From the NCBI GenBank assembly GCA_965238175.1, contig CBDEGZ010000003.1, positions 192,001 to 256,000 of the forward strand: 64,000 bases of DNA, written 5' to 3'. The notes under the pieces were generated by a model, which ran no database searches, had not been told where the DNA came from, and worked only from the letters and a program-made list of their open reading frames with translations. How positions within the stretch are numbered: the first letter of the stretch is position 1; every line of letters begins with the position of its first letter. Positions 1-64,000 of this stretch are shown piece by piece. The DNA comes from Gammaproteobacteria bacterium. Its GTDB lineage: Bacteria > Pseudomonadota > Gammaproteobacteria > CAJXQU01. The position numbers and the translations under genes are program-made.

Positions 1-1
1 T

Positions 2-118
2 GCAGAAAAACTGTCACTCGCTTTACGACGAAACCACAAAATAGCTCGCCGACTGGAAACGGGTATGGGCATAGTTATGGTCGCATTGGGACTACGTCTC
101 GCACGCCAAGAATTATAA
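2..118 (+). CDS. 3' end of a probable LysE/RhtB-family translocator (partial)
   Basis: My translation AEKLSLALRRNHKIARRLETGMGIVMVALGLRLARQEL* resembles the last TM helix of LysE-family exporters; it enters from the window edge. Confidence 0.55.
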   Translation, partial: AEKLSLALRRNHKIARRLETGMGIVMVALGLRLARQEL

Positions 119-158
119 GAAAATTATTTAAAACAGATCAAAAAAAATTTTAACTTCC

Positions 159-773
159 TTACAAACTTTCTTCAACTCGATATCCATATTCTATCGCTGC
201 ATGTGTAATCACTTCAAAGAAGCTCTGTCCAAAAGAGCGAGCAATATAAATATCAAATTGATCATTGCTTAAGCAATGGATTATTGCATTCATATGAAAC
301 AGGCTTGTTGTGCGAACATCATCTGGATTGAAATATCCCTCGTCTAAATCCAACATTGTCCCTTTGCGTAAGACATTTCTAGCTTCTGGACCTTCTATTC
401 GTAATACACAACGACTATGGCTTTGATCTGTAATTGCAGCAACGTCTTCACTCACAACATTACGAATTACGGCTTCAAGATCAGAAGTTTCCTTCTCAAC
501 GATCAGCCAGCGATCAGGTCCTAACCATAGTGAAGATGTCGTTTTTGATTGGCTTGATTTACATGCTGTTCGATCAAGTTTCAAACTAATACTTCCTTCA
601 AGTGCAGCCGTTAAAACATCAACTTGATCTTCCCAGGCAGCAATTTGTACCATAGATAAATCAGTCCGAGCAGTGATTGTTACACCCGGTTGATTATTTC
701 TGATTTCACCAAAATCCCCAGTTTCATAACTTTCAGTTAAAACTGCTCTACGTTTTGTTATTGTTTCAACCAT
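159..773 (-). CDS. soxG: Sarcosine oxidase / N-methylglutamate dehydrogenase gamma subunit (mgdD-like)
   Basis: LWLGPDRWLI, DQSHSRCVLRIEGP and IARSFG motifs; last gene of a B-D-A-G operon. Confidence 0.88.
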   Translation of the reverse strand: MVETITKRRAVLTESYETGDFGEIRNNQPGVTITARTDLSMVQIAAWEDQVDVLTAALEGSISLKLDRTACKSSQSKTTSSLWLGPDRWLIVEKETSDLEAVIRNVVSEDVAAITDQSHSRCVLRIEGPEARNVLRKGTMLDLDEGYFNPDDVRTTSLFHMNAIIHCLSNDQFDIYIARSFGQSFFEVITHAAIEYGYRVEESL

Positions 774-3762
774 GGAGTCGCTCTCCTTTAGGATCGACGA
801 AGATGGGTGATACCACCTTCATTGGTACCGTAATATTCTGTAATGGAAAACTCATTTGCACAGTCTTGTTTTTCCAGGCATCTAACCCGCCTTTGATCAA
901 GCCAAGTCCTATTGGGTGATTATGCTCTACACAAAACCCAGTGGAAGTGATATGTCCTAACATCTCAACGGGAATTTCCGCATTCGCATCCAATACAACT
1001 TGTGATCCCGGTTTTAAAGCGCTAACCCCATCTACAGGCACGAAACCGACAAACTTCTTGCGATCCTCAACTGTTAACTGTTCTCTATAAGCAAGTGGTT
1101 TTCCGACAAATTCTTTTTTCTTCGACATCATCATTCCTAAACCTAAATCATTGGCCGTGGTACGTCCGTCAATTTCTGGTCCAGCAACATGACCTTTTTC
1201 AATACGCATATTCCCTAACGTTTCAGTACCGTATGGAACAATATTAAAGTCCTGTCCTGCCTCATAGATCTGCTCCCAGACATAGCGGCCATAGTCACAA
1301 GGAACATTTAATTCGAAAGCTAATTCACCTGAAAAAGAGATACGGAATAAGCGACATTTTGGAATACCAGCAGCAACACATTCAGACGCACCCATAAACG
1401 GAAATGCTTCATTGGAAATATCCAGATCAACTATCTTTTCAAGTACTTTTCGTGCGTTCGGCCCAGCGACGGCCATCGCTGCCCACTGTTCAGTTACACT
1501 AGTTACTTTAACGCGCAAATCCGGCCAAACAGCTTGTAAATAAAACTCTAAGTTTGACATCACCTTAACTGCATTAGCTGTTGTGGTGGTCATTACGAAA
1601 TGGTTTTCACTAAGTCGTGAGGTAGTTCCATCATCGTAGACCATGCCATCTTCACGTAGCATCATGCCGTAACGTGCTTTGCCTATTGCAAGTTTTTTCC
1701 AGTGATTGATATACATTCGCTCAAGTAACTCAGCAGAATCTGGACCTTGTATATCGATTTTACCTAGCGTGGTTACATCACAAATACCGACAGATCCTCG
1801 AGCACATTTAGTTTCACGAATAAAAGCATCACGAACGGTCTCTTTACCCTGAGGGTAATGTCGAGGTCGACGCCAGATTCCGGCATCTATCCACTCACAG
1901 CCATGTTCTTCATGCCAGGAATCCATTGCAGTACGACGGATCGGCATAAAATGTTCACTGATCTCTGCACCACCGAGCGCGCCCAAAGAGACTGGTGTAT
2001 ATGGAGGTCGAAAAGTAGTATGGCCAGTTTCAGGTATAGAACACCCTTTAGCATCGGCCATAATCGCCATACCGGAGACGTTGGATGTTTTACCCTGATC
2101 TGTTCCCATACCGAGCGTGGTATATCGCTTTAAATGTTCGACAGAAATATAGCCTTCTCGGTGAGCAAGTTTAATATCGCTTACTGCAACATCATCTTGA
2201 TGATCAACAAACTTCTTAGGATGACCAGACTGCGGATCAGGTGATTCCCATACAGGTTGATAAGTCGCCTCAGATACATCATTCGTAGTTGGTGTTGCTG
2301 GAACCTCTACAGCAAACCCAGCAGCAGTTGCCGCTTCAGCACCTGCAGTGAATCCTTCTTTCAAACAATCTTTAAGCGCAAAATTTCCTTGTGCAGCACC
2401 GGCAGATCTTTCAGCTTGCTTTGATTGTCCCGGGACGAACATATTCCGTTTATCATCCCAAGTAGTTTTACCACCCGACTGGCTAAATAAATGTAGAGCA
2501 GGTGCCCAACCATTCGACATCGCGACTACATCACACTCAATTGTCAAATTGTTCTGCGAATTGATGTCCATGACTTCAACGCTCTTCACACCATCCGCAT
2601 TTCCCTTCGCATCTACTACGACATGTCCCTGGATAATACGCATCCCATGTTCTTGAACAGCTGCAGCGTAAGCTGATTTTTCCTGTCGAGAATCTACAAT
2701 TGCTTCTACTCGGACACCAGCGGTTGCTAAGTCAATAGCAGTACGATATGCATCATCGCAACTGGTGTAGATCACAGCTTTTTCACCCGGTGCTACGCCA
2801 TACTCATTTACATAGGCACGTACAGCGCCAGCCAGCATAATATTTGGTCGATCATTATTTCCGAACACCATCGGCTGTTCATGCGATCCTGTTGCAAAGA
2901 CAACTTGTTCTGCCTGAATATTCCACATTCGCTGACGCGGTTTATGCTCAGTTGGTATTGGAAGGTGATCACAAACTCTCTCTACGCAACCAACCATATT
3001 ATGATCGTAATAACCGAAGGCAGTTGTTCTGGTGAGAATTTGAACATTCTCCATTGCTTCAAGTTGATCAATCGTTTGATTGATCCATTCAATGGCTGGT
3101 TTTCCATCAACCTGGTATGTCTCACGGCGTAATTGACCACCCAAATCTGGGCGCTCATCGACCAATATAACACGTGCGCCACTGGCCGCAGCAGATTTTG
3201 CAGCGGCCAATCCGGTTGGACCAGCACCAATGATCAAAACTTCGCAATGACGACTCATATGATCATACTGATCAGGATCGGCTAATTTAGACGCGGTTCC
3301 CATGCCAGCAGATTTTCGAATGATATCTTCAAACCACATCCACAATTTCGTATTACGGAATGGACCCATAAACGTTTTGTAGTAGAAACCAGCTGGCAAG
3401 AAATTCTTTATATAGTCATTCACCTGTTGGGGATCGCTGCGAAGACTTCTCCCACGGTTTTGACTCTCGGCAACCAGTCCATCAAACAACTCTACGACTG
3501 TGGCCCTGGTGTTCGGTTCTTGTCTGTTACCTTCACGCAAATGCACCATTGCATTTGGTTCTTCTGAACCTGCGGAAAATATACCCCGAGGCCGATGATA
3601 TTTAAAACTACGACCAACAAGTTTCACATCATTCGCGAGCAGTGCAGAAGCCAGCGTATCGCCTTGATAGCCGGTATATTCTTTACCATCAAAATAAAAT
3701 TGAAGCGGCTTATCACGATCAATAAAACCGCCTTTACCTAATCTATTTGTTTGAGATGTCAT
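766..3762 (-). CDS. soxA: Sarcosine oxidase / N-methylglutamate dehydrogenase alpha subunit (mgdC-like)
   Basis: GRSFKYHRPRG, GAGPTG Rossmann motif, EHLKRYTTLGMGTDQGK, C-terminal GcvT-like folate domain; 998 aa. Confidence 0.93.
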   Translation of the reverse strand: MTSQTNRLGKGGFIDRDKPLQFYFDGKEYTGYQGDTLASALLANDVKLVGRSFKYHRPRGIFSAGSEEPNAMVHLREGNRQEPNTRATVVELFDGLVAESQNRGRSLRSDPQQVNDYIKNFLPAGFYYKTFMGPFRNTKLWMWFEDIIRKSAGMGTASKLADPDQYDHMSRHCEVLIIGAGPTGLAAAKSAAASGARVILVDERPDLGGQLRRETYQVDGKPAIEWINQTIDQLEAMENVQILTRTTAFGYYDHNMVGCVERVCDHLPIPTEHKPRQRMWNIQAEQVVFATGSHEQPMVFGNNDRPNIMLAGAVRAYVNEYGVAPGEKAVIYTSCDDAYRTAIDLATAGVRVEAIVDSRQEKSAYAAAVQEHGMRIIQGHVVVDAKGNADGVKSVEVMDINSQNNLTIECDVVAMSNGWAPALHLFSQSGGKTTWDDKRNMFVPGQSKQAERSAGAAQGNFALKDCLKEGFTAGAEAATAAGFAVEVPATPTTNDVSEATYQPVWESPDPQSGHPKKFVDHQDDVAVSDIKLAHREGYISVEHLKRYTTLGMGTDQGKTSNVSGMAIMADAKGCSIPETGHTTFRPPYTPVSLGALGGAEISEHFMPIRRTAMDSWHEEHGCEWIDAGIWRRPRHYPQGKETVRDAFIRETKCARGSVGICDVTTLGKIDIQGPDSAELLERMYINHWKKLAIGKARYGMMLREDGMVYDDGTTSRLSENHFVMTTTTANAVKVMSNLEFYLQAVWPDLRVKVTSVTEQWAAMAVAGPNARKVLEKIVDLDISNEAFPFMGASECVAAGIPKCRLFRISFSGELAFELNVPCDYGRYVWEQIYEAGQDFNIVPYGTETLGNMRIEKGHVAGPEIDGRTTANDLGLGMMMSKKKEFVGKPLAYREQLTVEDRKKFVGFVPVDGVSALKPGSQVVLDANAEIPVEMLGHITSTGFCVEHNHPIGLGLIKGGLDAWKNKTVQMSFPLQNITVPMKVVSPIFVDPKGERLHG

Positions 3763-4040
3763 TGCTGCTCTCCTTCCAACATCGCGTCTGCCGGGCCAGT
3801 GGCCAGTACCTCATGAGTCAACGTGTCTCGTCTGACTTTTACCCACTGACGACAACCGTTTACGTGATGCCAATATTCCAGATGTGGCCCAATCGGGTTG
3901 TCTCGTTGATAAACATAATCAACCCATTCAGCTTGACTAGTACTTGGTGAATCGTCTGGACGTTTGTTTATTGCATCTCCACCATAGGTAAACTCATTCA
4001 TGTTTCGTTCACCACACCAGGGACAATTAATTCGAATCAT
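3759..4040 (-). CDS. soxD: Sarcosine oxidase delta subunit (mgdB-like)
   Basis: CPWCG ... EF.YGG ... WHH..GCRQW zinc-binding pattern. Confidence 0.92.
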   Translation of the reverse strand: MIRINCPWCGERNMNEFTYGGDAINKRPDDSPSTSQAEWVDYVYQRDNPIGPHLEYWHHVNGCRQWVKVRRDTLTHEVLATGPADAMLEGEQQ

Positions 4041-4055
4041 TACAGTTCTCCATTC

Positions 4056-5315
4056 CTAGTGTAATTCTGGCGCTGGACCCACGCCTTTTTCATCAATAAG
4101 ATACCCACGTTCAAATCGGTTGAGCGTGAATCCTTCATTTAATTTATGTGGTTGATCTTGTGCAATAGTATGCGCAAAACACCAGCCAGCAGCAGGTACA
4201 GCTTTAAACCCGCCATAACACCAACCAGCATTGAGATATAAACCTTCAGTTGAGGTTTTGCTAATGATCGGGCTACCGTCCATCGACATATCCATCACCC
4301 CTGCCCAGTGACGCAACAAGCGTATGCGGCCTATCGAAGGCATTAGCGCCATGCCTGACTGCAATACATGATTAACCATCGGTAGATTCCCTCTTTGAGC
4401 ATAAGAGTTATACCCATCCAGGTCCCCACCAAAGACTAGACCACCTTTATCTGATTGACTGACATAAAAATGTCCAGCCCCGAAAGTACAGACTGTATCG
4501 ATAAAGGGCTTTAATGGCTCCGAGACCATCGCTTGTAGCTTATGACTTTCTATAGGTAATCTGTGAATACCAGCAAGATCACAAACTGGGCCAGAGTTAC
4601 CGGCAACCGAAATACCGATTTTTTTAGCCTTAATCGATCCACGAGTCGTTTGTACACCTTGCACCTTGCCGTCCTGGATATCGAAGCCAGTAACTTCACA
4701 GTTCTGTAATAGATCAACACCGAGCTGATCTGCTGCTCTGGCATATCCCCATGCAACGGCATCATGCCTTGCAGTACCGGCACGTGGTTGTTGTAACCCC
4801 CCATAGACGGGAAAACGAGCCTTATCCGAATAATCCAACATAGGAAGTTGTTCTTTGACTTCTTCACGGCTTAGTAGCTCAGCATCAATGCCATTTAACC
4901 GCATTGCATTGCCACGTCTTGCAAAAGCATCCATCTGTGCGTTTGAATGACCAACATTGATAATCCCACGTTGCGAAAACATGACGTTATAATTAATTTC
5001 CTGAGCTAATGCTTCCCATAACTTCATGCTATGTTCATAGAAATGCGCATTATCTTCTAACATGTAGTTGGAACGTACTATCGTTGTATTGCGCCCGATA
5101 TTACCCCCGCCCAGATAACCTTTTTCACAGACCGCAATATTTGTCATCCCATGCATTTTTGCAAGGTAGTAAGCTGTTGCTAACCCATGTCCACCACCAC
5201 CTATAATGACTGCGTCATATTCTTTTTTCGGTTCTGGATCACGCCAAGCACGCTCCCAGTGTTTTTGTCCAGTCAGCCCACCTTTAAGGACTTCTAAAAC
5301 CGAGTACCGGCTCAT
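4056..5315 (-). CDS. soxB: Sarcosine oxidase beta subunit (mgdA-like)
   Basis: GGGGHGLATAYYLA, GRNTTIVRSNY and GTARHDAVAWGYA motifs; start moved to MSRYS (ATG at 5315, GGAGG RBS upstream). Confidence 0.93.
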   Translation of the reverse strand: MSRYSVLEVLKGGLTGQKHWERAWRDPEPKKEYDAVIIGGGGHGLATAYYLAKMHGMTNIAVCEKGYLGGGNIGRNTTIVRSNYMLEDNAHFYEHSMKLWEALAQEINYNVMFSQRGIINVGHSNAQMDAFARRGNAMRLNGIDAELLSREEVKEQLPMLDYSDKARFPVYGGLQQPRAGTARHDAVAWGYARAADQLGVDLLQNCEVTGFDIQDGKVQGVQTTRGSIKAKKIGISVAGNSGPVCDLAGIHRLPIESHKLQAMVSEPLKPFIDTVCTFGAGHFYVSQSDKGGLVFGGDLDGYNSYAQRGNLPMVNHVLQSGMALMPSIGRIRLLRHWAGVMDMSMDGSPIISKTSTEGLYLNAGWCYGGFKAVPAAGWCFAHTIAQDQPHKLNEGFTLNRFERGYLIDEKGVGPAPELH

Positions 5316-5507
5316 GACATTAATGCCTCCACAGACACAAGGCTGATATATATGTATCAACCCTTTATTGAAATTAATAGTGTGAACATTTGTTGACCAG
5401 ATTTCTGGCACAATTACATTCTCACTCAATAATAAGCGTAATGAATTAATTCGATCGAGGAAATACCCTTTCGGTAATACACCTTAAGGAGCGTATTTCT
5501 GATCCAG

Positions 5508-5540
5508 AAAAAAGCCGACTTATAAATAAGCCGGCTTTCT
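5508..5540 (-). terminator. Rho-independent terminator after the mgs operon
   Basis: Minus strand AAAGCCGGCTTA-TTTA-TAAGTCGGCTTTTTT: stem-loop followed by a U-tract. Confidence 0.75.
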
Positions 5541-5567
5541 ACCACTTCTTAAAAACTCAGAAATTAA

Positions 5568-5960
5568 CTAACTGAATTTTTCATAGGCCTTTCTTAAATC
5601 AACCATTGGATGGTTAGGTGCCATTTGAAATTTAACCAACAGTTCACGGGCAATCATGTCCCGATCCTGCTGATTGTCTGGTAGTTCAATATCTTCTGGT
5701 ACTGTTACCCAACCATTGATATTTCGATCAAAAACTGCGGCACGGTTTTCTTCATAACCCATGTGCACATCTTCCAACCAATTAAGATCTTTCCAACCCA
5801 TTATCTCAATATATTTTTTCAAAAATGGTGTACAAAGATCCATATCAGGGACAAGGTTTACATCGTAACGATAACCAATGTGCTGACCGATCGTTTTCTC
5901 TCGCTCACTATCAAGACCATCAGAGTCCATGAATTGATCAATATTTTTATCTTCAGACAT
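5568..5960 (-). CDS. Hypothetical 130-aa acidic protein at the end of the mgs operon
   Basis: GGAG RBS, 10 bp downstream of mgsC, protein-like composition; no family recognised. Confidence 0.8.
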   Translation of the reverse strand: MSEDKNIDQFMDSDGLDSEREKTIGQHIGYRYDVNLVPDMDLCTPFLKKYIEIMGWKDLNWLEDVHMGYEENRAAVFDRNINGWVTVPEDIELPDNQQDRDMIARELLVKFQMAPNHPMVDLRKAYEKFS

Positions 5961-5970
5961 AATTAACTCC

Positions 5971-7323
5971 TTAGAATCGTGTCATGTCGGGACGACCGAC
6001 TGTATGTTGAGATCCCGCCATAGGTACTTGAGCACAAGCTGAAGCTTCCATGGTTAATGCTGCCAGATCCTCTGGTTCCAATGAATGCACATTCGTTTTA
6101 CCGCAAGCACGGGCAAACAATTGCGCTTCAATCGTCAGCGTATGCAGGAAGTTATAGACTCGGACAGCTGCTTCATCAGGATCTAGACGCTTACGCAGCT
6201 CTGGATCTTGTGTCGCAACACCCACTGGACAACGGCCAGTATGACAGTGATAACAATGGCCTGCTTCAACGCCCATTTCATTTTCGAAATCAGCTTCAGG
6301 GATATCTTTATTGCAGTTCAAGGCCATTAATGCTGAATGACCAATTGCCACCGCATCAGCACCTAAAGCAATCGCTTTTGCAAGATCAGCACCGTTACGA
6401 ATACCACCAGCGTAAACCAGTGAAATCTTACCTGACATACCCACATCATCAAGTGCTTGACGCGCTTGTCTGATAGCTGCAATACCTGGCACACCTGTTT
6501 CTTCCGTTGCAAGGTGAGGGCCTGCACCAGTACCACCTTCCATGCCATCTATGTAGATAGAATCAGGTCCTGTTTTAGCTGCCATACGCACATCATCATA
6601 AACACGTGCTGCGCCTAGTTTCAGCTGGATCGGAATTTGCCAATCCGTCGCTTCACGGATTTCCTGAATTTTTAAAGCCAGATCATCTGGCCCCAACCAA
6701 TCAGGATGCCTTGCTGGAGATCGTTGATCAATACCAGCAGGTAATGAACGCATCTCAGCAACTTGATCCGTTACTTTCTGACCCATTAAATGTCCACCGA
6801 GGCCTACTTTACAACCTTGACCGATGAAGAATTCTACTGCGTCAGCTAACCGTAAATGGTTCGGGTTAAAACCATAACGCGATTGGATACATTGGTAGAA
6901 CCATTTTCCTGAATAACGTCTTTCATCAGGGATCATGCCGCCTTCACCAGAACACGTTGCTGTTCCAGCCATAGTTGCACCACGAGCTAAAGCAGTTTTA
7001 GCTTCGTAACTTAACGCACCGAAACTCATACCTGTAATATAAACAGGAATATCAAGTTCTAATGGTCGTTTACACTCTGGACCAATCACTGTTTTGGTTA
7101 GACATTTTTCACGATATCCTTCAATAACAAATCGCGTTAATGTCCCCGGCATAAATGTCAAGTCATCCCACGTTGGGATCTTTTTGAATAACGAGAATCC
7201 ACGCATCCGATATCGACCAAGTTCTGACTTGATATGGATATCATCAATAACATGCGGTGGAAAAATAAAGCTGTCACCTAAGTAATAGGGATCTCTCTTT
7301 GGCTTATTTGAATTTTCACTCAT
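5971..7323 (-). CDS. mgsC: FMN-binding glutamate synthase-like subunit (N-methylglutamate synthase C / GlxD)
   Basis: MSFGALS, SGEGG, GQGCKVGLGGHL, and the CYHCHTGRCPVG Fe-S motif. Confidence 0.85.
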   Translation of the reverse strand: MSENSNKPKRDPYYLGDSFIFPPHVIDDIHIKSELGRYRMRGFSLFKKIPTWDDLTFMPGTLTRFVIEGYREKCLTKTVIGPECKRPLELDIPVYITGMSFGALSYEAKTALARGATMAGTATCSGEGGMIPDERRYSGKWFYQCIQSRYGFNPNHLRLADAVEFFIGQGCKVGLGGHLMGQKVTDQVAEMRSLPAGIDQRSPARHPDWLGPDDLALKIQEIREATDWQIPIQLKLGAARVYDDVRMAAKTGPDSIYIDGMEGGTGAGPHLATEETGVPGIAAIRQARQALDDVGMSGKISLVYAGGIRNGADLAKAIALGADAVAIGHSALMALNCNKDIPEADFENEMGVEAGHCYHCHTGRCPVGVATQDPELRKRLDPDEAAVRVYNFLHTLTIEAQLFARACGKTNVHSLEPEDLAALTMEASACAQVPMAGSQHTVGRPDMTRF

Positions 7324-7344
7324 TGATATTTCCTCTATCTGTGC

Positions 7345-8184
7345 CTAGAGCACGAGTTTTTTCTCTGAAGGTTCAAGATTATCGTAGTTCCATAGTTGTT
7401 TGCCGGATACGATCTTGACCATGTTTTCAACGCCATTCTTTGGCTCGATACCATACAGTGCAAACTTAGATTTCAACCAGTTCACATCTCTGTCAGTCAT
7501 GTCTTCTTCAACTGCATCGACACCAAGATCTGCGATCTTGCCACCAACATAAATAGTACCGTCATACATGGAGTCACCAAGATTTTTACCAGCGTCACCA
7601 CAAATAACCATGCGGCCACGTTGCATCATGAACCCACTGAAAGCACCGGTTCGGCCACCGACAATAATGGTCCCACCTTTTTGATCGATACCTGTACGTG
7701 CACCAACATCTCCGCGGCAGACCAAATCACCGCCACGAATCGCAGCGCCGAAAGTACCACCTGCGTTTTTCTCGATTAATACCGTACCGGCCATCATGTT
7801 TTCAGCGCATGACCAACCAACTCGGCCATCAATATGTACGTTTGGACCGTCAATCAAACCAACACCAAAGTATCCAACACTACCTTTGATATTTAAGTTC
7901 AAACGATTGAGAATACCGACACCAACACCATGCTTACCCATTGGATTGTGCAAAGTGATTGTTCCAACACCCTCTTTCATCAAATCACGGATCTTGACGT
8001 TTATCTCTGTTACGGACATATTCGTCGCATCAAACTCTGACGCTTTGTCGAAATCAACTTCGTATCCATATGGATAGGTGAAGTTTTCTTCAGCAGTGGC
8101 AGAAAAAAACGTCTGCTGCGTTCGACCCGCCAACGTTTCACCATGCATTCCCATTTCATGGGATTTTTGATCTAGATTTCCCAT
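7345..8184 (-). CDS. mgsB: GXGXG beta-helix subunit (N-methylglutamate synthase B / GlxC) with an N-terminal extension
   Basis: Repeated GxxGxxxG (GSVGYFG, GDVGARTG, GDAGKNLGDSMY); lies between mgsA and mgsC. Confidence 0.82.
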   Translation of the reverse strand: MGNLDQKSHEMGMHGETLAGRTQQTFFSATAEENFTYPYGYEVDFDKASEFDATNMSVTEINVKIRDLMKEGVGTITLHNPMGKHGVGVGILNRLNLNIKGSVGYFGVGLIDGPNVHIDGRVGWSCAENMMAGTVLIEKNAGGTFGAAIRGGDLVCRGDVGARTGIDQKGGTIIVGGRTGAFSGFMMQRGRMVICGDAGKNLGDSMYDGTIYVGGKIADLGVDAVEEDMTDRDVNWLKSKFALYGIEPKNGVENMVKIVSGKQLWNYDNLEPSEKKLVL

Positions 8185-9110
8185 ACTCGCACCTCTCCTT
8201 CATATGGATCAAAAGTATCAATTTCATGAGGGAAAATACTTCTGATCGCTATTTCTTCAGAACCCAAACCAACAAATTCGTCACTCTCATAAACCACCAT
8301 CGGTTTAGCCGCCATGACGTCTTTTGCCATACCTAATTTGTCACCTGTAGCAACTAAATAAGTAAACACGCCATCTAGATATTCAACTGAATTATTCATC
8401 GACTCTTCTAGACTTTCACCACGATCCATTCGATCTGCGAGATACACCGCAATTAGTTCTGAATCACAGTTAGACATAAAACGATGACCACGGCGTTCAA
8501 GATCCCGACGATTTGTCCAGTAGTTAGTCAATTGACCATTATGTACAACAGACACATCGCTAAATGGGTAAGCCCAATATGGGTGAGCAGACCGTATATC
8601 AACATCCGATTCTGTCGCCATACGAGTATGTCCAATCGCATGCGTGCCGTTAAAATTATCTAATCCATATTGATCAGAAACAGTTGTTGCATCGCCGAGA
8701 TCTTTTATAAGTTCTAGCGCTTTTCCTATCGACAATATTTCTACGCCATCTAGATCTTCAACATAATCGGCAAGCTTTTTCATATCGCCATCGTATTCAA
8801 TCGTATATCGATGCGCATAGATAGTTGGTGAATCTTCCCCAACGATTTTCACGCCTAACTCATTCAAACGCTCATCAACAGATTGCTTCCGTTGTTTAAT
8901 TTCTTCATGTATATCAAATCCATTCTCCACTGCAGCTTGTTCAGCAACAATGAAGCGTATGGTGTAATGGTTCTCTTTAGCAGAGCTTCCGTAAAGAGCA
9001 AAACCTGTTGAATCAGGCCCTCTATGTTTCAATGCTTGAAGCATAGAGGTCATTTCCTGCCCAATGTTCGAGTCCTGCTTCTTCCAGATTAATCCGGCTA
9101 TTCCGCACAT
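8172..9110 (-). CDS. mgsA: Class II glutamine amidotransferase (N-methylglutamate synthase A / GlxB)
   Basis: MCGIAG with N-terminal nucleophile Cys, HRGPDSTG, GHTRMATES, VVHNGQLTN, CDSE. Confidence 0.85.
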   Translation of the reverse strand: MCGIAGLIWKKQDSNIGQEMTSMLQALKHRGPDSTGFALYGSSAKENHYTIRFIVAEQAAVENGFDIHEEIKQRKQSVDERLNELGVKIVGEDSPTIYAHRYTIEYDGDMKKLADYVEDLDGVEILSIGKALELIKDLGDATTVSDQYGLDNFNGTHAIGHTRMATESDVDIRSAHPYWAYPFSDVSVVHNGQLTNYWTNRRDLERRGHRFMSNCDSELIAVYLADRMDRGESLEESMNNSVEYLDGVFTYLVATGDKLGMAKDVMAAKPMVVYESDEFVGLGSEEIAIRSIFPHEIDTFDPYEGEVRVWEI

Positions 9111-9391
9111 TTCGTATAGTCTCCTATAAACAACCCCACAGTAAGCTGCAGGGAATTGCTAATAAATTACCTTCGGATCTAACAAACCCTTGGGCAACAT
9201 TTCTTTTCTCACGTGGCAAGCCATTGAGAATTGTTCCTTTAGAGATTAGGAATTAATCAATAATATGTATCCAGATCCTGACCGACCACGTTATGACTAA
9301 ACTTCTCCAATTATCACTTCCCAGAATGCTTTTTAAACATCTGTATTACTGTACCAGCACGATGGATATGTGCCGGTTTAGATACGAACAA

Positions 9392-10876
9392 TTACGGTAA
9401 AACGTCTAAATATGTTTCGAGATCCCAATCGGTCACTGCCGAGTTGAACCGCTCCCATTCGTCACGTTTGTAATGTTCATATACTCTGTACATATCACCT
9501 GGCATAGCTGACTTAACAACCTCATCATTACTGAGTTCTAATAACGCATCGCCCAATGACATTGGTAATTTCTTAACTTTCTTACCAGCATCAATCGCTT
9601 CATAAATATTGCGCTCTTCCGCTTCACCTGGTTCCAAATCTCTATCGATACCATCCCCCATAGCCTGCAATAAAGCAGAACCCATCAGGTAAGGGTTAAC
9701 CATAGAATCAACTGAACGATATTCGAAGCGACCTGGCGCTGATACACGTAGTGCACAAGTTCGATTCTGATAACCCCAATCAGCGAAGATAGGCGCCCAA
9801 AAACCAGTATCCCAAAGACGCCTATAGGAGTTGACTGTAGGTGAACCAATAGCGGTCAATGCACCGAGATGTTCAATCACACCACCGATTGATTGCAGGC
9901 CGATTGGTCCAGGCATTTTTTCATCGATCGAAGGATCTGGCATAAATGTATTTTCACCACCTTCAATGTATGTAAACGAACCTTCCATTCCTGGCAGAGA
10001 ATCAAAACCCAACATGTTGACTTTGTCTTCACCACCACGCCACAGTGACATGTTATGATGACAACCAGAGGCAGACACGCCCATAAAAGGCTTGGACATA
10101 AAGCAAGCGATCAAATTATCTTCACGTGCTACCTGAGCACAAATCTGACGATAGGTAGACAGACGATCGGCATTACGCAGTACGTCATCATATTGTGTAT
10201 TTAGCTCCAACTGACCGGGTGCATCTTCGTGGTCACCCTGAATAATATCGAGCCCCATCTGTTGAGAATATTCAATAACTTTCATAAAAGTTGGGCGCAG
10301 CTCTTCAAACTGATCTATGTGATAGCAGTTTGGCTTGGTGACACCACCATTTGGTTTGCCGTCTTCACCGCGCTTCAACCACATCATTTCTGGCTCAGTA
10401 CCGCAACGCATATTCAGGCCATGCTTCTCCTGGAATGCATTATGGATGCGGCGCAGGTTGCCACGACAATCAGAAGTCAGCGCACCACCTGGATTTTCGC
10501 GTTCTTCGCGGTTTCGGAATAACGTGCAGTACACACGACCAATACGTTTATCCCATGGCAACTGACAGAATGTTTCTGGATCGGGAATACCAACCAGTTC
10601 AGATGATTCCGCTCCGTAACCAATATAATCACCATGACGGTCAACAAATAGGTTTGCCGTTGATCCATAAACAAGTTGAAAGCCTTTTTCTGCTAGACGT
10701 TCCCAGTGTGCTGACGGGATACCTTTACCCATAACTCGGCCTGTTACTGAGATGAACTGGTAATAGATATAGTCGACACCAGTTTCTTTAATTTTTTCCG
10801 CCACCTGCTTGACCAGGTCAGCGCGCCCCTTTGCTTCCACATGTTGTTCTAGATCTGTGCTGTCATTTTTAGCCAT
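9392..10876 (-). CDS. gmaS: Glutamine synthetase-family ligase, probable gamma-glutamylmethylamide synthetase
   Basis: GTEPE, HEDAPGQLE, FMSKPF and NRTCALR GS motifs; upstream of mgsABC and distinct from the canonical glnA at 30.5 kb. Confidence 0.72.
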   Translation of the reverse strand: MAKNDSTDLEQHVEAKGRADLVKQVAEKIKETGVDYIYYQFISVTGRVMGKGIPSAHWERLAEKGFQLVYGSTANLFVDRHGDYIGYGAESSELVGIPDPETFCQLPWDKRIGRVYCTLFRNREERENPGGALTSDCRGNLRRIHNAFQEKHGLNMRCGTEPEMMWLKRGEDGKPNGGVTKPNCYHIDQFEELRPTFMKVIEYSQQMGLDIIQGDHEDAPGQLELNTQYDDVLRNADRLSTYRQICAQVAREDNLIACFMSKPFMGVSASGCHHNMSLWRGGEDKVNMLGFDSLPGMEGSFTYIEGGENTFMPDPSIDEKMPGPIGLQSIGGVIEHLGALTAIGSPTVNSYRRLWDTGFWAPIFADWGYQNRTCALRVSAPGRFEYRSVDSMVNPYLMGSALLQAMGDGIDRDLEPGEAEERNIYEAIDAGKKVKKLPMSLGDALLELSNDEVVKSAMPGDMYRVYEHYKRDEWERFNSAVTDWDLETYLDVLP

Positions 10877-11008
10877 GCTTCTTCTCCTCTATGATTATTA
10901 TTGATCTGAGAATCATTCAGTTATTTCTAATGTGTATTTCTATTATGAAACACTTTCTATTTTTTATAATTTTTAGAATTTCATTCAGCACATTACCCTT
11001 TAATAAAA

Positions 11009-12352
11009 CTAACTCCAGGGGAATGGGCTGCTTGAAACGGGGTGTAACTTACCTTCCGCGTATCTTGAAAATCTGAAAGGCTCTAACAAACGCGTTTTTT
11101 CACCTGCAATTTCATTTGCCACCAACTTTCCAACACCCAACATTTTGTATCCATGATTTGAATCTGCAATGAAATAGCAGTTTTCACGAAACACATCGAA
11201 AACTGGAAAACTATCTGGTGTGAAAGCACCAATACCACCCGAAGCTTCTTTCTTATATTTTGCGATAGTTCCTTCGAAACGTTTTTGACAATGAGCCAGC
11301 GCTGAAACCCACATGTGGGCAAATTCATCACCCATTACATAATCGGGCGATTCTGGACCATAAGGATCGACCTGAACCAGATCTGGATCAGTGTCGATTG
11401 GATCAGGAGCCGCACCACCCTGAATGCCACCAAAATTAAAGTCAGGTTTGTAATAAATTCCCCACATCTCATTGCTGATAAGCGAACCATCAACTGTTGA
11501 GTAAAGTGGCGCATCACTATCTACATGTATAACCGGAGGCATCTTGCCGTCGTTGGTTTGTAAAAAACTAGGATCAACACCTAGCGTACCTTCTTGTAAA
11601 GACCAATAGATCCACATGTTGATATCATCATGTACGATGCCATCCGCACCTTTGATAGAAATAGTCTTAGGCAGCTCTAACATATCCCAGAAAACTTTTG
11701 CCCATGGCCCTGCCCCGACGACAATATAATCACAAGCAATTGTCCCTTGATCGGTTTCGACTCCGGTAATGGCACTACTTCCCCCATCACTCTTAAACTC
11801 TTTGACAGTAATACCTGACAGAATTTGTACACCTTCAGCTTCAGCTTTGGCAGCAAGTCCATACATGGCTTTACTGTTGTTTGCATAGCCACCTCTTTTC
11901 TCATGCAACACTGAAGTAATGCCCTGCGCTTGCCAGTCATGAAATATATTTTTCATGTAGTCAGCACTGTCTTTTTCACCTTCAATAAAGGTAGATTCGT
12001 AACCGATATCTTTTTGTTGAGCCGCTATCGTTGCAACATCAGCATGCATACTTTCTGGACTGATCTGCATGTAACCGACAGGGTGGTAACTATAGGCTTC
12101 TGGATCTGATTCCCAGACATCGACACTATGCGCCATCAATTCACGCATTGCGGGCTGGAAGTAATTATTCCGAACTACACCACAAGCAATGCCTGAAGCG
12201 CCTGCTGCTATTCCAGACTTATCAATTATAAGAATATCTTTACCACCTCCTTTACCGCTTGCTTTTAGTTCCAAAGCAAGGTGATAGGCAGTACTCAACC
12301 CATGGATACCTGCACCGACGATCAAATATTTAACATGCACTGGCATTGTCAT
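11009..12352 (-). CDS. FAD-dependent oxidoreductase (DAO / monomeric sarcosine oxidase-like)
   Basis: GAGIHG Rossmann motif, GASGIACGVVR, TPDSFPV, HGYK. Confidence 0.85.
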   Translation of the reverse strand: MTMPVHVKYLIVGAGIHGLSTAYHLALELKASGKGGGKDILIIDKSGIAAGASGIACGVVRNNYFQPAMRELMAHSVDVWESDPEAYSYHPVGYMQISPESMHADVATIAAQQKDIGYESTFIEGEKDSADYMKNIFHDWQAQGITSVLHEKRGGYANNSKAMYGLAAKAEAEGVQILSGITVKEFKSDGGSSAITGVETDQGTIACDYIVVGAGPWAKVFWDMLELPKTISIKGADGIVHDDINMWIYWSLQEGTLGVDPSFLQTNDGKMPPVIHVDSDAPLYSTVDGSLISNEMWGIYYKPDFNFGGIQGGAAPDPIDTDPDLVQVDPYGPESPDYVMGDEFAHMWVSALAHCQKRFEGTIAKYKKEASGGIGAFTPDSFPVFDVFRENCYFIADSNHGYKMLGVGKLVANEIAGEKTRLLEPFRFSRYAEGKLHPVSSSPFPWS

Positions 12353-12500
12353 GCTCTAAAATCCTCTATCTTGAATCTGTAAATATTTAGTAAACTGAGA
12401 CACTTAAATGACCCAGCACCTTTTGTGTTAGTCAGGGGAAACCTGTTGTTACCGGGTAGCTAACATGTCGAGAAGTATCTGCCTCCATAATCGCAGAAAC

Positions 12501-12517
12501 AATTCCTCATAGTGAAT
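12501..12517. promoter_or_regulatory. Candidate transcription-factor site of the methylamine cluster
   Basis: AATTCCTCATAGTGAAT; similar 17-mers occur at 14940-14956 and 5477-5493 (reverse strand). Confidence 0.45.
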
Positions 12518-12622
12518 ACCAAATTATGGGTAGATTTGAAGATTGGCTAGAGATTAACTAGAACAACTCAATCTTCCTACTATCGAGCAAAAATATATGA
12601 TGAAGTAAATCTAGAATAGCTT

Positions 12623-13060
12623 TTATATACTCTCCATACTTTCTGGATGTTGTTCGAGATCGTCTACGATCTGATAATAGTCTCCAGCGACTGAGACATA
12701 AACATGCTTCACAGTGCTTAACCCCGTTGGCTTATCCAAACTTCCAGCAGAAATACATAAGTAGTCTTTATCGTATGGATCCCAAAATAAACTTGACCCA
12801 CATGCATAACAAAAACCTCTTCTTGCATTACTGGAGGATTCATACCAACTGAGCCCACGGTCTTCGATCATGGTGATCTGTTCTCGTTTTGCGGCTGTGT
12901 AAGCAGCGTAATGACCATGAGATTTACGACATTGTTCACAATGACAATTCACAACCTCACGTAGTTGTCCCGTAATTTCATACTTGATCGATCCACACAA
13001 ACAACTACCAGAATAATGATTTACTTTTTTAGGATCCGTTATGCTTTTAGAATCAGTCAT
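12623..13060 (-). CDS. GFA (glutathione-dependent formaldehyde-activating / CENP-V) family protein
   Basis: GSCLCG, CHCEQCRK and RGFCYACGSSLF cysteine motifs. Confidence 0.88.
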   Translation of the reverse strand: MTDSKSITDPKKVNHYSGSCLCGSIKYEITGQLREVVNCHCEQCRKSHGHYAAYTAAKREQITMIEDRGLSWYESSSNARRGFCYACGSSLFWDPYDKDYLCISAGSLDKPTGLSTVKHVYVSVAGDYYQIVDDLEQHPESMESI

Positions 13061-14031
13061 TGTTTTTGTTTCATTTTTTTAGATAATAATGCTGTTATTC
13101 TCGGCAATATTTTGTATAAATCACCAACAAGCGCATAATCTGCGACACGCATTATGGGTGCATTTTGATCAGAATTGATTGCCATAATTCGCTGACAATT
13201 TTTTAACCCTGTCATATGTTGCTTGGCGCCGGAAATCCCACAGGCAATATAAAGTGAAGGTGATACACAACTCGCACTTTGACCGATCAATAATTCTCTT
13301 GGTGCGACATCACTTTCTACTGCACCGAGAGACACACCGATGGAGGCGCCTAGTTGTTCAGCCAACGCTTCAAGCAATTTCATATCCTGACTTTCTTTAA
13401 ATCCTCGCCCTGCTGAAACAATAATCTCTGCATCATTGAGACAAGGATATTTGGAAGTACCTGCTATAATATGATCGAGTTTGATCTGTGCTTCATAGCC
13501 TTTAATCTTGATCGGGACAATTTCTATTTCATCACAATTATCCATTTCACTATGACTGATTTTTTCGGATCCAACCAATGCTCTTGATTCAACAAGAATA
13601 AATCTTGGTATTGGCCCGATCATTTCAACATCCACCAGACACTCACTGGCATATATAGTTTTTGTTGCAATAAGCGACTCTTCTGTTAATTCAAAACCAA
13701 TAACCCCAGTAGCCAAAGCCGAATTAAATAGTGCAGATAATCGAGGAAAAACATCCTTTACTATTGTTGCTGAACCCGTAAAGATATAGTCATAATTTTC
13801 AGTTTTAATAAAATCAGACAATATCCTCGCATAGATCTCTGGATCTTTAATTTCAGATAATAAGGTCTGGATCAAGTTGACACGTCTTACACCATGTTTC
13901 TTTAATTTTTTTATATGCGCTTTTTCAACGTTGCCACTACTTAAAATTTCCAGATGATATTGCGATACATGACTTAATATTTCAAAGCTCAGCTCGTCTA
14001 TTGTTTCTGCAAAAATTAATACCTTGATCAT
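13057..14031 (-). CDS. etfA: Electron transfer flavoprotein alpha subunit
   Basis: AEIIVSAGRG, IGQS, LYIACGISGAKQH, AINSD.NAPI. Confidence 0.88.
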   Translation of the reverse strand: MIKVLIFAETIDELSFEILSHVSQYHLEILSSGNVEKAHIKKLKKHGVRRVNLIQTLLSEIKDPEIYARILSDFIKTENYDYIFTGSATIVKDVFPRLSALFNSALATGVIGFELTEESLIATKTIYASECLVDVEMIGPIPRFILVESRALVGSEKISHSEMDNCDEIEIVPIKIKGYEAQIKLDHIIAGTSKYPCLNDAEIIVSAGRGFKESQDMKLLEALAEQLGASIGVSLGAVESDVAPRELLIGQSASCVSPSLYIACGISGAKQHMTGLKNCQRIMAINSDQNAPIMRVADYALVGDLYKILPRITALLSKKMKQKQ

Positions 14032-14040
14032 TCGTTACTC

Positions 14041-14832
14041 TTAATCTTGAAAACTCCGAACTTCTTTAAGTAGTACATCGACAACTTCATTTAATAAAAC
14101 GTCTTCTTCATCGTTGGCAAATTTGAATACCTTTCCTGCTTTTCTAATGGGCATCGGTCTGAAATTTTTATAGCGAAGACGCTGATCATTTTTTTTAACA
14201 CCCACCTCTTTAAGGCTCATCTCAACGATCACTTCTTTCTCAGCCCTTTTAATATGTGGTAGGGGTGCATAACGAGGTTCAACGATGCCATATGAACATG
14301 CGAGTAATATTGGTTCTGAAGTCTTGTAAACTTCAATATTTCCTCCATCACCTTGTCTATTGATTTTCGCAGCTTGATCATCCATTGAAATTTCAATGAC
14401 GCGCGTAATTGCAGGCAAATCTATCATCTGTGCTAATAACTGAGGGACTTGTTGATTCTGATTATCGTATGAGATATTGCCACACAAGATTAGGTCAGGA
14501 TCTTCACACTGGCTTTTTATAACACTTGCCAGGGCCTTGGCAATTCGGAAAGGATCAAGCACTTCATTTGAGGTAACGAGAATGGCTTTATTCACACCCA
14601 TCGCTAATGCCGAAATCAGCGCTTCCTGCTTCTCTTTACTTCCCACTCTTATCGCTGTCACTGTACTACCGGGAACTTTCTCACAAATTTGCAGAGCCTG
14701 TTCAACAACACATTCATCTTCTGGACTTAGTGTCCAATAAATATCTTGCTCTTCAATAGACTGACCATTCTCAGTAGGGATAATTTGACAGTGAGATTCT
14801 GGAACTTGCTTTATACAAACAATAATATTCAT
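14041..14832 (-). CDS. etfB: Electron transfer flavoprotein beta subunit
   Basis: MNIIVCIKQVP start (ATG at 14832), ALAMG, DLILCG, EPRYA. Confidence 0.88.
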   Translation of the reverse strand: MNIIVCIKQVPESHCQIIPTENGQSIEEQDIYWTLSPEDECVVEQALQICEKVPGSTVTAIRVGSKEKQEALISALAMGVNKAILVTSNEVLDPFRIAKALASVIKSQCEDPDLILCGNISYDNQNQQVPQLLAQMIDLPAITRVIEISMDDQAAKINRQGDGGNIEVYKTSEPILLACSYGIVEPRYAPLPHIKRAEKEVIVEMSLKEVGVKKNDQRLRYKNFRPMPIRKAGKVFKFANDEEDVLLNEVVDVLLKEVRSFQD

Positions 14833-14939
14833 ACGGTAACGTTCACTCAATAACGTCAACCTCTAACTAAATTTTGATTACTAAACATTAACTAGATCGA
14901 AAAAAATGTAAATATTACTTATCGGATACTCATAAGGGG

Positions 14940-14956
14940 TTACACCACGAGGTATA
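14940..14956. promoter_or_regulatory. Candidate transcription-factor site in the etfB/folD divergent region
   Basis: Reverse complement TATACCTCGTGGTGTAA matches the 12501 site; related degenerate copies flank it. Confidence 0.45.
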
Positions 14957-15020
14957 TATTTTGAAATAATCACTCGTGGTATCGTGCGCGCACTATAAAC
15001 CTACTATATGTGACTAATAC

Positions 15021-15929
15021 ATGACTGCAACAATACTTGATGGGAAAATTGTTAGTAAAGAAATACTTGCTGATGTTGCAAACTCCGTTGAATCTTTAAA
15101 AGCTGAAGGGTGGACGTCACGATTAATTTCAATAAAGATTGGAGACGATCCTGCGGTTGAGCTTTATATACGTAATCAACGAAAGAAAGCTGAACAAGTA
15201 GGCATTGAGTTTATCGAGAAATCATTTCCAGCGAATATTAGTTTAGATGAAATGAAAACCTCAATTTATTTGTTGAATGCTGATCCACGTGTAACAGGTA
15301 TAATTCTGCAGCGCCCGGTTCCAGATCATTTACATATAAAAGAATTACAGAATGCTATTCATCCATTAAAAGATGTCGAAGGAATGCATCCAAATTCGAT
15401 CGGTAATATTGTTTATAAAGATCTCGAAATTGGCCCCTGTACTGCAATGGCATCGGTAGAATTATTGAAAAAAACCGGATTAAAATTAGAAGGCTTAGAA
15501 GTCACTGTTATTGGCCATTCTGAAATAGTAGGAAAACCAATCGCCTTCTTATTAATGGCAGAGGGAGCAACTGTAACGGTATGTCATCACATGACAAGAG
15601 ACGTACTCATACATTCTAAACGTGCAGATGCGGTCTTTGTCGCTGTCGGAAAACCTTCATTAGTAACCGCGGAGCTTCTAAAACCAGGAGCAGCACTGAT
15701 AGATATCGGTATCAACCGGATCAAAGATGCAGAGGGTAAATCAGTGACCGTAGGTGACAGTGATTATGAATCGTGTAGTCAAGTTGCTGGTTGGATTACA
15801 CCCGTTCCTGGAGGGGTCGGGCCTGTAACAGTTTCGATACTTATGCGTAATACGCTTGCTGCCACAAGACGCCTAAAGTCACACTACGAAACTCAATTTT
15901 CATTATCTTCAACTGAGAATATTGCATAG
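15021..15929 (+). CDS. folD: Methylenetetrahydrofolate dehydrogenase/cyclohydrolase
   Basis: KDVEGMHP, PCT, GHSEIVGKP, ITPVPGGVGPVTV. Confidence 0.93.
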   Translation: MTATILDGKIVSKEILADVANSVESLKAEGWTSRLISIKIGDDPAVELYIRNQRKKAEQVGIEFIEKSFPANISLDEMKTSIYLLNADPRVTGIILQRPVPDHLHIKELQNAIHPLKDVEGMHPNSIGNIVYKDLEIGPCTAMASVELLKKTGLKLEGLEVTVIGHSEIVGKPIAFLLMAEGATVTVCHHMTRDVLIHSKRADAVFVAVGKPSLVTAELLKPGAALIDIGINRIKDAEGKSVTVGDSDYESCSQVAGWITPVPGGVGPVTVSILMRNTLAATRRLKSHYETQFSLSSTENIA

Positions 15930-15937
15930 TTCGCCTG

Positions 15938-16723
15938 TTACCTTTGACCTTTAGTTTTACGACGGAGACGATTTTCTTTATGAGCCATAATTTCTCGCAC
16001 CAATTTTTTATCTTCTGAAGACAACTTTAATATTCCTCTGTAAATCATAAAAAACCTGAGGCGTTGAGTCTGTGATAAAAATAAAGGAGCTTTTTTATCT
16101 AGGTTTGCTAAGTCTTTAATTTGACGGTATTGCAGCAGTGGCCAAGTTAAGCGTTTACCTGAAGGACAATCTATTAGAAAAATTCTTGGTTCATTATTTT
16201 GATCGTCCTGGACTAAAATATTTCTCCAATGCAAATCGTTATGACAAAACCGTTTTTTATGTAACTTTAAAGTTATTTCGACTATTTGAGAAAAAACTGT
16301 ATTACGCCAGTAAACATTCTTTAATTTTTCAGGTGTGTTTTGTAGAATTGATAAGAGATCTTTTGATTTTTCAACTCCTTCTGTAATTAATACCCCTTTC
16401 ATTGTTCTAAAAAAAATACTTTTTTCGCCTATAGCAACAACTTTTGCTGAAGGAATATTTTGTTGGTTGAACCATTGTTGGTTTCGAACTTCGACACGAA
16501 AACGTGAAAGCCCTAACCAACTCCGGATATTGGTTGATCGAAAATATCGCTTGATGTAAAAAGTTTCTCCTTCGATATCGTAAGCAAATATTTCGCTTTG
16601 GTTACTCCTGGAAATTATGTTGCCCGGCAATTTAAATACATCCTCTAAAGAGGCAAAGTGGGAGGTTATCTTTATTTGATCCCAGGGTGAAAAAACGATC
16701 CATTTTTTGAAGATAGGAAACAT
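15938..16723 (-). CDS. LPS kinase (Kdo/WaaP/InaA family)
   Basis: YIKRY, HNDLHWRNILV, FLIDCP, KDLANLD; start placed at MFPIF just after the waaG stop. Confidence 0.82.
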   Translation of the reverse strand: MFPIFKKWIVFSPWDQIKITSHFASLEDVFKLPGNIISRSNQSEIFAYDIEGETFYIKRYFRSTNIRSWLGLSRFRVEVRNQQWFNQQNIPSAKVVAIGEKSIFFRTMKGVLITEGVEKSKDLLSILQNTPEKLKNVYWRNTVFSQIVEITLKLHKKRFCHNDLHWRNILVQDDQNNEPRIFLIDCPSGKRLTWPLLQYRQIKDLANLDKKAPLFLSQTQRLRFFMIYRGILKLSSEDKKLVREIMAHKENRLRRKTKGQR

Positions 16724-16727
16724 AATT

Positions 16728-17858
16728 TCAGTTTGAATTTTCCAAAATGATTTTTTCAATAACTTCCAGAACTCTTTCCGGCATACTATATAAGTCCGCC
16801 TCCGCAGCATATAATAAACAATTCTTAGACCACTCTGTTAAATGCTCAGTTTGTAGCATTTGCATTAATTTTTGATTCAGATCATTTTGATCAAAAGGTG
16901 AAGGAACAACTAAGCCTGATTTGGATTTTTCTACATGTTTTTTATATCCGCACACTTCTGTTATAAGAACTGGTAGTCCGGCTACAACGGCTTCGAGGAT
17001 AACTGTACCAGTGTTTTCTTTCCTTGCTGGATGAACTAACAAATCGGCACCGAGTAAAAATCGAGGTATGTCCGTTCGGCCACCCAAAAAGTGTATGTTG
17101 TTTTCTATTGAGTTTTGTTTTAATAATTTTTTATAAGGTCGAGAACTTCCTTCACCAACAATAAATAAATGAGTTTTACAGAGCAGATCATTTGGAAGTG
17201 ATGCTAGCGCACTAATCGCCCGATCTACACCTTTTGTTTTAAAACCTGTACCGATCAGTAATAACAAAAATTCATCGTTTTCTATTTCAAATTCTTTGCG
17301 CATGTTTTGACGTATTTCAAACCAGTTCTCGGGTCGTTTTCTACTTTTGCCAATTCCTGGCGGAAGGTCTATTAAGCGATGATCTGGTGTGTTGTAATTT
17401 TTTTTAAATAGATCTCGTTGAATATCTGAAATCATCAAAGTGATAGTTTTACTTTCAGGACCAAATACGGCTCTTTCACATTCAGTATAAAACTTGACTC
17501 GCTTTGAAAATTGTTGGAAAAAATATCCTTTTTGATTTTTTATCCGATCAAGATAACAAGGATCTGCAGCATAATAAAGATCGAGCTCTGGAATTTTATT
17601 AAAACCTATCACTAAATCATAAGTATTATTTTTTAGGTGAGATATTTGATCAATAAACGAGTTAACTTTACTGTGATTCGTAAAACCATTTGTAGAAATT
17701 ATGTGAACGTTAAAACCATCGGGTATTTCACCATGCCACTCCATTACATATACATCGATCGTATAATTCTTATCCTTACAAAGAGACATAATGCTCAAAA
17801 AATCACGAGCCAACCCACCAAAAGGAAAATACTTGTATAAACAAACAGCTAGTTTCAT
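16728..17858 (-). CDS. waaG: LPS core glucosyltransferase (GT4)
   Basis: YKYFPFGGLARDF, GFNKIP.LDLYYAAD, HPARKENTGTVILEA. Confidence 0.85.
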   Translation of the reverse strand: MKLAVCLYKYFPFGGLARDFLSIMSLCKDKNYTIDVYVMEWHGEIPDGFNVHIISTNGFTNHSKVNSFIDQISHLKNNTYDLVIGFNKIPELDLYYAADPCYLDRIKNQKGYFFQQFSKRVKFYTECERAVFGPESKTITLMISDIQRDLFKKNYNTPDHRLIDLPPGIGKSRKRPENWFEIRQNMRKEFEIENDEFLLLLIGTGFKTKGVDRAISALASLPNDLLCKTHLFIVGEGSSRPYKKLLKQNSIENNIHFLGGRTDIPRFLLGADLLVHPARKENTGTVILEAVVAGLPVLITEVCGYKKHVEKSKSGLVVPSPFDQNDLNQKLMQMLQTEHLTEWSKNCLLYAAEADLYSMPERVLEVIEKIILENSN

Positions 17859-17867
17859 TTTTTAACT

Positions 17868-18860
17868 TTAATCTGTCGGTTGATTGTTTTCGAGAACAGT
17901 TAAAATTTTATTGAAAACGATTTGAATATCATAATAATCTGTTACTCTCTTTTTGCCAGAGGTTCCCATTTCTGCACACATACTTTTATCCGCAGCTAAT
18001 AAACAAATTTTTTCAACCCATTGCTTAGGTGAAGTAACTAGATAGCCAGATTCATTATCAATCACTGCTTCACTATTTACGCCAACATCTGAAGAAACCA
18101 CGGGCAATCCTGCTGCCATATATTGCAAAATTTTTAATGCGCATTTCCCACGTGTCCAATTATTATCAGGCATAGGCGCCAAGCCAATATGAGATGAAAC
18201 CAGTTCAAGAGCTTCAGATTGTTCACTCCATGGAATATTCAGGGCGGGTATGTTTGTATCTGTCAGTTCAAAATCCGCGATGATTTTTAAACGAAGACGA
18301 GGATCATTTTTTACGGCTTGTTCCAACGCAGGAAGAATATCAAGTAAATACTTTGACGTGGAGCGACTCCCTATCCAAACAAGATCTATATGCTTATCAG
18401 ATTTTTTAACCGACAAGTTATATTTAGCTACATCCAGACTAGTAGGAATATTAGTAACAGCTTGATTAAATTTGAGTGATTGTTTTGTAAGGGATAGATT
18501 ACCAGCAAATATATGGTCACTAAATTTTGTCATATGTTTGAAATACTTCATGCGAGTCTTTGAATTAGATCCGTCACTTTTACAAAAAATAGCATCATCT
18601 AGATCAAAAATTAATTTTTTTGAAGTTAAGCGTAAAAGTATCACCAGTAAAAAAGGAAATGTCTTTCTAATAACAACAACGATATCAGCCTGTTTTATTA
18701 ATTTAAATGTATTGAAGTAAGCACGTATGCCACCTGAAAAAATAGCATGTTGAGGTTTATAATCCTGTTCTTGTAAGAGGGGAAAATATTGAGATGCACG
18801 ATAGCGGGTAGATGGTGAGTCTAGACTCTTTGATATAAATACTATAATTTGTGAATTCAC
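17868..18860 (-). CDS. Glycosyltransferase family 4
   Basis: FDLDDAIF, WIGS, GKCALKILQYMAAGLPVVSSDVG. Confidence 0.85.
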   Translation of the reverse strand: MNSQIIVFISKSLDSPSTRYRASQYFPLLQEQDYKPQHAIFSGGIRAYFNTFKLIKQADIVVVIRKTFPFLLVILLRLTSKKLIFDLDDAIFCKSDGSNSKTRMKYFKHMTKFSDHIFAGNLSLTKQSLKFNQAVTNIPTSLDVAKYNLSVKKSDKHIDLVWIGSRSTSKYLLDILPALEQAVKNDPRLRLKIIADFELTDTNIPALNIPWSEQSEALELVSSHIGLAPMPDNNWTRGKCALKILQYMAAGLPVVSSDVGVNSEAVIDNESGYLVTSPKQWVEKICLLAADKSMCAEMGTSGKKRVTDYYDIQIVFNKILTVLENNQPTD

Positions 18861-18874
18861 GAATATTTTTTAGC

Positions 18875-19624
18875 TCAATTGTTAGTAATGAATTTTTTCC
18901 TAAAGGATCTTTTTAATCTAGATAAAAGATCATCCGAAGGCCATTGAGTATGCGCTATCAATTGATGGCGACGTCTTGGTAGTTGTTCAACCAAATAGCC
19001 TGCTGACTCAATCTTCTTGCTAAAAGAAATCTCTGCTGCAATTGCTGTTTGATAGTCATTTGTAACCTGGTAGCCATTAACTTTTACTAATAAACTCCGT
19101 TTGACAAATTGTACGACCGTGGTTACATGGGCGGCATTCTCCCCAGGCTCGATTCCCCATGAGCATAAAACTTCATGGTAGTAAGTGGCATTTTTTTTCT
19201 TTTTGTTTGATACATTTCCTGTGGAATCATTCATTAAGTATCTCCAAGGTTTTGCCCAACTCTTATGATAGTTCTCACCAAGAAGCCCAATTGAATCGCT
19301 ACTTTTATAGTATTCAATATACTTTTTTAGCCAATTTTTTTTTCGCATGTAACATTCATCTTGCAAGAAAAGATAATAATCATACTTTGGTAATTTTCGC
19401 CAAGCATAGTCCCAGGCACCAATATTAAAGCCAATATTTTCTCTGATTAAAATATGATTAAACTTCACAGACAATTGCTTAGGCAATTTAAAATTCATTC
19501 CGTTGACACATAAACAAAGATCATATGCAATACCTGCTGGGTATTTTTCCATTGTTTCTAACAATCGCTCTAAATAATCTAATGGGTGTTTATCCCAAGT
19601 GGATATGATAACAGCTATGGCCAT
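18875..19624 (-). CDS. Putative glycosyltransferase (GT-A-like)
   Basis: RENIGFNIGAW and YLFLQDEC motifs; located in the LPS operon. Confidence 0.55.
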   Translation of the reverse strand: MAIAVIISTWDKHPLDYLERLLETMEKYPAGIAYDLCLCVNGMNFKLPKQLSVKFNHILIRENIGFNIGAWDYAWRKLPKYDYYLFLQDECYMRKKNWLKKYIEYYKSSDSIGLLGENYHKSWAKPWRYLMNDSTGNVSNKKKKNATYYHEVLCSWGIEPGENAAHVTTVVQFVKRSLLVKVNGYQVTNDYQTAIAAEISFSKKIESAGYLVEQLPRRRHQLIAHTQWPSDDLLSRLKRSFRKKFITNN

Positions 19625-19645
19625 CTGTAAACTAAAGCTTTTTTA

Positions 19646-21565
19646 TTAATTTTTTGTCGTGTCATTAATTTTAGATCTCGACCAAATTCTATTTTCATAA
19701 ATAAGTTTATGCTGTTCGCTAATATTATTTTTTAGTTCAATATGTCCAGGCTCAGAGCTTTCTCTAATATCAGTCATACGACCATGACTTGTGATGTAGT
19801 AATTTTTACCAATATTAATAAGGCCTATAGTATGGTTGCGTTCGAATATAGAACTACCTACAAATGGGTTCTTGGTGTTAGGGAAGCCTAAAAAGTGAAT
19901 AATAGAAGGGGTAAAATCTATTGAAGTGGCATTCATTGCATCAAAATCCTTTACATTAACCCCACGTGGATCGTGAATAATTAGTGGGATTTTATCAGCA
20001 AAAAAGAACTGGTAGTCTTGTATTTTTCTTTTTATGATAGCATCAATATATGAAGCTTCGTGATAACGAGCGTGATCTGTAGTAAAAATAAGAACAGTAT
20101 TCTTATATATGTCCAGCTTCCTAAATTTTTCCCAAAACTTGCCGAATTGCACATCGAGGTCATAGATAGTATTTAGGGCATTGTTGTTCCCATCATCATA
20201 TTTAACACCATTATTTTTTGTATCAAACCAAGCATGTGTCTCCATTGGATATGTAACTAGAAGTTGTGGTTTTTGGGAATGGCTCCAGTTTTTGATTTTG
20301 TTATATATCGCTTCAAATAAAAGATCATTGCGTAAGACTGTACTTCCGAGATTAGGATCTGCCTTTTTTTCTGAGAGTAGTTCAGAAGAGATAGTATCTG
20401 CTGTCATCACTCTATCAAATCCCAGTTGTTGTAACATATCATTTAAATAATCATTTTTCTTTAAATGAGGATCCAGAAAAACAGATTCGTAATGAAGTTC
20501 ATTCAAATAATCTGGGAGACAATAAAAGTCTGCTTGAAACTTTTTATTTCGCCAGTGACTATGGGGGACTGACGCAGGGTACAAAGAACATAATTGTCCA
20601 TGTAGACCTCTAAACGTGGCAGCTGTGTGGTTAAAATAGTTGTGTATTACTAATGAATTTTTGTCTTCAGCAAAATCTGTTATATGTGGCGTTAAGTGTT
20701 CAAAAGTTTGATCGTAATAATTAATTGTTCTTGCAGAAAACCCCTCTACGAATATCACAATTATATGAGGCTTTGGTGTTACTTTTGTGTTTAAAAAAGG
20801 ATCTGAGGTATATATAAAATCTTTTATCAATGGATATTCAACTTCTGGCTTTATTTTCACTTTAAGATTTTCAAGTTCACCATGCGAAGGCACCCCTACT
20901 ATAAGAGAGTATTCCATTGGCGTAAGTTGAGGATAAAATAAACCTAGCATAGACCTAACAGGCGAGTAATGTGAAATCATTAAGAACTCGATATTAGATA
21001 TATTTTGTTCATCTGTGGTAAGAATTTTCTTAGCATATACACGAATTGAAGTGTCAATCATTAGTGTGATGCATAGTGCAAACAGAATATAACGTGCGTT
21101 TGATTTTAATTCTCCCTTTCTTTTTTTATAGAAGAACCAAATCAGGAAAGTAGTAAGAAAAATAAGAGCGCTAAGTAAAATTAATACATTTCCTAGTGTT
21201 GTCACCATACCAATATTATCAGTATTTTCTATGGCAATCTTTGGTAGAAAGGAGAAAGTATTTTCAAGAGATAAATATTGGATTGATATGATGAGGATAT
21301 AGCCTGTGTAGAAACAAATAGCTATAAAATTCCATTTCCTTTTTTCTTGACTAGATAGAAAAAGAAATATCATTGCAGCAATCAGACCCTCTAACACATA
21401 CGTGAAAAGAAAGTAAATGTAAGGAGACGTTACGTTATCTATTCTAGCTATGATCAAATTAATAATAGTAAGCTGAGGAATTAAAAATCCAACAACAAAG
21501 CAAAAGTATTTGACCATAATATTTTTAATTATTTTATAAAACGTTTTACAAGTTCGTAAGGACAT
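19646..21565 (-). CDS. LTA-synthase / sulfatase-family membrane protein (phospho-substituent transferase)
   Basis: About 5 N-terminal TM segments, IFVEGFS, catalytic-Thr region TAATFRG, FTTDH. Start is ATG at 21565 (or the MVKYF Met at 21517); the first 10 residues in the ORF track come from the IS end. Confidence 0.8.
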   Translation of the reverse strand: MSLRTCKTFYKIIKNIMVKYFCFVVGFLIPQLTIINLIIARIDNVTSPYIYFLFTYVLEGLIAAMIFLFLSSQEKRKWNFIAICFYTGYILIISIQYLSLENTFSFLPKIAIENTDNIGMVTTLGNVLILLSALIFLTTFLIWFFYKKRKGELKSNARYILFALCITLMIDTSIRVYAKKILTTDEQNISNIEFLMISHYSPVRSMLGLFYPQLTPMEYSLIVGVPSHGELENLKVKIKPEVEYPLIKDFIYTSDPFLNTKVTPKPHIIVIFVEGFSARTINYYDQTFEHLTPHITDFAEDKNSLVIHNYFNHTAATFRGLHGQLCSLYPASVPHSHWRNKKFQADFYCLPDYLNELHYESVFLDPHLKKNDYLNDMLQQLGFDRVMTADTISSELLSEKKADPNLGSTVLRNDLLFEAIYNKIKNWSHSQKPQLLVTYPMETHAWFDTKNNGVKYDDGNNNALNTIYDLDVQFGKFWEKFRKLDIYKNTVLIFTTDHARYHEASYIDAIIKRKIQDYQFFFADKIPLIIHDPRGVNVKDFDAMNATSIDFTPSIIHFLGFPNTKNPFVGSSIFERNHTIGLINIGKNYYITSHGRMTDIRESSEPGHIELKNNISEQHKLIYENRIWSRSKINDTTKN

Positions 21566-21630
21566 AGTGAACCTGCTACATTTTAACGGATACATTAAAT
21601 AGGCGACAATATGCCTTTAGGAGTATCCAA

Positions 21631-21942
21631 ATGACCAGCAACAGAAAACCATACAAAACCTATACCCGAGAATTCAAACTAGAAGCGTTACGCTTGATGG
21701 AGCAATCAGATAAACCGTCATCTGAGATTGCCGCTGAACTTGGTATACGGCGTAATCAGCTCTATAAATGGAAAGAACAACTGACCGACAAAGGTGATAC
21801 TGCATTCCCAGAACAACGTGGAAGGCCTAAGAAAGAAGCACAAAGTGAACTCACCACCTTACGCCAAGATAATGCACGGCTGAAGGAGGAAGTTGAGATA
21901 TTAAAAAAGGCCGCGGTGTACTTTGCAGGCGAACTCAAGTGA
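21631..21942 (+). CDS. IS3 transposase OrfA (HTH)
   Basis: YTREFKLEALRL...IAAELGI...LYKW; A_AAA_AAG -1 frameshift site at 21903-21909. Confidence 0.93.
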   Translation: MTSNRKPYKTYTREFKLEALRLMEQSDKPSSEIAAELGIRRNQLYKWKEQLTDKGDTAFPEQRGRPKKEAQSELTTLRQDNARLKEEVEILKKAAVYFAGELK

Positions 21943-22799
21943 AGTACGCCTTTATTAAAATACAACGTCGCCATCACTCTGTGTCGTTATTATGTCGCAC
22001 CCTGACTGTCTCAGTCAGTGGTTATTATGATTGGTTAGACAGGCCTCAAAGTAAGACACACTCAACGAATCAACGGTTACTGACGAAAATAAGATGTTTT
22101 CATCAAGCTAGTTTTAAGCGTTATGGTTCACCTCGGATACATCGAGACCTACTCGATTCAGGTGAAAAAGTAAGTCGACCGCGTGTTGCACGTTTGATGA
22201 AGACTGCTGGCATTCAATCGAAGATGGCCAAACGGTTTGTGATTACAACCAATTCAAAAAATACCACAGCACCTGCACCCGATAGGCTCAAACGTGAATT
22301 TCGTGTCAATGAAACAAATAAAGCCTGGGTAGCTGACACGACCTTTATTCGTACTCGGCAAGGTTGGTTATATTTGGCTACCATGATGGACTTGTATTCA
22401 CGGCAAATTATTGGCTGGGCGATGTCTGAGCGTAATGACACCAAGCTAGTCACTGATGCGTTAACGATGTCGCTGTCACGCAGAGACAAGGCAAAAGATG
22501 TGATTGTCCATTCCGACCAAGGCAGCACTTATGCCTCGGGTGATTATCGAAAGCTCATTAAAGATAATGGCTTCCTTTGTAGTATGAGCCGAAAAGGTGA
22601 ATGCCATGATAATGCGGTCGCTGAAAGTTTCTTCGGCAGCCTCAAAACAGAGTTGGTTGATGATGAGGATTATCGAACACGTAGCGATGCCAAACAAAGC
22701 CTATTTCACTATATTGAAGTGTTTTATAATCGAAGACGGAGGCATTCTTATTTAGGCTATGTTAGCCCTGTAGAATTTGAGCGGGCAAATGCCCCTTAG
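21939..22799 (+). CDS. IS3 transposase OrfB (DDE integrase core)
   Basis: YGSPRI, WVADTT, HSDQGSTY, DNAVAESFF. Confidence 0.95.
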   Translation: MKYAFIKIQRRHHSVSLLCRTLTVSVSGYYDWLDRPQSKTHSTNQRLLTKIRCFHQASFKRYGSPRIHRDLLDSGEKVSRPRVARLMKTAGIQSKMAKRFVITTNSKNTTAPAPDRLKREFRVNETNKAWVADTTFIRTRQGWLYLATMMDLYSRQIIGWAMSERNDTKLVTDALTMSLSRRDKAKDVIVHSDQGSTYASGDYRKLIKDNGFLCSMSRKGECHDNAVAESFFGSLKTELVDDEDYRTRSDAKQSLFHYIEVFYNRRRRHSYLGYVSPVEFERANAP

Positions 22800-22957
22800 T
22801 TATTTGCTCCGTTAAAGTGTTGCAACCTCATAGTTAGTTATTATGAATTCATAATATTCACTTTTAAATTGAATTCATAATCAACAAGAAAATCTAATAA
22901 CAGCTAAACATATTGGAGCTATTTTATTTCGCATAATTAAGATAAAACCAGTTTCTC

Positions 22958-24409
22958 TTAAAAAAGTAACGTCTCAAAAATATCTTTTACTTCTTGGTCT
23001 TGCCAATTTCGTATAAACCGTTCTTTATCTTTTAAAAAAGCGGGTTCGAATGATTTCTTAGTTGTATGTTCTGTCATGGCATCAAGATCGATTAGGCTTA
23101 TAATACCTGTTTTGTCTAGTAATAAGTTTTGTGCTTTTAAATCACCATGACTAATGCGATCATTTTGCAGCAACCAAAAAATAGCCTTGATCTGTTCTAA
23201 TTCGTTTGCAGTTGGTTTGCGATGTTCGTAGACACTAAGGAGTTCTTCAGATTCTATGTATTCTGAAATGAAATACGCAATTCCACGAAACCAACCAATA
23301 CGTTTTTCTATGAAGCCATATGGCCTGGGAGTTTTTAAGCCTATAAATTCCAATAAATTTGCATTTTCCCATGAGTGTGATGCACGTGTTGGGCGCCAGA
23401 ATCGTTTTAAAAAATGCGAAAAACTTTTTATATTATATCGCTTGATCAAAACCGGTTTTTTTTGAATATTTACTTTAACAACAGTGGCTGAATTTCCTGC
23501 TTTAAGAATTGATCCAGTTTCTATTAGTCGATCAATATTTTTAATAAAATCATTATCAAGCTTAGCTATAAAATCAGATCGAAATGCATATTCATATGAA
23601 AACGTTTTTTCATATTTTGTCATGCTGCAGGTTCTAAAGCATTTGCTTAAATAGTTTTGTTTTCTTTTTTTCCAGGCAGAGGAGAGTAATTGATCGAATT
23701 TTTTTATTTCTGCTTCGATAGTTTGTTCTTGGTTGACATTATCTACTGACCAGTTGCGTACTTGGTAATAAATCTCTAAAGCACCTACTAAGTTTGTTTG
23801 ATCTAATTGGTAGAACTGAGCAAATAATTTAGTCAGATTTTTTAAACTTGTTTCTTTATCTAAGCTATTTTGGTCATTTGAGATTTTGATCGAACCAACA
23901 TCTATCAAGTGGATTTCTTCATCGACTAGTAAAATATTATCAAGATGAATGTCATCTTGATAAATACCATGTTGATGTAGTTCGGCCATGCTGTTTAACA
24001 AACTTGTAATGCGGCTATTAGTCTTATTGGGATTGTTCAGGTTGAAACTATTAGCAGCTTTTATATATTCGTAAACAACAGCGAAGCAGCCATTAATATT
24101 TTGACTTTTTTCTATTAAAGCAGGTGTTTTTACATTGGTCTTGGTTACGGCTTCTGATCCTTTTACTTCATTATCATATTCACGATGACCTTTGTGTTTA
24201 GCTGAAAAGAGTTTGAGGACTACCTGCTGGTCATCAACATGGGCCAATAAAACCAAACGTTTTTTCGGCAATATTCTTAAAATTTTTGTACAAACATATT
24301 TGGTCGATGCGTGCTCATGTACACTTATCAGATCAAAAGGCAATGTTAGATTCTTTTCTCCTTGAAGAAAAGAATCGATTTGTGGGCAAGAAGTAATAGA
24401 AGAAGACAT
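22958..24409 (-). CDS. Tandem-domain LPS kinase (Kdo/WaaP family)
   Basis: Two kinase catalytic loops: QDDIHLDNILL/LIDVG and HGDLKAQNLLL/LIDLD. Confidence 0.8.
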   Translation of the reverse strand: MSSSITSCPQIDSFLQGEKNLTLPFDLISVHEHASTKYVCTKILRILPKKRLVLLAHVDDQQVVLKLFSAKHKGHREYDNEVKGSEAVTKTNVKTPALIEKSQNINGCFAVVYEYIKAANSFNLNNPNKTNSRITSLLNSMAELHQHGIYQDDIHLDNILLVDEEIHLIDVGSIKISNDQNSLDKETSLKNLTKLFAQFYQLDQTNLVGALEIYYQVRNWSVDNVNQEQTIEAEIKKFDQLLSSAWKKRKQNYLSKCFRTCSMTKYEKTFSYEYAFRSDFIAKLDNDFIKNIDRLIETGSILKAGNSATVVKVNIQKKPVLIKRYNIKSFSHFLKRFWRPTRASHSWENANLLEFIGLKTPRPYGFIEKRIGWFRGIAYFISEYIESEELLSVYEHRKPTANELEQIKAIFWLLQNDRISHGDLKAQNLLLDKTGIISLIDLDAMTEHTTKKSFEPAFLKDKERFIRNWQDQEVKDIFETLLF

Positions 24410-25197
24410 TATTGGCTGTGTAATTTTTCAGCACGTTGCTGGACTTTCAACCACAAGTCTTTTTGATCGCTAAGGAGAGTTCGTAAGTTTACATCTGTAT
24501 AGGTTCTCATAAAACGGAAAAGATCGCGTTTTGTAAGTGGAATTTCCATGGCTGAAAAATACAAGCTGCCAAGATCTTTTATAAGCCATCTTTCAGGTGT
24601 TTTTTTACGAATTTCAGCACGATGAAGATCAATTAGAAAAAGACGTGTTTTTTCATCAATCGTATTATGATCTGAAAATGATTTATCTAATAAAAAATGG
24701 CATAAATAAAAGTCGCGATGATTCAATCCATTTTCATGCATCTTCTTTGCGATAGATGCGAGTTTATTGATCAAAACATTTTTAGATAAAAAGGTTGGTG
24801 GCCTTTTTTGCCATTGAGCTCCTAAATGCTCCAGGCTCATTGTGTCAGTTAAATCGTCGGTCACCAAAAAAGATAATTTTTTTGCTGGATTAATACCTTG
24901 CTCACCAAAAGCAGCTATCATCATCGTATCTATTTGTTGCTGTTGTAAAAATTTAATTGCTTGCCATTCATTTTTTGCACTTGTCACTGGCACTCGTAAC
25001 TGAATTAAATTTTTTATGATTTCTCTCCAGCCAACACCCTCGTGTAGTTTTAAGAAATAACTTCCCCCATTAAGATCAAAACGTAGTGTCCTGCGTCCTT
25101 CTTTATGGCGATAAATATCGCCTTGAAGTTTTTGTACGATGGAAAACACATCTTTGTGTGACCACAGTTTTTTTAAATCTTCTCGCAAGTAATACAT
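24409..25197 (-). CDS. waaP: LPS core heptose kinase
   Basis: RRTLRF, YFLKLH.GVGW.EI.KNL, NHRDFYLCHFLL, LIDLHRA, KDLGSLYFS. Confidence 0.92.
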   Translation of the reverse strand: MYYLREDLKKLWSHKDVFSIVQKLQGDIYRHKEGRRTLRFDLNGGSYFLKLHEGVGWREIIKNLIQLRVPVTSAKNEWQAIKFLQQQQIDTMMIAAFGEQGINPAKKLSFLVTDDLTDTMSLEHLGAQWQKRPPTFLSKNVLINKLASIAKKMHENGLNHRDFYLCHFLLDKSFSDHNTIDEKTRLFLIDLHRAEIRKKTPERWLIKDLGSLYFSAMEIPLTKRDLFRFMRTYTDVNLRTLLSDQKDLWLKVQQRAEKLHSQ

Positions 25198-25319
25198 TTC
25201 AGTCCAAAAGATAAGCGACTGCCACAGAGTTCAATTGCATCAAAGACTTGCGTAGTAATGTCTGCGACGAAATAGATTCGATTGAGTTTATCATTTCTTC
25301 GATTTCTTATATCTGACCA

Positions 25320-25472
25320 TTAATTACTATTTTGAGCTTTGATAACGGCAACTTTCTTTTCCCATTTTTCCAGCGCTCGTTGATAATAATCCATGATACA
25401 GGGATCGCAATGGCGACCGCAGCATTCGTAATCCTCTGGTTTTTTTGGTTTTGGTGGTAATTCTTCTGCCAT
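25320..25472 (-). CDS. 50-aa oxidoreductase-like domain protein (Cys-rich), not in the ORF track
   Basis: My translation MAEELPPKPKKPEDYECCGRHCDPCIMDYYQRALEKWEKKVAVIKAQNSN fits the P..P...CCxxxCxPC..D.Y pattern of the Oxidored-like family. Confidence 0.8.
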   Translation of the reverse strand: MAEELPPKPKKPEDYECCGRHCDPCIMDYYQRALEKWEKKVAVIKAQNSN

Positions 25473-25529
25473 ACCCCGATCTTACCGTTTCTATTAATCA
25501 TCAGGCAATTCCGCTATGCTGCGTGCACT

Positions 25530-26822
25530 ATGACGGACACACACCTATCAGATCGTCGATTTTCTGAATTTGGACTTCACGAAAAACTACAGCAAGGTTT
25601 GGATGAAATCGGATTTGAATTTTCTACGCCAATACAGGCACTCGCACTTCCTCTAGCGCTAGAAGGAAAAGATGTTGCCGGTCAAGCGCAAACTGGCACC
25701 GGCAAAACTGCGGCATTCTTATTAGCAACGATGAATGTGCTTCTTACCGAAAAAGCTTCACCTAATCGAAAATTGAATCAACCACGAGCGCTCATCATTG
25801 CGCCAACGCGTGAGTTAGCCATCCAGATCCATAAGGATGCGGTCACTTTAGGCAAGCATACGGATTTAGAACTGGGTTTAGTCTATGGCGGCGTTGACTA
25901 CGAGAAACAGCGTAAGTCAGTAAAAGAAGGTGTGGATATTTTGATCGGAACACCTGGACGGATCATCGATTATTTTAAGCAGCATGTGTTTGATCTACGC
26001 GCTCTTCAAGTTGCAGTATTAGATGAAGCAGATCGAATGTTCGATCTGGGTTTTATAAAAGATATCCGGTTTTTATTCCGCCGCATGCCTAAACCTGAAA
26101 AACGCCTTAGCATGATGTTTTCAGCGACCTTGTCATTTCGGGTAAAAGAACTCGCCTACGAGCACATGAATAACCCACAATCAGTCGAAGTGAAAACTGA
26201 AAATGTGACTGCAGATAGTGTTAAACAAAGCTTGTATCATGTTCAAAATGAAGAAAAAATCCCATTATTGATCGGTCTTTTAAATCAAATTGATTCACCA
26301 CGCGCGATCATTTTTGTTAATACAAAACGTGTTGCTGAGAATGTCACAGGTTGGTTGATGGGCAATAACTATAAAGTGGGTTTGATTTCCGGTGATGTCC
26401 CACAGAAAAAGCGTGAACGTCTAATCAGAGAAATTGAGTCTGGCGAGATCCGCTTGTTGGTGGCGACGGATGTTGCAGCGCGGGGATTACACATTCCTGA
26501 CATCACACATGTCTTTAATTATGACCTTCCACAGAATGAAGAAGATTATGTTCATCGTATTGGGCGTACCGCACGTGCTGGCGCTGCGGGTATAGCGATT
26601 AGTTTTGGTTGTGAAGAATTCGTTTTTTCACTTATGGAGATTGAGGCCTATATCGGTCATAAAATTCCAATAGATGCGATCAGTAATGAATTATTAGCCT
26701 CCCCGAAACCACCGATTAAACTTAAAAAAAACCCACCTAATCGAAATAATACTAAGAAAAATACTAATAACAAATCAAGAAACAACCCTCGTAACAATCA
26801 ACAACGTCAAAAAAAGGTCTAA
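25530..26822 (+). CDS. rhlB: DEAD-box RNA helicase RhlB
   Basis: AQTGTGKT, PTRELA, DEADRMFDLGFIKDIR, HRIGRTAR. Confidence 0.9.
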   Translation: MTDTHLSDRRFSEFGLHEKLQQGLDEIGFEFSTPIQALALPLALEGKDVAGQAQTGTGKTAAFLLATMNVLLTEKASPNRKLNQPRALIIAPTRELAIQIHKDAVTLGKHTDLELGLVYGGVDYEKQRKSVKEGVDILIGTPGRIIDYFKQHVFDLRALQVAVLDEADRMFDLGFIKDIRFLFRRMPKPEKRLSMMFSATLSFRVKELAYEHMNNPQSVEVKTENVTADSVKQSLYHVQNEEKIPLLIGLLNQIDSPRAIIFVNTKRVAENVTGWLMGNNYKVGLISGDVPQKKRERLIREIESGEIRLLVATDVAARGLHIPDITHVFNYDLPQNEEDYVHRIGRTARAGAAGIAISFGCEEFVFSLMEIEAYIGHKIPIDAISNELLASPKPPIKLKKNPPNRNNTKKNTNNKSRNNPRNNQQRQKKV

Positions 26823-26824
26823 TG

Positions 26825-27895
26825 CTAGCTGTCAGCTTTTTCCGATAGACAAATTCGATTTCTTCCGGTTTCTTTTGCTTTGTATAAAGCCTGATCTGCT
26901 CTCTCAATCAAATCTTCGAGGTTTTCGTTATCTTTTAATTCAGCTGCGCCAAGACTGGTTGTGATATTAATACTGTTGCCATTAAAACTGATCGATGATT
27001 CTTCAATTGCTTTACGAATCCGCTCGCCAACAGCAGAAGCTGCAGTAATGTCTGATTGTGGTAACACGATCAAAAACTCCTCGCCGCCAGTTCTTCCGAT
27101 CACATCGTTACCACGAATAACGTTATTCATGCGTGTGGCAACTTTTTTTAGCACCTCATCACCCATAGCATGACCATAAGTATCATTTACATGTTTAAAG
27201 AAATCGATATCTGCCACGATCAACGAAAATTTATAGCCATTTTGTGCAGAATCTGCAAAAGCATTTTGAGCTTGCCCTATGATGGATTCGCGACTGCTAA
27301 TACCCGTCAACATATCAAAATTTACTTTTGTAGATAGAGCCTCTTTTTCACTGCGTAAATTTAATAACGAGTTTTCCAGCGATTCTAAATTGATTGAAAA
27401 ATAAGTGTCGGTTGCCAGTGAAATGTCAAGACTAACTATCTTCAAAGTGAAATTGGACAGGTCAAATTTTTGTTTATGATCCAGATTCTCAGTAAGGTCT
27501 ATTCTTTTTAAAATCAAACCTTGTAAGTATAGATAAGAACATTGATAAAGTGAAAGCGGCAATTCGATTAAAGCGTGACGCAGGCCAATTTGGAGGCGCT
27601 GTTCAAAATACGTCACCGAAGCATAATCCACTCCGAGCGTCTTAATATAGTGTCGTTGTGTATTTTTAAGCCGATTAATATCGTGTTGCTTGAGAAATGC
27701 AAGGGTCTGTTTTTCGCCAAGCATGTAAACGTAAAAATCATCTATTAGTTGGTCGATATTAGGGAGTAAAATTTGTTCATGCAATTGTTTAGCAAATATA
27801 CAGTCAGGGGGATCGAGGCGCATCAACTGCAACCTAGTGCGACGGCCCGTAGAATTAAAACCGTATTTTGTACAAAGTGACTTCATCTGACTCAA
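26825..27895 (-). CDS. Globin-coupled diguanylate cyclase
   Basis: Protoglobin-like N-terminus (IDDFY, RLQIGLRH), DIDFFKHVNDTYGH, GGEEF active site and RGND I-site. Confidence 0.85.
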   Translation of the reverse strand: MSQMKSLCTKYGFNSTGRRTRLQLMRLDPPDCIFAKQLHEQILLPNIDQLIDDFYVYMLGEKQTLAFLKQHDINRLKNTQRHYIKTLGVDYASVTYFEQRLQIGLRHALIELPLSLYQCSYLYLQGLILKRIDLTENLDHKQKFDLSNFTLKIVSLDISLATDTYFSINLESLENSLLNLRSEKEALSTKVNFDMLTGISSRESIIGQAQNAFADSAQNGYKFSLIVADIDFFKHVNDTYGHAMGDEVLKKVATRMNNVIRGNDVIGRTGGEEFLIVLPQSDITAASAVGERIRKAIEESSISFNGNSINITTSLGAAELKDNENLEDLIERADQALYKAKETGRNRICLSEKADS

Positions 27896-27942
27896 GCAAA
27901 AATGACCAAATAACCATAAAATATGTAAGGTTAAGGCTTATT

Positions 27943-28617
27943 CTATATTAGTTTTAATCTAGATGTAATCCAACGACCGATTTCCTCAATTTCTTCAAGT
28001 GATACAGAGTGTTGCATCGGATATTCATGCCAGTTGATAGGATAACCTGCTTGTTTTAGTTGATCAGATGAATCTTGGCCTTGTTGTAATGGAATGATTG
28101 GGTCCATTGTCCCGTGAGCCATAAAAATGGGCGTATTCGAATTAGCTGAGTTTGCCTCTGTGGCTAATCGATCTGGCAAAGCAAGATAAGTAGATAATGC
28201 CAGTAAACCACCAAGAGGTTTTGTATATCGTAGTCCGGTATGAAGAATAATAACGCCGCCTTGAGAGAAACCGGCTAATAGGATTTTATCTGATGAAATT
28301 CCTTGTTCGATCTCATGATCGATTAAGGCTTCAAGGATCTTCTGTGATGACTCAATACCTTCGACATCTTCCTTTTTGCGTAAATTTACTTCTAGAATAT
28401 CGTACCAGGCACGCATCACCATACCGCCGTTTATTGTCACGGCTTGCATTGGTGCGTGAGGGAAAATAAAACGTATGCCGTGATTTTGAGGTAATTGTAA
28501 AGCTGGGATCACAGATTCAAAATCATGTCCATCAGCACCCAAACCATGCAACCAGATAACACTGGCTGTATGCTGACCTTTGGGCTCTAAAATAACAGAA
28601 GATTCATTATCGATCAT
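27943..28617 (-). CDS. Carboxylesterase / phospholipase (alpha/beta hydrolase)
   Basis: WLHGLGADG, GFSQGG, HGTMD, MQHSV; start placed at MIDNE. Confidence 0.9.
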   Translation of the reverse strand: MIDNESSVILEPKGQHTASVIWLHGLGADGHDFESVIPALQLPQNHGIRFIFPHAPMQAVTINGGMVMRAWYDILEVNLRKKEDVEGIESSQKILEALIDHEIEQGISSDKILLAGFSQGGVIILHTGLRYTKPLGGLLALSTYLALPDRLATEANSANSNTPIFMAHGTMDPIIPLQQGQDSSDQLKQAGYPINWHEYPMQHSVSLEEIEEIGRWITSRLKLI

Positions 28618-28749
28618 GTAAGGGAACTCTATATGTAATGATAGGTTAAGGATAAAGATCAAAGCGTAAAGGTCAATGGAAATGATCAATTATGGTATCC
28701 TTCGACATGAAATTCATAACCATAAATTCATCTTAATATTTTAAATACC

Positions 28750-28893
28750 ATGATAAATATAAAAAACATCATATTTGGATTATTGATCAGCGTATCTTTG
28801 TTGCTTGCAGGTTGTGGTCAAAAAGGTGATCTCTATCTTCCAGATCAGGAAAAGGCGAGTCTGGAAAAGCTCGAAATTCGTCTAATTGCCTAA
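28750..28893 (+). CDS. Small lipoprotein of the LppL/YifL (LptM) family, not in the ORF track
   Basis: MINIKNIIFGLLISVSLLLAGCGQKGDLYLPDQ...: lipobox plus the CGQKG.LYLP signature, in the usual position before lysA. Confidence 0.88.
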   Translation: MINIKNIIFGLLISVSLLLAGCGQKGDLYLPDQEKASLEKLEIRLIA

Positions 28894-28917
28894 TAAAACC
28901 AAATAAATAATCTCAAC

Positions 28918-30177
28918 ATGAATAGTTTCAATTATAACAACGGCGAGTTGTTTGCCGAAAATGTCGCATTAAGCACGATAGCTGAAACACTCGGAACACC
29001 TTGCTATGTCTATTCTCGCAAGGAGATCGAAGACAACTGGCAGGGATATGATCAAGCATTGTCCGGACATGATCATCTGATTTGTTATGCGGTAAAGGCC
29101 AATTCGAATCTTGCCGTAATCAATCTACTCGCTCGTTTGGGTTCTGGTTTTGACATTGTTTCTGTTGGTGAGCTTGAACGTGTTATCCGTGCAGGCGGTG
29201 ATCCTGCAAAAGTCGTTTTTGCCGGAGTAGCAAAGCGCACGGATGAAATGCGTCGAGCACTTGAGGTTGGGATCCGTTGCTTTAATGTTGAGTCAGAACA
29301 AGAATTGGAACGACTCAACCAGGTAGCTGCCGAAATGGATCTGAAAGCACCGGTTTCTATCCGTGTGAACCCAGACGTTGATGCCAAAACACATCCTTAT
29401 ATTTCTACTGGACTTAAAGAAAATAAATTTGGCATAGCAATGGATCAAGCGCTAGCAGTCTACCAACGGGCAGCTCAAATGCAGAACATCAACATAATTG
29501 GTGCTGGTTGTCATATTGGTTCGCAGCTAACAGGAATGACGCCCTTTGTAGATGCTTTGCAGCGCCTGTTGAATTTGGTTGATCAGCTTGAAGCTGAAGG
29601 CATTGAACTCAAACAAATTGATATTGGTGGCGGACTTGGAATTTGTTATCAGGATGAAACACCACCAACTGCACAGGAATATGCCGATGCGATTTTGCCG
29701 CTACTTAGCGACCAAAAACAAACCCTATTAATCGAACCGGGGCGTTCTATTGTCGGAAATGCAGGTGTTTTATTGACAAAAGTTGAGTTCCTGAAATCGA
29801 ATGATGTTAAATCATTTGCAATTGTAGATGCAGCAATGAACGATTTGATGCGACCTTCTCTTTATGGAGCCTGGCAAGATATTCAACCGGTTTCGATCAA
29901 AAATGGAAAGGATCAAAAACCGGTTAAAAAATACGATATAGTTGGCCCAGTTTGTGAAACGGGTGATTTTCTAGGCCGAGATCGAGAATTGAGTCTGAGG
30001 ACAGATGATCTTTTAGTCATCAAATCCGCTGGTGCATATGGGTTCACAATGAGTTCTACCTATAATTCGCGTCCGCGTGTTGCAGAAGTGATGGTAGATG
30101 CCGATCAAACATATTTGATCAGACAACGAGAAACCATTGAGGAGCTCATGAATGGAGAAACTCAGTTACCCGATTAG
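28918..30177 (+). CDS. lysA: Diaminopimelate decarboxylase
   Basis: YAVKAN, HPYISTGL, HIGSQ, EPGR, GPVCETGD. Confidence 0.96.
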   Translation: MNSFNYNNGELFAENVALSTIAETLGTPCYVYSRKEIEDNWQGYDQALSGHDHLICYAVKANSNLAVINLLARLGSGFDIVSVGELERVIRAGGDPAKVVFAGVAKRTDEMRRALEVGIRCFNVESEQELERLNQVAAEMDLKAPVSIRVNPDVDAKTHPYISTGLKENKFGIAMDQALAVYQRAAQMQNINIIGAGCHIGSQLTGMTPFVDALQRLLNLVDQLEAEGIELKQIDIGGGLGICYQDETPPTAQEYADAILPLLSDQKQTLLIEPGRSIVGNAGVLLTKVEFLKSNDVKSFAIVDAAMNDLMRPSLYGAWQDIQPVSIKNGKDQKPVKKYDIVGPVCETGDFLGRDRELSLRTDDLLVIKSAGAYGFTMSSTYNSRPRVAEVMVDADQTYLIRQRETIEELMNGETQLPD

Positions 30178-30275
30178 ATAGCTTGTAGGCAGCGGCGTAT
30201 TATCTTGCTGATTTTTAAGCGGTATGGGACACTGTCTTGAGAAGCGCTCAATCCTTGTAGTACATAGCCTATGCA

Positions 30276-30390
30276 AGCACTACATTGGTGCGGAGCAAGC
30301 CTTAAGTGCACCATATTAGCGCACCTTATTTGGTCGAGCAATGCTATCTTATTGAAATAAAAAGAAAAACACTAATGGCATATGATTTGC
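30276..30390 (+). promoter_or_regulatory. NtrC-dependent sigma54 promoter of glnA
   Basis: NtrC boxes AGCACTACATTGGTGCG (30276) and TGCACCATATTAGCGCA (30307); IHF-like TATCTTATTGAAA (30345); -24/-12 TGGCATATGATTTGC (30376-30390). Confidence 0.85.
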
Positions 30391-30477
30391 TCTATTAGAT
30401 TGTTGTAAAGCTTTAGATCTTACAAAAAATTAAAATATCTATTGGTAAATAAAACACAATTAGCCGGAGGAGTGGCA

Positions 30478-31893
30478 ATGTCTGCACAAATTAAAAAAGT
30501 ACTTCAAATGATCAAGGACGAAGAGGTCAAATTCGTCGATTTCCGTTTCACAGACACTATTGGTAAAGAGCAACATGTGACCATGCCAGCTCATTCTATT
30601 GATGAAGATGATTTTGAAGAAGGTAAAATGTTCGATGGCTCTTCCATCGCAGGTTGGAAAGGAATAAACGAATCTGACATGATTCTTATGCCTGATCCTG
30701 ACACAGCTGTTCTTGATCCCTTCTTCGATGACACTACGCTGATTTTAGTATGTGATGTTATTGAACCTTCTACGGGTGAAGGTTATGAACGTGACCCACG
30801 TTCTGTTGCAAAACGCGCAGAAGCTTATCTTAAATCGTCTGGCATTGGTGATACTGCATTCTTCGGCCCTGAACCAGAGTTCTTTATTTTTGATGACGTT
30901 AAATGGAATGTCGGTATTAGTGGATGTTCAGTCAAAATTGATTCTGATGAAGCATGCTGGAACTCTGATAAAGTTTTTGAAGATGGTAATATTGGTCATC
31001 GACCTGGTGTTAAAGGCGGCTATTTCCCAGTTCCTCCAGTTGATTCATTGCAAGACATACGTTCAACAATGTGCTTGATCATGGAAGAAATGGGACTAGA
31101 AACAGAAGTACATCACCATGAAGTAGCAACGGCAGGCCAATGTGAAATTGGCACTGTTTTCAATACGTTAGTTAAACGAGCTGATCAAAACCAGATCTTG
31201 AAATATGTTGTTCACAATGTGGCTCACGGTTATGGGAAAACAGCGACGTTTATGCCTAAACCTATCGTTGGTGACAACGGTAGCGGAATGCATGTTCACC
31301 AATCTATCGCTAAGAAAGGTGAAAATCTTTTTGCTGGTAATGAATATGGTGGTTTGTCAAAAATGGCGCTTTATTACATCGGTGGAACTATTAAACACGC
31401 CCGTGCAATTAATGCCTTTGCAAATGCTTCGACTAATAGCTACAAACGCTTAGTGCCTGGTTTTGAAGCACCTGTTATGTTGGCTTATTCGGCTCGTAAC
31501 CGATCAGCTTCTATCCGTATTCCTTACGTTTCAAGCCCTAAAGGTCGCCGAATCGAAGTTCGTTTCCCTGATCCAACGGGTAACCCATATCTGACATTCA
31601 CCGCATTGATGATGGCAGGTCTTGATGGGATCAAAAATAAAATTGATCCAGGCGAAGCGATGGATAAGGATTTATACGATCTTCCCGCTGAAGAAGCGGC
31701 AGAAATCCCAACAGTTTGTTCTTCATTAAATCAAGCATTGGAAGCATTGGATGCTGATCGTGACTTCTTGAAAGAAGGTGGTGTTTTCACCGACGATACT
31801 ATTGATGCATATATTGAACTTAAAATGGAAGAAGTCACAGCAATGCGCATGACAACTCACCCAATTGAGTTTGATATGTATTACAGTTGTTAA
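30478..31893 (+). CDS. glnA: Glutamine synthetase type I
   Basis: [25 protein letters not shown], adenylylation-site DLYDLP; GGAGG RBS before ATG 30478. Confidence 0.97.
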
Positions 31894-31958
31894 GAAAAAC
31901 CATTCACAATAATCTGGTCTGGTTATTGCTTAATCATCTATGAGGCGATCTGAGCCTG

Positions 31959-31990
31959 AGTGGATATTGGTCATTTGATCAATATCCACT
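31959..31990. terminator. Stem-loop downstream of glnA
   Basis: AGTGGATATTG...CAATATCCACT 11-bp inverted repeat; no clear U-tract. Confidence 0.5.
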
Positions 31991-32091
31991 GAATCAGCCT
32001 AAGAACTTCTTTGTATAGAGATTTCTTAAGTTCCTATTCATAATTGCTGTTATATACTTTAAGTTCGATTGTAATTGGATACTATTGCTTC

Positions 32092-32664
32092 ATGCGTAAA
32101 TTCATCGTTACTTTATTACTTATTGTTCCTGTGGGGACACAAGCTGCTATTTACAAGTCCATAGATGCAAACGGTAACGTGAGTTTTTCGGATGAAAAAC
32201 CAAGTTCAAATGCTAAGGAAGTAGAAGAAATAAAAATTGATCCGTCCGTATTGAAGCCACCACCTGCAAAAAGTCGTACTACGATTAAACTTAGACCTCC
32301 TGAAGTACAAGCCCCTACAGAGGAGAATCAAAGAACAAATTATGATGAGTTACGTATTACGAGCCCCAAAAATAATGAAACTGTGCGGGCAAATAATGGA
32401 GACTTAAATGTCAATATTTCTATCGAACCCAAACTAAGAGAACAGCTGGGGCACAAGGTTGTTCTTTCCCTGAATGGGAAACCAGTTTCTGAACCACGCT
32501 CTACCACCAGTTTCGCTCTACATGGTTTGGATAGAGGCAAACACACGCTTTCAGTTAAAATAGTGGCTAAAAATGGTAAAACTGTAAAAAAAGCCACACC
32601 TGTCACTGTATATTTGAAGCGTTATTCAAAATTACTTAATTCACGACCACCAGCAACCCCTTAA
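32092..32664 (+). CDS. Secreted DUF4124-domain protein with C-terminal Ig-like domain
   Basis: Signal peptide then IYKSIDANGNVSFSDEKP; ITSP.NNET.RAN.G...RGKHTL; usual neighbour of glnA. Confidence 0.8.
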   Translation: MRKFIVTLLLIVPVGTQAAIYKSIDANGNVSFSDEKPSSNAKEVEEIKIDPSVLKPPPAKSRTTIKLRPPEVQAPTEENQRTNYDELRITSPKNNETVRANNGDLNVNISIEPKLREQLGHKVVLSLNGKPVSEPRSTTSFALHGLDRGKHTLSVKIVAKNGKTVKKATPVTVYLKRYSKLLNSRPPATP

Positions 32665-32829
32665 TTTTTCTATAGCTAAGTAGCCCAGGTTAGAAACTTG
32701 TTTCTTATCCTAATTGTTTCCATTTATAGTAGGATTAAAAAACATTGTGGCTTTAATATAATTTCACAGTGCGTCATACTATTGACATTGCATAGTCCCT
32801 AAATAATTATTTGTAGGGGGATAATTCAA

Positions 32830-33375
32830 TTGAAGACAACAACAAAAACTACGTCCATCTTATTAATATTGCTTTTCACTTGCATTGCTTCAGGTTGTCA
32901 GATGTTGACGATTTTTGATCAGGAACTTGCAACTAACGACCTCGTATCAAATACCACTCCAGAAACTACCCCTGAAGCGACTGATGTTAGGAAATTAACC
33001 CGTGAGCTTCCGGTTATTTTTTTTGCGTCAGGTAGTACCCAATTGAGTAATGAAGCACGAAAGCAGATCCGTAATATTGCACCACTGTTCAATCATCCAG
33101 ATATCATTGATCAGACTCTAACCATTACAGGTCACTCAGATACCGCTGGAGGTGTGGATACAAACCTGGCCTTATCTGCTAAAAGAGCTGAGTCAGTTAG
33201 CCGTGAATTAATCTTAAACGGTATACGCAATGAGCGCTTAGTTATTCAGGCCTTAGGCGAAAAACGACCTCAAGCTAAAGAAATATTAGAAGATGGTGAG
33301 TTTGATCCACAGGCCGCTGATAAAAATCGTCGAGTAGAGATCTACCTTGGTACAATACATTCAGAAGATGAGTAA
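32830..33375 (+). CDS. OmpA-family peptidoglycan-binding lipoprotein
   Basis: Lipobox IASGC; IFFASGS, ITGHSD, NLALSAKRA, NRRVEI. Confidence 0.85.
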   Translation: MKTTTKTTSILLILLFTCIASGCQMLTIFDQELATNDLVSNTTPETTPEATDVRKLTRELPVIFFASGSTQLSNEARKQIRNIAPLFNHPDIIDQTLTITGHSDTAGGVDTNLALSAKRAESVSRELILNGIRNERLVIQALGEKRPQAKEILEDGEFDPQAADKNRRVEIYLGTIHSEDE

Positions 33376-33390
33376 TTAACAAAATTAAGC

Positions 33391-35892
33391 ATGTATCGAA
33401 ATTTCTTTAATCTACAAGAAAAACCTTTCAAACTAACGGCTTCACCGGAGGTATTCCACGACAATCAAGGAATCACTCCTGCTTATAAGAAATTGATCAA
33501 AGCCATCCACTCCGAACAAAGATTGATTTTACTTTCAGGTCAAACGGGCACGGGTAAAACGTTGTGTGCAGAAAAATTAAAGATCGATTTAAAAGGTGAT
33601 CCCTATTTTGAATGTATTGCAATTCCTTTTACTTCCCTGCCACTTGACGAAATACTTGGTTACATTTGCAATAATCTGAACCTTCATTTTGGTTTAGGCC
33701 AAGATATCGACAAGCTGGAAATTCTTGATCGTTTTCTCACACACGGACACTCTCCAATACGCTCAGTCATCATCTTAATCGACGAAGCACAAAATCTATC
33801 TCATACCATTTTGACTGGACTGGTCGAACTTGTAAAACTCGGTGTACGCTCAAAACGTAACATCCAAATTGTGGTGATGGCTCGCAATGAAACCGATCTG
33901 AATTTACATCACTCTCGCATGGCTGAATTTAATCAACATTTATCAGTAAAGTGTCAGTTAGAACCTCTCACTTTCGAAGAAACCGACTCCTATATTAAAT
34001 ATCATCTTGATATGGCTGGCGCTACAGACAACGGTTTTTTCACCAAGGAAGCCACCGCAAAAGTTTTTGAACTGACTCAGGGTCGAGCACGAGCCATTAA
34101 TGTTCTTTGTGATCACATCCTTAATACCGCCGCTCACGAAAAAGCAACCATCATTACGCCCCAACATGTATTTCAGTCTCACAACCAACAAAAGTTTGAT
34201 GACACAATTGAAATGGATAGTTCACTTATTTCAGATGCTATTAAGGAATATGTATACGAAGAAAATCAAGTCTTACAAAAAGAGTCGTATATCTCCACAA
34301 AACCAGAGATCTCAAATGAGCCTGATACAAAAGATCACTCTTTTTCTGAAATTGAACTTGAAGATACCGTTGAACCTTTGATCACAAAGCTAAATACACT
34401 AGAAAACACTCACCCAACCAAATCTGTATCTAATCAATCTCTACCATCTGTAGAAGATGAAACAATAGAATTTGGAAGTACTATTATTCATACAAATAAT
34501 GAACAACTGAAATCGAACACACGTAGTAAATTCAACATACCATTGTGGGGATTAATATCACTGCTTTTAATCGCAGGACTACTCTATCAAGTAAATCAAC
34601 ATAAGATTTTACCTTATTTAGAAAGCAGACAAATGGACCATGAAACTCTGCCACTAACAGTAGAACCTGTCATCCAACTTGCAGAAAAAATTGATCTGCC
34701 CGATGAAATTAATCTTCAAACGGAAATTGACACCCCAATAATCGACGAAAAGACCTCAAGAACCACTTATCCTCCAGAACAAAATTTCCCTGAATCTAAT
34801 CGCACGATTAAAGAAAATACACTCAGCGAAAATCAAACTCTAACTGAAATTGTGCAAAAAGACCTAATGCCTGCGACAATAATTATTGAATCGTCTGAAG
34901 AAAAAAATTCAGTTACCGAGATCGAGTTTTTATTAAAAAAAGCTAAAGTTCAAATAGCCAGTTTAAAACTTACAGTACCAAAAGATGATAATGCCTACGC
35001 AAGCTATAAGTCGATTTTACAAAAGGATCCTGAGAATGAACAAGCCAATCAAGGTATTGAAGATCTCAAACAAATGTTCATTGAATGGGCAAAAAACAAC
35101 GTCAAAAAAAACCAATTTGATCGCGCTCGCCATTATTATCGAAAAGCATTGATCGTCGATCCACAAGATCAAGAAACACTACAAGCACTCTCCGAGCTTG
35201 AGAACAAAATCGGGGATACAGATAACATTGAATTTAAAGCTGGACTGTTAGGTCTCGCAGAAAAAGCCAACTTAGAAGAGATACAAATGCTTCTGAACAA
35301 AGGTGCGTTTCCAGAAGTACAAGATCAAAAAGGTAATACGCCACTAATGCTGGCTACCGAACGTGGTCATGTCGAAGTGATCGAAACATTATTAAACAAT
35401 GGAGCTAATCCCAACATCAAAAACAACTCCGGTGACACTGCACTAATGAATGCGGTGTGGAATGCACACGCTGAAATTGTTGATCTTTTGATCAATAAAC
35501 AAGCAAATATTGATACCGCAAACAAACGTGGATGGACGGCTTTAATGTATGCTGCAGTACAGGGCCATATAGAAATACTAGAACGGTTGACTCTTATGCG
35601 AGCGAATTTAGAATCAGAAACTGATGATCAAAAAACTGCACTTGCCATCGCTGCCTACAACGGACAATATGAAATTGTCAAAGCACTATTAAAAAGTGGT
35701 GCACAAATAGATACACAAGATATATCTGGCTGGACACCTTTAATGTCTGCGGCCTGGAATGGTTATAAACCGATTGTGATTATGCTTTTAGAACATGGCG
35801 CAGATAAATCTATCGCCACCCCTGAAGGTGACAATGCTTTTGAGTTAGCCTCGGAACAGAGCCACTACTCCATTATGACGTTACTAAAATAG
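33391..35892 (+). CDS. ExeA-like AAA ATPase with TM segment, TPR-like region and ankyrin repeats
   Basis: Y..FF.L.EKPF start, Walker A GQTGTGKT, Walker B ILIDEAQNL, TM IPLWGLISLLLIAGLLY, then about 6 G.T(P/A)LM.A ankyrin repeats. Confidence 0.8.
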   Translation: MYRNFFNLQEKPFKLTASPEVFHDNQGITPAYKKLIKAIHSEQRLILLSGQTGTGKTLCAEKLKIDLKGDPYFECIAIPFTSLPLDEILGYICNNLNLHFGLGQDIDKLEILDRFLTHGHSPIRSVIILIDEAQNLSHTILTGLVELVKLGVRSKRNIQIVVMARNETDLNLHHSRMAEFNQHLSVKCQLEPLTFEETDSYIKYHLDMAGATDNGFFTKEATAKVFELTQGRARAINVLCDHILNTAAHEKATIITPQHVFQSHNQQKFDDTIEMDSSLISDAIKEYVYEENQVLQKESYISTKPEISNEPDTKDHSFSEIELEDTVEPLITKLNTLENTHPTKSVSNQSLPSVEDETIEFGSTIIHTNNEQLKSNTRSKFNIPLWGLISLLLIAGLLYQVNQHKILPYLESRQMDHETLPLTVEPVIQLAEKIDLPDEINLQTEIDTPIIDEKTSRTTYPPEQNFPESNRTIKENTLSENQTLTEIVQKDLMPATIIIESSEEKNSVTEIEFLLKKAKVQIASLKLTVPKDDNAYASYKSILQKDPENEQANQGIEDLKQMFIEWAKNNVKKNQFDRARHYYRKALIVDPQDQETLQALSELENKIGDTDNIEFKAGLLGLAEKANLEEIQMLLNKGAFPEVQDQKGNTPLMLATERGHVEVIETLLNNGANPNIKNNSGDTALMNAVWNAHAEIVDLLINKQANIDTANKRGWTALMYAAVQGHIEILERLTLMRANLESETDDQKTALAIAAYNGQYEIVKALLKSGAQIDTQDISGWTPLMSAAWNGYKPIVIMLLEHGADKSIATPEGDNAFELASEQSHYSIMTLLK

Positions 35893-36080
35893 TGATTTTC
35901 AGTCAAAACAATTCCATATCATCAAAGTCTAATTAACCTGTGAATCTACAAACAAAACAAAAAGTGGAAATGTTAATTTATACTTCTCAATAAAAACACG
36001 AAATGAATTCCATCTGAAAGTTCCATCGCCCTTACAAACAGCAAACATGCTTAACTGCTTTGAATATCTAATACTAAATA

Positions 36081-36400
36081 GGCGCCCCTGAAAAACAAAC
36101 TAACTCATTGAATATGTTGTCAAAGACTCAGTAACAAGATGACCCAATCGACCAGAGATAGTAAAATGTAAGCTCGTTCTCTGGTCGAAATGGTGAATAA
36201 ATGCTGACCAAAAACCGTACCAGTGGTTTTCAACCGAATTTGTTTGGGAATAGACTTACTTAAACAACTAGCTCCCTCTACCCCTTCACTAGCGCTATCC
36301 GCTCGCATTCCCTGGTATGACTTTGAAAAAAACAAATTCAAGCTCCCCTTTGAGGAAATCCCAGTACTCGCTTTGATGTGCCGATCAGTCCTCTGTTTCG
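36081..36400 (+). pseudogene. Degenerate IS5-family transposase N-terminal fragment
   Basis: DLLKQLAPSTPSLALSARIPWYDFEK resembles the IS5-type N-terminus (L..LA..I.W..FE); reading frame is lost afterwards. Boundaries approximate. Confidence 0.5.
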
Positions 36401-36439
36401 CTGGCATCAAAACGAATACCTTGTACAAAACGAGGCAAA

Positions 36440-36915
36440 GCAGCCACAAAAATTGATATGGCGACGCTATTAAACGAATATCCCGATGATTATCAATGGG
36501 AGCGCGGTCAACACCTAGAGGTGAGGAAACTCGCCATTTATTATGCGCTCAACCAGCTCAAAAACCGTTATAAAAAAACGCTATCCCATCCAAAATCAGA
36601 TGAATACCCGTCATGCTTTTCAACATCGGAGCGCTCGCTACGAAGCCATCGGTAAAAAAGTCTTTGCCTTGATAAAGGTGGTTTTGCCCAGTGCATGCCA
36701 CGAACCCATGGTGATGCCGCTAAAGGGTTACGTTGTTATGGAAAACAAAACTGCCAGGCGAAAGGAAGAGTGAATGTGATAGGCCCGATTAGTCGTATGA
36801 CTTATTTAATGTTAAGTGTGTTTCCGTGCAACATTAATGCGGACATATTTTCTGCCTGGGTAACTCAAAATTTGCTGCCTAAGTTATCTAAGCAAAATGA
36901 ATAGTAGATTTATAC
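36440..36915 (+). pseudogene. Degenerate IS630-family transposase
   Basis: Fragments YPDDYQWER...YALNQL...YKKTLSHPK and MPRTHG...GLRCYG...AKGRVNVIG...INADIFSAWVTQNLLPKL in different frames; truncated. Confidence 0.7.
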
Positions 36916-37027
36916 TAGATGCTCAAAACATTAGTTTGTATGGCATATGAGCACTAACAATGGTCACGAACTCCATAGTAGAATGTGAGATAAACAAGTT
37001 TTTGATTAGTAAAGTGACTAAATATTA

Positions 37028-38284
37028 ATGGATATAAAAGAATACATGCAGGATCTTGGGCAAAGTGCGCGAACGGCTTCCCGAGCGATGGCAAAAGCTG
37101 ACAGCAATGCGAAAAATGCTGCATTACTGGCGATTGCTGAAATTATTGAACAGCGTAAAGACACTTTGATCAGTGAGAACAAGAAAGATCTTAAAGCGGG
37201 TAAAGAGAGAAATTTGGACTCTGCAATGTTAGATCGGCTTGAATTGAATAATACTCGTATTGCATCAATGGCCGAAGGTTTACGGCAAGTAGCAGCGTTG
37301 GATGATCCTATTGGTGCGATCACCGATATGAAATATCGTCCTTCCGGTATCCAGGTTGGAAAAATGCGCGTGCCTTTAGGTGTCGTTGGGATCATTTATG
37401 AGTCGCGTCCGAATGTGACGGCCGATGCTGCTGCTCTTGCGTTGAAATCGGGTAATGCAACGATCTTGCGTGGTGGTTCTGAGGCGATAAAATCGAATCA
37501 GGCAATTGCGGTTTGCGTCAAAGAAGGCTTGAAAAAAGCCGGTTTGCCGCAAGATGCTGTACAGGTGATCGAAACCACAGATCGAGCAGCTGTGGGTGAA
37601 ATGTTGGCGATGAACGAATTTGTTGATGTCATTATTCCGCGTGGAGGTAAAGGCTTGATCGAACGAATTAGCAAAGAAGCAACCATGCCCGTGATCAAAC
37701 ATCTGGATGGTATTTGTCACGTTTATATAGATGACAAAGCGTGTATGGAAAAAGCGATCAATATTGCTTTTAATGCAAAAACACATCGATATGGTGTGTG
37801 TAATGCGATGGAAACATTGCTAATAGCCGAATCCGTGGCGAATAAAATTTTGTTGCAACTGGCGCCGCTTTATATCGAAAAAAGCGTTGAGTTACGCGGT
37901 TGTGCCGCAACGATGGCGATTGTGTCAGATATTACAGAGGCGACAGAAGAAGACTGGCAAACCGAATATCTCGCACCGATTCTTTCTATCCGAATTGTAA
38001 AAGATGTTAATGCCGCGATTGATCATATTAACCACTATAGTTCGCAACATACCGACACGATCGTCACAGAAGACTACACGATTGCCCGTCGTTTCTTGCG
38101 GGAAGTGGATTCCAGTTCTGTAATGATTAATGCTTCTACGCGTTTCGCTGATGGTTTTGAATATGGTTTGGGAGCGGAAATTGGGATCAGTACGGATAAG
38201 TTTCATGCACGTGGACCAGTCGGTTTAGAAGGACTCACTTCACAGAAATATATTGTGTTTGGTGATGGTGAAATCCGAACCTAG
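37028..38284 (+). CDS. proA: Gamma-glutamyl phosphate reductase
   Basis: [47 protein letters not shown]. Confidence 0.97.
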
Positions 38285-38306
38285 TTTGAGAGTTATTCAG
38301 AATTCG

Positions 38307-38939
38307 ATGAAGCCAGTCGCAATTTTTGGTGGGACATTTAATCCAGTTCATAATGGACATTTGCGTGCGGCCTTAGAGATCAAAGAGACGCTCGATCTAT
38401 CAGCAGTTCATATGATCCCATTGTTTGCACCACCTCATCGAGAGCCTCCAGAAGTGAGTGCAGATCTTCGATTAGTCATGCTTGAAGCGGCAACATCTGA
38501 TAATGCTGATCTGATTGCAGATGATCGGGAGATCCGACGCAGTGGGATTTCATACACTGTCGATACGTTGCGTGAATTACGTGAAGAACTGGGTTCTAAT
38601 CCTTTGTGTATGATTTTAGGAACAGATGCATTTTCTCATTTGCACACTTGGCGTAATTGGGAAGAATTGATCGAGCTGGCTCATATCATTGTTGTACATC
38701 GACCAGGGACAGATCTGTCGAAAAATGTACCTGCGAATGAGCTGTTAGAAAAGCTGCAAACTGACAAAATTAAACATCTACACAATTCACCTTCGGGCTG
38801 TTTTATGTCGATCTCGATCCCGATGTTAGAGATTTCCTCGACACAGATAAGATCAATGTTGCACAATGACCGAAATCCGAGATATTTATTACCAGAGTCG
38901 GTCCGAAAAGTCATCATGGAAAAAAAGTTGTATCAATAA
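38307..38939 (+). CDS. nadD: Nicotinate-nucleotide adenylyltransferase
   Basis: FGGTFNPVHNGH, SYTVDTL, ISSTQIR; start at MKPVAIF. Confidence 0.94.
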   Translation: MKPVAIFGGTFNPVHNGHLRAALEIKETLDLSAVHMIPLFAPPHREPPEVSADLRLVMLEAATSDNADLIADDREIRRSGISYTVDTLRELREELGSNPLCMILGTDAFSHLHTWRNWEELIELAHIIVVHRPGTDLSKNVPANELLEKLQTDKIKHLHNSPSGCFMSISIPMLEISSTQIRSMLHNDRNPRYLLPESVRKVIMEKKLYQ

Positions 38940-39286
38940 TGGAAATAGAAAAACTTAAAAAAATCGTCATCGAAGCACTGGAAGATATTAAGGCTGAAGA
39001 CATTCAGGTTTTAGATGTAAGTGAGATAACCTCTATCGCAGACTATATGATTGTCGCCTCTGGTAATTCTACTCGACAGGTGAAAGCTTTGGCCCATAAT
39101 GTTGTCGAAGAAGCCAAGAAAAATGGTGTGCAGCCAATCGGAACCGAGGGTGAAGAAAAGGCAGAATGGGTATTAGTTGATCTCGGTGATATTATTATCC
39201 ACGTTCTAAAACCTGAAACGCGGGAGTTTTATCAGCTAGAAAAACTCTGGGCACCGCAAGTGGATCAAGTTCAATCTCAAGAGTAA
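38939..39286 (+). CDS. rsfS: Ribosome silencing factor
   Basis: LEDIKAEDI, WVLVDLGDIIIH, REFYQLEKLW. Confidence 0.95.
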   Translation: MEIEKLKKIVIEALEDIKAEDIQVLDVSEITSIADYMIVASGNSTRQVKALAHNVVEEAKKNGVQPIGTEGEEKAEWVLVDLGDIIIHVLKPETREFYQLEKLWAPQVDQVQSQE

Positions 39287-39298
39287 GTTAAAACCAGT

Positions 39299-39769
39299 AT
39301 GCAAATACAGCTACTGGCAATTGGGAAACGGATGCCAGATTGGATCGGGATGGGATATAAAGAATACGCAAACCGTCTTAAATCAACATTACCTCTCAAC
39401 TTGATTGAGATTGCCACCACTCGAAAATCAAATTCACAAGATAGTAAAACCGTCATTCGTGGAGAAGGTGAAAAGTTACTGGCAACTATTCCTGAAAAAG
39501 CCTGGGTTGTCGCGCTTGATGAACATGGCAAGCAGTGGAGCAGCAAAGAACTCGCAGAACAAATGGAAAAATGGGCCGATCATTCCTCACAAATCGCCCT
39601 TTTGATCGGTGGTGCAGACGGTTTAGATAAAGCTTGTCTAGATCGAGCAGATCAAATTTGGTCTTTATCAGCATTGACCTTACCGCATGCGTTAGTGCGT
39701 GTTGTCGTAGCTGAACAGATTTACCGCGCTTGGAGCCTTAATAGTAACCATCCATATCATCGATCATGA
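39299..39769 (+). CDS. rlmH: 23S rRNA (pseudouridine-1915-N3) methyltransferase
   Basis: IGGADG, WSLSALTLPH, EQIYRA, HPYHR. Confidence 0.96.
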   Translation: MQIQLLAIGKRMPDWIGMGYKEYANRLKSTLPLNLIEIATTRKSNSQDSKTVIRGEGEKLLATIPEKAWVVALDEHGKQWSSKELAEQMEKWADHSSQIALLIGGADGLDKACLDRADQIWSLSALTLPHALVRVVVAEQIYRAWSLNSNHPYHRS

Positions 39770-40335
39770 AGCTTTACCTCGCATCACAATCTCCCCGTCG
39801 TCGTGAATTGCTTGATCAAATTGATGTGAGTTATGAATGCCTGGATGTTGATATCAATGAAGATTGGGATGGTAAAGAACAAGCACGAGACTATGTGGCG
39901 AGACTCGCGCTAGAAAAAGCACAGACGGGTTACAAGTTATTGGAAGACAAAACTGATTGTGTGGTGTTGGGTGCAGATACATCCGTTGTCTTGGATGATG
40001 ATATTCTCGGTAAAGCTACAAACCGGCAAGAAGTTTATAAGATGTTGTCTCGACTCTCTGGTCGCGTTCATTATGTATACACTGGTGTTGCTTTAGTAGG
40101 TTTCGAAAAGGAGGTTCTTGTTAATCTGAATAGAGTAACTTTCCGGCCATTATCTCAGAATGAATTAGAGAGCTATGCTGCTTCGAACGAACCGCTTGGA
40201 AAAGCAGGTGGTTACGCAATTCAAGGAATGGCTGCAAAATTTATAGAACGCATTGAAGGAAGTTATTCTGGTATTATGGGGTTACCATTGTTTGATGTTG
40301 CCGTTTTATTAAAAGGGAAAGCAATAATTTATTAA
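39766..40335 (+). CDS. maf: Maf-family nucleotide pyrophosphatase (YhdE-like)
   Basis: LASQSPRRRELL, GADT.V, KAGGYAIQG, GLPL. Confidence 0.93.
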   Translation: MKLYLASQSPRRRELLDQIDVSYECLDVDINEDWDGKEQARDYVARLALEKAQTGYKLLEDKTDCVVLGADTSVVLDDDILGKATNRQEVYKMLSRLSGRVHYVYTGVALVGFEKEVLVNLNRVTFRPLSQNELESYAASNEPLGKAGGYAIQGMAAKFIERIEGSYSGIMGLPLFDVAVLLKGKAIIY

Positions 40336-40473
40336 CTATTTATTATCGCTTTTCAAGAAAAACTTTAAGATCGAACTTGTTAAGTAGTTCATAGAAATGT
40401 AATAAATTTGACATTAGAACGACATACAAGTAGGTCAGAATATATTGTGTTTTGAAATATCAGGAGTTTAATT

Positions 40474-40653
40474 GTGGACAATATTTTAACAAATGAGATA
40501 GAAACAGGATCTATTCCGCACCGTGTTACTAGTTATGTTAATGACACGCAAGATACAGAAAATAAGGGGCTCAGTCAATATCTGGGAGCTGTTACTATGG
40601 TTGGTTTATTAATGTGGGTTGTTTTTGCATATATTTTAATCAGCATTTTTTGA
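40474..40653 (+). CDS. 59-aa small protein with C-terminal TM helix, not in the ORF track
   Basis: AGGAG RBS then GTG; MDNILTNEIETGSIPHRVTSYVNDTQDTENKGLSQYLGAVTMVGLLMWVVFAYILISIF*. Confidence 0.6.
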   Translation: MDNILTNEIETGSIPHRVTSYVNDTQDTENKGLSQYLGAVTMVGLLMWVVFAYILISIF

Positions 40654-40988
40654 TCTTTAAAATTATTTAAAATACACACAAACTTTTTTAATCATTTCTT
40701 CTCTTTCGCTATATATTTTTACCTGCGGTTATTAGTAATTATACTTATTTGTTTTTTACTTTTAACAAAAATATACCTCCGTTAACAAAAAGAAACTCTC
40801 TCCTTTGATACAACTTGAATATACTCTCAGTAAGAAATGAGGTGTATTTATGCTTTATAATTTATTTGGTCAAGATTTTGACGGTACTTGTTCGTTCGAG
40901 TATAGTCATTGATATTGGAAATTGAGAGAGTGCTTAATAAAGATAACATTAACAAAGAGATAGGGATGTTTAAGAATGTCAGGGATGA

Positions 40989-41600
40989 GTGATGGATAGT
41001 TTAGAGATAGTAATAACAATTCTTCTCATGGGGCTTTTTATTTCAATATACTTGTTATGGTTGGAAAAAAAGAACCGTCAACCTAACAAGCATTTTACCG
41101 TTGAATTCTTGAAGGCGGCGTCAATTCCTTCATTCCGAGATTCAATACTACCTATAAACAGTGAACTCTCGCGAGCTCGCCGTTTTGAAAAATCAGTCTC
41201 AGTTATTGTGATCAAATATAACTCGTTCGAAGAAAACCTTGAGCAAAAAAATACTCAAGCCGATGCTTCCATTGTCGCGAATATTTTTAGTCGTCATAAA
41301 AACAAAGAAATAAGTTGGGCGAACTTTTTACAGTGCGGTATCGCCGTGCGTGATGCTTTAAGAGATATAGATTTGATTTGTTTTGCAGGAGCAAGTTATC
41401 AGTACGTCATAGTATTACCTGAAACAACAAGGGCAAATGCGGAGCTACTACATAAAAGATTGCTTGATATTGTTGGAAGTGATATTTCAAATCAATTTGA
41501 TGTTGGAATCTCAGAGTTTCCAAATGATGGTTTGATTATCGATGATCTTGTTGGTAGTGCAACGGATTCCATCAATGAGGAGTTTGTTGCACAGCATTAA
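40989..41600 (+). CDS. Membrane-anchored degenerate GGDEF-domain protein
   Basis: N-terminal TM; ELSRARR...VSVIVI, LRDID (RxxD), VIVLPETT...A, VGISEFP.DG are all GGDEF-fold hallmarks, but there is no GGDEF motif. Confidence 0.72.
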   Translation: MMDSLEIVITILLMGLFISIYLLWLEKKNRQPNKHFTVEFLKAASIPSFRDSILPINSELSRARRFEKSVSVIVIKYNSFEENLEQKNTQADASIVANIFSRHKNKEISWANFLQCGIAVRDALRDIDLICFAGASYQYVIVLPETTRANAELLHKRLLDIVGSDISNQFDVGISEFPNDGLIIDDLVGSATDSINEEFVAQH

Positions 41601-41697
41601 TTCAAGACTATAAGTTGATACTCAGTACAAATTAAAGACTGTTTACTAACCATGTTTATGGGGGGTCTTACAATAAATAAAAGAAACTAGGAGGTTT

Positions 41698-42420
41698 ATG
41701 CAAAAGGCGAACAATGATAGAACATTTGGGAGTTCTCTACGTGATCATTTAAAAATTAGAATATTTTATTCAGAAAGACAAAGGACGTATGATCTTTATA
41801 CGTTTGATCCACCAAATTCTATAACGTATAGACAAGTCAAAAGGGTTCTGGATGTGCTGCTTAGTTCTTTGATTTTAATCGCGGTATTACCCATTTTTTT
41901 ATTATGCATTCTTGCTATTAAACTTGACTCACCTGGGCCGATCTTTTTCTTTCAAGAAAGGACAGGGAAAGGTGGGCATAGATTCAAGATGTACAAATTC
42001 AGAACCATGTTAGAAAATGCAGTTGAATTGAAGCAAAAATATCTTCACCTAAATACGCTCACCTATCCAGATTTCAAAATCCCTAATGATCCTCGTATCA
42101 CCCGATTAGGTCGATTTCTACGTAGGTCAAGTTTAGATGAGTTGCCACAATTGCTAAATGTAATTAAGGGGGATATGAGCCTGGTGGGTCCCCGACCTAC
42201 TTCATTTAGTTCCGATACTTATGATTTGTGGCAGACCGCGCGGTTGGGAGTTACGCCAGGGATCACTGGATTATGGCAAATCTCAGGCCGAGCAAATGTC
42301 GATTTTGATGAGCGTAATCGTCTGGATATTGAATACATTAGGGATCAATCGTTCTGGTATGACACAAGAATTCTTTTTAAAACCTTTTCCAGGGTGATGG
42401 ATAGAGATGGAGCAACTTGA
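41698..42420 (+). CDS. Initiating sugar-phosphate (undecaprenyl-phosphate) transferase
   Basis: [42 protein letters not shown]. Confidence 0.92.
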
Positions 42421-43571
42421 TGATTATCTTGACGGTCTCTTTCTGGATATCAATCATAATAATTTTTTACACATATATTGGATTTCCGCTTCTATTAACC
42501 ATTGTTGGCTACATAAAAAATCGTAGTGTGTCTAAAGCACCGATTCAGCCTTCGGTAAGTCTCATAATTGCCGCATATAATGAAGCGGCTGGGATCTCGA
42601 AAAAACTGGAAAATTCACTAAATCTGGATTATCCGTCTGACAAGCTGGAAATAATTGTTGCTTCAGATGGATCAAGTGATGAGACAGATAATATTGTTAG
42701 AAGTTATGCTGAAAAAGGGATCAAACTAATGAGTTTCCCTAGGCGCGGTAAAATATTCGCGCTGAATGATGCGGTGTCCCGATGCACAGGGGAAATTCTG
42801 GTGTTTTCCGATGCAAACACACAATATCATCCTGAATCAATTAAGAAACTTGTTGCAAACTTTACCGATCCTGAGGTTGGAGGTGTCTGTGGCAACCAGG
42901 TACACACAGATAAACTCGAGAATGACAATACTGCCAGTGGCGAAAAATTATACTGGAGTTATGACAAATGGCTAAAAAGAATGGAAACACTGACAGGCAG
43001 TATAGTGTCTGCTGATGGTGCTATCTATTCGATTCGGCGCGCTCTTTTTCGGTTACCAGAATCGACAGCCGTGACGGATGATTTTGCAATATCGACGGGT
43101 GTAATTGATCAGGGATACCGTTTAGTTTTTGAAAGTGAAGCACTTGCAGCGGAAGATGCAGCGCCTGAAGCTAAAAAAGAATTTGGACGCAAAGTCAGGA
43201 TAATGAATCGTGGATTACGAGGTGTATATTTACGTAAAAACCTATTAAACCCCTTTAATTATGGCTTTTACTCTGTGATCTTGTTTTCGCATAAGTTATT
43301 ACGCCGGTTAGTACCTTTATTTCTGTTTAACCTGATCATAATGAGTATTTTATTGAGCGGTGAAAGTATTTTCTTTTTTAGTTTTATGATTGCTCAAATA
43401 GTTTTTTATGTCTGGGCAGGAATAAGTTACAAGTTGAGGGATACTAAGCTTGGGCAGCATAAAATATTTTACATTCCCTTTTTCTATTGCCTTGCAAATG
43501 CGGCTTCACTGGTTGCTATTTTTAAGCTACTTAGTGGGACTAAAATTGAAAGATGGCAACCACAACGATAA
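42417..43571 (+). CDS. Glycosyltransferase family 2 (membrane-anchored)
   Basis: IIAAYNE, ASDGSSD, FSDAN, TDDF, RKVRI. Confidence 0.9.
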   Translation: MMIILTVSFWISIIIIFYTYIGFPLLLTIVGYIKNRSVSKAPIQPSVSLIIAAYNEAAGISKKLENSLNLDYPSDKLEIIVASDGSSDETDNIVRSYAEKGIKLMSFPRRGKIFALNDAVSRCTGEILVFSDANTQYHPESIKKLVANFTDPEVGGVCGNQVHTDKLENDNTASGEKLYWSYDKWLKRMETLTGSIVSADGAIYSIRRALFRLPESTAVTDDFAISTGVIDQGYRLVFESEALAAEDAAPEAKKEFGRKVRIMNRGLRGVYLRKNLLNPFNYGFYSVILFSHKLLRRLVPLFLFNLIIMSILLSGESIFFFSFMIAQIVFYVWAGISYKLRDTKLGQHKIFYIPFFYCLANAASLVAIFKLLSGTKIERWQPQR

Positions 43572-43645
43572 TAATTTATTGAATGATATAAAAATCTCCC
43601 TGTTGTCAGTAACTTATGTTTCTGCGAAATTCACTTGGGTATTGA

Positions 43646-45199
43646 ATGACAGTCTCACCTAGTAATCTACCAACAAACTCTGAAGATACAAATCCTGTCA
43701 CAACTCGCAAACAAATAAGGGGTTCGGGATTATTACTTGCTGGGCGATGTGTATCGTTAGTACTTAATTTTATAACACAAGTGCTTATCGTACGTTATCT
43801 ATCAAAATCTGATTATGGATCCTGGGCGTATTGTCTGTCTTTGATTGTTTTATTCCAAGCATTCTCATCTTTGGGTCTTAAACGATCAATTACGCGTTTT
43901 TTACCTATTTATCATGAGCAAAAAGATTACGGAAAGATGTTTGGGACGATCGCTCTGGTAATTATGTCGATCTTGATCATGGGTGTTGTATTTATTGGGA
44001 GCATTCATTTAGCTCCAGAAGTGATTTCGCAGTTGATAAAAGATAATAGCGAGGTATTGAAAATACTGTTAGTTATGATTTTTATCGTTCCAGTCCAGGC
44101 AGTTGATGGAATAATAATTGGTATTTTCGCAAGTTTTTCAAAGTCTCGATCAATATTTTTCCGACGCTACGTGCTAACGCCAGTTCTAAAATTACTGGTT
44201 GTGTTTGGACTGCTGTATTTTGAGGGTAGCGTAGTATTTCTCGCTTTAGGGTATGTCGCCGTCAGTGTGGTGGGCATTTTAATTTTCATAAAAATGTTGA
44301 TGCGTTTATTACGTCAGGAAGGTTTGATCCAATATTCGAGCTTTAAAAATTTGGACATACCCGCAAAAATTATTTTTGCTTTTTCACTTCCACTTCTAAC
44401 AACTGATTTGGTGCAAGTTGTAATGCATTCTAGCAACACATTGATGTTGGGCTACTTCTATAGTGCTGAAGAGGTTGCTTTGTACAGGGTTATTATTCCC
44501 CTCGCACACGTAAATACGATAGTCTTTGCGAGTTTTGGACTGCTATACACACCAATGGCAGCAAGGTTATTTGCCCGGAATGATTATTCAGGTATTAGTA
44601 AAAACTATTGGCAAACAGCAGTTTGGTTGGCTGTACTTTCATTTCCCGTGTTTGCATTAACATTTATATCGGCGAAACCATTAACGTTGTTACTCTATGG
44701 AGATCGTTATGCGGAATCTTGGATATACCTACAAATAATGGTGGGTGCATATTATTTCCATGTGTTACTAGGTTTTAATTCATTGACTCTTGCTGTGCTA
44801 GGGAAGGTGCGCTACGTAGTAGTAATCAATATTATAGCTCTTATTATTAACTTAATACTTAATTATATTTTTATTACAAGATATGGTGCTTTAGGAGCGG
44901 CGATAGGAACATGCGCGAGTATGGTTTGTCATAATTTGCTCAATCAACTTGGCTTGTTCTACGCTGGAGTTGAAGTATTTGACAGGCAGTATCTATCATT
45001 ATATTTGGAAATCTTCGTGACTATTTTCATGCTTTTTATAATCCAGTTTTACATTTCAGATAGCATTTATGTTCTGATCCCTTTAATAATTGTAGCTTCA
45101 TTAGTTATCGTTAGAAGGAGTGCTTATCAATTAAATATTGAAGATACATTTCCTGAATTAATGAAAGTTCCTGTTATTAGTTTGTTATTGAAAAGGTAG
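43646..45199 (+). CDS. wzx: Polysaccharide flippase (Wzx/MOP family)
   Basis: About 14 TM segments, RYLSKSDYG, LNYIFITRYGALGAAIGT. Confidence 0.85.
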   Translation: MTVSPSNLPTNSEDTNPVTTRKQIRGSGLLLAGRCVSLVLNFITQVLIVRYLSKSDYGSWAYCLSLIVLFQAFSSLGLKRSITRFLPIYHEQKDYGKMFGTIALVIMSILIMGVVFIGSIHLAPEVISQLIKDNSEVLKILLVMIFIVPVQAVDGIIIGIFASFSKSRSIFFRRYVLTPVLKLLVVFGLLYFEGSVVFLALGYVAVSVVGILIFIKMLMRLLRQEGLIQYSSFKNLDIPAKIIFAFSLPLLTTDLVQVVMHSSNTLMLGYFYSAEEVALYRVIIPLAHVNTIVFASFGLLYTPMAARLFARNDYSGISKNYWQTAVWLAVLSFPVFALTFISAKPLTLLLYGDRYAESWIYLQIMVGAYYFHVLLGFNSLTLAVLGKVRYVVVINIIALIINLILNYIFITRYGALGAAIGTCASMVCHNLLNQLGLFYAGVEVFDRQYLSLYLEIFVTIFMLFIIQFYISDSIYVLIPLIIVASLVIVRRSAYQLNIEDTFPELMKVPVISLLLKR

Positions 45200-45304
45200 T
45201 GTTTTCTGGTTTCATAACCGGCGGATTCTCTTCGACATTCCGATGATCCCATTCGACAAGCTTCGTTATTATGTTCTATACCGAAGGAATTTCAGTAACT
45301 GAAT

Positions 45305-45339
45305 GTCTAATTGTGTCTCCTTGGGAGACACAATTAGAC
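45305..45339. repeat. Perfect 16-bp inverted repeat with 3-nt spacer
   Basis: GTCTAATTGTGTCTCC-TTG-GGAGACACAATTAGAC. Confidence 0.9.
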
Positions 45340-45371
45340 TAAATAACAGCTTTCAATAAGCATATATTTTT

Positions 45372-45416
45372 TATCTTATTGATTTATATTATAAAATAAA
45401 CTGGCGTAAACTATGC
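45372..45416 (+). promoter_or_regulatory. sigma54 promoter with IHF-like site upstream of the LVIVD / large secreted protein operon
   Basis: TGGCGTAAACTATGC (GG-N10-GC, 45402-45416); TATCTTATTGATT at 45372, same spacing as at glnA. Confidence 0.65.
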
Positions 45417-45775
45417 TATGTATCTAAATAATGACAATGCTGTGTTGGTGTATTACAAAAAATAATGGTTGTAGTCTAGTTATCTGACTTGTTTTAGACA
45501 GGCGCTATGATTCAGAGAAAATTAGTCAGCAACATCATTTGGTTTTAAGAATTAAAATCAACTTTTACTAACTTGCTATCGAAAAACGAATAAGTTAAAT
45601 AATGAAATTATCTGAGTAACATTTATTAAGATCACTGGCGATTATCTTTCTTGCATACTAGTATTAAGAGAGGTAACCAGTAAGTCATTAAGCTGACAAT
45701 AACTAACAATAAATATTTTCTATAGAAATATTTCAGAAACATGATTTCAAGTAGAAAAAAATAGGGAAATCTTTC

Positions 45776-46777
45776 ATGTCTAGACGTTTATTAATGTTTT
45801 TCACACTTTGTTTCGTCGTTCTTAATTTGTCGATTCCAACGAGTATTGCAAAAGGTCCACTTTCCGGGAAAATTTATGCAATCGAGGTAGATGGCACGTT
45901 TGCTTATATGGGTGCTGGAGAAGAATTGGTTGTTTTTGATGTAACCAACCCCATCAAACCTATTCAGATCGCTAGTTTAGGGTTATTGGGTGATTCGGTT
46001 CAAGACATTCAAATAGTTGGAGATCTTGCTTTTATCGCGACGGGAACAGCAGGATTACATATTATCAATGTTGTAGATCCGTATCAGCCAGCGAAGGTCA
46101 GTAGGCTTGAAACACCAGGCCAGGCCAGTGGTGTCTATGTGGTTGATGGTTATGCTTATCTTGCAGCGGGTTCTGGTCTTATCATACTGGATGTAAGCGA
46201 TCCTGAAAAACCGGCTCCTGTCGCATTTTCTGAGACGCTTGGTTGGGATAGTGATGTAATCGTTGCGAAAGGTTATGCCTATGTCGCATCTGGTGAAGAA
46301 GGCGTTCGGGTTGTAGATGTTAGCAATCCACATGCGCCGACAATTATTGGTTCAATTGATACCCCTAACGATGCAAATGGCATTTTTGCAGAAAGTGATC
46401 TTCTCTTTATTGCTGCAGGATCCGGTGGGTTACAGATCGTAAATATCAGTGATCCATCTAATCCAAAAGAAGTCAGTGTTGAAGATACGGGTTATGCACG
46501 ACAAGTCATAGTCAGTTCTGGTTATGCCTATATTGCTTCAGAAAGGAAGGGCTTATGCACAGTAGATATTTCCAGTCCGACAAGACCAGAGCTTATCAAA
46601 CGTTACCCTGCTGAAGGTTCGGCTAATAGCATTGATGTAGAGGATGGTTACATTTTCACAGCAGATGGCATTGGTGGTCTACTGGTTATAAATGGTTTCA
46701 TGAATCATTCGAGTATATCAGATAGTCAATATTCTCCCGCGCCTGATTCCGTGAGAAGTTTCACACCTAAGAAATGA
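45776..46777 (+). CDS. Secreted LVIVD-repeat beta-propeller protein
   Basis: Signal peptide; repeats of V.G.YAY.A.G..GL.I.DVSDP..P. Confidence 0.85.
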   Translation: MSRRLLMFFTLCFVVLNLSIPTSIAKGPLSGKIYAIEVDGTFAYMGAGEELVVFDVTNPIKPIQIASLGLLGDSVQDIQIVGDLAFIATGTAGLHIINVVDPYQPAKVSRLETPGQASGVYVVDGYAYLAAGSGLIILDVSDPEKPAPVAFSETLGWDSDVIVAKGYAYVASGEEGVRVVDVSNPHAPTIIGSIDTPNDANGIFAESDLLFIAAGSGGLQIVNISDPSNPKEVSVEDTGYARQVIVSSGYAYIASERKGLCTVDISSPTRPELIKRYPAEGSANSIDVEDGYIFTADGIGGLLVINGFMNHSSISDSQYSPAPDSVRSFTPKK

Positions 46778-49700
46778 TTTCACTTATAAATAATAAACAT
46801 ACAACAATTAAAAAAAGTAGATGGGAAATTGATATGAGAAGGATGCTTGCGTCACCCCTAAGAAGACTGCAATTGAGTCTTAAACATAAACGACTTAATA
46901 ACCTCATGATCATTATTTTTATGATGATGTTTGGTTTGTCTATCGTGAAAGCTGCTACGCCGCTTTCTGAGGCAGGTTACAGAGGTTTTTCCTATCCGAC
47001 AGCGCTTAGCCAACCAACAGGTGAAAAGCCCGAGAGTAAATTGTGGTTCAACGATGGTTTTTGGTGGGGCATTCTTTGGAGCACTTCTGGCGGAGCGCAT
47101 CATATACATAGACTGGATGAGAACACACAAGACTGGATAGATACTGGCGTATCAGTTGATGATCGTGATGACTCAAAGTCAGACACTCTGTGGGATGGAA
47201 ACAATCAAAAACTCTATGTTGTCTCACACCGATTCATCAGTAATGCAGGGCAATCAGCGACTTCAGGTAACCGCGGTGAATTGTACCGTTATAGCTACAG
47301 TGCTGGATCAAATTCTTACAGCTTGGATAGTGGTTTCCCAGTTGAAGTTAATGCAGCAAGAACTGAGACATTAGTTATAGAAAAGGATTCGAATGATCGC
47401 CTATGGGTCACATATACTCGAGATCAGACTGTCTATCTAAACCATAGTGGTTCCAGCGATACTGATTGGGATCCTACGAATAGACCATTTATTCTACCTA
47501 CTGGAGATAATACGGTAGATATCGGTGCTGATGACAACTGCTCGATTGCAACTTTTAACAACAACATTGGTGTCATGTGGAGCAACCAATCAGATGACAA
47601 AATGTATTTTTCTGCTCATCCAGATAGCGCTAGTCCAACTACAGGTTGGTCGAGTGGTGTTGTGGTATTCGAAGGTGCTGGAAACAGGTCAGCAGACGAT
47701 CACATTAACTTGGCCTCTCTTGATGGTGATCCGGCCGGTGAAGTTTTTGCCGTTACTAAAACCTCGGAATCAAATGCTCGAAATATGCTGTTAGTCTGTG
47801 ACAGCGGTTGTACTTCAAGTAGTGATTGGACAGCATACACAGCTTATCAAGAGGGTGGCAGTGTGGGAAATCCCACACGTCCAGCGGTTGTTATTGATAC
47901 CAGTAATCGCCAGTTATATGTTTTCACAAGTGTGAGTGATAGTGGTCGAGATATATATTACAAAGTAACCGATCTGGATAATATCCAGTTTAATGCCTCA
48001 AGTTTAGGTAGCCCGCTTATAAAAGATTCCTCGAACTCCCCAAATAATGTTACGTCCACTAAGCAGAATTTGAATAGTTCAACGGGATTGGCAGCTCTTT
48101 CTGCAACTGGCAGTCGATATTTACACAACCAATTTCCACTGAGCGCTAGCCCTAGTCCCGACATAACCGTAACGCCGATATCACGTAACTACGGAGACGT
48201 TGTAGTGAACGGTGTAGGTTCATTCAACTTTATAGTTAGTAACGATGGAACAACCACATTGAATGTGAGCAGCACAAGCCTTCTTGGAAGTGATTCCGAT
48301 CAGTTCAACATCGATAGTGGTAACGGTTCTTTTAGCCTGAACCAAGGGCAGAGTCAGACTGTGAGCTTGAGCTTTAACCCGACCACTGTTGGTAACAAGA
48401 GCGCAACTTTACGAATAGCGAGTAACGATCCGAACGAAGATCCCTTTGATGTAAGCCTAACCGGAAATGGTGTGATAAGCGCTCCAGATATAACGGTCAC
48501 TCCGAGCGCCAATGATTATGGAGACATTGAGGTTGGTAACACAGTTTCTTTTAACGTTGAGATCAGAAATGACGGCAGCGAAAACCTGAACGTATCGGCC
48601 CTGTCCTTGGCTGGCAGTAATCCGGGTGAATTTAGTATAGACAGCGGACAAAGTGGCAGCACTTTAGCTCCAGGTCAAAGCCAGGTAGCTGCTGTGAGTT
48701 TCAACCCTAGTTCCCTAGGGGATAAGAGCGCAATTTTAAGCATTCCTAGCAATGATCCAGATGAAAATCCGAGCAATGTGGATTTGAGCGGCAGAGGTAT
48801 ATCGCCTGGAATGGGCGGCGGCACTCTAACACTTTCCCCTAGTGACGACGCACGTGTGAGCTTGGGATTTCCCAGAAGTAATTACGGCTCAGACACAGTA
48901 ATAAGAATACGAGGAGCAGGCACAAGCTCTCATGAAAGTTACCTGAAATTTAACGTGGCCGGACTTACAGGTACACCGACATCGGCCAAATTACGTCTTT
49001 TCGTAACCGATGGAAGTCCTGATGGTGGTGATGTCTACATAGTTGGCAACAGCTGGGATGAATCCACGATCACAGCGGGTAATGCACCAGCGATTAGTGG
49101 CAGCCCAATTGCTAGTGCGGGTTCAGTTATTAATGGAATCTGGATAGAGATCGATATAACTTCTGAGATTACAGGCAATGGAACTTATAGTTTTGGTATG
49201 CGGAGTAATAGCTCGAATAGTGCTCGTTACAGTTCAAAAGAAGGTGCTAATCCGCCAGAACTGGTGATCGAACAATCCGGTACAAGTGGTTCTGTTACAC
49301 CGACACTCAGTAAGAGTTTCAACCCAATAACCATCACAAGCGGAGGTATATCGACACTGACCTTGACGATCAATAACAACGGAAATAGCGTTGCCCTGAC
49401 AGGTTTAAGTGTCAGTGATAACTATCCTGCGGCGATCACAAATGCGGCTTCAGCGAATGCCAGTAGCACCTGTAGCGGTGGTACTCTGAATGCGGCAAAC
49501 GGCGGTAGCAGTATTAGCTATACCGGAGGAAGCGTTGCGGCAGGGTCGAGTTGTACGATAAGTGTGAATGTGACCAGCAACACTGTAGGCCAACACCTTA
49601 ATACTAGCGGCGTGGTCAGCAGTACTGAAGCACCGGACAGTGCAACAGCGAGTGCCACATTAACTGTGAATAGTGAAGTTGTAGCACCAACACTGAGCAA

Positions 49701-51864
49701 GAGTTTTAACCCAACCTCCATCACAAGCGGAGGTATATCGACACTGACCTTGACGATCAATAACAACGGAAATAGCGTTGCCCTGACAGGTTTAAGTGTC
49801 AGTGATAACTATCCTGCGGCGATCACAAATGCGGCTTCAGCGAATGCCAGTAGCACCTGTAGCGGTGGTACTCTGAATGCGGCAAACGGCGGTAGCAGTA
49901 TTAGTTATACCGGAGGAAGCGTTGCGGCAGGGTCGAGTTGTACGATAAGTGTGAATGTGACCAGCAACACTGTAGGCCAACACCTTAATACTAGCGGCGT
50001 GGTTAGCAATGCAGAGGCACCGGATAGCACAACAGCGAGTGCAACTTTGGGTGTTACTTCATCAGGGGGTGGTGGTGGTGGCACTCTAACACTTTTCCCT
50101 AGTGACGACGCACGTGTGAGCTTGGGATTTTCCGGAAGTAACTACGGCTCAGACACAGTAGTAAGGGTTCGGGGAGCAGGTACAAGCTCCCATGAAAGTT
50201 ACCTGAAATTTAACGTGGCTGGATTAACGAGCATACCTACATCGGCTAAATTACGTCTTTTCGTAACCGATGGAAGTCCTGATGGCGGTGGTGTATACGT
50301 CGTTGGCAGCGGCTGGGATGAATCGACTATCACAGGGAGTAATGCACCTGCAATTAGCGGTAGCCCAATTGCTAGTTCAGGTTCAGTTACGAATGGAACC
50401 TGGGTAGAGATAGATATAGCTTCGGCGATTACAGGCAACGGCACTTATAGTTTTGGTATACGGAGTAATAGCTCGAATAGTGCTCGTTACAGTTCCAAAG
50501 AAGGTACGAATCCACCAGAATTAGTAATTGAATCATCGGGAATTCCTACCCCAGACATAACCGTAACGCCGACATCAAATAACTACGGAGATGTTACAGT
50601 CAATGGAATGGGTTCAATTAATTTTACGGTACGCAACGATGGAATCGCCACTTTGAATGTGAGTGGTACAAGTTTGATTGGAAGCGATCCTACAGAGTTC
50701 AACATCGACAGTGGTGGTTCATTCAGCCTGACTCAAGGACAAACTCAGGTGGTGAGCGTGAGTTTCAACCCAACGTCAATTGGTGGTAAGAGTGCAAGCT
50801 TACGAATAGCGAGTAACGATCCGAACGAAGATCCACTTGACGTAAGCCTAACTGGTAACGGTGTAGTTAGCGCTCCAGATATAACGGTCACTCCGAGCAC
50901 TCACAGCTATGGCGACATTGTTGTAGGAAACTCGGACTCTCTTAACATAGTTATCCGTAATGATGGTAGCCAAAACCTGATCGTATCTGCCGTGTCCTTG
51001 AGTGGAAGTAATCCGGGGGAATTCAGTATAGACAGCGGCGGTAATGGCGGCATTCTGACTCCTGGACAAAGTCAGACGGTTACGGTGAGTTTCAATCCCA
51101 GTTCTCTAGGAACTAAGGCCGCAGTTTTAAGTATTCCTAGCGATGACCCGGATGAAAACCCGATCGATGTGGATTTGAGTGGCACAGGTGTTGATACTCC
51201 ACTACCAGGTGGTAACGTGACATTCGAAGATATACAGGCTGGCGGTTCATCGAGTGCTACTGCTGTTTCAACTTCGGGTAATGTGACAGGTGTTAGTGGT
51301 GATTTGTATTTAGCGACTATCACCAGTAAATCCTTCAAGACGGTTACATCGGTTACTGGACTAGGTTTAAGTTGGAGTCTGGTCACGGAGCAATGTGCTG
51401 GACGTAACCAGACGGGTGTAACTGTTTGGCAAGCTCAGGGTAGTAGTCCTACCTCCAGCACAGTAACAGCAAATTTATCAGGAGCTCCAACTAATGCAAC
51501 AATTACAGTGTCACGTTACTCCGGTGTGAGCCAAACAGATCCCATTGGAAACATTATTTCTGGTAACACTAATGGTGTGAGCGGAGCTTGTTCTGGAGGC
51601 ACTGATTCTAATAGTTATAACTTTAATCTAGACACTACTACGCATGGGTCTGTCGTATTTGGAGCTATTGCCATGCGTAACAAAGCTCATACTGAAGGTT
51701 TTGGTTACACTGAACAGGTAGAGTTTGTACAGGGCAGTGGTGGCGGAAGTGCTTCGGTAGCTAACATGGATCAGACTATTTTTAGCCCATCGACGGTTAG
51801 TGTTGATGGTATATTTAGTAGCAATGTTGACTACGCTGTTATTGGTATTGAGATCAAGCCATAG
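46774..51864 (+). CDS. Large secreted multidomain protein: N-terminal domain, 4 choice-of-anchor-D/ASH Ig domains, 2 DNRLRE/CBM96-like domains, 2 DUF11-like Ig repeats
   Basis: PDITVTP...YGD...NDG...SNDP.E.P x4; DDARV...NYGS...SYLKFNV...SAKLRL...SSKEG.NPPELVI x2; PTLSKSFNP...SCTISVNVT x2. The start may be at a later Met. Confidence 0.8.
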   Translation: MISLINNKHTTIKKSRWEIDMRRMLASPLRRLQLSLKHKRLNNLMIIIFMMMFGLSIVKAATPLSEAGYRGFSYPTALSQPTGEKPESKLWFNDGFWWGILWSTSGGAHHIHRLDENTQDWIDTGVSVDDRDDSKSDTLWDGNNQKLYVVSHRFISNAGQSATSGNRGELYRYSYSAGSNSYSLDSGFPVEVNAARTETLVIEKDSNDRLWVTYTRDQTVYLNHSGSSDTDWDPTNRPFILPTGDNTVDIGADDNCSIATFNNNIGVMWSNQSDDKMYFSAHPDSASPTTGWSSGVVVFEGAGNRSADDHINLASLDGDPAGEVFAVTKTSESNARNMLLVCDSGCTSSSDWTAYTAYQEGGSVGNPTRPAVVIDTSNRQLYVFTSVSDSGRDIYYKVTDLDNIQFNASSLGSPLIKDSSNSPNNVTSTKQNLNSSTGLAALSATGSRYLHNQFPLSASPSPDITVTPISRNYGDVVVNGVGSFNFIVSNDGTTTLNVSSTSLLGSDSDQFNIDSGNGSFSLNQGQSQTVSLSFNPTTVGNKSATLRIASNDPNEDPFDVSLTGNGVISAPDITVTPSANDYGDIEVGNTVSFNVEIRNDGSENLNVSALSLAGSNPGEFSIDSGQSGSTLAPGQSQVAAVSFNPSSLGDKSAILSIPSNDPDENPSNVDLSGRGISPGMGGGTLTLSPSDDARVSLGFPRSNYGSDTVIRIRGAGTSSHESYLKFNVAGLTGTPTSAKLRLFVTDGSPDGGDVYIVGNSWDESTITAGNAPAISGSPIASAGSVINGIWIEIDITSEITGNGTYSFGMRSNSSNSARYSSKEGANPPELVIEQSGTSGSVTPTLSKSFNPITITSGGISTLTLTINNNGNSVALTGLSVSDNYPAAITNAASANASSTCSGGTLNAANGGSSISYTGGSVAAGSSCTISVNVTSNTVGQHLNTSGVVSSTEAPDSATASATLTVNSEVVAPTLSKSFNPTSITSGGISTLTLTINNNGNSVALTGLSVSDNYPAAITNAASANASSTCSGGTLNAANGGSSISYTGGSVAAGSSCTISVNVTSNTVGQHLNTSGVVSNAEAPDSTTASATLGVTSSGGGGGGTLTLFPSDDARVSLGFSGSNYGSDTVVRVRGAGTSSHESYLKFNVAGLTSIPTSAKLRLFVTDGSPDGGGVYVVGSGWDESTITGSNAPAISGSPIASSGSVTNGTWVEIDIASAITGNGTYSFGIRSNSSNSARYSSKEGTNPPELVIESSGIPTPDITVTPTSNNYGDVTVNGMGSINFTVRNDGIATLNVSGTSLIGSDPTEFNIDSGGSFSLTQGQTQVVSVSFNPTSIGGKSASLRIASNDPNEDPLDVSLTGNGVVSAPDITVTPSTHSYGDIVVGNSDSLNIVIRNDGSQNLIVSAVSLSGSNPGEFSIDSGGNGGILTPGQSQTVTVSFNPSSLGTKAAVLSIPSDDPDENPIDVDLSGTGVDTPLPGGNVTFEDIQAGGSSSATAVSTSGNVTGVSGDLYLATITSKSFKTVTSVTGLGLSWSLVTEQCAGRNQTGVTVWQAQGSSPTSSTVTANLSGAPTNATITVSRYSGVSQTDPIGNIISGNTNGVSGACSGGTDSNSYNFNLDTTTHGSVVFGAIAMRNKAHTEGFGYTEQVEFVQGSGGGSASVANMDQTIFSPSTVSVDGIFSSNVDYAVIGIEIKP
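49331..50002 (+). repeat. Near-identical intragenic duplication (387-bp period)
   Basis: 49331-49614 versus 49718-50001 are almost base-for-base identical; I saw one synonymous difference. Confidence 0.85.
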
Positions 51865-51881
51865 TCGAAAATTAAATATAT

Positions 51882-51912
51882 AAGGGTGCCAGTTATTATT
51901 TGTGGCACCCTT
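51882..51912. terminator. Hairpin between convergent genes (candidate bidirectional terminator)
   Basis: AAGGGTGCCA-GTTATTATTTG-TGGCACCCTT followed by T-rich sequence. Confidence 0.6.
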
Positions 51913-52380
51913 TATTATTTGTGGCACCCTTTATTATTTGTGGCACCCTTTATTATTTGTGGCACCCTTTATTATTTGTGGCACCCTTTATTATTTGTGG
52001 CACCCTTTATTATTTGTGGCACCCTTTATTATTTGTGGCACCCTTTATTATTTGTGGCACCCTTTATTATTTGTGGCACCCTTTATTATTTGTGGCACCC
52101 TTTATTATTTGTGGCACCCTTTATTATTTGTGGCACCCTTTATTATTTGTGGCACCCTTTATTATTTGTGGCACCCTTTATTATTTGTGGCACCCTTTAT
52201 TATTTGTGGCACCCTTTATTATTTGTGGCACCCTTTATTATTTGTGGCACCCTTTATTATTTGTGGCACCCTTTATTATTTGTGGCACCCTTTATTATTT
52301 GTGGCACCCTTTATTATTTGTGGCACCCTTTATTATTTGTGGCACCCTTTATTATTTGTGGCACCCTTTATTATTTGTGG
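51893..52380. repeat. Perfect tandem repeat, 19-bp unit TTATTATTTGTGGCACCCT x25 plus a 13-bp partial
   Basis: Read directly: 488 bp, no spacers, no variant units seen. Confidence 0.95.
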
Positions 52381-53644
52381 AATGGGTCCAACCAGTCCAC
52401 CCAATGTTTTTACCGAACCGGGTTTTCTTACGATTCCAAAAGGAGGTAGCGTAGTAACAATCAACTAATGGCAACTGCCAGGTATCATCACCAGTAGCTG
52501 AAAAATTAGCTTCATCATTTAACCAACTGTAAGCTCTTAATAAGGCCTTATCTTGCCAATTGAATGGATCATATCCTTGTCTCTGAAGAATGATTGCTTG
52601 AACGAGTGCACCCTGTAGTGCTTCGTAAACGTAGTTTTCCTTAGGTGGCGGCCATTGAAATCCACCACCTCGGCGTTGATCATCAGGTAAGACTCCATCT
52701 ATGGAGTGTCCTTCTTTTTTACAGCCTTTTGGATTGATTCCGACAGGCTTATTTGCGTGGCACTGCCAGGCAAAACCATATCTATAAACGAAATTTGAAT
52801 ATGCGTCGCGATCACCAAGCCATCCTTTAAAGACAGTGGCCGCACGGTGGATTTCTGCACGATCATTAAGATATACCGCAATTGCTAAACGGCTTGCGCC
52901 GGCGTGAGTGCCCCAATTATTAGGTCGCTCTTCATGGGTGGAAATTAAAGTTTTCCTGCTAAGAGTGTCCGGTTGCGAATAGCGAACATTGCTTAGCCAA
53001 GCCTTAAAAAGCACTTCTTGTTTTGGGGAAAGTGTGATGAGATCAGCTGCAATAACATAAGCAGCAAGTTCTCGGCCCAATGCTAACGTAGAGCCACCTT
53101 TTTCTGTTCCCATAATCATCATGATTTGTCCCATTATTTCCTGATGAAAACTCTTTAATTCAATATCACTACATTGCAGAGATGAAGGCTCTTGGGTACA
53201 ACGCACATAAACAAGGGCTTTCCCTAAGATATAGACATTGTGTTTTTGTTTATTATTACTTAAGTTCGGCTTGCCAACTGGTTTAATTGCCTGTTTTTTT
53301 AGTTGCTCCCAGGCTTCTCCTTGCATATCTAGATCAGCAAGTTCTTCAGCACTAATCCAAATACTTGTTTTTTCGGCTGGCACTGGATTTTCGTTTTCAG
53401 AAGAATTTTGTTCTAACCCAATAAGTTTACGATCCGATCCGGCATCAGCCAGAGTAACCCCTTCAGAACGAGTAACGTCTTTTTTGCTCAGGCGAAGATC
53501 TTGTGATGAGAGTTTTTGATCTGTTGAGTACTGATCAGGTTTCTCATAATCGATCATTGTTAGACCAGTAATGGTTAACAGACTGAGCGCAGTGAGAATT
53601 GTACAAAATACGAAAAACCGTCTCATCCTTATTCTTATCTCCAT
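52352..53644 (-). CDS. Alginate-lyase-like (alpha/alpha toroid) exported protein
   Basis: N-terminal signal/anchor; RPNNWGTHAGASRLA, DDQRR, NYVYEALQG, D.ALLRAYSWL resemble Alginate_lyase-family helices. Confidence 0.6.
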   Translation of the reverse strand: MEIRIRMRRFFVFCTILTALSLLTITGLTMIDYEKPDQYSTDQKLSSQDLRLSKKDVTRSEGVTLADAGSDRKLIGLEQNSSENENPVPAEKTSIWISAEELADLDMQGEAWEQLKKQAIKPVGKPNLSNNKQKHNVYILGKALVYVRCTQEPSSLQCSDIELKSFHQEIMGQIMMIMGTEKGGSTLALGRELAAYVIAADLITLSPKQEVLFKAWLSNVRYSQPDTLSRKTLISTHEERPNNWGTHAGASRLAIAVYLNDRAEIHRAATVFKGWLGDRDAYSNFVYRYGFAWQCHANKPVGINPKGCKKEGHSIDGVLPDDQRRGGGFQWPPPKENYVYEALQGALVQAIILQRQGYDPFNWQDKALLRAYSWLNDEANFSATGDDTWQLPLVDCYYATSFWNRKKTRFGKNIGWTGWTHSTNNKGCHK

Positions 53645-53932
53645 AAGATAATTAACATAATTAGTTAAAACCTTTCAGCAATTTCTGTAGATTTGTTAAT
53701 TTATAAATGTTTAATCTTTAAATCGTTCTCTGCCATTTTAATAGATTAAATTAAACTTAGACGAATTGGGAATAAATGTAGAGAGTCCAGCTCTATATTA
53801 TAAAGGTTGTTCAGCGCGTGGGTAATCAGTAAACACTTGGATACCTTATTTCATAAGCAGTATAAAAAAAGAAGATATCTAGAACTCATCAAAAAAACCG
53901 ATACGGCTTGATAAATCAAAGTAGCCATTTTT

Positions 53933-54048
53933 GTCTCTAATTAGAGACGCTTTCTTGAGGTATGAAATTTAAATAATTTATAGAAATATCGTATCTATTT
54001 GATATTATTGTATAATTTCTATTTTTTAATGTGTGGCATACTAATTGC
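53933..54048 (+). promoter_or_regulatory. sigma54 promoter with perfect palindromic upstream site
   Basis: GTCTCTAATTAGAGAC (53933-53948), IHF-like TATCTATTTGATA (53992), TGGCATACTAATTGC (54034-54048). Confidence 0.75.
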
Positions 54049-54188
54049 TATCACTGTATATGAATAGAGCTTTTTTACATCAATTTTAACTTATAGTTGT
54101 ATTTGGTTTCGGAGACAAAATAGTAAATAGATACTTCAGTATCTGTAACAATTTAGCGCCATAGCAAAATAAGCAGAATAACAAAGGT

Positions 54189-55160
54189 ATGAATAAACTT
54201 ATGAAGAATTTTTCGATAAAAAGAATTACATCGGCATTTATTACGGTCATGATTGGATTTTTCACAGTCCTACCAGCAAATGCATTAACTCTGTCATATC
54301 TTGACTCATTCTCAACAGGTACTGATGGTGGCGGTGCAGGTATCGCTTTCGTTGATGGTAAGCTGTATGTCTCAAATGGTAGTAATGTAGGCAATAGTAC
54401 CATTCGTGAATTCAGCTTCGATGTTAATAACATTGGCGCTAGTGCGGAGATCCGTTCGTTTACTGCTGCGACTAATCAGGATGGTCTGCATGGATTTACT
54501 ACTAATTTACTAATGTCAAGATCATCAGCGTCATCTGATACTGATAGATTGTTAGAGATATCATTGGGGGTAACAACCCTGGGTGTTCCAGTCGGAGGAG
54601 GCACTGATTTGTTAATAGATCAAATAAATGATTCTGGAACGAATAGTCTTGAAGCAAAAGGCGTGACTGTTGGACCTAATGGTAATTTTCTAGTTGCTGA
54701 TGAAGCGAATAACCGAATCCTTGAATTGAACAGCAGCGGCGTAATTGTTTCTCAATTAGATATGACGACATTAATGGGAAGTGGATTTATCAGTGATCTC
54801 GAAGGTATCGCCTATTATTCGGATAATAAGCTCTTTGCCGTAACAGATTCTAACGGAGGAACGGGTGCTTCTACTGTATACGAATTGGATATTTCCTCAG
54901 GTCTCGGCGCCGCCTCTTTTGTAGCGAGTACCTTTCTAGGGGCAAATGATGGAAGTTTTGGTAATTTGGATGATCCTGAGGGGCTAGCGATTGACCTAGC
55001 TAACAACTTACTTTTTGTTTCCGATAATGCCGGCAATGAAGTGGGTGTGTATCGGATTAGTACAGCTGTGGTTCCAGTTCCTGGAGCACTCATTCTTTTT
55101 GGGTCTGCCCTGCTGGGACTTTTTGGTGCTTCGCGCCGAAAACAAGTCGTCGTAGCTTAA
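54189..55160 (+). CDS. Secreted beta-propeller protein with PEP-CTERM/VPLPA-CTERM-type exosortase signal
   Basis: Signal peptide ...ANA; EGIA/EGLA propeller repeats; C-terminus VPVPGALILFGSALLGLFGASRRK. Confidence 0.85.
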   Translation: MNKLMKNFSIKRITSAFITVMIGFFTVLPANALTLSYLDSFSTGTDGGGAGIAFVDGKLYVSNGSNVGNSTIREFSFDVNNIGASAEIRSFTAATNQDGLHGFTTNLLMSRSSASSDTDRLLEISLGVTTLGVPVGGGTDLLIDQINDSGTNSLEAKGVTVGPNGNFLVADEANNRILELNSSGVIVSQLDMTTLMGSGFISDLEGIAYYSDNKLFAVTDSNGGTGASTVYELDISSGLGAASFVASTFLGANDGSFGNLDDPEGLAIDLANNLLFVSDNAGNEVGVYRISTAVVPVPGALILFGSALLGLFGASRRKQVVVA

Positions 55161-55410
55161 AAGGTCGTCTATTTCCCTTAATTATTTGATTGTTGACCTT
55201 ATCTTTAAGCACAAAATTTGTTCGTATGAGCAAATAGACCAAATATAGATTTACGTTTGCTCGCTTTTTATATTTAAAGATATCTAACAGAGGATTCCAG
55301 CTAAACTGAGAGCGTACATGGCCTTGTTAATTTTTGTGGGATAAATTAAGTTATGGATCCAGCTGTGAATCAATATGTCCTCTAGCTCAATAACTGACGA
55401 ATAAGTTCTT

Positions 55411-56514
55411 TTGCAAAACCTTACTGATAAAAACGAACCCATCACAGCTGAAGCGGTGGAGCAAATCCTTAAAGAAATTACTACCCATGCCGCAAGTTGG
55501 TTAGGTTTATCTGGCCAAGCTATTGTCACACTACATCAAGTTTATGATCGTCCTCAGTCAACCTTGATCTTGGTTGGTGTCGGTGGAAGCCATAAAGAAC
55601 TTCTAATCAAATCACCTAAGGTTACTAGTTATGATCCTCGCTTTCATGATCGACTTTTAAAACCCGTCAGTAGTCCTTTGGTTAAGAGTAAGCTTGAGTT
55701 TGAGGCATTGTCAGCCATAGCACAACATTTTGAGGCACTTGCAGATCCTCGTTTTGCCTGGATCAAAGTTTACGCACATCTCGAAAATCCACCTGCAACC
55801 GTTATTGAGAAGGTCTCCGAGGTGACTTTTGATAAACTACTAAGACAACCTAAAATGGCACAGGATGGTTATACATCGTCTCGTGTAATGAAAAATTTGG
55901 GAAGTTGGTTAGCTGAATATCACAAAATAGACATGCGGCAAGTAGAGCTACGTGATGCCAGAGCTGATCAGGTGATTACAGGTATGGTGAAATTGTTGGG
56001 TATTATTTCGAATTCGAATAGTTGGCCTCGCCCTCTGCCAGAGTCTGAGAGGGTCATTCGCCAAGCAGCATCCTACTTACTTCCGGATGAATTGCCATTG
56101 GGTCTAGGGCACGGTGACTTTGCACCAAGAAATGTGTTTGTCGGAAGTGGCTCAAGCGTTGCTGTCATAGATTCATTGGCAAGATATAGTGCGCCGATTT
56201 ATGAGGATATCGCCTACCTTTTGGTTGAACTTTTGTCTGGTGCTGTTCGTCTCAGACGCGGCACATTACCTATTTCAACGGCCGAGCTTGCTGGTTTGAG
56301 GACGGCACTACTCGAAGGTTATAGCATTGCTGATGATGAAGTATTAAATATATTTGAACTTCGTGCTTTGCTCGACAAGTGGCGATCGCTCACACAGCGA
56401 GCTAGATCAAACAATTTGAAAGGTCGGGCTACACGTATGGTAGATACTTTTCGTCGAATAATCGTGTCACAACGAGCCAATACGCTTATTAAACAGTTAA
56501 GAAAACATCAGTAA
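55411..56514 (+). CDS. APH/choline-kinase-like phosphotransferase
   Basis: LLIK, LGSWLAEYH, HGDFAPRNVFV, VID, PIYEDIAY. Confidence 0.78.
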   Translation: MQNLTDKNEPITAEAVEQILKEITTHAASWLGLSGQAIVTLHQVYDRPQSTLILVGVGGSHKELLIKSPKVTSYDPRFHDRLLKPVSSPLVKSKLEFEALSAIAQHFEALADPRFAWIKVYAHLENPPATVIEKVSEVTFDKLLRQPKMAQDGYTSSRVMKNLGSWLAEYHKIDMRQVELRDARADQVITGMVKLLGIISNSNSWPRPLPESERVIRQAASYLLPDELPLGLGHGDFAPRNVFVGSGSSVAVIDSLARYSAPIYEDIAYLLVELLSGAVRLRRGTLPISTAELAGLRTALLEGYSIADDEVLNIFELRALLDKWRSLTQRARSNNLKGRATRMVDTFRRIIVSQRANTLIKQLRKHQ

Positions 56515-56698
56515 AGTCTCTATTGTAAACTGAACATTGATAATTTGAGGCTTTACAATAAGTTACTTGGGATCTGTTTATTCTTTATCAAAGAAATTAT
56601 ATGCTAATAAGTTATTATGGAATAACAAACTTCGAGATCAGATGTTTTGAAAAGAACAACAATTTCGACTAAATGTTAAGTACAGGAGCATATAAAAT

Positions 56699-57538
56699 AT
56701 GGATCGGTCACCTAATTTTCTTTATATTGGTACCAGTAAAGCAGGTTCTACGTGGTTGTATAATGTACTAGATAATCACTCGAATATTTATATGGCACCT
56801 GGTAAGTCCATCTATTACTTTTGTAATCATTACGCGCGTGGCAGGGATTGGTATCTTCAGAATTTTGAATCTGCAGAACAACAAAAAATCATAGGTGAAG
56901 TTTCACATAGCTATCTTTACTCACCAGAAGCATGCCAGAGAATTGCGGAACTAAATCCAGATATGCATCTTATGGCATGTTTGCGAGAGCCCACAGATCG
57001 AGCCTTTTCTGATTATTTGGATGGCGTAAAAAATGGCCTGTTTCATGGCAGCTTTGAAGAAGAATTAGAACGAGCACCTTCTTTAATTGATCGTGGAAAG
57101 TATGCAAAACATTTGAAATGTTATGTCGAACAATTTGGTCTTGAGCAACTTCATATTGGTGTGTTTGATGAGTTGGGGGCCGACCCAGATGTATTTGCCC
57201 AAAGAATATTTAAATTCCTTGCTGTAGAGGTGCGTGAACTTCCCAGCTCACAACGTAAAAAGATGATGCCAGCAGGAAAGCCCCGCTCCAAGTTTCTTGC
57301 ACAATTTGCCAAGAAGGCCTCACATACTGCCAGATCTCTAGGTTTGAGGAAGTTGCGAGGCAAGGTAAAAACATCACGATTAGCACGGAACATCCTCTAC
57401 CGACCTTATACTGCTAAAGAAAAACCACAGATGAAGCCAGAAACAAGGAAGAGATTAAGAGAGGTTTTCCGAGAAGATGTTACCGCTTTAGATTCACTAT
57501 TAAATATGGACTTTAAAGGACAATGGGGATACAAATAA
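56699..57538 (+). CDS. PAPS-dependent sulfotransferase
   Basis: PNFLYIGTSKAGSTWL (5'-PSB loop) and LREPTDRAFS (3'-PB motif). Confidence 0.9.
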   Translation: MDRSPNFLYIGTSKAGSTWLYNVLDNHSNIYMAPGKSIYYFCNHYARGRDWYLQNFESAEQQKIIGEVSHSYLYSPEACQRIAELNPDMHLMACLREPTDRAFSDYLDGVKNGLFHGSFEEELERAPSLIDRGKYAKHLKCYVEQFGLEQLHIGVFDELGADPDVFAQRIFKFLAVEVRELPSSQRKKMMPAGKPRSKFLAQFAKKASHTARSLGLRKLRGKVKTSRLARNILYRPYTAKEKPQMKPETRKRLREVFREDVTALDSLLNMDFKGQWGYK

Positions 57539-58638
57539 GTACAACGCAAGAGACTATTTTTGCTCAGCATCTCTACGATAATGCCGCTGATTATTTTCCG
57601 GATCTACTCACGCAAGAGGTCTTGGTAGATTTAGCTAATAAGTGGATACGAAACAACTCTGAGCTGTATCGTTTTAAGATAAGTGGAGGTATTACGGAAC
57701 ACTTTGTTTACGTTAAAGTACCGAGTCTACGTGGTGCTTCACGAGCAATTAAGCGACCTTACCTTATACCTGAAACAACTTCAGATCAGAAATTTCAACT
57801 GCATTACACAACACTTGAATTGATTCAGCAGCATTTTGAGCAGTTGGGAGATCAACGTTTCGGTACGGTTAGAATGCTGGACTCGTTACCTGAACATGAT
57901 GCTTTCATCATGCAGGAGGCATCTGGTGAGATCATGCGTCGTTTATTGAACCGGGCTAGCCGTTCTAGCTTTGCAACGGCTCCACAGCAACTGGAAAAGG
58001 CATTCAATAACGCGGGTGTCTGGTTACGAATATTTCACCAGGAGATGTCACCGCCAAATAATATAGAAATAATACACGACCAGCGCAGTGACTATGTTGC
58101 TGCTATAAGGATGTTTACAGAGTATCTATCTGGAGCGCTTGACGATCAAAAAATTTTTCATCAAATTGATTCAAATATCGAGGGGATTGCTGAAAGAGTA
58201 CTTCCAGAACAGTTACCGCTCGGTTCACGTTTTGGTGATTTTGGCTTGACAAATATACTTGTAGAAGCGGATGGTCGGGTCACCGGAATCGACACAATGG
58301 CCAAATGGCGAGCACCAATCTACGAAGATATCGCCTGGTTTCTCACCGCTTTGAAAGCCTACAACATGCAGTCATATAGCCAGGGTTTGGCCTTTAGTCC
58401 GAAAAAGATCAAGCTCCTTGAACAGCAGTTTTTGACGGGCTACTTTGCTAAAGATCCCATTCCTACAGCGGAAATACGTCTTTTTGAAATTCTAAGATTG
58501 TTGGAACGATGGTCTGCTAAAGTAAGTCGGAATCAATCCATGTCGGGGCCTGTAGGTAGTGTTAGATCATTCTTGGTAAATCGTTTTTTTCGGAAAACAA
58601 TTGGTAATCTTCTGAAAGCTTGTGAGCAGACTACTTAG
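57523..58638 (+). CDS. Second APH-like phosphotransferase
   Basis: VYVKVP, AGVWLRIFH, FGDFGLTNILV, GID, APIYEDIAWF; paralogous to 55411. Confidence 0.75.
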   Translation: MGIQISTTQETIFAQHLYDNAADYFPDLLTQEVLVDLANKWIRNNSELYRFKISGGITEHFVYVKVPSLRGASRAIKRPYLIPETTSDQKFQLHYTTLELIQQHFEQLGDQRFGTVRMLDSLPEHDAFIMQEASGEIMRRLLNRASRSSFATAPQQLEKAFNNAGVWLRIFHQEMSPPNNIEIIHDQRSDYVAAIRMFTEYLSGALDDQKIFHQIDSNIEGIAERVLPEQLPLGSRFGDFGLTNILVEADGRVTGIDTMAKWRAPIYEDIAWFLTALKAYNMQSYSQGLAFSPKKIKLLEQQFLTGYFAKDPIPTAEIRLFEILRLLERWSAKVSRNQSMSGPVGSVRSFLVNRFFRKTIGNLLKACEQTT

Positions 58639-58661
58639 TTTATGCTAGTGAGCAGGTCAGT

Positions 58662-59792
58662 ATGAACACACACACGGACTTTGATATTCATGGGATCGTA
58701 GGGGTTCAAGTACAAGACGCTACAACCAAGGATATTTTGATGGTGGGGCGACAACTAGGACTTGTAGAAAAGCAACTTGAACGACCTGCGGATATTATAA
58801 TTCGCTTCGTAGATAAGTTAAAAACCCCAGAATCAATGCGCTATCTTGATCTGGGTGATATAGCGTTTACTGATGATTCTTTTTATGTACTTAAAGGGAA
58901 ACATAAATCACGTACAAAGGTAAAAATTCCATTTCAAGATATAGGTTCGCAATGCGAAATTGTTTGTGAGCGAGGTCTTGCGGCTGTTCCGCATCTAATC
59001 GATATTATTAATACGGTGGCACTGGGTAATGGTTTCCTGCCATTACATGCTTCCGCTTTTAATTATGATGGTGTTGGAGTAGTAGTAACGGGCTGGTCAA
59101 AGGGCGGTAAAACAGAAACGTTACTTGCTTTTATGGCTGAAGGAGCGGAGTACGTGGGAGATGAGTGGGTATATATCAGTCGAGATGGAGCGCTAATGGC
59201 AGGTATTCCAATACCTATTCGTGTATGGGATTGGCATCTAGATGATTTACCAAACTATCGGAAAATACTTGGTCGTCGTGATCGATACCGGCTTCGGGTT
59301 CTAAAAACATTTGTTCGGATTACTGAGAAAATTAGCGAAGGTAAGATTGGGAAAGGATACCTGTCAAAACTCATGAATCGAGTTGCACCTCTACTCAAAA
59401 AGCAGATGTATGTAAATTGGTCTCCTGGGAAGGTTTTTCATAATACGAAATTTTTGATGAAAGGGAGGCCAGATAAGCTCTTTTTTGTAGGCAACCACAT
59501 ATCGTCAGATGTTGTGGTCTCACCGATGGATCCAAGCGAGATTGCAAAGCGAATTTACTTCTCGATACAAGAGGAACGTGATGACTTTATTGCTATCTAT
59601 CAACAATATCGTTTCGCATTTCCTGAACAACCTAATGAACTAATAGATCAGTCCAGCCAAATACAGCAAGAACTATTGAACACAGCACTTTCTGGTAAAG
59701 AATCTTATTCGGTTTTTCACCCATACCCCGCACCTGTTTCGAAATTGTTTGAAGTAATCTCTCCATTATGCAAGCCCATCACTGAGGTTTAG
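58662..59792 (+). CDS. HprK-related P-loop kinase
   Basis: PLHASA...GVVVTGWSKGGKT...YVGDEW, the HprK/PEPCK-like pattern. Confidence 0.7.
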   Translation: MNTHTDFDIHGIVGVQVQDATTKDILMVGRQLGLVEKQLERPADIIIRFVDKLKTPESMRYLDLGDIAFTDDSFYVLKGKHKSRTKVKIPFQDIGSQCEIVCERGLAAVPHLIDIINTVALGNGFLPLHASAFNYDGVGVVVTGWSKGGKTETLLAFMAEGAEYVGDEWVYISRDGALMAGIPIPIRVWDWHLDDLPNYRKILGRRDRYRLRVLKTFVRITEKISEGKIGKGYLSKLMNRVAPLLKKQMYVNWSPGKVFHNTKFLMKGRPDKLFFVGNHISSDVVVSPMDPSEIAKRIYFSIQEERDDFIAIYQQYRFAFPEQPNELIDQSSQIQQELLNTALSGKESYSVFHPYPAPVSKLFEVISPLCKPITEV

Positions 59793-59862
59793 CCAGTTGA
59801 AAGTCATTTTCAGAAGTGACTACAGACAAGCCATATCGGCGTAATTTTATTTGATCAGCACT

Positions 59863-61254
59863 TTATTCATAATAGATATAATTGCTATCTTGATCATCTT
59901 CAGCCGGCTCATAAGATTTAAGGATCTGTACACACGCTCCAGCCAAAGCAAGGAATAACCAAAAGTATCTCTGGTATGAAAGGTGGAGAAATATCGCAGT
60001 GCTTAAGTAGCCAAGAATGCTAAAAATGAAAGCGGTAGCCAGGTGAGCCAATTCTGGTTCGAACAATGACCATCGGTAACGAACGACTAACAACTGATAG
60101 ATCATAAAAAAGATGATTCCCATAAATACAAAAAATCCAAAAATACCAGTTTCAGCAGCTAATTCAGGATAGAGTGAATGGGCTCGCCTATTCGTATTCA
60201 GTTGCCTCAAGGCAATCGTTGGGTCGTTCATATACTCTACGGAATAAAACAGACTGTAATGGTGCGGGCCAACACCAAGGATGGGATGATCGAGAAAAGC
60301 TTTGCTCGCTGCCATCATTTCTGTCAAACGCCCTCTGGTAACCGCATCAGGTTTATGTTGTGTAGTGTCAGAGACAAGCCCCTCGACACCGAAAATGGTT
60401 TGCATTCTGACAAAGTAGCCTGGAGATACAACGGCAATCAATAATAAAATAACCAGCAAACCACTTAGTAGATGCCTTATTTTAATATATTTAAAGATCG
60501 TTAGAATTAAAGTGAGTAGCAGCATTGAAACAAAAGCACCGCGGGAATAGGTGAGTAATATGCCGCTTAAAATCAAGCCAACAGATCCGGCCGCAAGGAT
60601 CTTTTTAGGCCGTTGAAAACGTATTTGGCAAAATATAAAAATGGCTAGTGGTAACAACAGAAGCATATTCTGAGCATATCTGTTTGGATCACCTATAGGG
60701 CCCGTTGCACGATTGGAACCTCGAACTTTTGTCCGTTGTTTAAGAACAGCACCTTGTTGAAGATTAGGATCTACGCCATCCCAGTTCTCTATTTTTCTCT
60801 GCGCTAACCCTCCAAACTGCACATCATAGGCTCCTGTAGATTCCTGAAAAACAGACATGGAGCCTAAAATGGTGCCGGCGATCATAAGCACCCAGATCAC
60901 GCGTTTCAAAGTATCTAGGTTGCGGACTACGTTTATTATTAAGAAATACAACATGATGCCTTCTAGAAAGTATTCACCGACCCACTGGAAACCAACAATA
61001 GGCTCTTTGGAAAGCAGGGAAGACACTATGCAGATGGTCAGAAAAACAAACATTAGTCCCAACACACGATCAAAAATAATTTTTTCGTGGCGGATAAAAA
61101 TATAAAAACTAAATGGCAGCAGTAGCAGAAGAGCAAAAGAACTAGCGATAACCGGAGGGACGCCATGAAGCGATTTTGCTATAGCTCCAATATTAGTGAA
61201 AAGAATAAATAAAGCAGTCCAAGTAGCGACTTCGAGTTCTTTTGTTGCTGTCAT
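59863..61254 (-). CDS. O-antigen ligase / Wzy polymerase family protein
   Basis: Multi-TM; RATGPIGDPN, TYSRGA, HPILGVG, AHSLY.ELAAETG. Confidence 0.85.
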   Translation of the reverse strand: MTATKELEVATWTALFILFTNIGAIAKSLHGVPPVIASSFALLLLLPFSFYIFIRHEKIIFDRVLGLMFVFLTICIVSSLLSKEPIVGFQWVGEYFLEGIMLYFLIINVVRNLDTLKRVIWVLMIAGTILGSMSVFQESTGAYDVQFGGLAQRKIENWDGVDPNLQQGAVLKQRTKVRGSNRATGPIGDPNRYAQNMLLLLPLAIFIFCQIRFQRPKKILAAGSVGLILSGILLTYSRGAFVSMLLLTLILTIFKYIKIRHLLSGLLVILLLIAVVSPGYFVRMQTIFGVEGLVSDTTQHKPDAVTRGRLTEMMAASKAFLDHPILGVGPHHYSLFYSVEYMNDPTIALRQLNTNRRAHSLYPELAAETGIFGFFVFMGIIFFMIYQLLVVRYRWSLFEPELAHLATAFIFSILGYLSTAIFLHLSYQRYFWLFLALAGACVQILKSYEPAEDDQDSNYIYYE

Positions 61255-61945
61255 TTCATTAAGTTATCCATGGTTTTCGACTTGCTGCTACTAAATTTGT
61301 GGGAAATAACCGGTAAGTTCATGATAATTATATCAGTCATTTGCCTATATCTTCCTTACCACTTGGTCACTATGTAATATGAACTAAAAAAACTACATTC
61401 AATTATCGGAATTTAAAGTTAAGGTAATTAAAAGAACTTGCCATGTCAGGTTCAACGATATTGTAGATTAACTTGTGATCCTGAACGGTAAGTTATGTCA
61501 AAGAATAATAAAAATGTGTGGGTTTCTTGCAAAAAATAGTTAACCATTAGATCTTATATTGTTTATTGAGTTATATTCCATATAGATAGCTAGTTTGGGA
61601 TATAGGATCCATTTTGCATTTTGCTTGGAATGATATGGAACTGGCCGATATAAATATCACAAATAAGTGACAAGTGTAGTCCGTTTCATTAGAATAAAAA
61701 CGGTATGGAAATTCAGAGAGTTAGAGTTATATTCTGAAAAAGTCTCATAAGATTCAACCGCATAGAAATAAGTGCAAGGAGCCATATCTATTCTACAATA
61801 TTAACCAATAGCTCCTTCGTTAAAACTTAAGACAGCGCAATGGATGTTGTTTTTCTTTTGGAGAATATTTGTTTTAGCAAGTAAAACTTAAGAGTTTCAT
61901 TACAAGTTGATGAGATTAAATTAAGAATAAAAACAAGAGGTTATC

Positions 61946-63013
61946 ATGAAAAAAACTATTTTTGTAATAATGATGGTCATCTTCAATGCCAGTTGTACTG
62001 GTATGAAAATGGTTGAGTCTTTACCTGACGTGGAAGGTGTCACAATACAGCCAATATCTGCGGAATTAATCAATAATTTAGCCTCTGATCAACAATCGGA
62101 AGTGAGGAAGTTGTCTTCGAATCTGGGTTCATTAAATGATGGAAATTACGACTACCGAGTCGGGCCTCAGGATGTTTTGAATATTACGGTATGGGATCAT
62201 CCTGAATTGACGATACCTCAAGGTCAGTTCCGTAATCCAGATGTTGCCGGGAATCTTGTCTTTGAAGACGGGACAATTTACTTTCCATATGTGGGATATC
62301 TCCAAGTAGCTGGAAAGACGATGCCACAAATTCAAGGAATGCTAGTTAAAGGCTTAGATGACACCATCCAAGATCCACAAGTTTCTGTCACTGTCGCCAA
62401 CTATCGCAACCAGAGAGCATATGTTGTAGGTGAAGTTAATACGCCTGGGCCTAAAGCAATCACTGATGTGCCATTAACAGTCGTAGAAGCGGTAGGTCAA
62501 GCTGGAGATGCAACTTCGGATGCAGATTTAACAGATGTGAAGCTGACCCGTGATGGAATCGTCTACAAAATTGATATGTTAGGGATATACCAAGACGGAG
62601 ATCTCAATCAAAATGTATTACTCAAACATGGTGATGTATTACATATACCGAACCAAAGTGAACGTAAAGTTTTTGTTGTAGGGGAAACGTCCAAGCAAAT
62701 TTCATTGCTTATTGATCAGAATCGACGGACAACGACATTGACTGAAGCAATAAGTGATGCCGGCGGTGTCGATCAGATCACTTCTAATCCAGGGCGTATT
62801 TTTGTATTGCGTGGTACAGATAATCCCGAAGAAAAATTAATTTACCATATTAATGCAAAGTCACCGGATGCCTTGATATTAGCAAATCATTTTCAGATAT
62901 GGCCCCGTGATGTGATTTATGTAGGAACAGCAGGTATCACGCGTTGGAACCGAGTTATTTCCCAATTGTTTCCATCATCGGTATCAAGCGTCATACGTAC
63001 AGTCGATAAATAG
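61946..63013 (+). CDS. wza: Polysaccharide export lipoprotein
   Basis: Lipobox NASC; YRVGPQDVLNITVWDHPEL, C-terminal RWNRVISQLFP helix. Confidence 0.93.
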   Translation: MKKTIFVIMMVIFNASCTGMKMVESLPDVEGVTIQPISAELINNLASDQQSEVRKLSSNLGSLNDGNYDYRVGPQDVLNITVWDHPELTIPQGQFRNPDVAGNLVFEDGTIYFPYVGYLQVAGKTMPQIQGMLVKGLDDTIQDPQVSVTVANYRNQRAYVVGEVNTPGPKAITDVPLTVVEAVGQAGDATSDADLTDVKLTRDGIVYKIDMLGIYQDGDLNQNVLLKHGDVLHIPNQSERKVFVVGETSKQISLLIDQNRRTTTLTEAISDAGGVDQITSNPGRIFVLRGTDNPEEKLIYHINAKSPDALILANHFQIWPRDVIYVGTAGITRWNRVISQLFPSSVSSVIRTVDK

Positions 63014-63153
63014 AAGTTAACTGATTAGTGGGTCCTTTGAAGATTAAAGAACCCATAGTGTTCTCCGTTATGACAAACAAAGAATTACTGATATAAGGAT
63101 CTTATTTTTATACTACAACAGTCTGCTACAGACAAGTTAATGCCGAAAAAATT

Positions 63154-64000
63154 ATGAACGATACAGCGAAAAAAAGGGAAGAAGAAATTGAGAATGGACA
63201 GGGAAGTCGCAAGAAGAGGTATTCTTGGGCATCTAAAATTAAAGCTGTTAAACAAGTTCTAGGCGGTCGGCCCATGGATGAAGTTGCAAGTGAATATGGA
63301 GTGCGTCCTAAAACGATAAGCAAGTGGTGTCGAAACTGGAAGAAAGAATTTGCAAAGAACGTAGTAGATGATCATAGCAAAGTAGATAGCCCTAAAGATT
63401 CGCTTGTAACTCGTGCTGTTGAGCATTGGAATGATTCAGCTGATGATTTAATTGTTGATGCAATAGGTAAAAACTTAAATGCAACACATAGGATTGATAA
63501 TTCACCTCCAAGACATTCGACAGAAATAACGAACACATCATCACATCATGAAAGAAGAACCATAAAAAATAGTGAGGATATCTACAAGCAGCAACTAAAT
63601 GTTCAACAATTCTCAAAAAATCAATCAAGTAGGAGGATAATTGAACCACAAACCGCATTCTCAGGCCAGGCATCCCTTAGAGAAGTCTTGGGAATACTAC
63701 AGGAATCTAAGTGGTTTATTAGCCGGATCGTTCTACTTACGGCACTTCTGGGAATATTACATCTTTGGTTTGTACCGCCTATTTACCGAGCAGATGCAAT
63801 ACTGGAAATTGAAGAAAATGTTCGTGGCACAGGTGCCGTCCTTGATAATTCTAACGATCTGAATGAGGAAGGTGCCATTGTTAGTGAGGAAGTCGAGATC
63901 CTTAAATCCAGAGCAGTTGTTCGTGAAGTTGTTAATAATCTTAAATTAGATTTCATTATGAGTCCAAAATACTTCCCGGTTATCGGGGAGGCAATCGCGC
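63154..64000 (+). CDS. wzc: Wzc-like polysaccharide co-polymerase with N-terminal HTH extension (partial, runs off the window)
   Basis: Stop-free frame from ATG 63154 to the window end. It contains SLREVLGILQESKWFI-TM-PPIYRADAILEIE...EEVEILKSRAVV..VVNNLKL....PKYFPVIGEAIA, typical of the Wzc N-terminus, and follows wza. Confidence 0.85.
   Translation, partial: MNDTAKKREEEIENGQGSRKKRYSWASKIKAVKQVLGGRPMDEVASEYGVRPKTISKWCRNWKKEFAKNVVDDHSKVDSPKDSLVTRAVEHWNDSADDLIVDAIGKNLNATHRIDNSPPRHSTEITNTSSHHERRTIKNSEDIYKQQLNVQQFSKNQSSRRIIEPQTAFSGQASLREVLGILQESKWFISRIVLLTALLGILHLWFVPPIYRADAILEIEENVRGTGAVLDNSNDLNEEGAIVSEEVEILKSRAVVREVVNNLKLDFIMSPKYFPVIGEAIA

Follow-up and report, generated by a model that had tools for sequence, protein, structure and literature searches.

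Wzc-type kinases are thought to set capsule/EPS output only post-translationally or via soluble substrates. Wzc normally has only a short cytoplasmic stretch before its first transmembrane helix (TM1), and the topology of the family puts the region ahead of TM1 in the cytoplasm, where the kinase ring is too; wzb is usually found between wza and wzc. In ToxR, CadC and TcpP, a cytoplasmic DNA-binding domain is followed by a linker, a transmembrane helix and a periplasmic domain. The OrfA proteins of IS3-family elements combine a helix-turn-helix (HTH) with a leucine zipper and act as regulators or as the N-terminal part of transposases such as IS911. The gene described here encodes a Wzc-type protein that begins with an OrfA-type HTH (HTH-Wzc), and it resembles each of these systems in part.

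The gene lies at the end of the window (the whole stretch of 64,000 nucleotides that was analysed, C3:192001-256000), in a MAG of an uncultured gammaproteobacterium (G000). A first-pass annotation, made from the letters of the window, had reported an ORF running open to the window end and encoding an HTH, then about 110 polar residues, then an ordinary Wzc N-terminus. All of these were recovered, with an ATG start and 282 residues within the window (Table 1). Extension along the contig, suggested at that stage as a way to find the C-terminal kinase, gave an ORF of 934 codons (C3:255154-257958, equivalent to L002:5155-7959) that encodes 934 aa and ends at window-equivalent position 65958; 1,958 nt of it fall beyond the window end. 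The kinase was found there, and Pfam analysis of the 934-aa protein shows Wzz at residues 174-263, WZC_N at 329-419, GNVR at 584-664 and AAA_31 at 753-900. There are two hydrophobic segments, TM1 and a second at residues 639-663 (TM2). The kinase has a P-loop GK[S] at about residues 748-756, Walker A' at 774 and Walker B at 854, and 6 of the last 20 residues are Tyr. With TIGR01007, the NCBIfam model for the tyrosine autokinase domain, the protein reaches 171 bits (cut-off 108). Judged by its domain set, the stretch from about residue 174 to 934 is a complete Wzc-type co-polymerase/tyrosine autokinase. The equivalog models for E. coli Wzc/Etk match it strongly yet score far under their cut-offs (527 vs 1068), so HTH-Wzc is best regarded as a member of the family and not an orthologue.

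Table 1. Features of the HTH-Wzc locus in window coordinates; residue numbers refer to HTH-Wzc.
Feature	Position	Strand	Remarks
wza, outer-membrane polysaccharide export lipoprotein	61946..63013	+	Pfam Poly_export, SLBB_2, Wza_C
wza-wzc intergenic gap, 140 nt	63014..63153	+	stem-loop at about 63029-63055
HTH-Wzc gene, first 282 codons	63154..64000	+	ORF open up to window end, ATG start
IS3-OrfA-type helix-turn-helix domain, residues 19-74	63208..63375	+	Pfam HTH_Tnp_1 and HTH_28 above cut-off
Alternative start M41	63274..63276	+	anti-SD duplex -6.4 kcal/mol; would remove HTH helix 1
Polar low-confidence linker, residues 75-185 (~110 residues)	63376..63708	+	pLDDT 48-55
In-frame TTG, codon 179	63688..63690	+	weak SD, -2.9; only start skipping whole N-terminal region
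TM1, about residues 186-211	63709..63786	+	Kyte-Doolittle scan; inside Pfam Wzz 174-263

The gene directly upstream is wza, with which the HTH-Wzc gene is probably co-transcribed. A promoter scan placed promoter-like sites near wza only at 61667-61733 and found none in the wza-wzc gap. The hairpin that had been noticed in this gap is present in the minimum-energy fold (-28.6 kcal/mol, z -2.29); it is without a U-run, a terminator scan does not call one, and the palindrome occurs once in the genome. The last ~19 nt ahead of the ATG of M1 are A-rich and unpaired in the predicted fold. When 61200-63200 was scanned for repeats that could form an operator, short two-copy families of no note were obtained and no DNA target motif. 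As had also been reported, wzb is absent between wza and wzc; the island holds no LMW phosphatase gene, and two are found elsewhere on the chromosome.

Several other features of the surroundings were recorded. The wzy/wza/wzc core is flanked, on opposite strands, by two paralogous genes (L002:663-1793, window 58662-59792, and L002:10430-11572, beyond the window), whose products of 376 and 380 aa have a P-loop-like motif and zero Pfam matches at E<=0.001. Past the EPS genes come ppa and a membrane pyrophosphatase gene and then, ~3 kb beyond the end of the EPS genes, an IS481-type transposase gene (HTH_29, rve; L002:16882-17916), which could be the border of an island. The genome includes two small contigs, C1 (10,967 bp, 55.8% GC) and C2 (8,481 bp, 43.9% GC), the chromosome being at 40.4% GC; C1 may be foreign to the host organism.

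The head of the protein is recognised as an HTH by two Pfam families. HTH_Tnp_1 (PF01527) matches residues 19-63 with 31.4 bits in the window fragment and 29.5 bits in the full protein (cut-off 24.1), and HTH_28 matches with 26.7 bits (cut-off 25), in agreement with the HTH that had been read from residues ~19-62; those residues are as the first-pass annotation quoted them. The NCBIfam N-terminal models of IS3 and IS481 transposases match the head weakly. Residues 17-75 carry a net charge of +9. AlphaFold2, run on an alignment of 8 rows, predicted helices at residues 25-36, 41-48 and 52-74 and a three-helix bundle over residues 21-70 at pLDDT 93-96. No PDB entry reached E<=0.001 in a Foldseek search with this model; the highest-ranking rows were small HTH domains, including 2elh, the IS-encoded TnpE (2rn7) and TraR, and a sequence search of the PDB gave a single weak match, again 2elh, at E 0.031. 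The linker that follows is 71% polar or disorder-promoting residues, and its low pLDDT is interrupted by a predicted helix at 129-158 (pLDDT 70-83). AlphaFold2 also placed a helix at 84-110 at pLDDT about 50; here the alignment with OrfA zippers is gappy, with no evident leucine zipper.

A fusion of this kind could arise as an artefact, either because the true start of Wzc is TTG179 or because the junction is a mis-join in the MAG. It is the case that both the genome and the contig that matches it are metagenomic in origin, and that the Shine-Dalgarno (SD) sequence at M1 is weak or absent: the anti-SD pairing of M1, which sits in the unpaired A-rich leader, is -0.2 kcal/mol; of the starts of long ORFs in the host, only 41% attain -4 kcal/mol. 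The only in-frame starts ahead of TM1 are M1, M41, GTG50 and TTG179. Against an artefact, there are 175 in-frame codons without a stop in a genome of 40% GC, and their usage is coding-like. With a codon model derived from 1,288 long ORFs in the host genome, the frame-0 log-odds were 0.42 for codons 1-18 (the best score within the gene), 0.11 for codons 19-64, 0.32 for codons 65-114 and 0.02 for codons 115-175, with a gene-wide mean of 0.26 (sd 0.11) and negative values in all five other frames; the score for residues 115-175 is low, at 0.017 near the 1st percentile of genes. No stop interrupts the first 40 codons, and GC3 is host-like (0.37 vs a genome mean of 0.34). A separately assembled Logan contig of 20.5 kb (run X1), which probably stems from the same sample as the MAG, is identical across 62900-64000 with 0 gaps.

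The internal start that had been put forward as a way to undo the fusion does not hold up. The AGGAGG at 63631 reads as two Arg codons in frame, and no start codon lies at a working distance from it; the next in-frame start, the TTG at 63688, is 51 nt away. This TTG aligns to an internal Leu in 3/3 of the closest Wzc relatives, and homology to the translated tails of these relatives is visible in the alignment from about residue 141. Since the ~35 residues that precede TTG179 are homologous to tails that are translated, translation begins upstream of it. Nor is there, in the MAG or in the matching contig, a stop or frameshift between the HTH and the Wzc part, the other event that had been considered. 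The HTH, the linker and Wzc form one uninterrupted gene, a real fusion, and an artefact of either kind is highly improbable.

The nearest relatives of the Wzc part show which features of HTH-Wzc are shared and which are its own. The closest three among the matches listed are metagenomic Wzc proteins of 872-886 aa that are 61-62% identical over residues 176-934; their N-terminal tails, 120-135 residues long, are acidic and rich in serine, and none of the three has an HTH. A homologue from another family (G021; 892 aa, 45% identical) is encoded directly after wza and has a 140-residue tail rich in Arg, Pro and Glu, likewise without an HTH. The first-pass annotation had set the long N-terminal stretch and the missing wzb against what is usual for Wzc, but both are common to the nearest HTH-less relatives, and so a long tail in the cytoplasm and a wza gene next to wzc appear to be traits of the clade. 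What stands is the HTH itself: among the matches listed, a Pfam HTH was found in HTH-Wzc only and in 0/119 other Wzc homologues. Comparison of these proteins indicates that the HTH is a lineage-specific addition, with the junction between about residues 88 and 140. In six sister genomes, no orthologue of HTH-Wzc was found, the best match being 28% identical in the C-terminal part. As an aside, the closest Wzc relative (P0049) has a perfect tandem 10-residue repeat at residues ~35-56 of its acidic tail, which shows slippage at work in the evolution of such tails.

The relatives of the head are found among transposable elements. When residues 1-110 were compared with 400 genomes of the same class, 29 matched at E<=0.01, and beyond the head itself the matches fall in open reading frames 76-393 aa long that are often present many times in a genome; identity is 25-42% over about residues 17-85. 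Examples among them are OrfA genes followed by OrfB genes with an rve domain, that is, IS3-family elements. The host genome has no second copy of the head. The single copy, and the Wzc domains that follow it, point to a derived domain rather than a transposase. The suggestion that it is a domesticated transposase HTH therefore agrees with the matches, which are to multi-copy IS3 OrfA genes elsewhere and to nothing else in its own genome.

Larger databases gave no second protein of this architecture. A word search of 5.8 billion proteins with residues 1-175 (lengths 513-1635) returned only HTH-Wzc itself. With the same residues, phmmer found 47 hits at E<=0.001 among 1.84 billion representatives (best 1.7e-17), of which the 24 longer or better ones were scanned with Pfam; none of these had Wzz/Wzc, and most were tandem multi-HTH proteins. 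Many of the phmmer hits are built of 4-12 transposase-type HTH domains in tandem, over 200-4,200 aa, and these outrank the single-HTH relatives. The ESM Atlas, searched with residues 1-300, returned only Wzz clusters (scores 0.84-0.85), and in full-text literature outside subscription journals no HTH fused to Wzc, PCP or BY-kinase was found.

These results bear on a second explanation, in which an IS3-like insertion followed by a deletion left the 5' part of an OrfA gene in frame with wzc as a neutral relic, the head being functionless. Whether the head is made in full or the protein begins at M41, Wzc would then work just as it does in the relatives that have only a disordered tail. HTH-Wzc is a singleton, with no other protein found that carries this head on Wzc, and long tails without an HTH are seen in the three closest listed relatives and in the G021 homologue. 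An SD is present at M41 and none at M1, and the repeat scans found no target motif. On the other hand, no trace of the rest of an IS is left: OrfB is missing, and the head occurs just once in the genome. The host-like composition and codon usage make a very recent event less likely. In the model none of the three helices is disrupted, at the high pLDDT given above, and the first 40 codons remain open and include the best-scoring codons of the gene. The neutral relic is rather unlikely, and it has also to be set against the similar fusion that appears to be under purifying selection in sister genomes.

This parallel fusion occurs in four of the six sister genomes (G003-G006), all of which are MAGs of uncultured Gammaproteobacteria. 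It was first seen in G005 (832-837 aa), with orthologues in G004, G006 and G003, and is a different PCP/BY-kinase, of 821-837 aa across the four, whose N-terminus is an IS3-OrfA-type HTH. The copy in G003 is split over two contigs and G001 has a fragment; the protein was not found in G000 or G002. It has Wzz, GNVR, a P-loop kinase and a Tyr-rich end, its gene lies directly after a wza-like gene, and SD-like motifs are present ahead of its starts. It forms three clusters within the set of 5.8 billion proteins, and no paper on it was found in full-text literature outside subscription journals. The gene is part of a conserved block of three, in which it follows genes for an outer-membrane-type protein of 419-439 aa and a wza-like export protein of 185-200 aa (L038:4996-9422 in G005; also L036 in G004, L037 in G006, and L042 and L046 in G003). 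G000 retains a flanking gene for a small membrane protein (C3:1253357), and the first gene of the block was not found there.

Pfam misses the sister head. A search of 300 genomes with this head gave matches to multi-copy OrfA genes in 11 others (E 7e-7 to 7e-3); of three such OrfA kin that were scanned, two pass the PF01527 cut-off, and one downstream OrfB that was scanned carries rve. Its alignment has invariant Tyr, Lys, Cys, Leu, Glu and Trp positions, and AlphaFold2 predicted helices at 34-46, 50-60 and 64-76 (pLDDT 85-90) and a disordered linker up to TM1. Between species, the head is 59-69% identical (dN 0.22-0.37, dS saturated) and the core domains are 50-77% identical, while the linker is 9-31% identical (dN 0.6-1.7). 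By these measures the sister head appears to be as conserved as the core of the protein, and the linker does not. The first-pass annotation had been aware of no described example of such a fusion; this stands for the exact HTH-Wzc fusion, which was not found elsewhere, but the combination of an OrfA HTH with a PCP/BY-kinase is conserved in the sister genomes.

The two heads are only distantly related. Compared one-to-one, they give a BLASTP E of 0.42 and an hhalign probability of 0.3%, whereas profiles of the two, each built with its own IS kin, align at 94% probability (E 1e-7). A tree was built from 18 rows, which had been chosen for their similarity to each query (128 columns, two rows on long branches); in it, a branch with 98/97 support groups the sister heads with six OrfA kin, apart from the window head and its kin, and a single clade for the five fusion heads was rejected (AU p=0.0056). 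The window head and the sister head thus appear to have been independently acquired, and because they derive from different OrfA lineages the same solution would have arisen twice.

Our main reading, held at a probability of about 0.4, is that the window head is a DNA-binding or regulatory head on Wzc, derived from an IS3 OrfA. A DNA-binding role is suggested by the intact and basic fold and by the conservation of the parallel fusion. An IS3-like element would have inserted in the part of wzc that encodes the 5' tail, with the remainder of the element lost later, and HTH-Wzc would be translated from M1. The head would be cytoplasmic, as the topology of the Wzc family implies and as the first-pass annotation had proposed, and it would be held near the membrane on a flexible linker, much as in ToxR and CadC; multiplied by the oligomerisation of Wzc, it would bind DNA, most likely within the EPS locus that encodes it. 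Transcription could in this way respond to whether the export machine is assembled or phosphorylated. The singleton status of the fusion, and the lack of an SD at M1, of a target motif and of a Foldseek match, count against the DNA-binding reading, as do the MAG origin of the genome, the probable origin of the matching contig in the same sample and the low codon score at residues 115-175. Overall, what the first-pass annotation observed at this locus has been confirmed, and the interpretation it gave is in part supported.

The head may instead be a putative protein module for the kinase, whether as a substrate of Tyr phosphorylation, a docking site or an aid to oligomerisation, that tunes the cycling of Wzc. 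Tyr residues are present at positions 23 and 48, within the HTH, and at position 144 further along the N-terminal region, and by the topology of Wzc the head and the kinase ring share one side of the membrane. The island is without wzb, with LMW phosphatases encoded elsewhere in the genome. There is also a precedent, in that a BY-kinase was reportedly found (by Derouiche, in 2013) to phosphorylate a Tyr in the HTH of a regulator. Nevertheless, a basic tri-helical HTH from a DNA-binding family is more simply a DNA binder, and a role as a protein module is improbable.

A broader version of the DNA-binding reading takes in both fusions. It is conceivable, although somewhat doubtful, that in one uncultured gammaproteobacterial genus the export kinases have twice recruited OrfA heads, as oligomeric membrane-tethered DNA binders that control or hold their own gene cluster. 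If true, these proteins would form an undescribed class of membrane-tethered DNA binders, in which the state of tyrosine phosphorylation is perhaps involved, and would provide a direct wire from the assembly of an envelope polymer to gene expression. They would also provide a clear bacterial example in which a housekeeping membrane protein has taken in, and domesticated, the DNA-binding domain of a transposase.

In comparison with known systems, HTH-Wzc is most like Wzc/Etk, the PCP-2a BY-kinases, with which it shares Wzz and TM1, WZC_N, GNVR and TM2, the P-loop kinase, the Tyr cluster and an adjoining wza; unlike these, it has ~175 added cytoplasmic residues before TM1, including the HTH, and a locus without wzb. 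Its head is like the OrfA of IS3-family elements such as IS911 in matching HTH_Tnp_1, but it precedes a membrane protein, only Wzc domains follow it, and OrfB/DDE domain, second copy and inverted repeats are all absent. The sister HTH-PCP/BY-kinase has the same order of an OrfA-type three-helix head, a disordered linker, TM1, Wzz, GNVR and a P-loop kinase; it differs in having no WZC_N, in being 25% identical to HTH-Wzc over the C-terminal third only, and in being kept in four genomes where HTH-Wzc is a singleton. With ToxR, CadC and TcpP, HTH-Wzc has in common a cytoplasmic N-terminal putative DNA-binding domain, a flexible linker, a transmembrane helix and a periplasmic domain. The likeness to ToxR is in topology only: these regulators bind DNA through an OmpR-type winged helix, for which HTH-Wzc has no Pfam match, while its own head is a tri-helical HTH of the transposase type, and where they have a periplasmic sensor, HTH-Wzc has a co-polymerase, a second transmembrane helix and a kinase.
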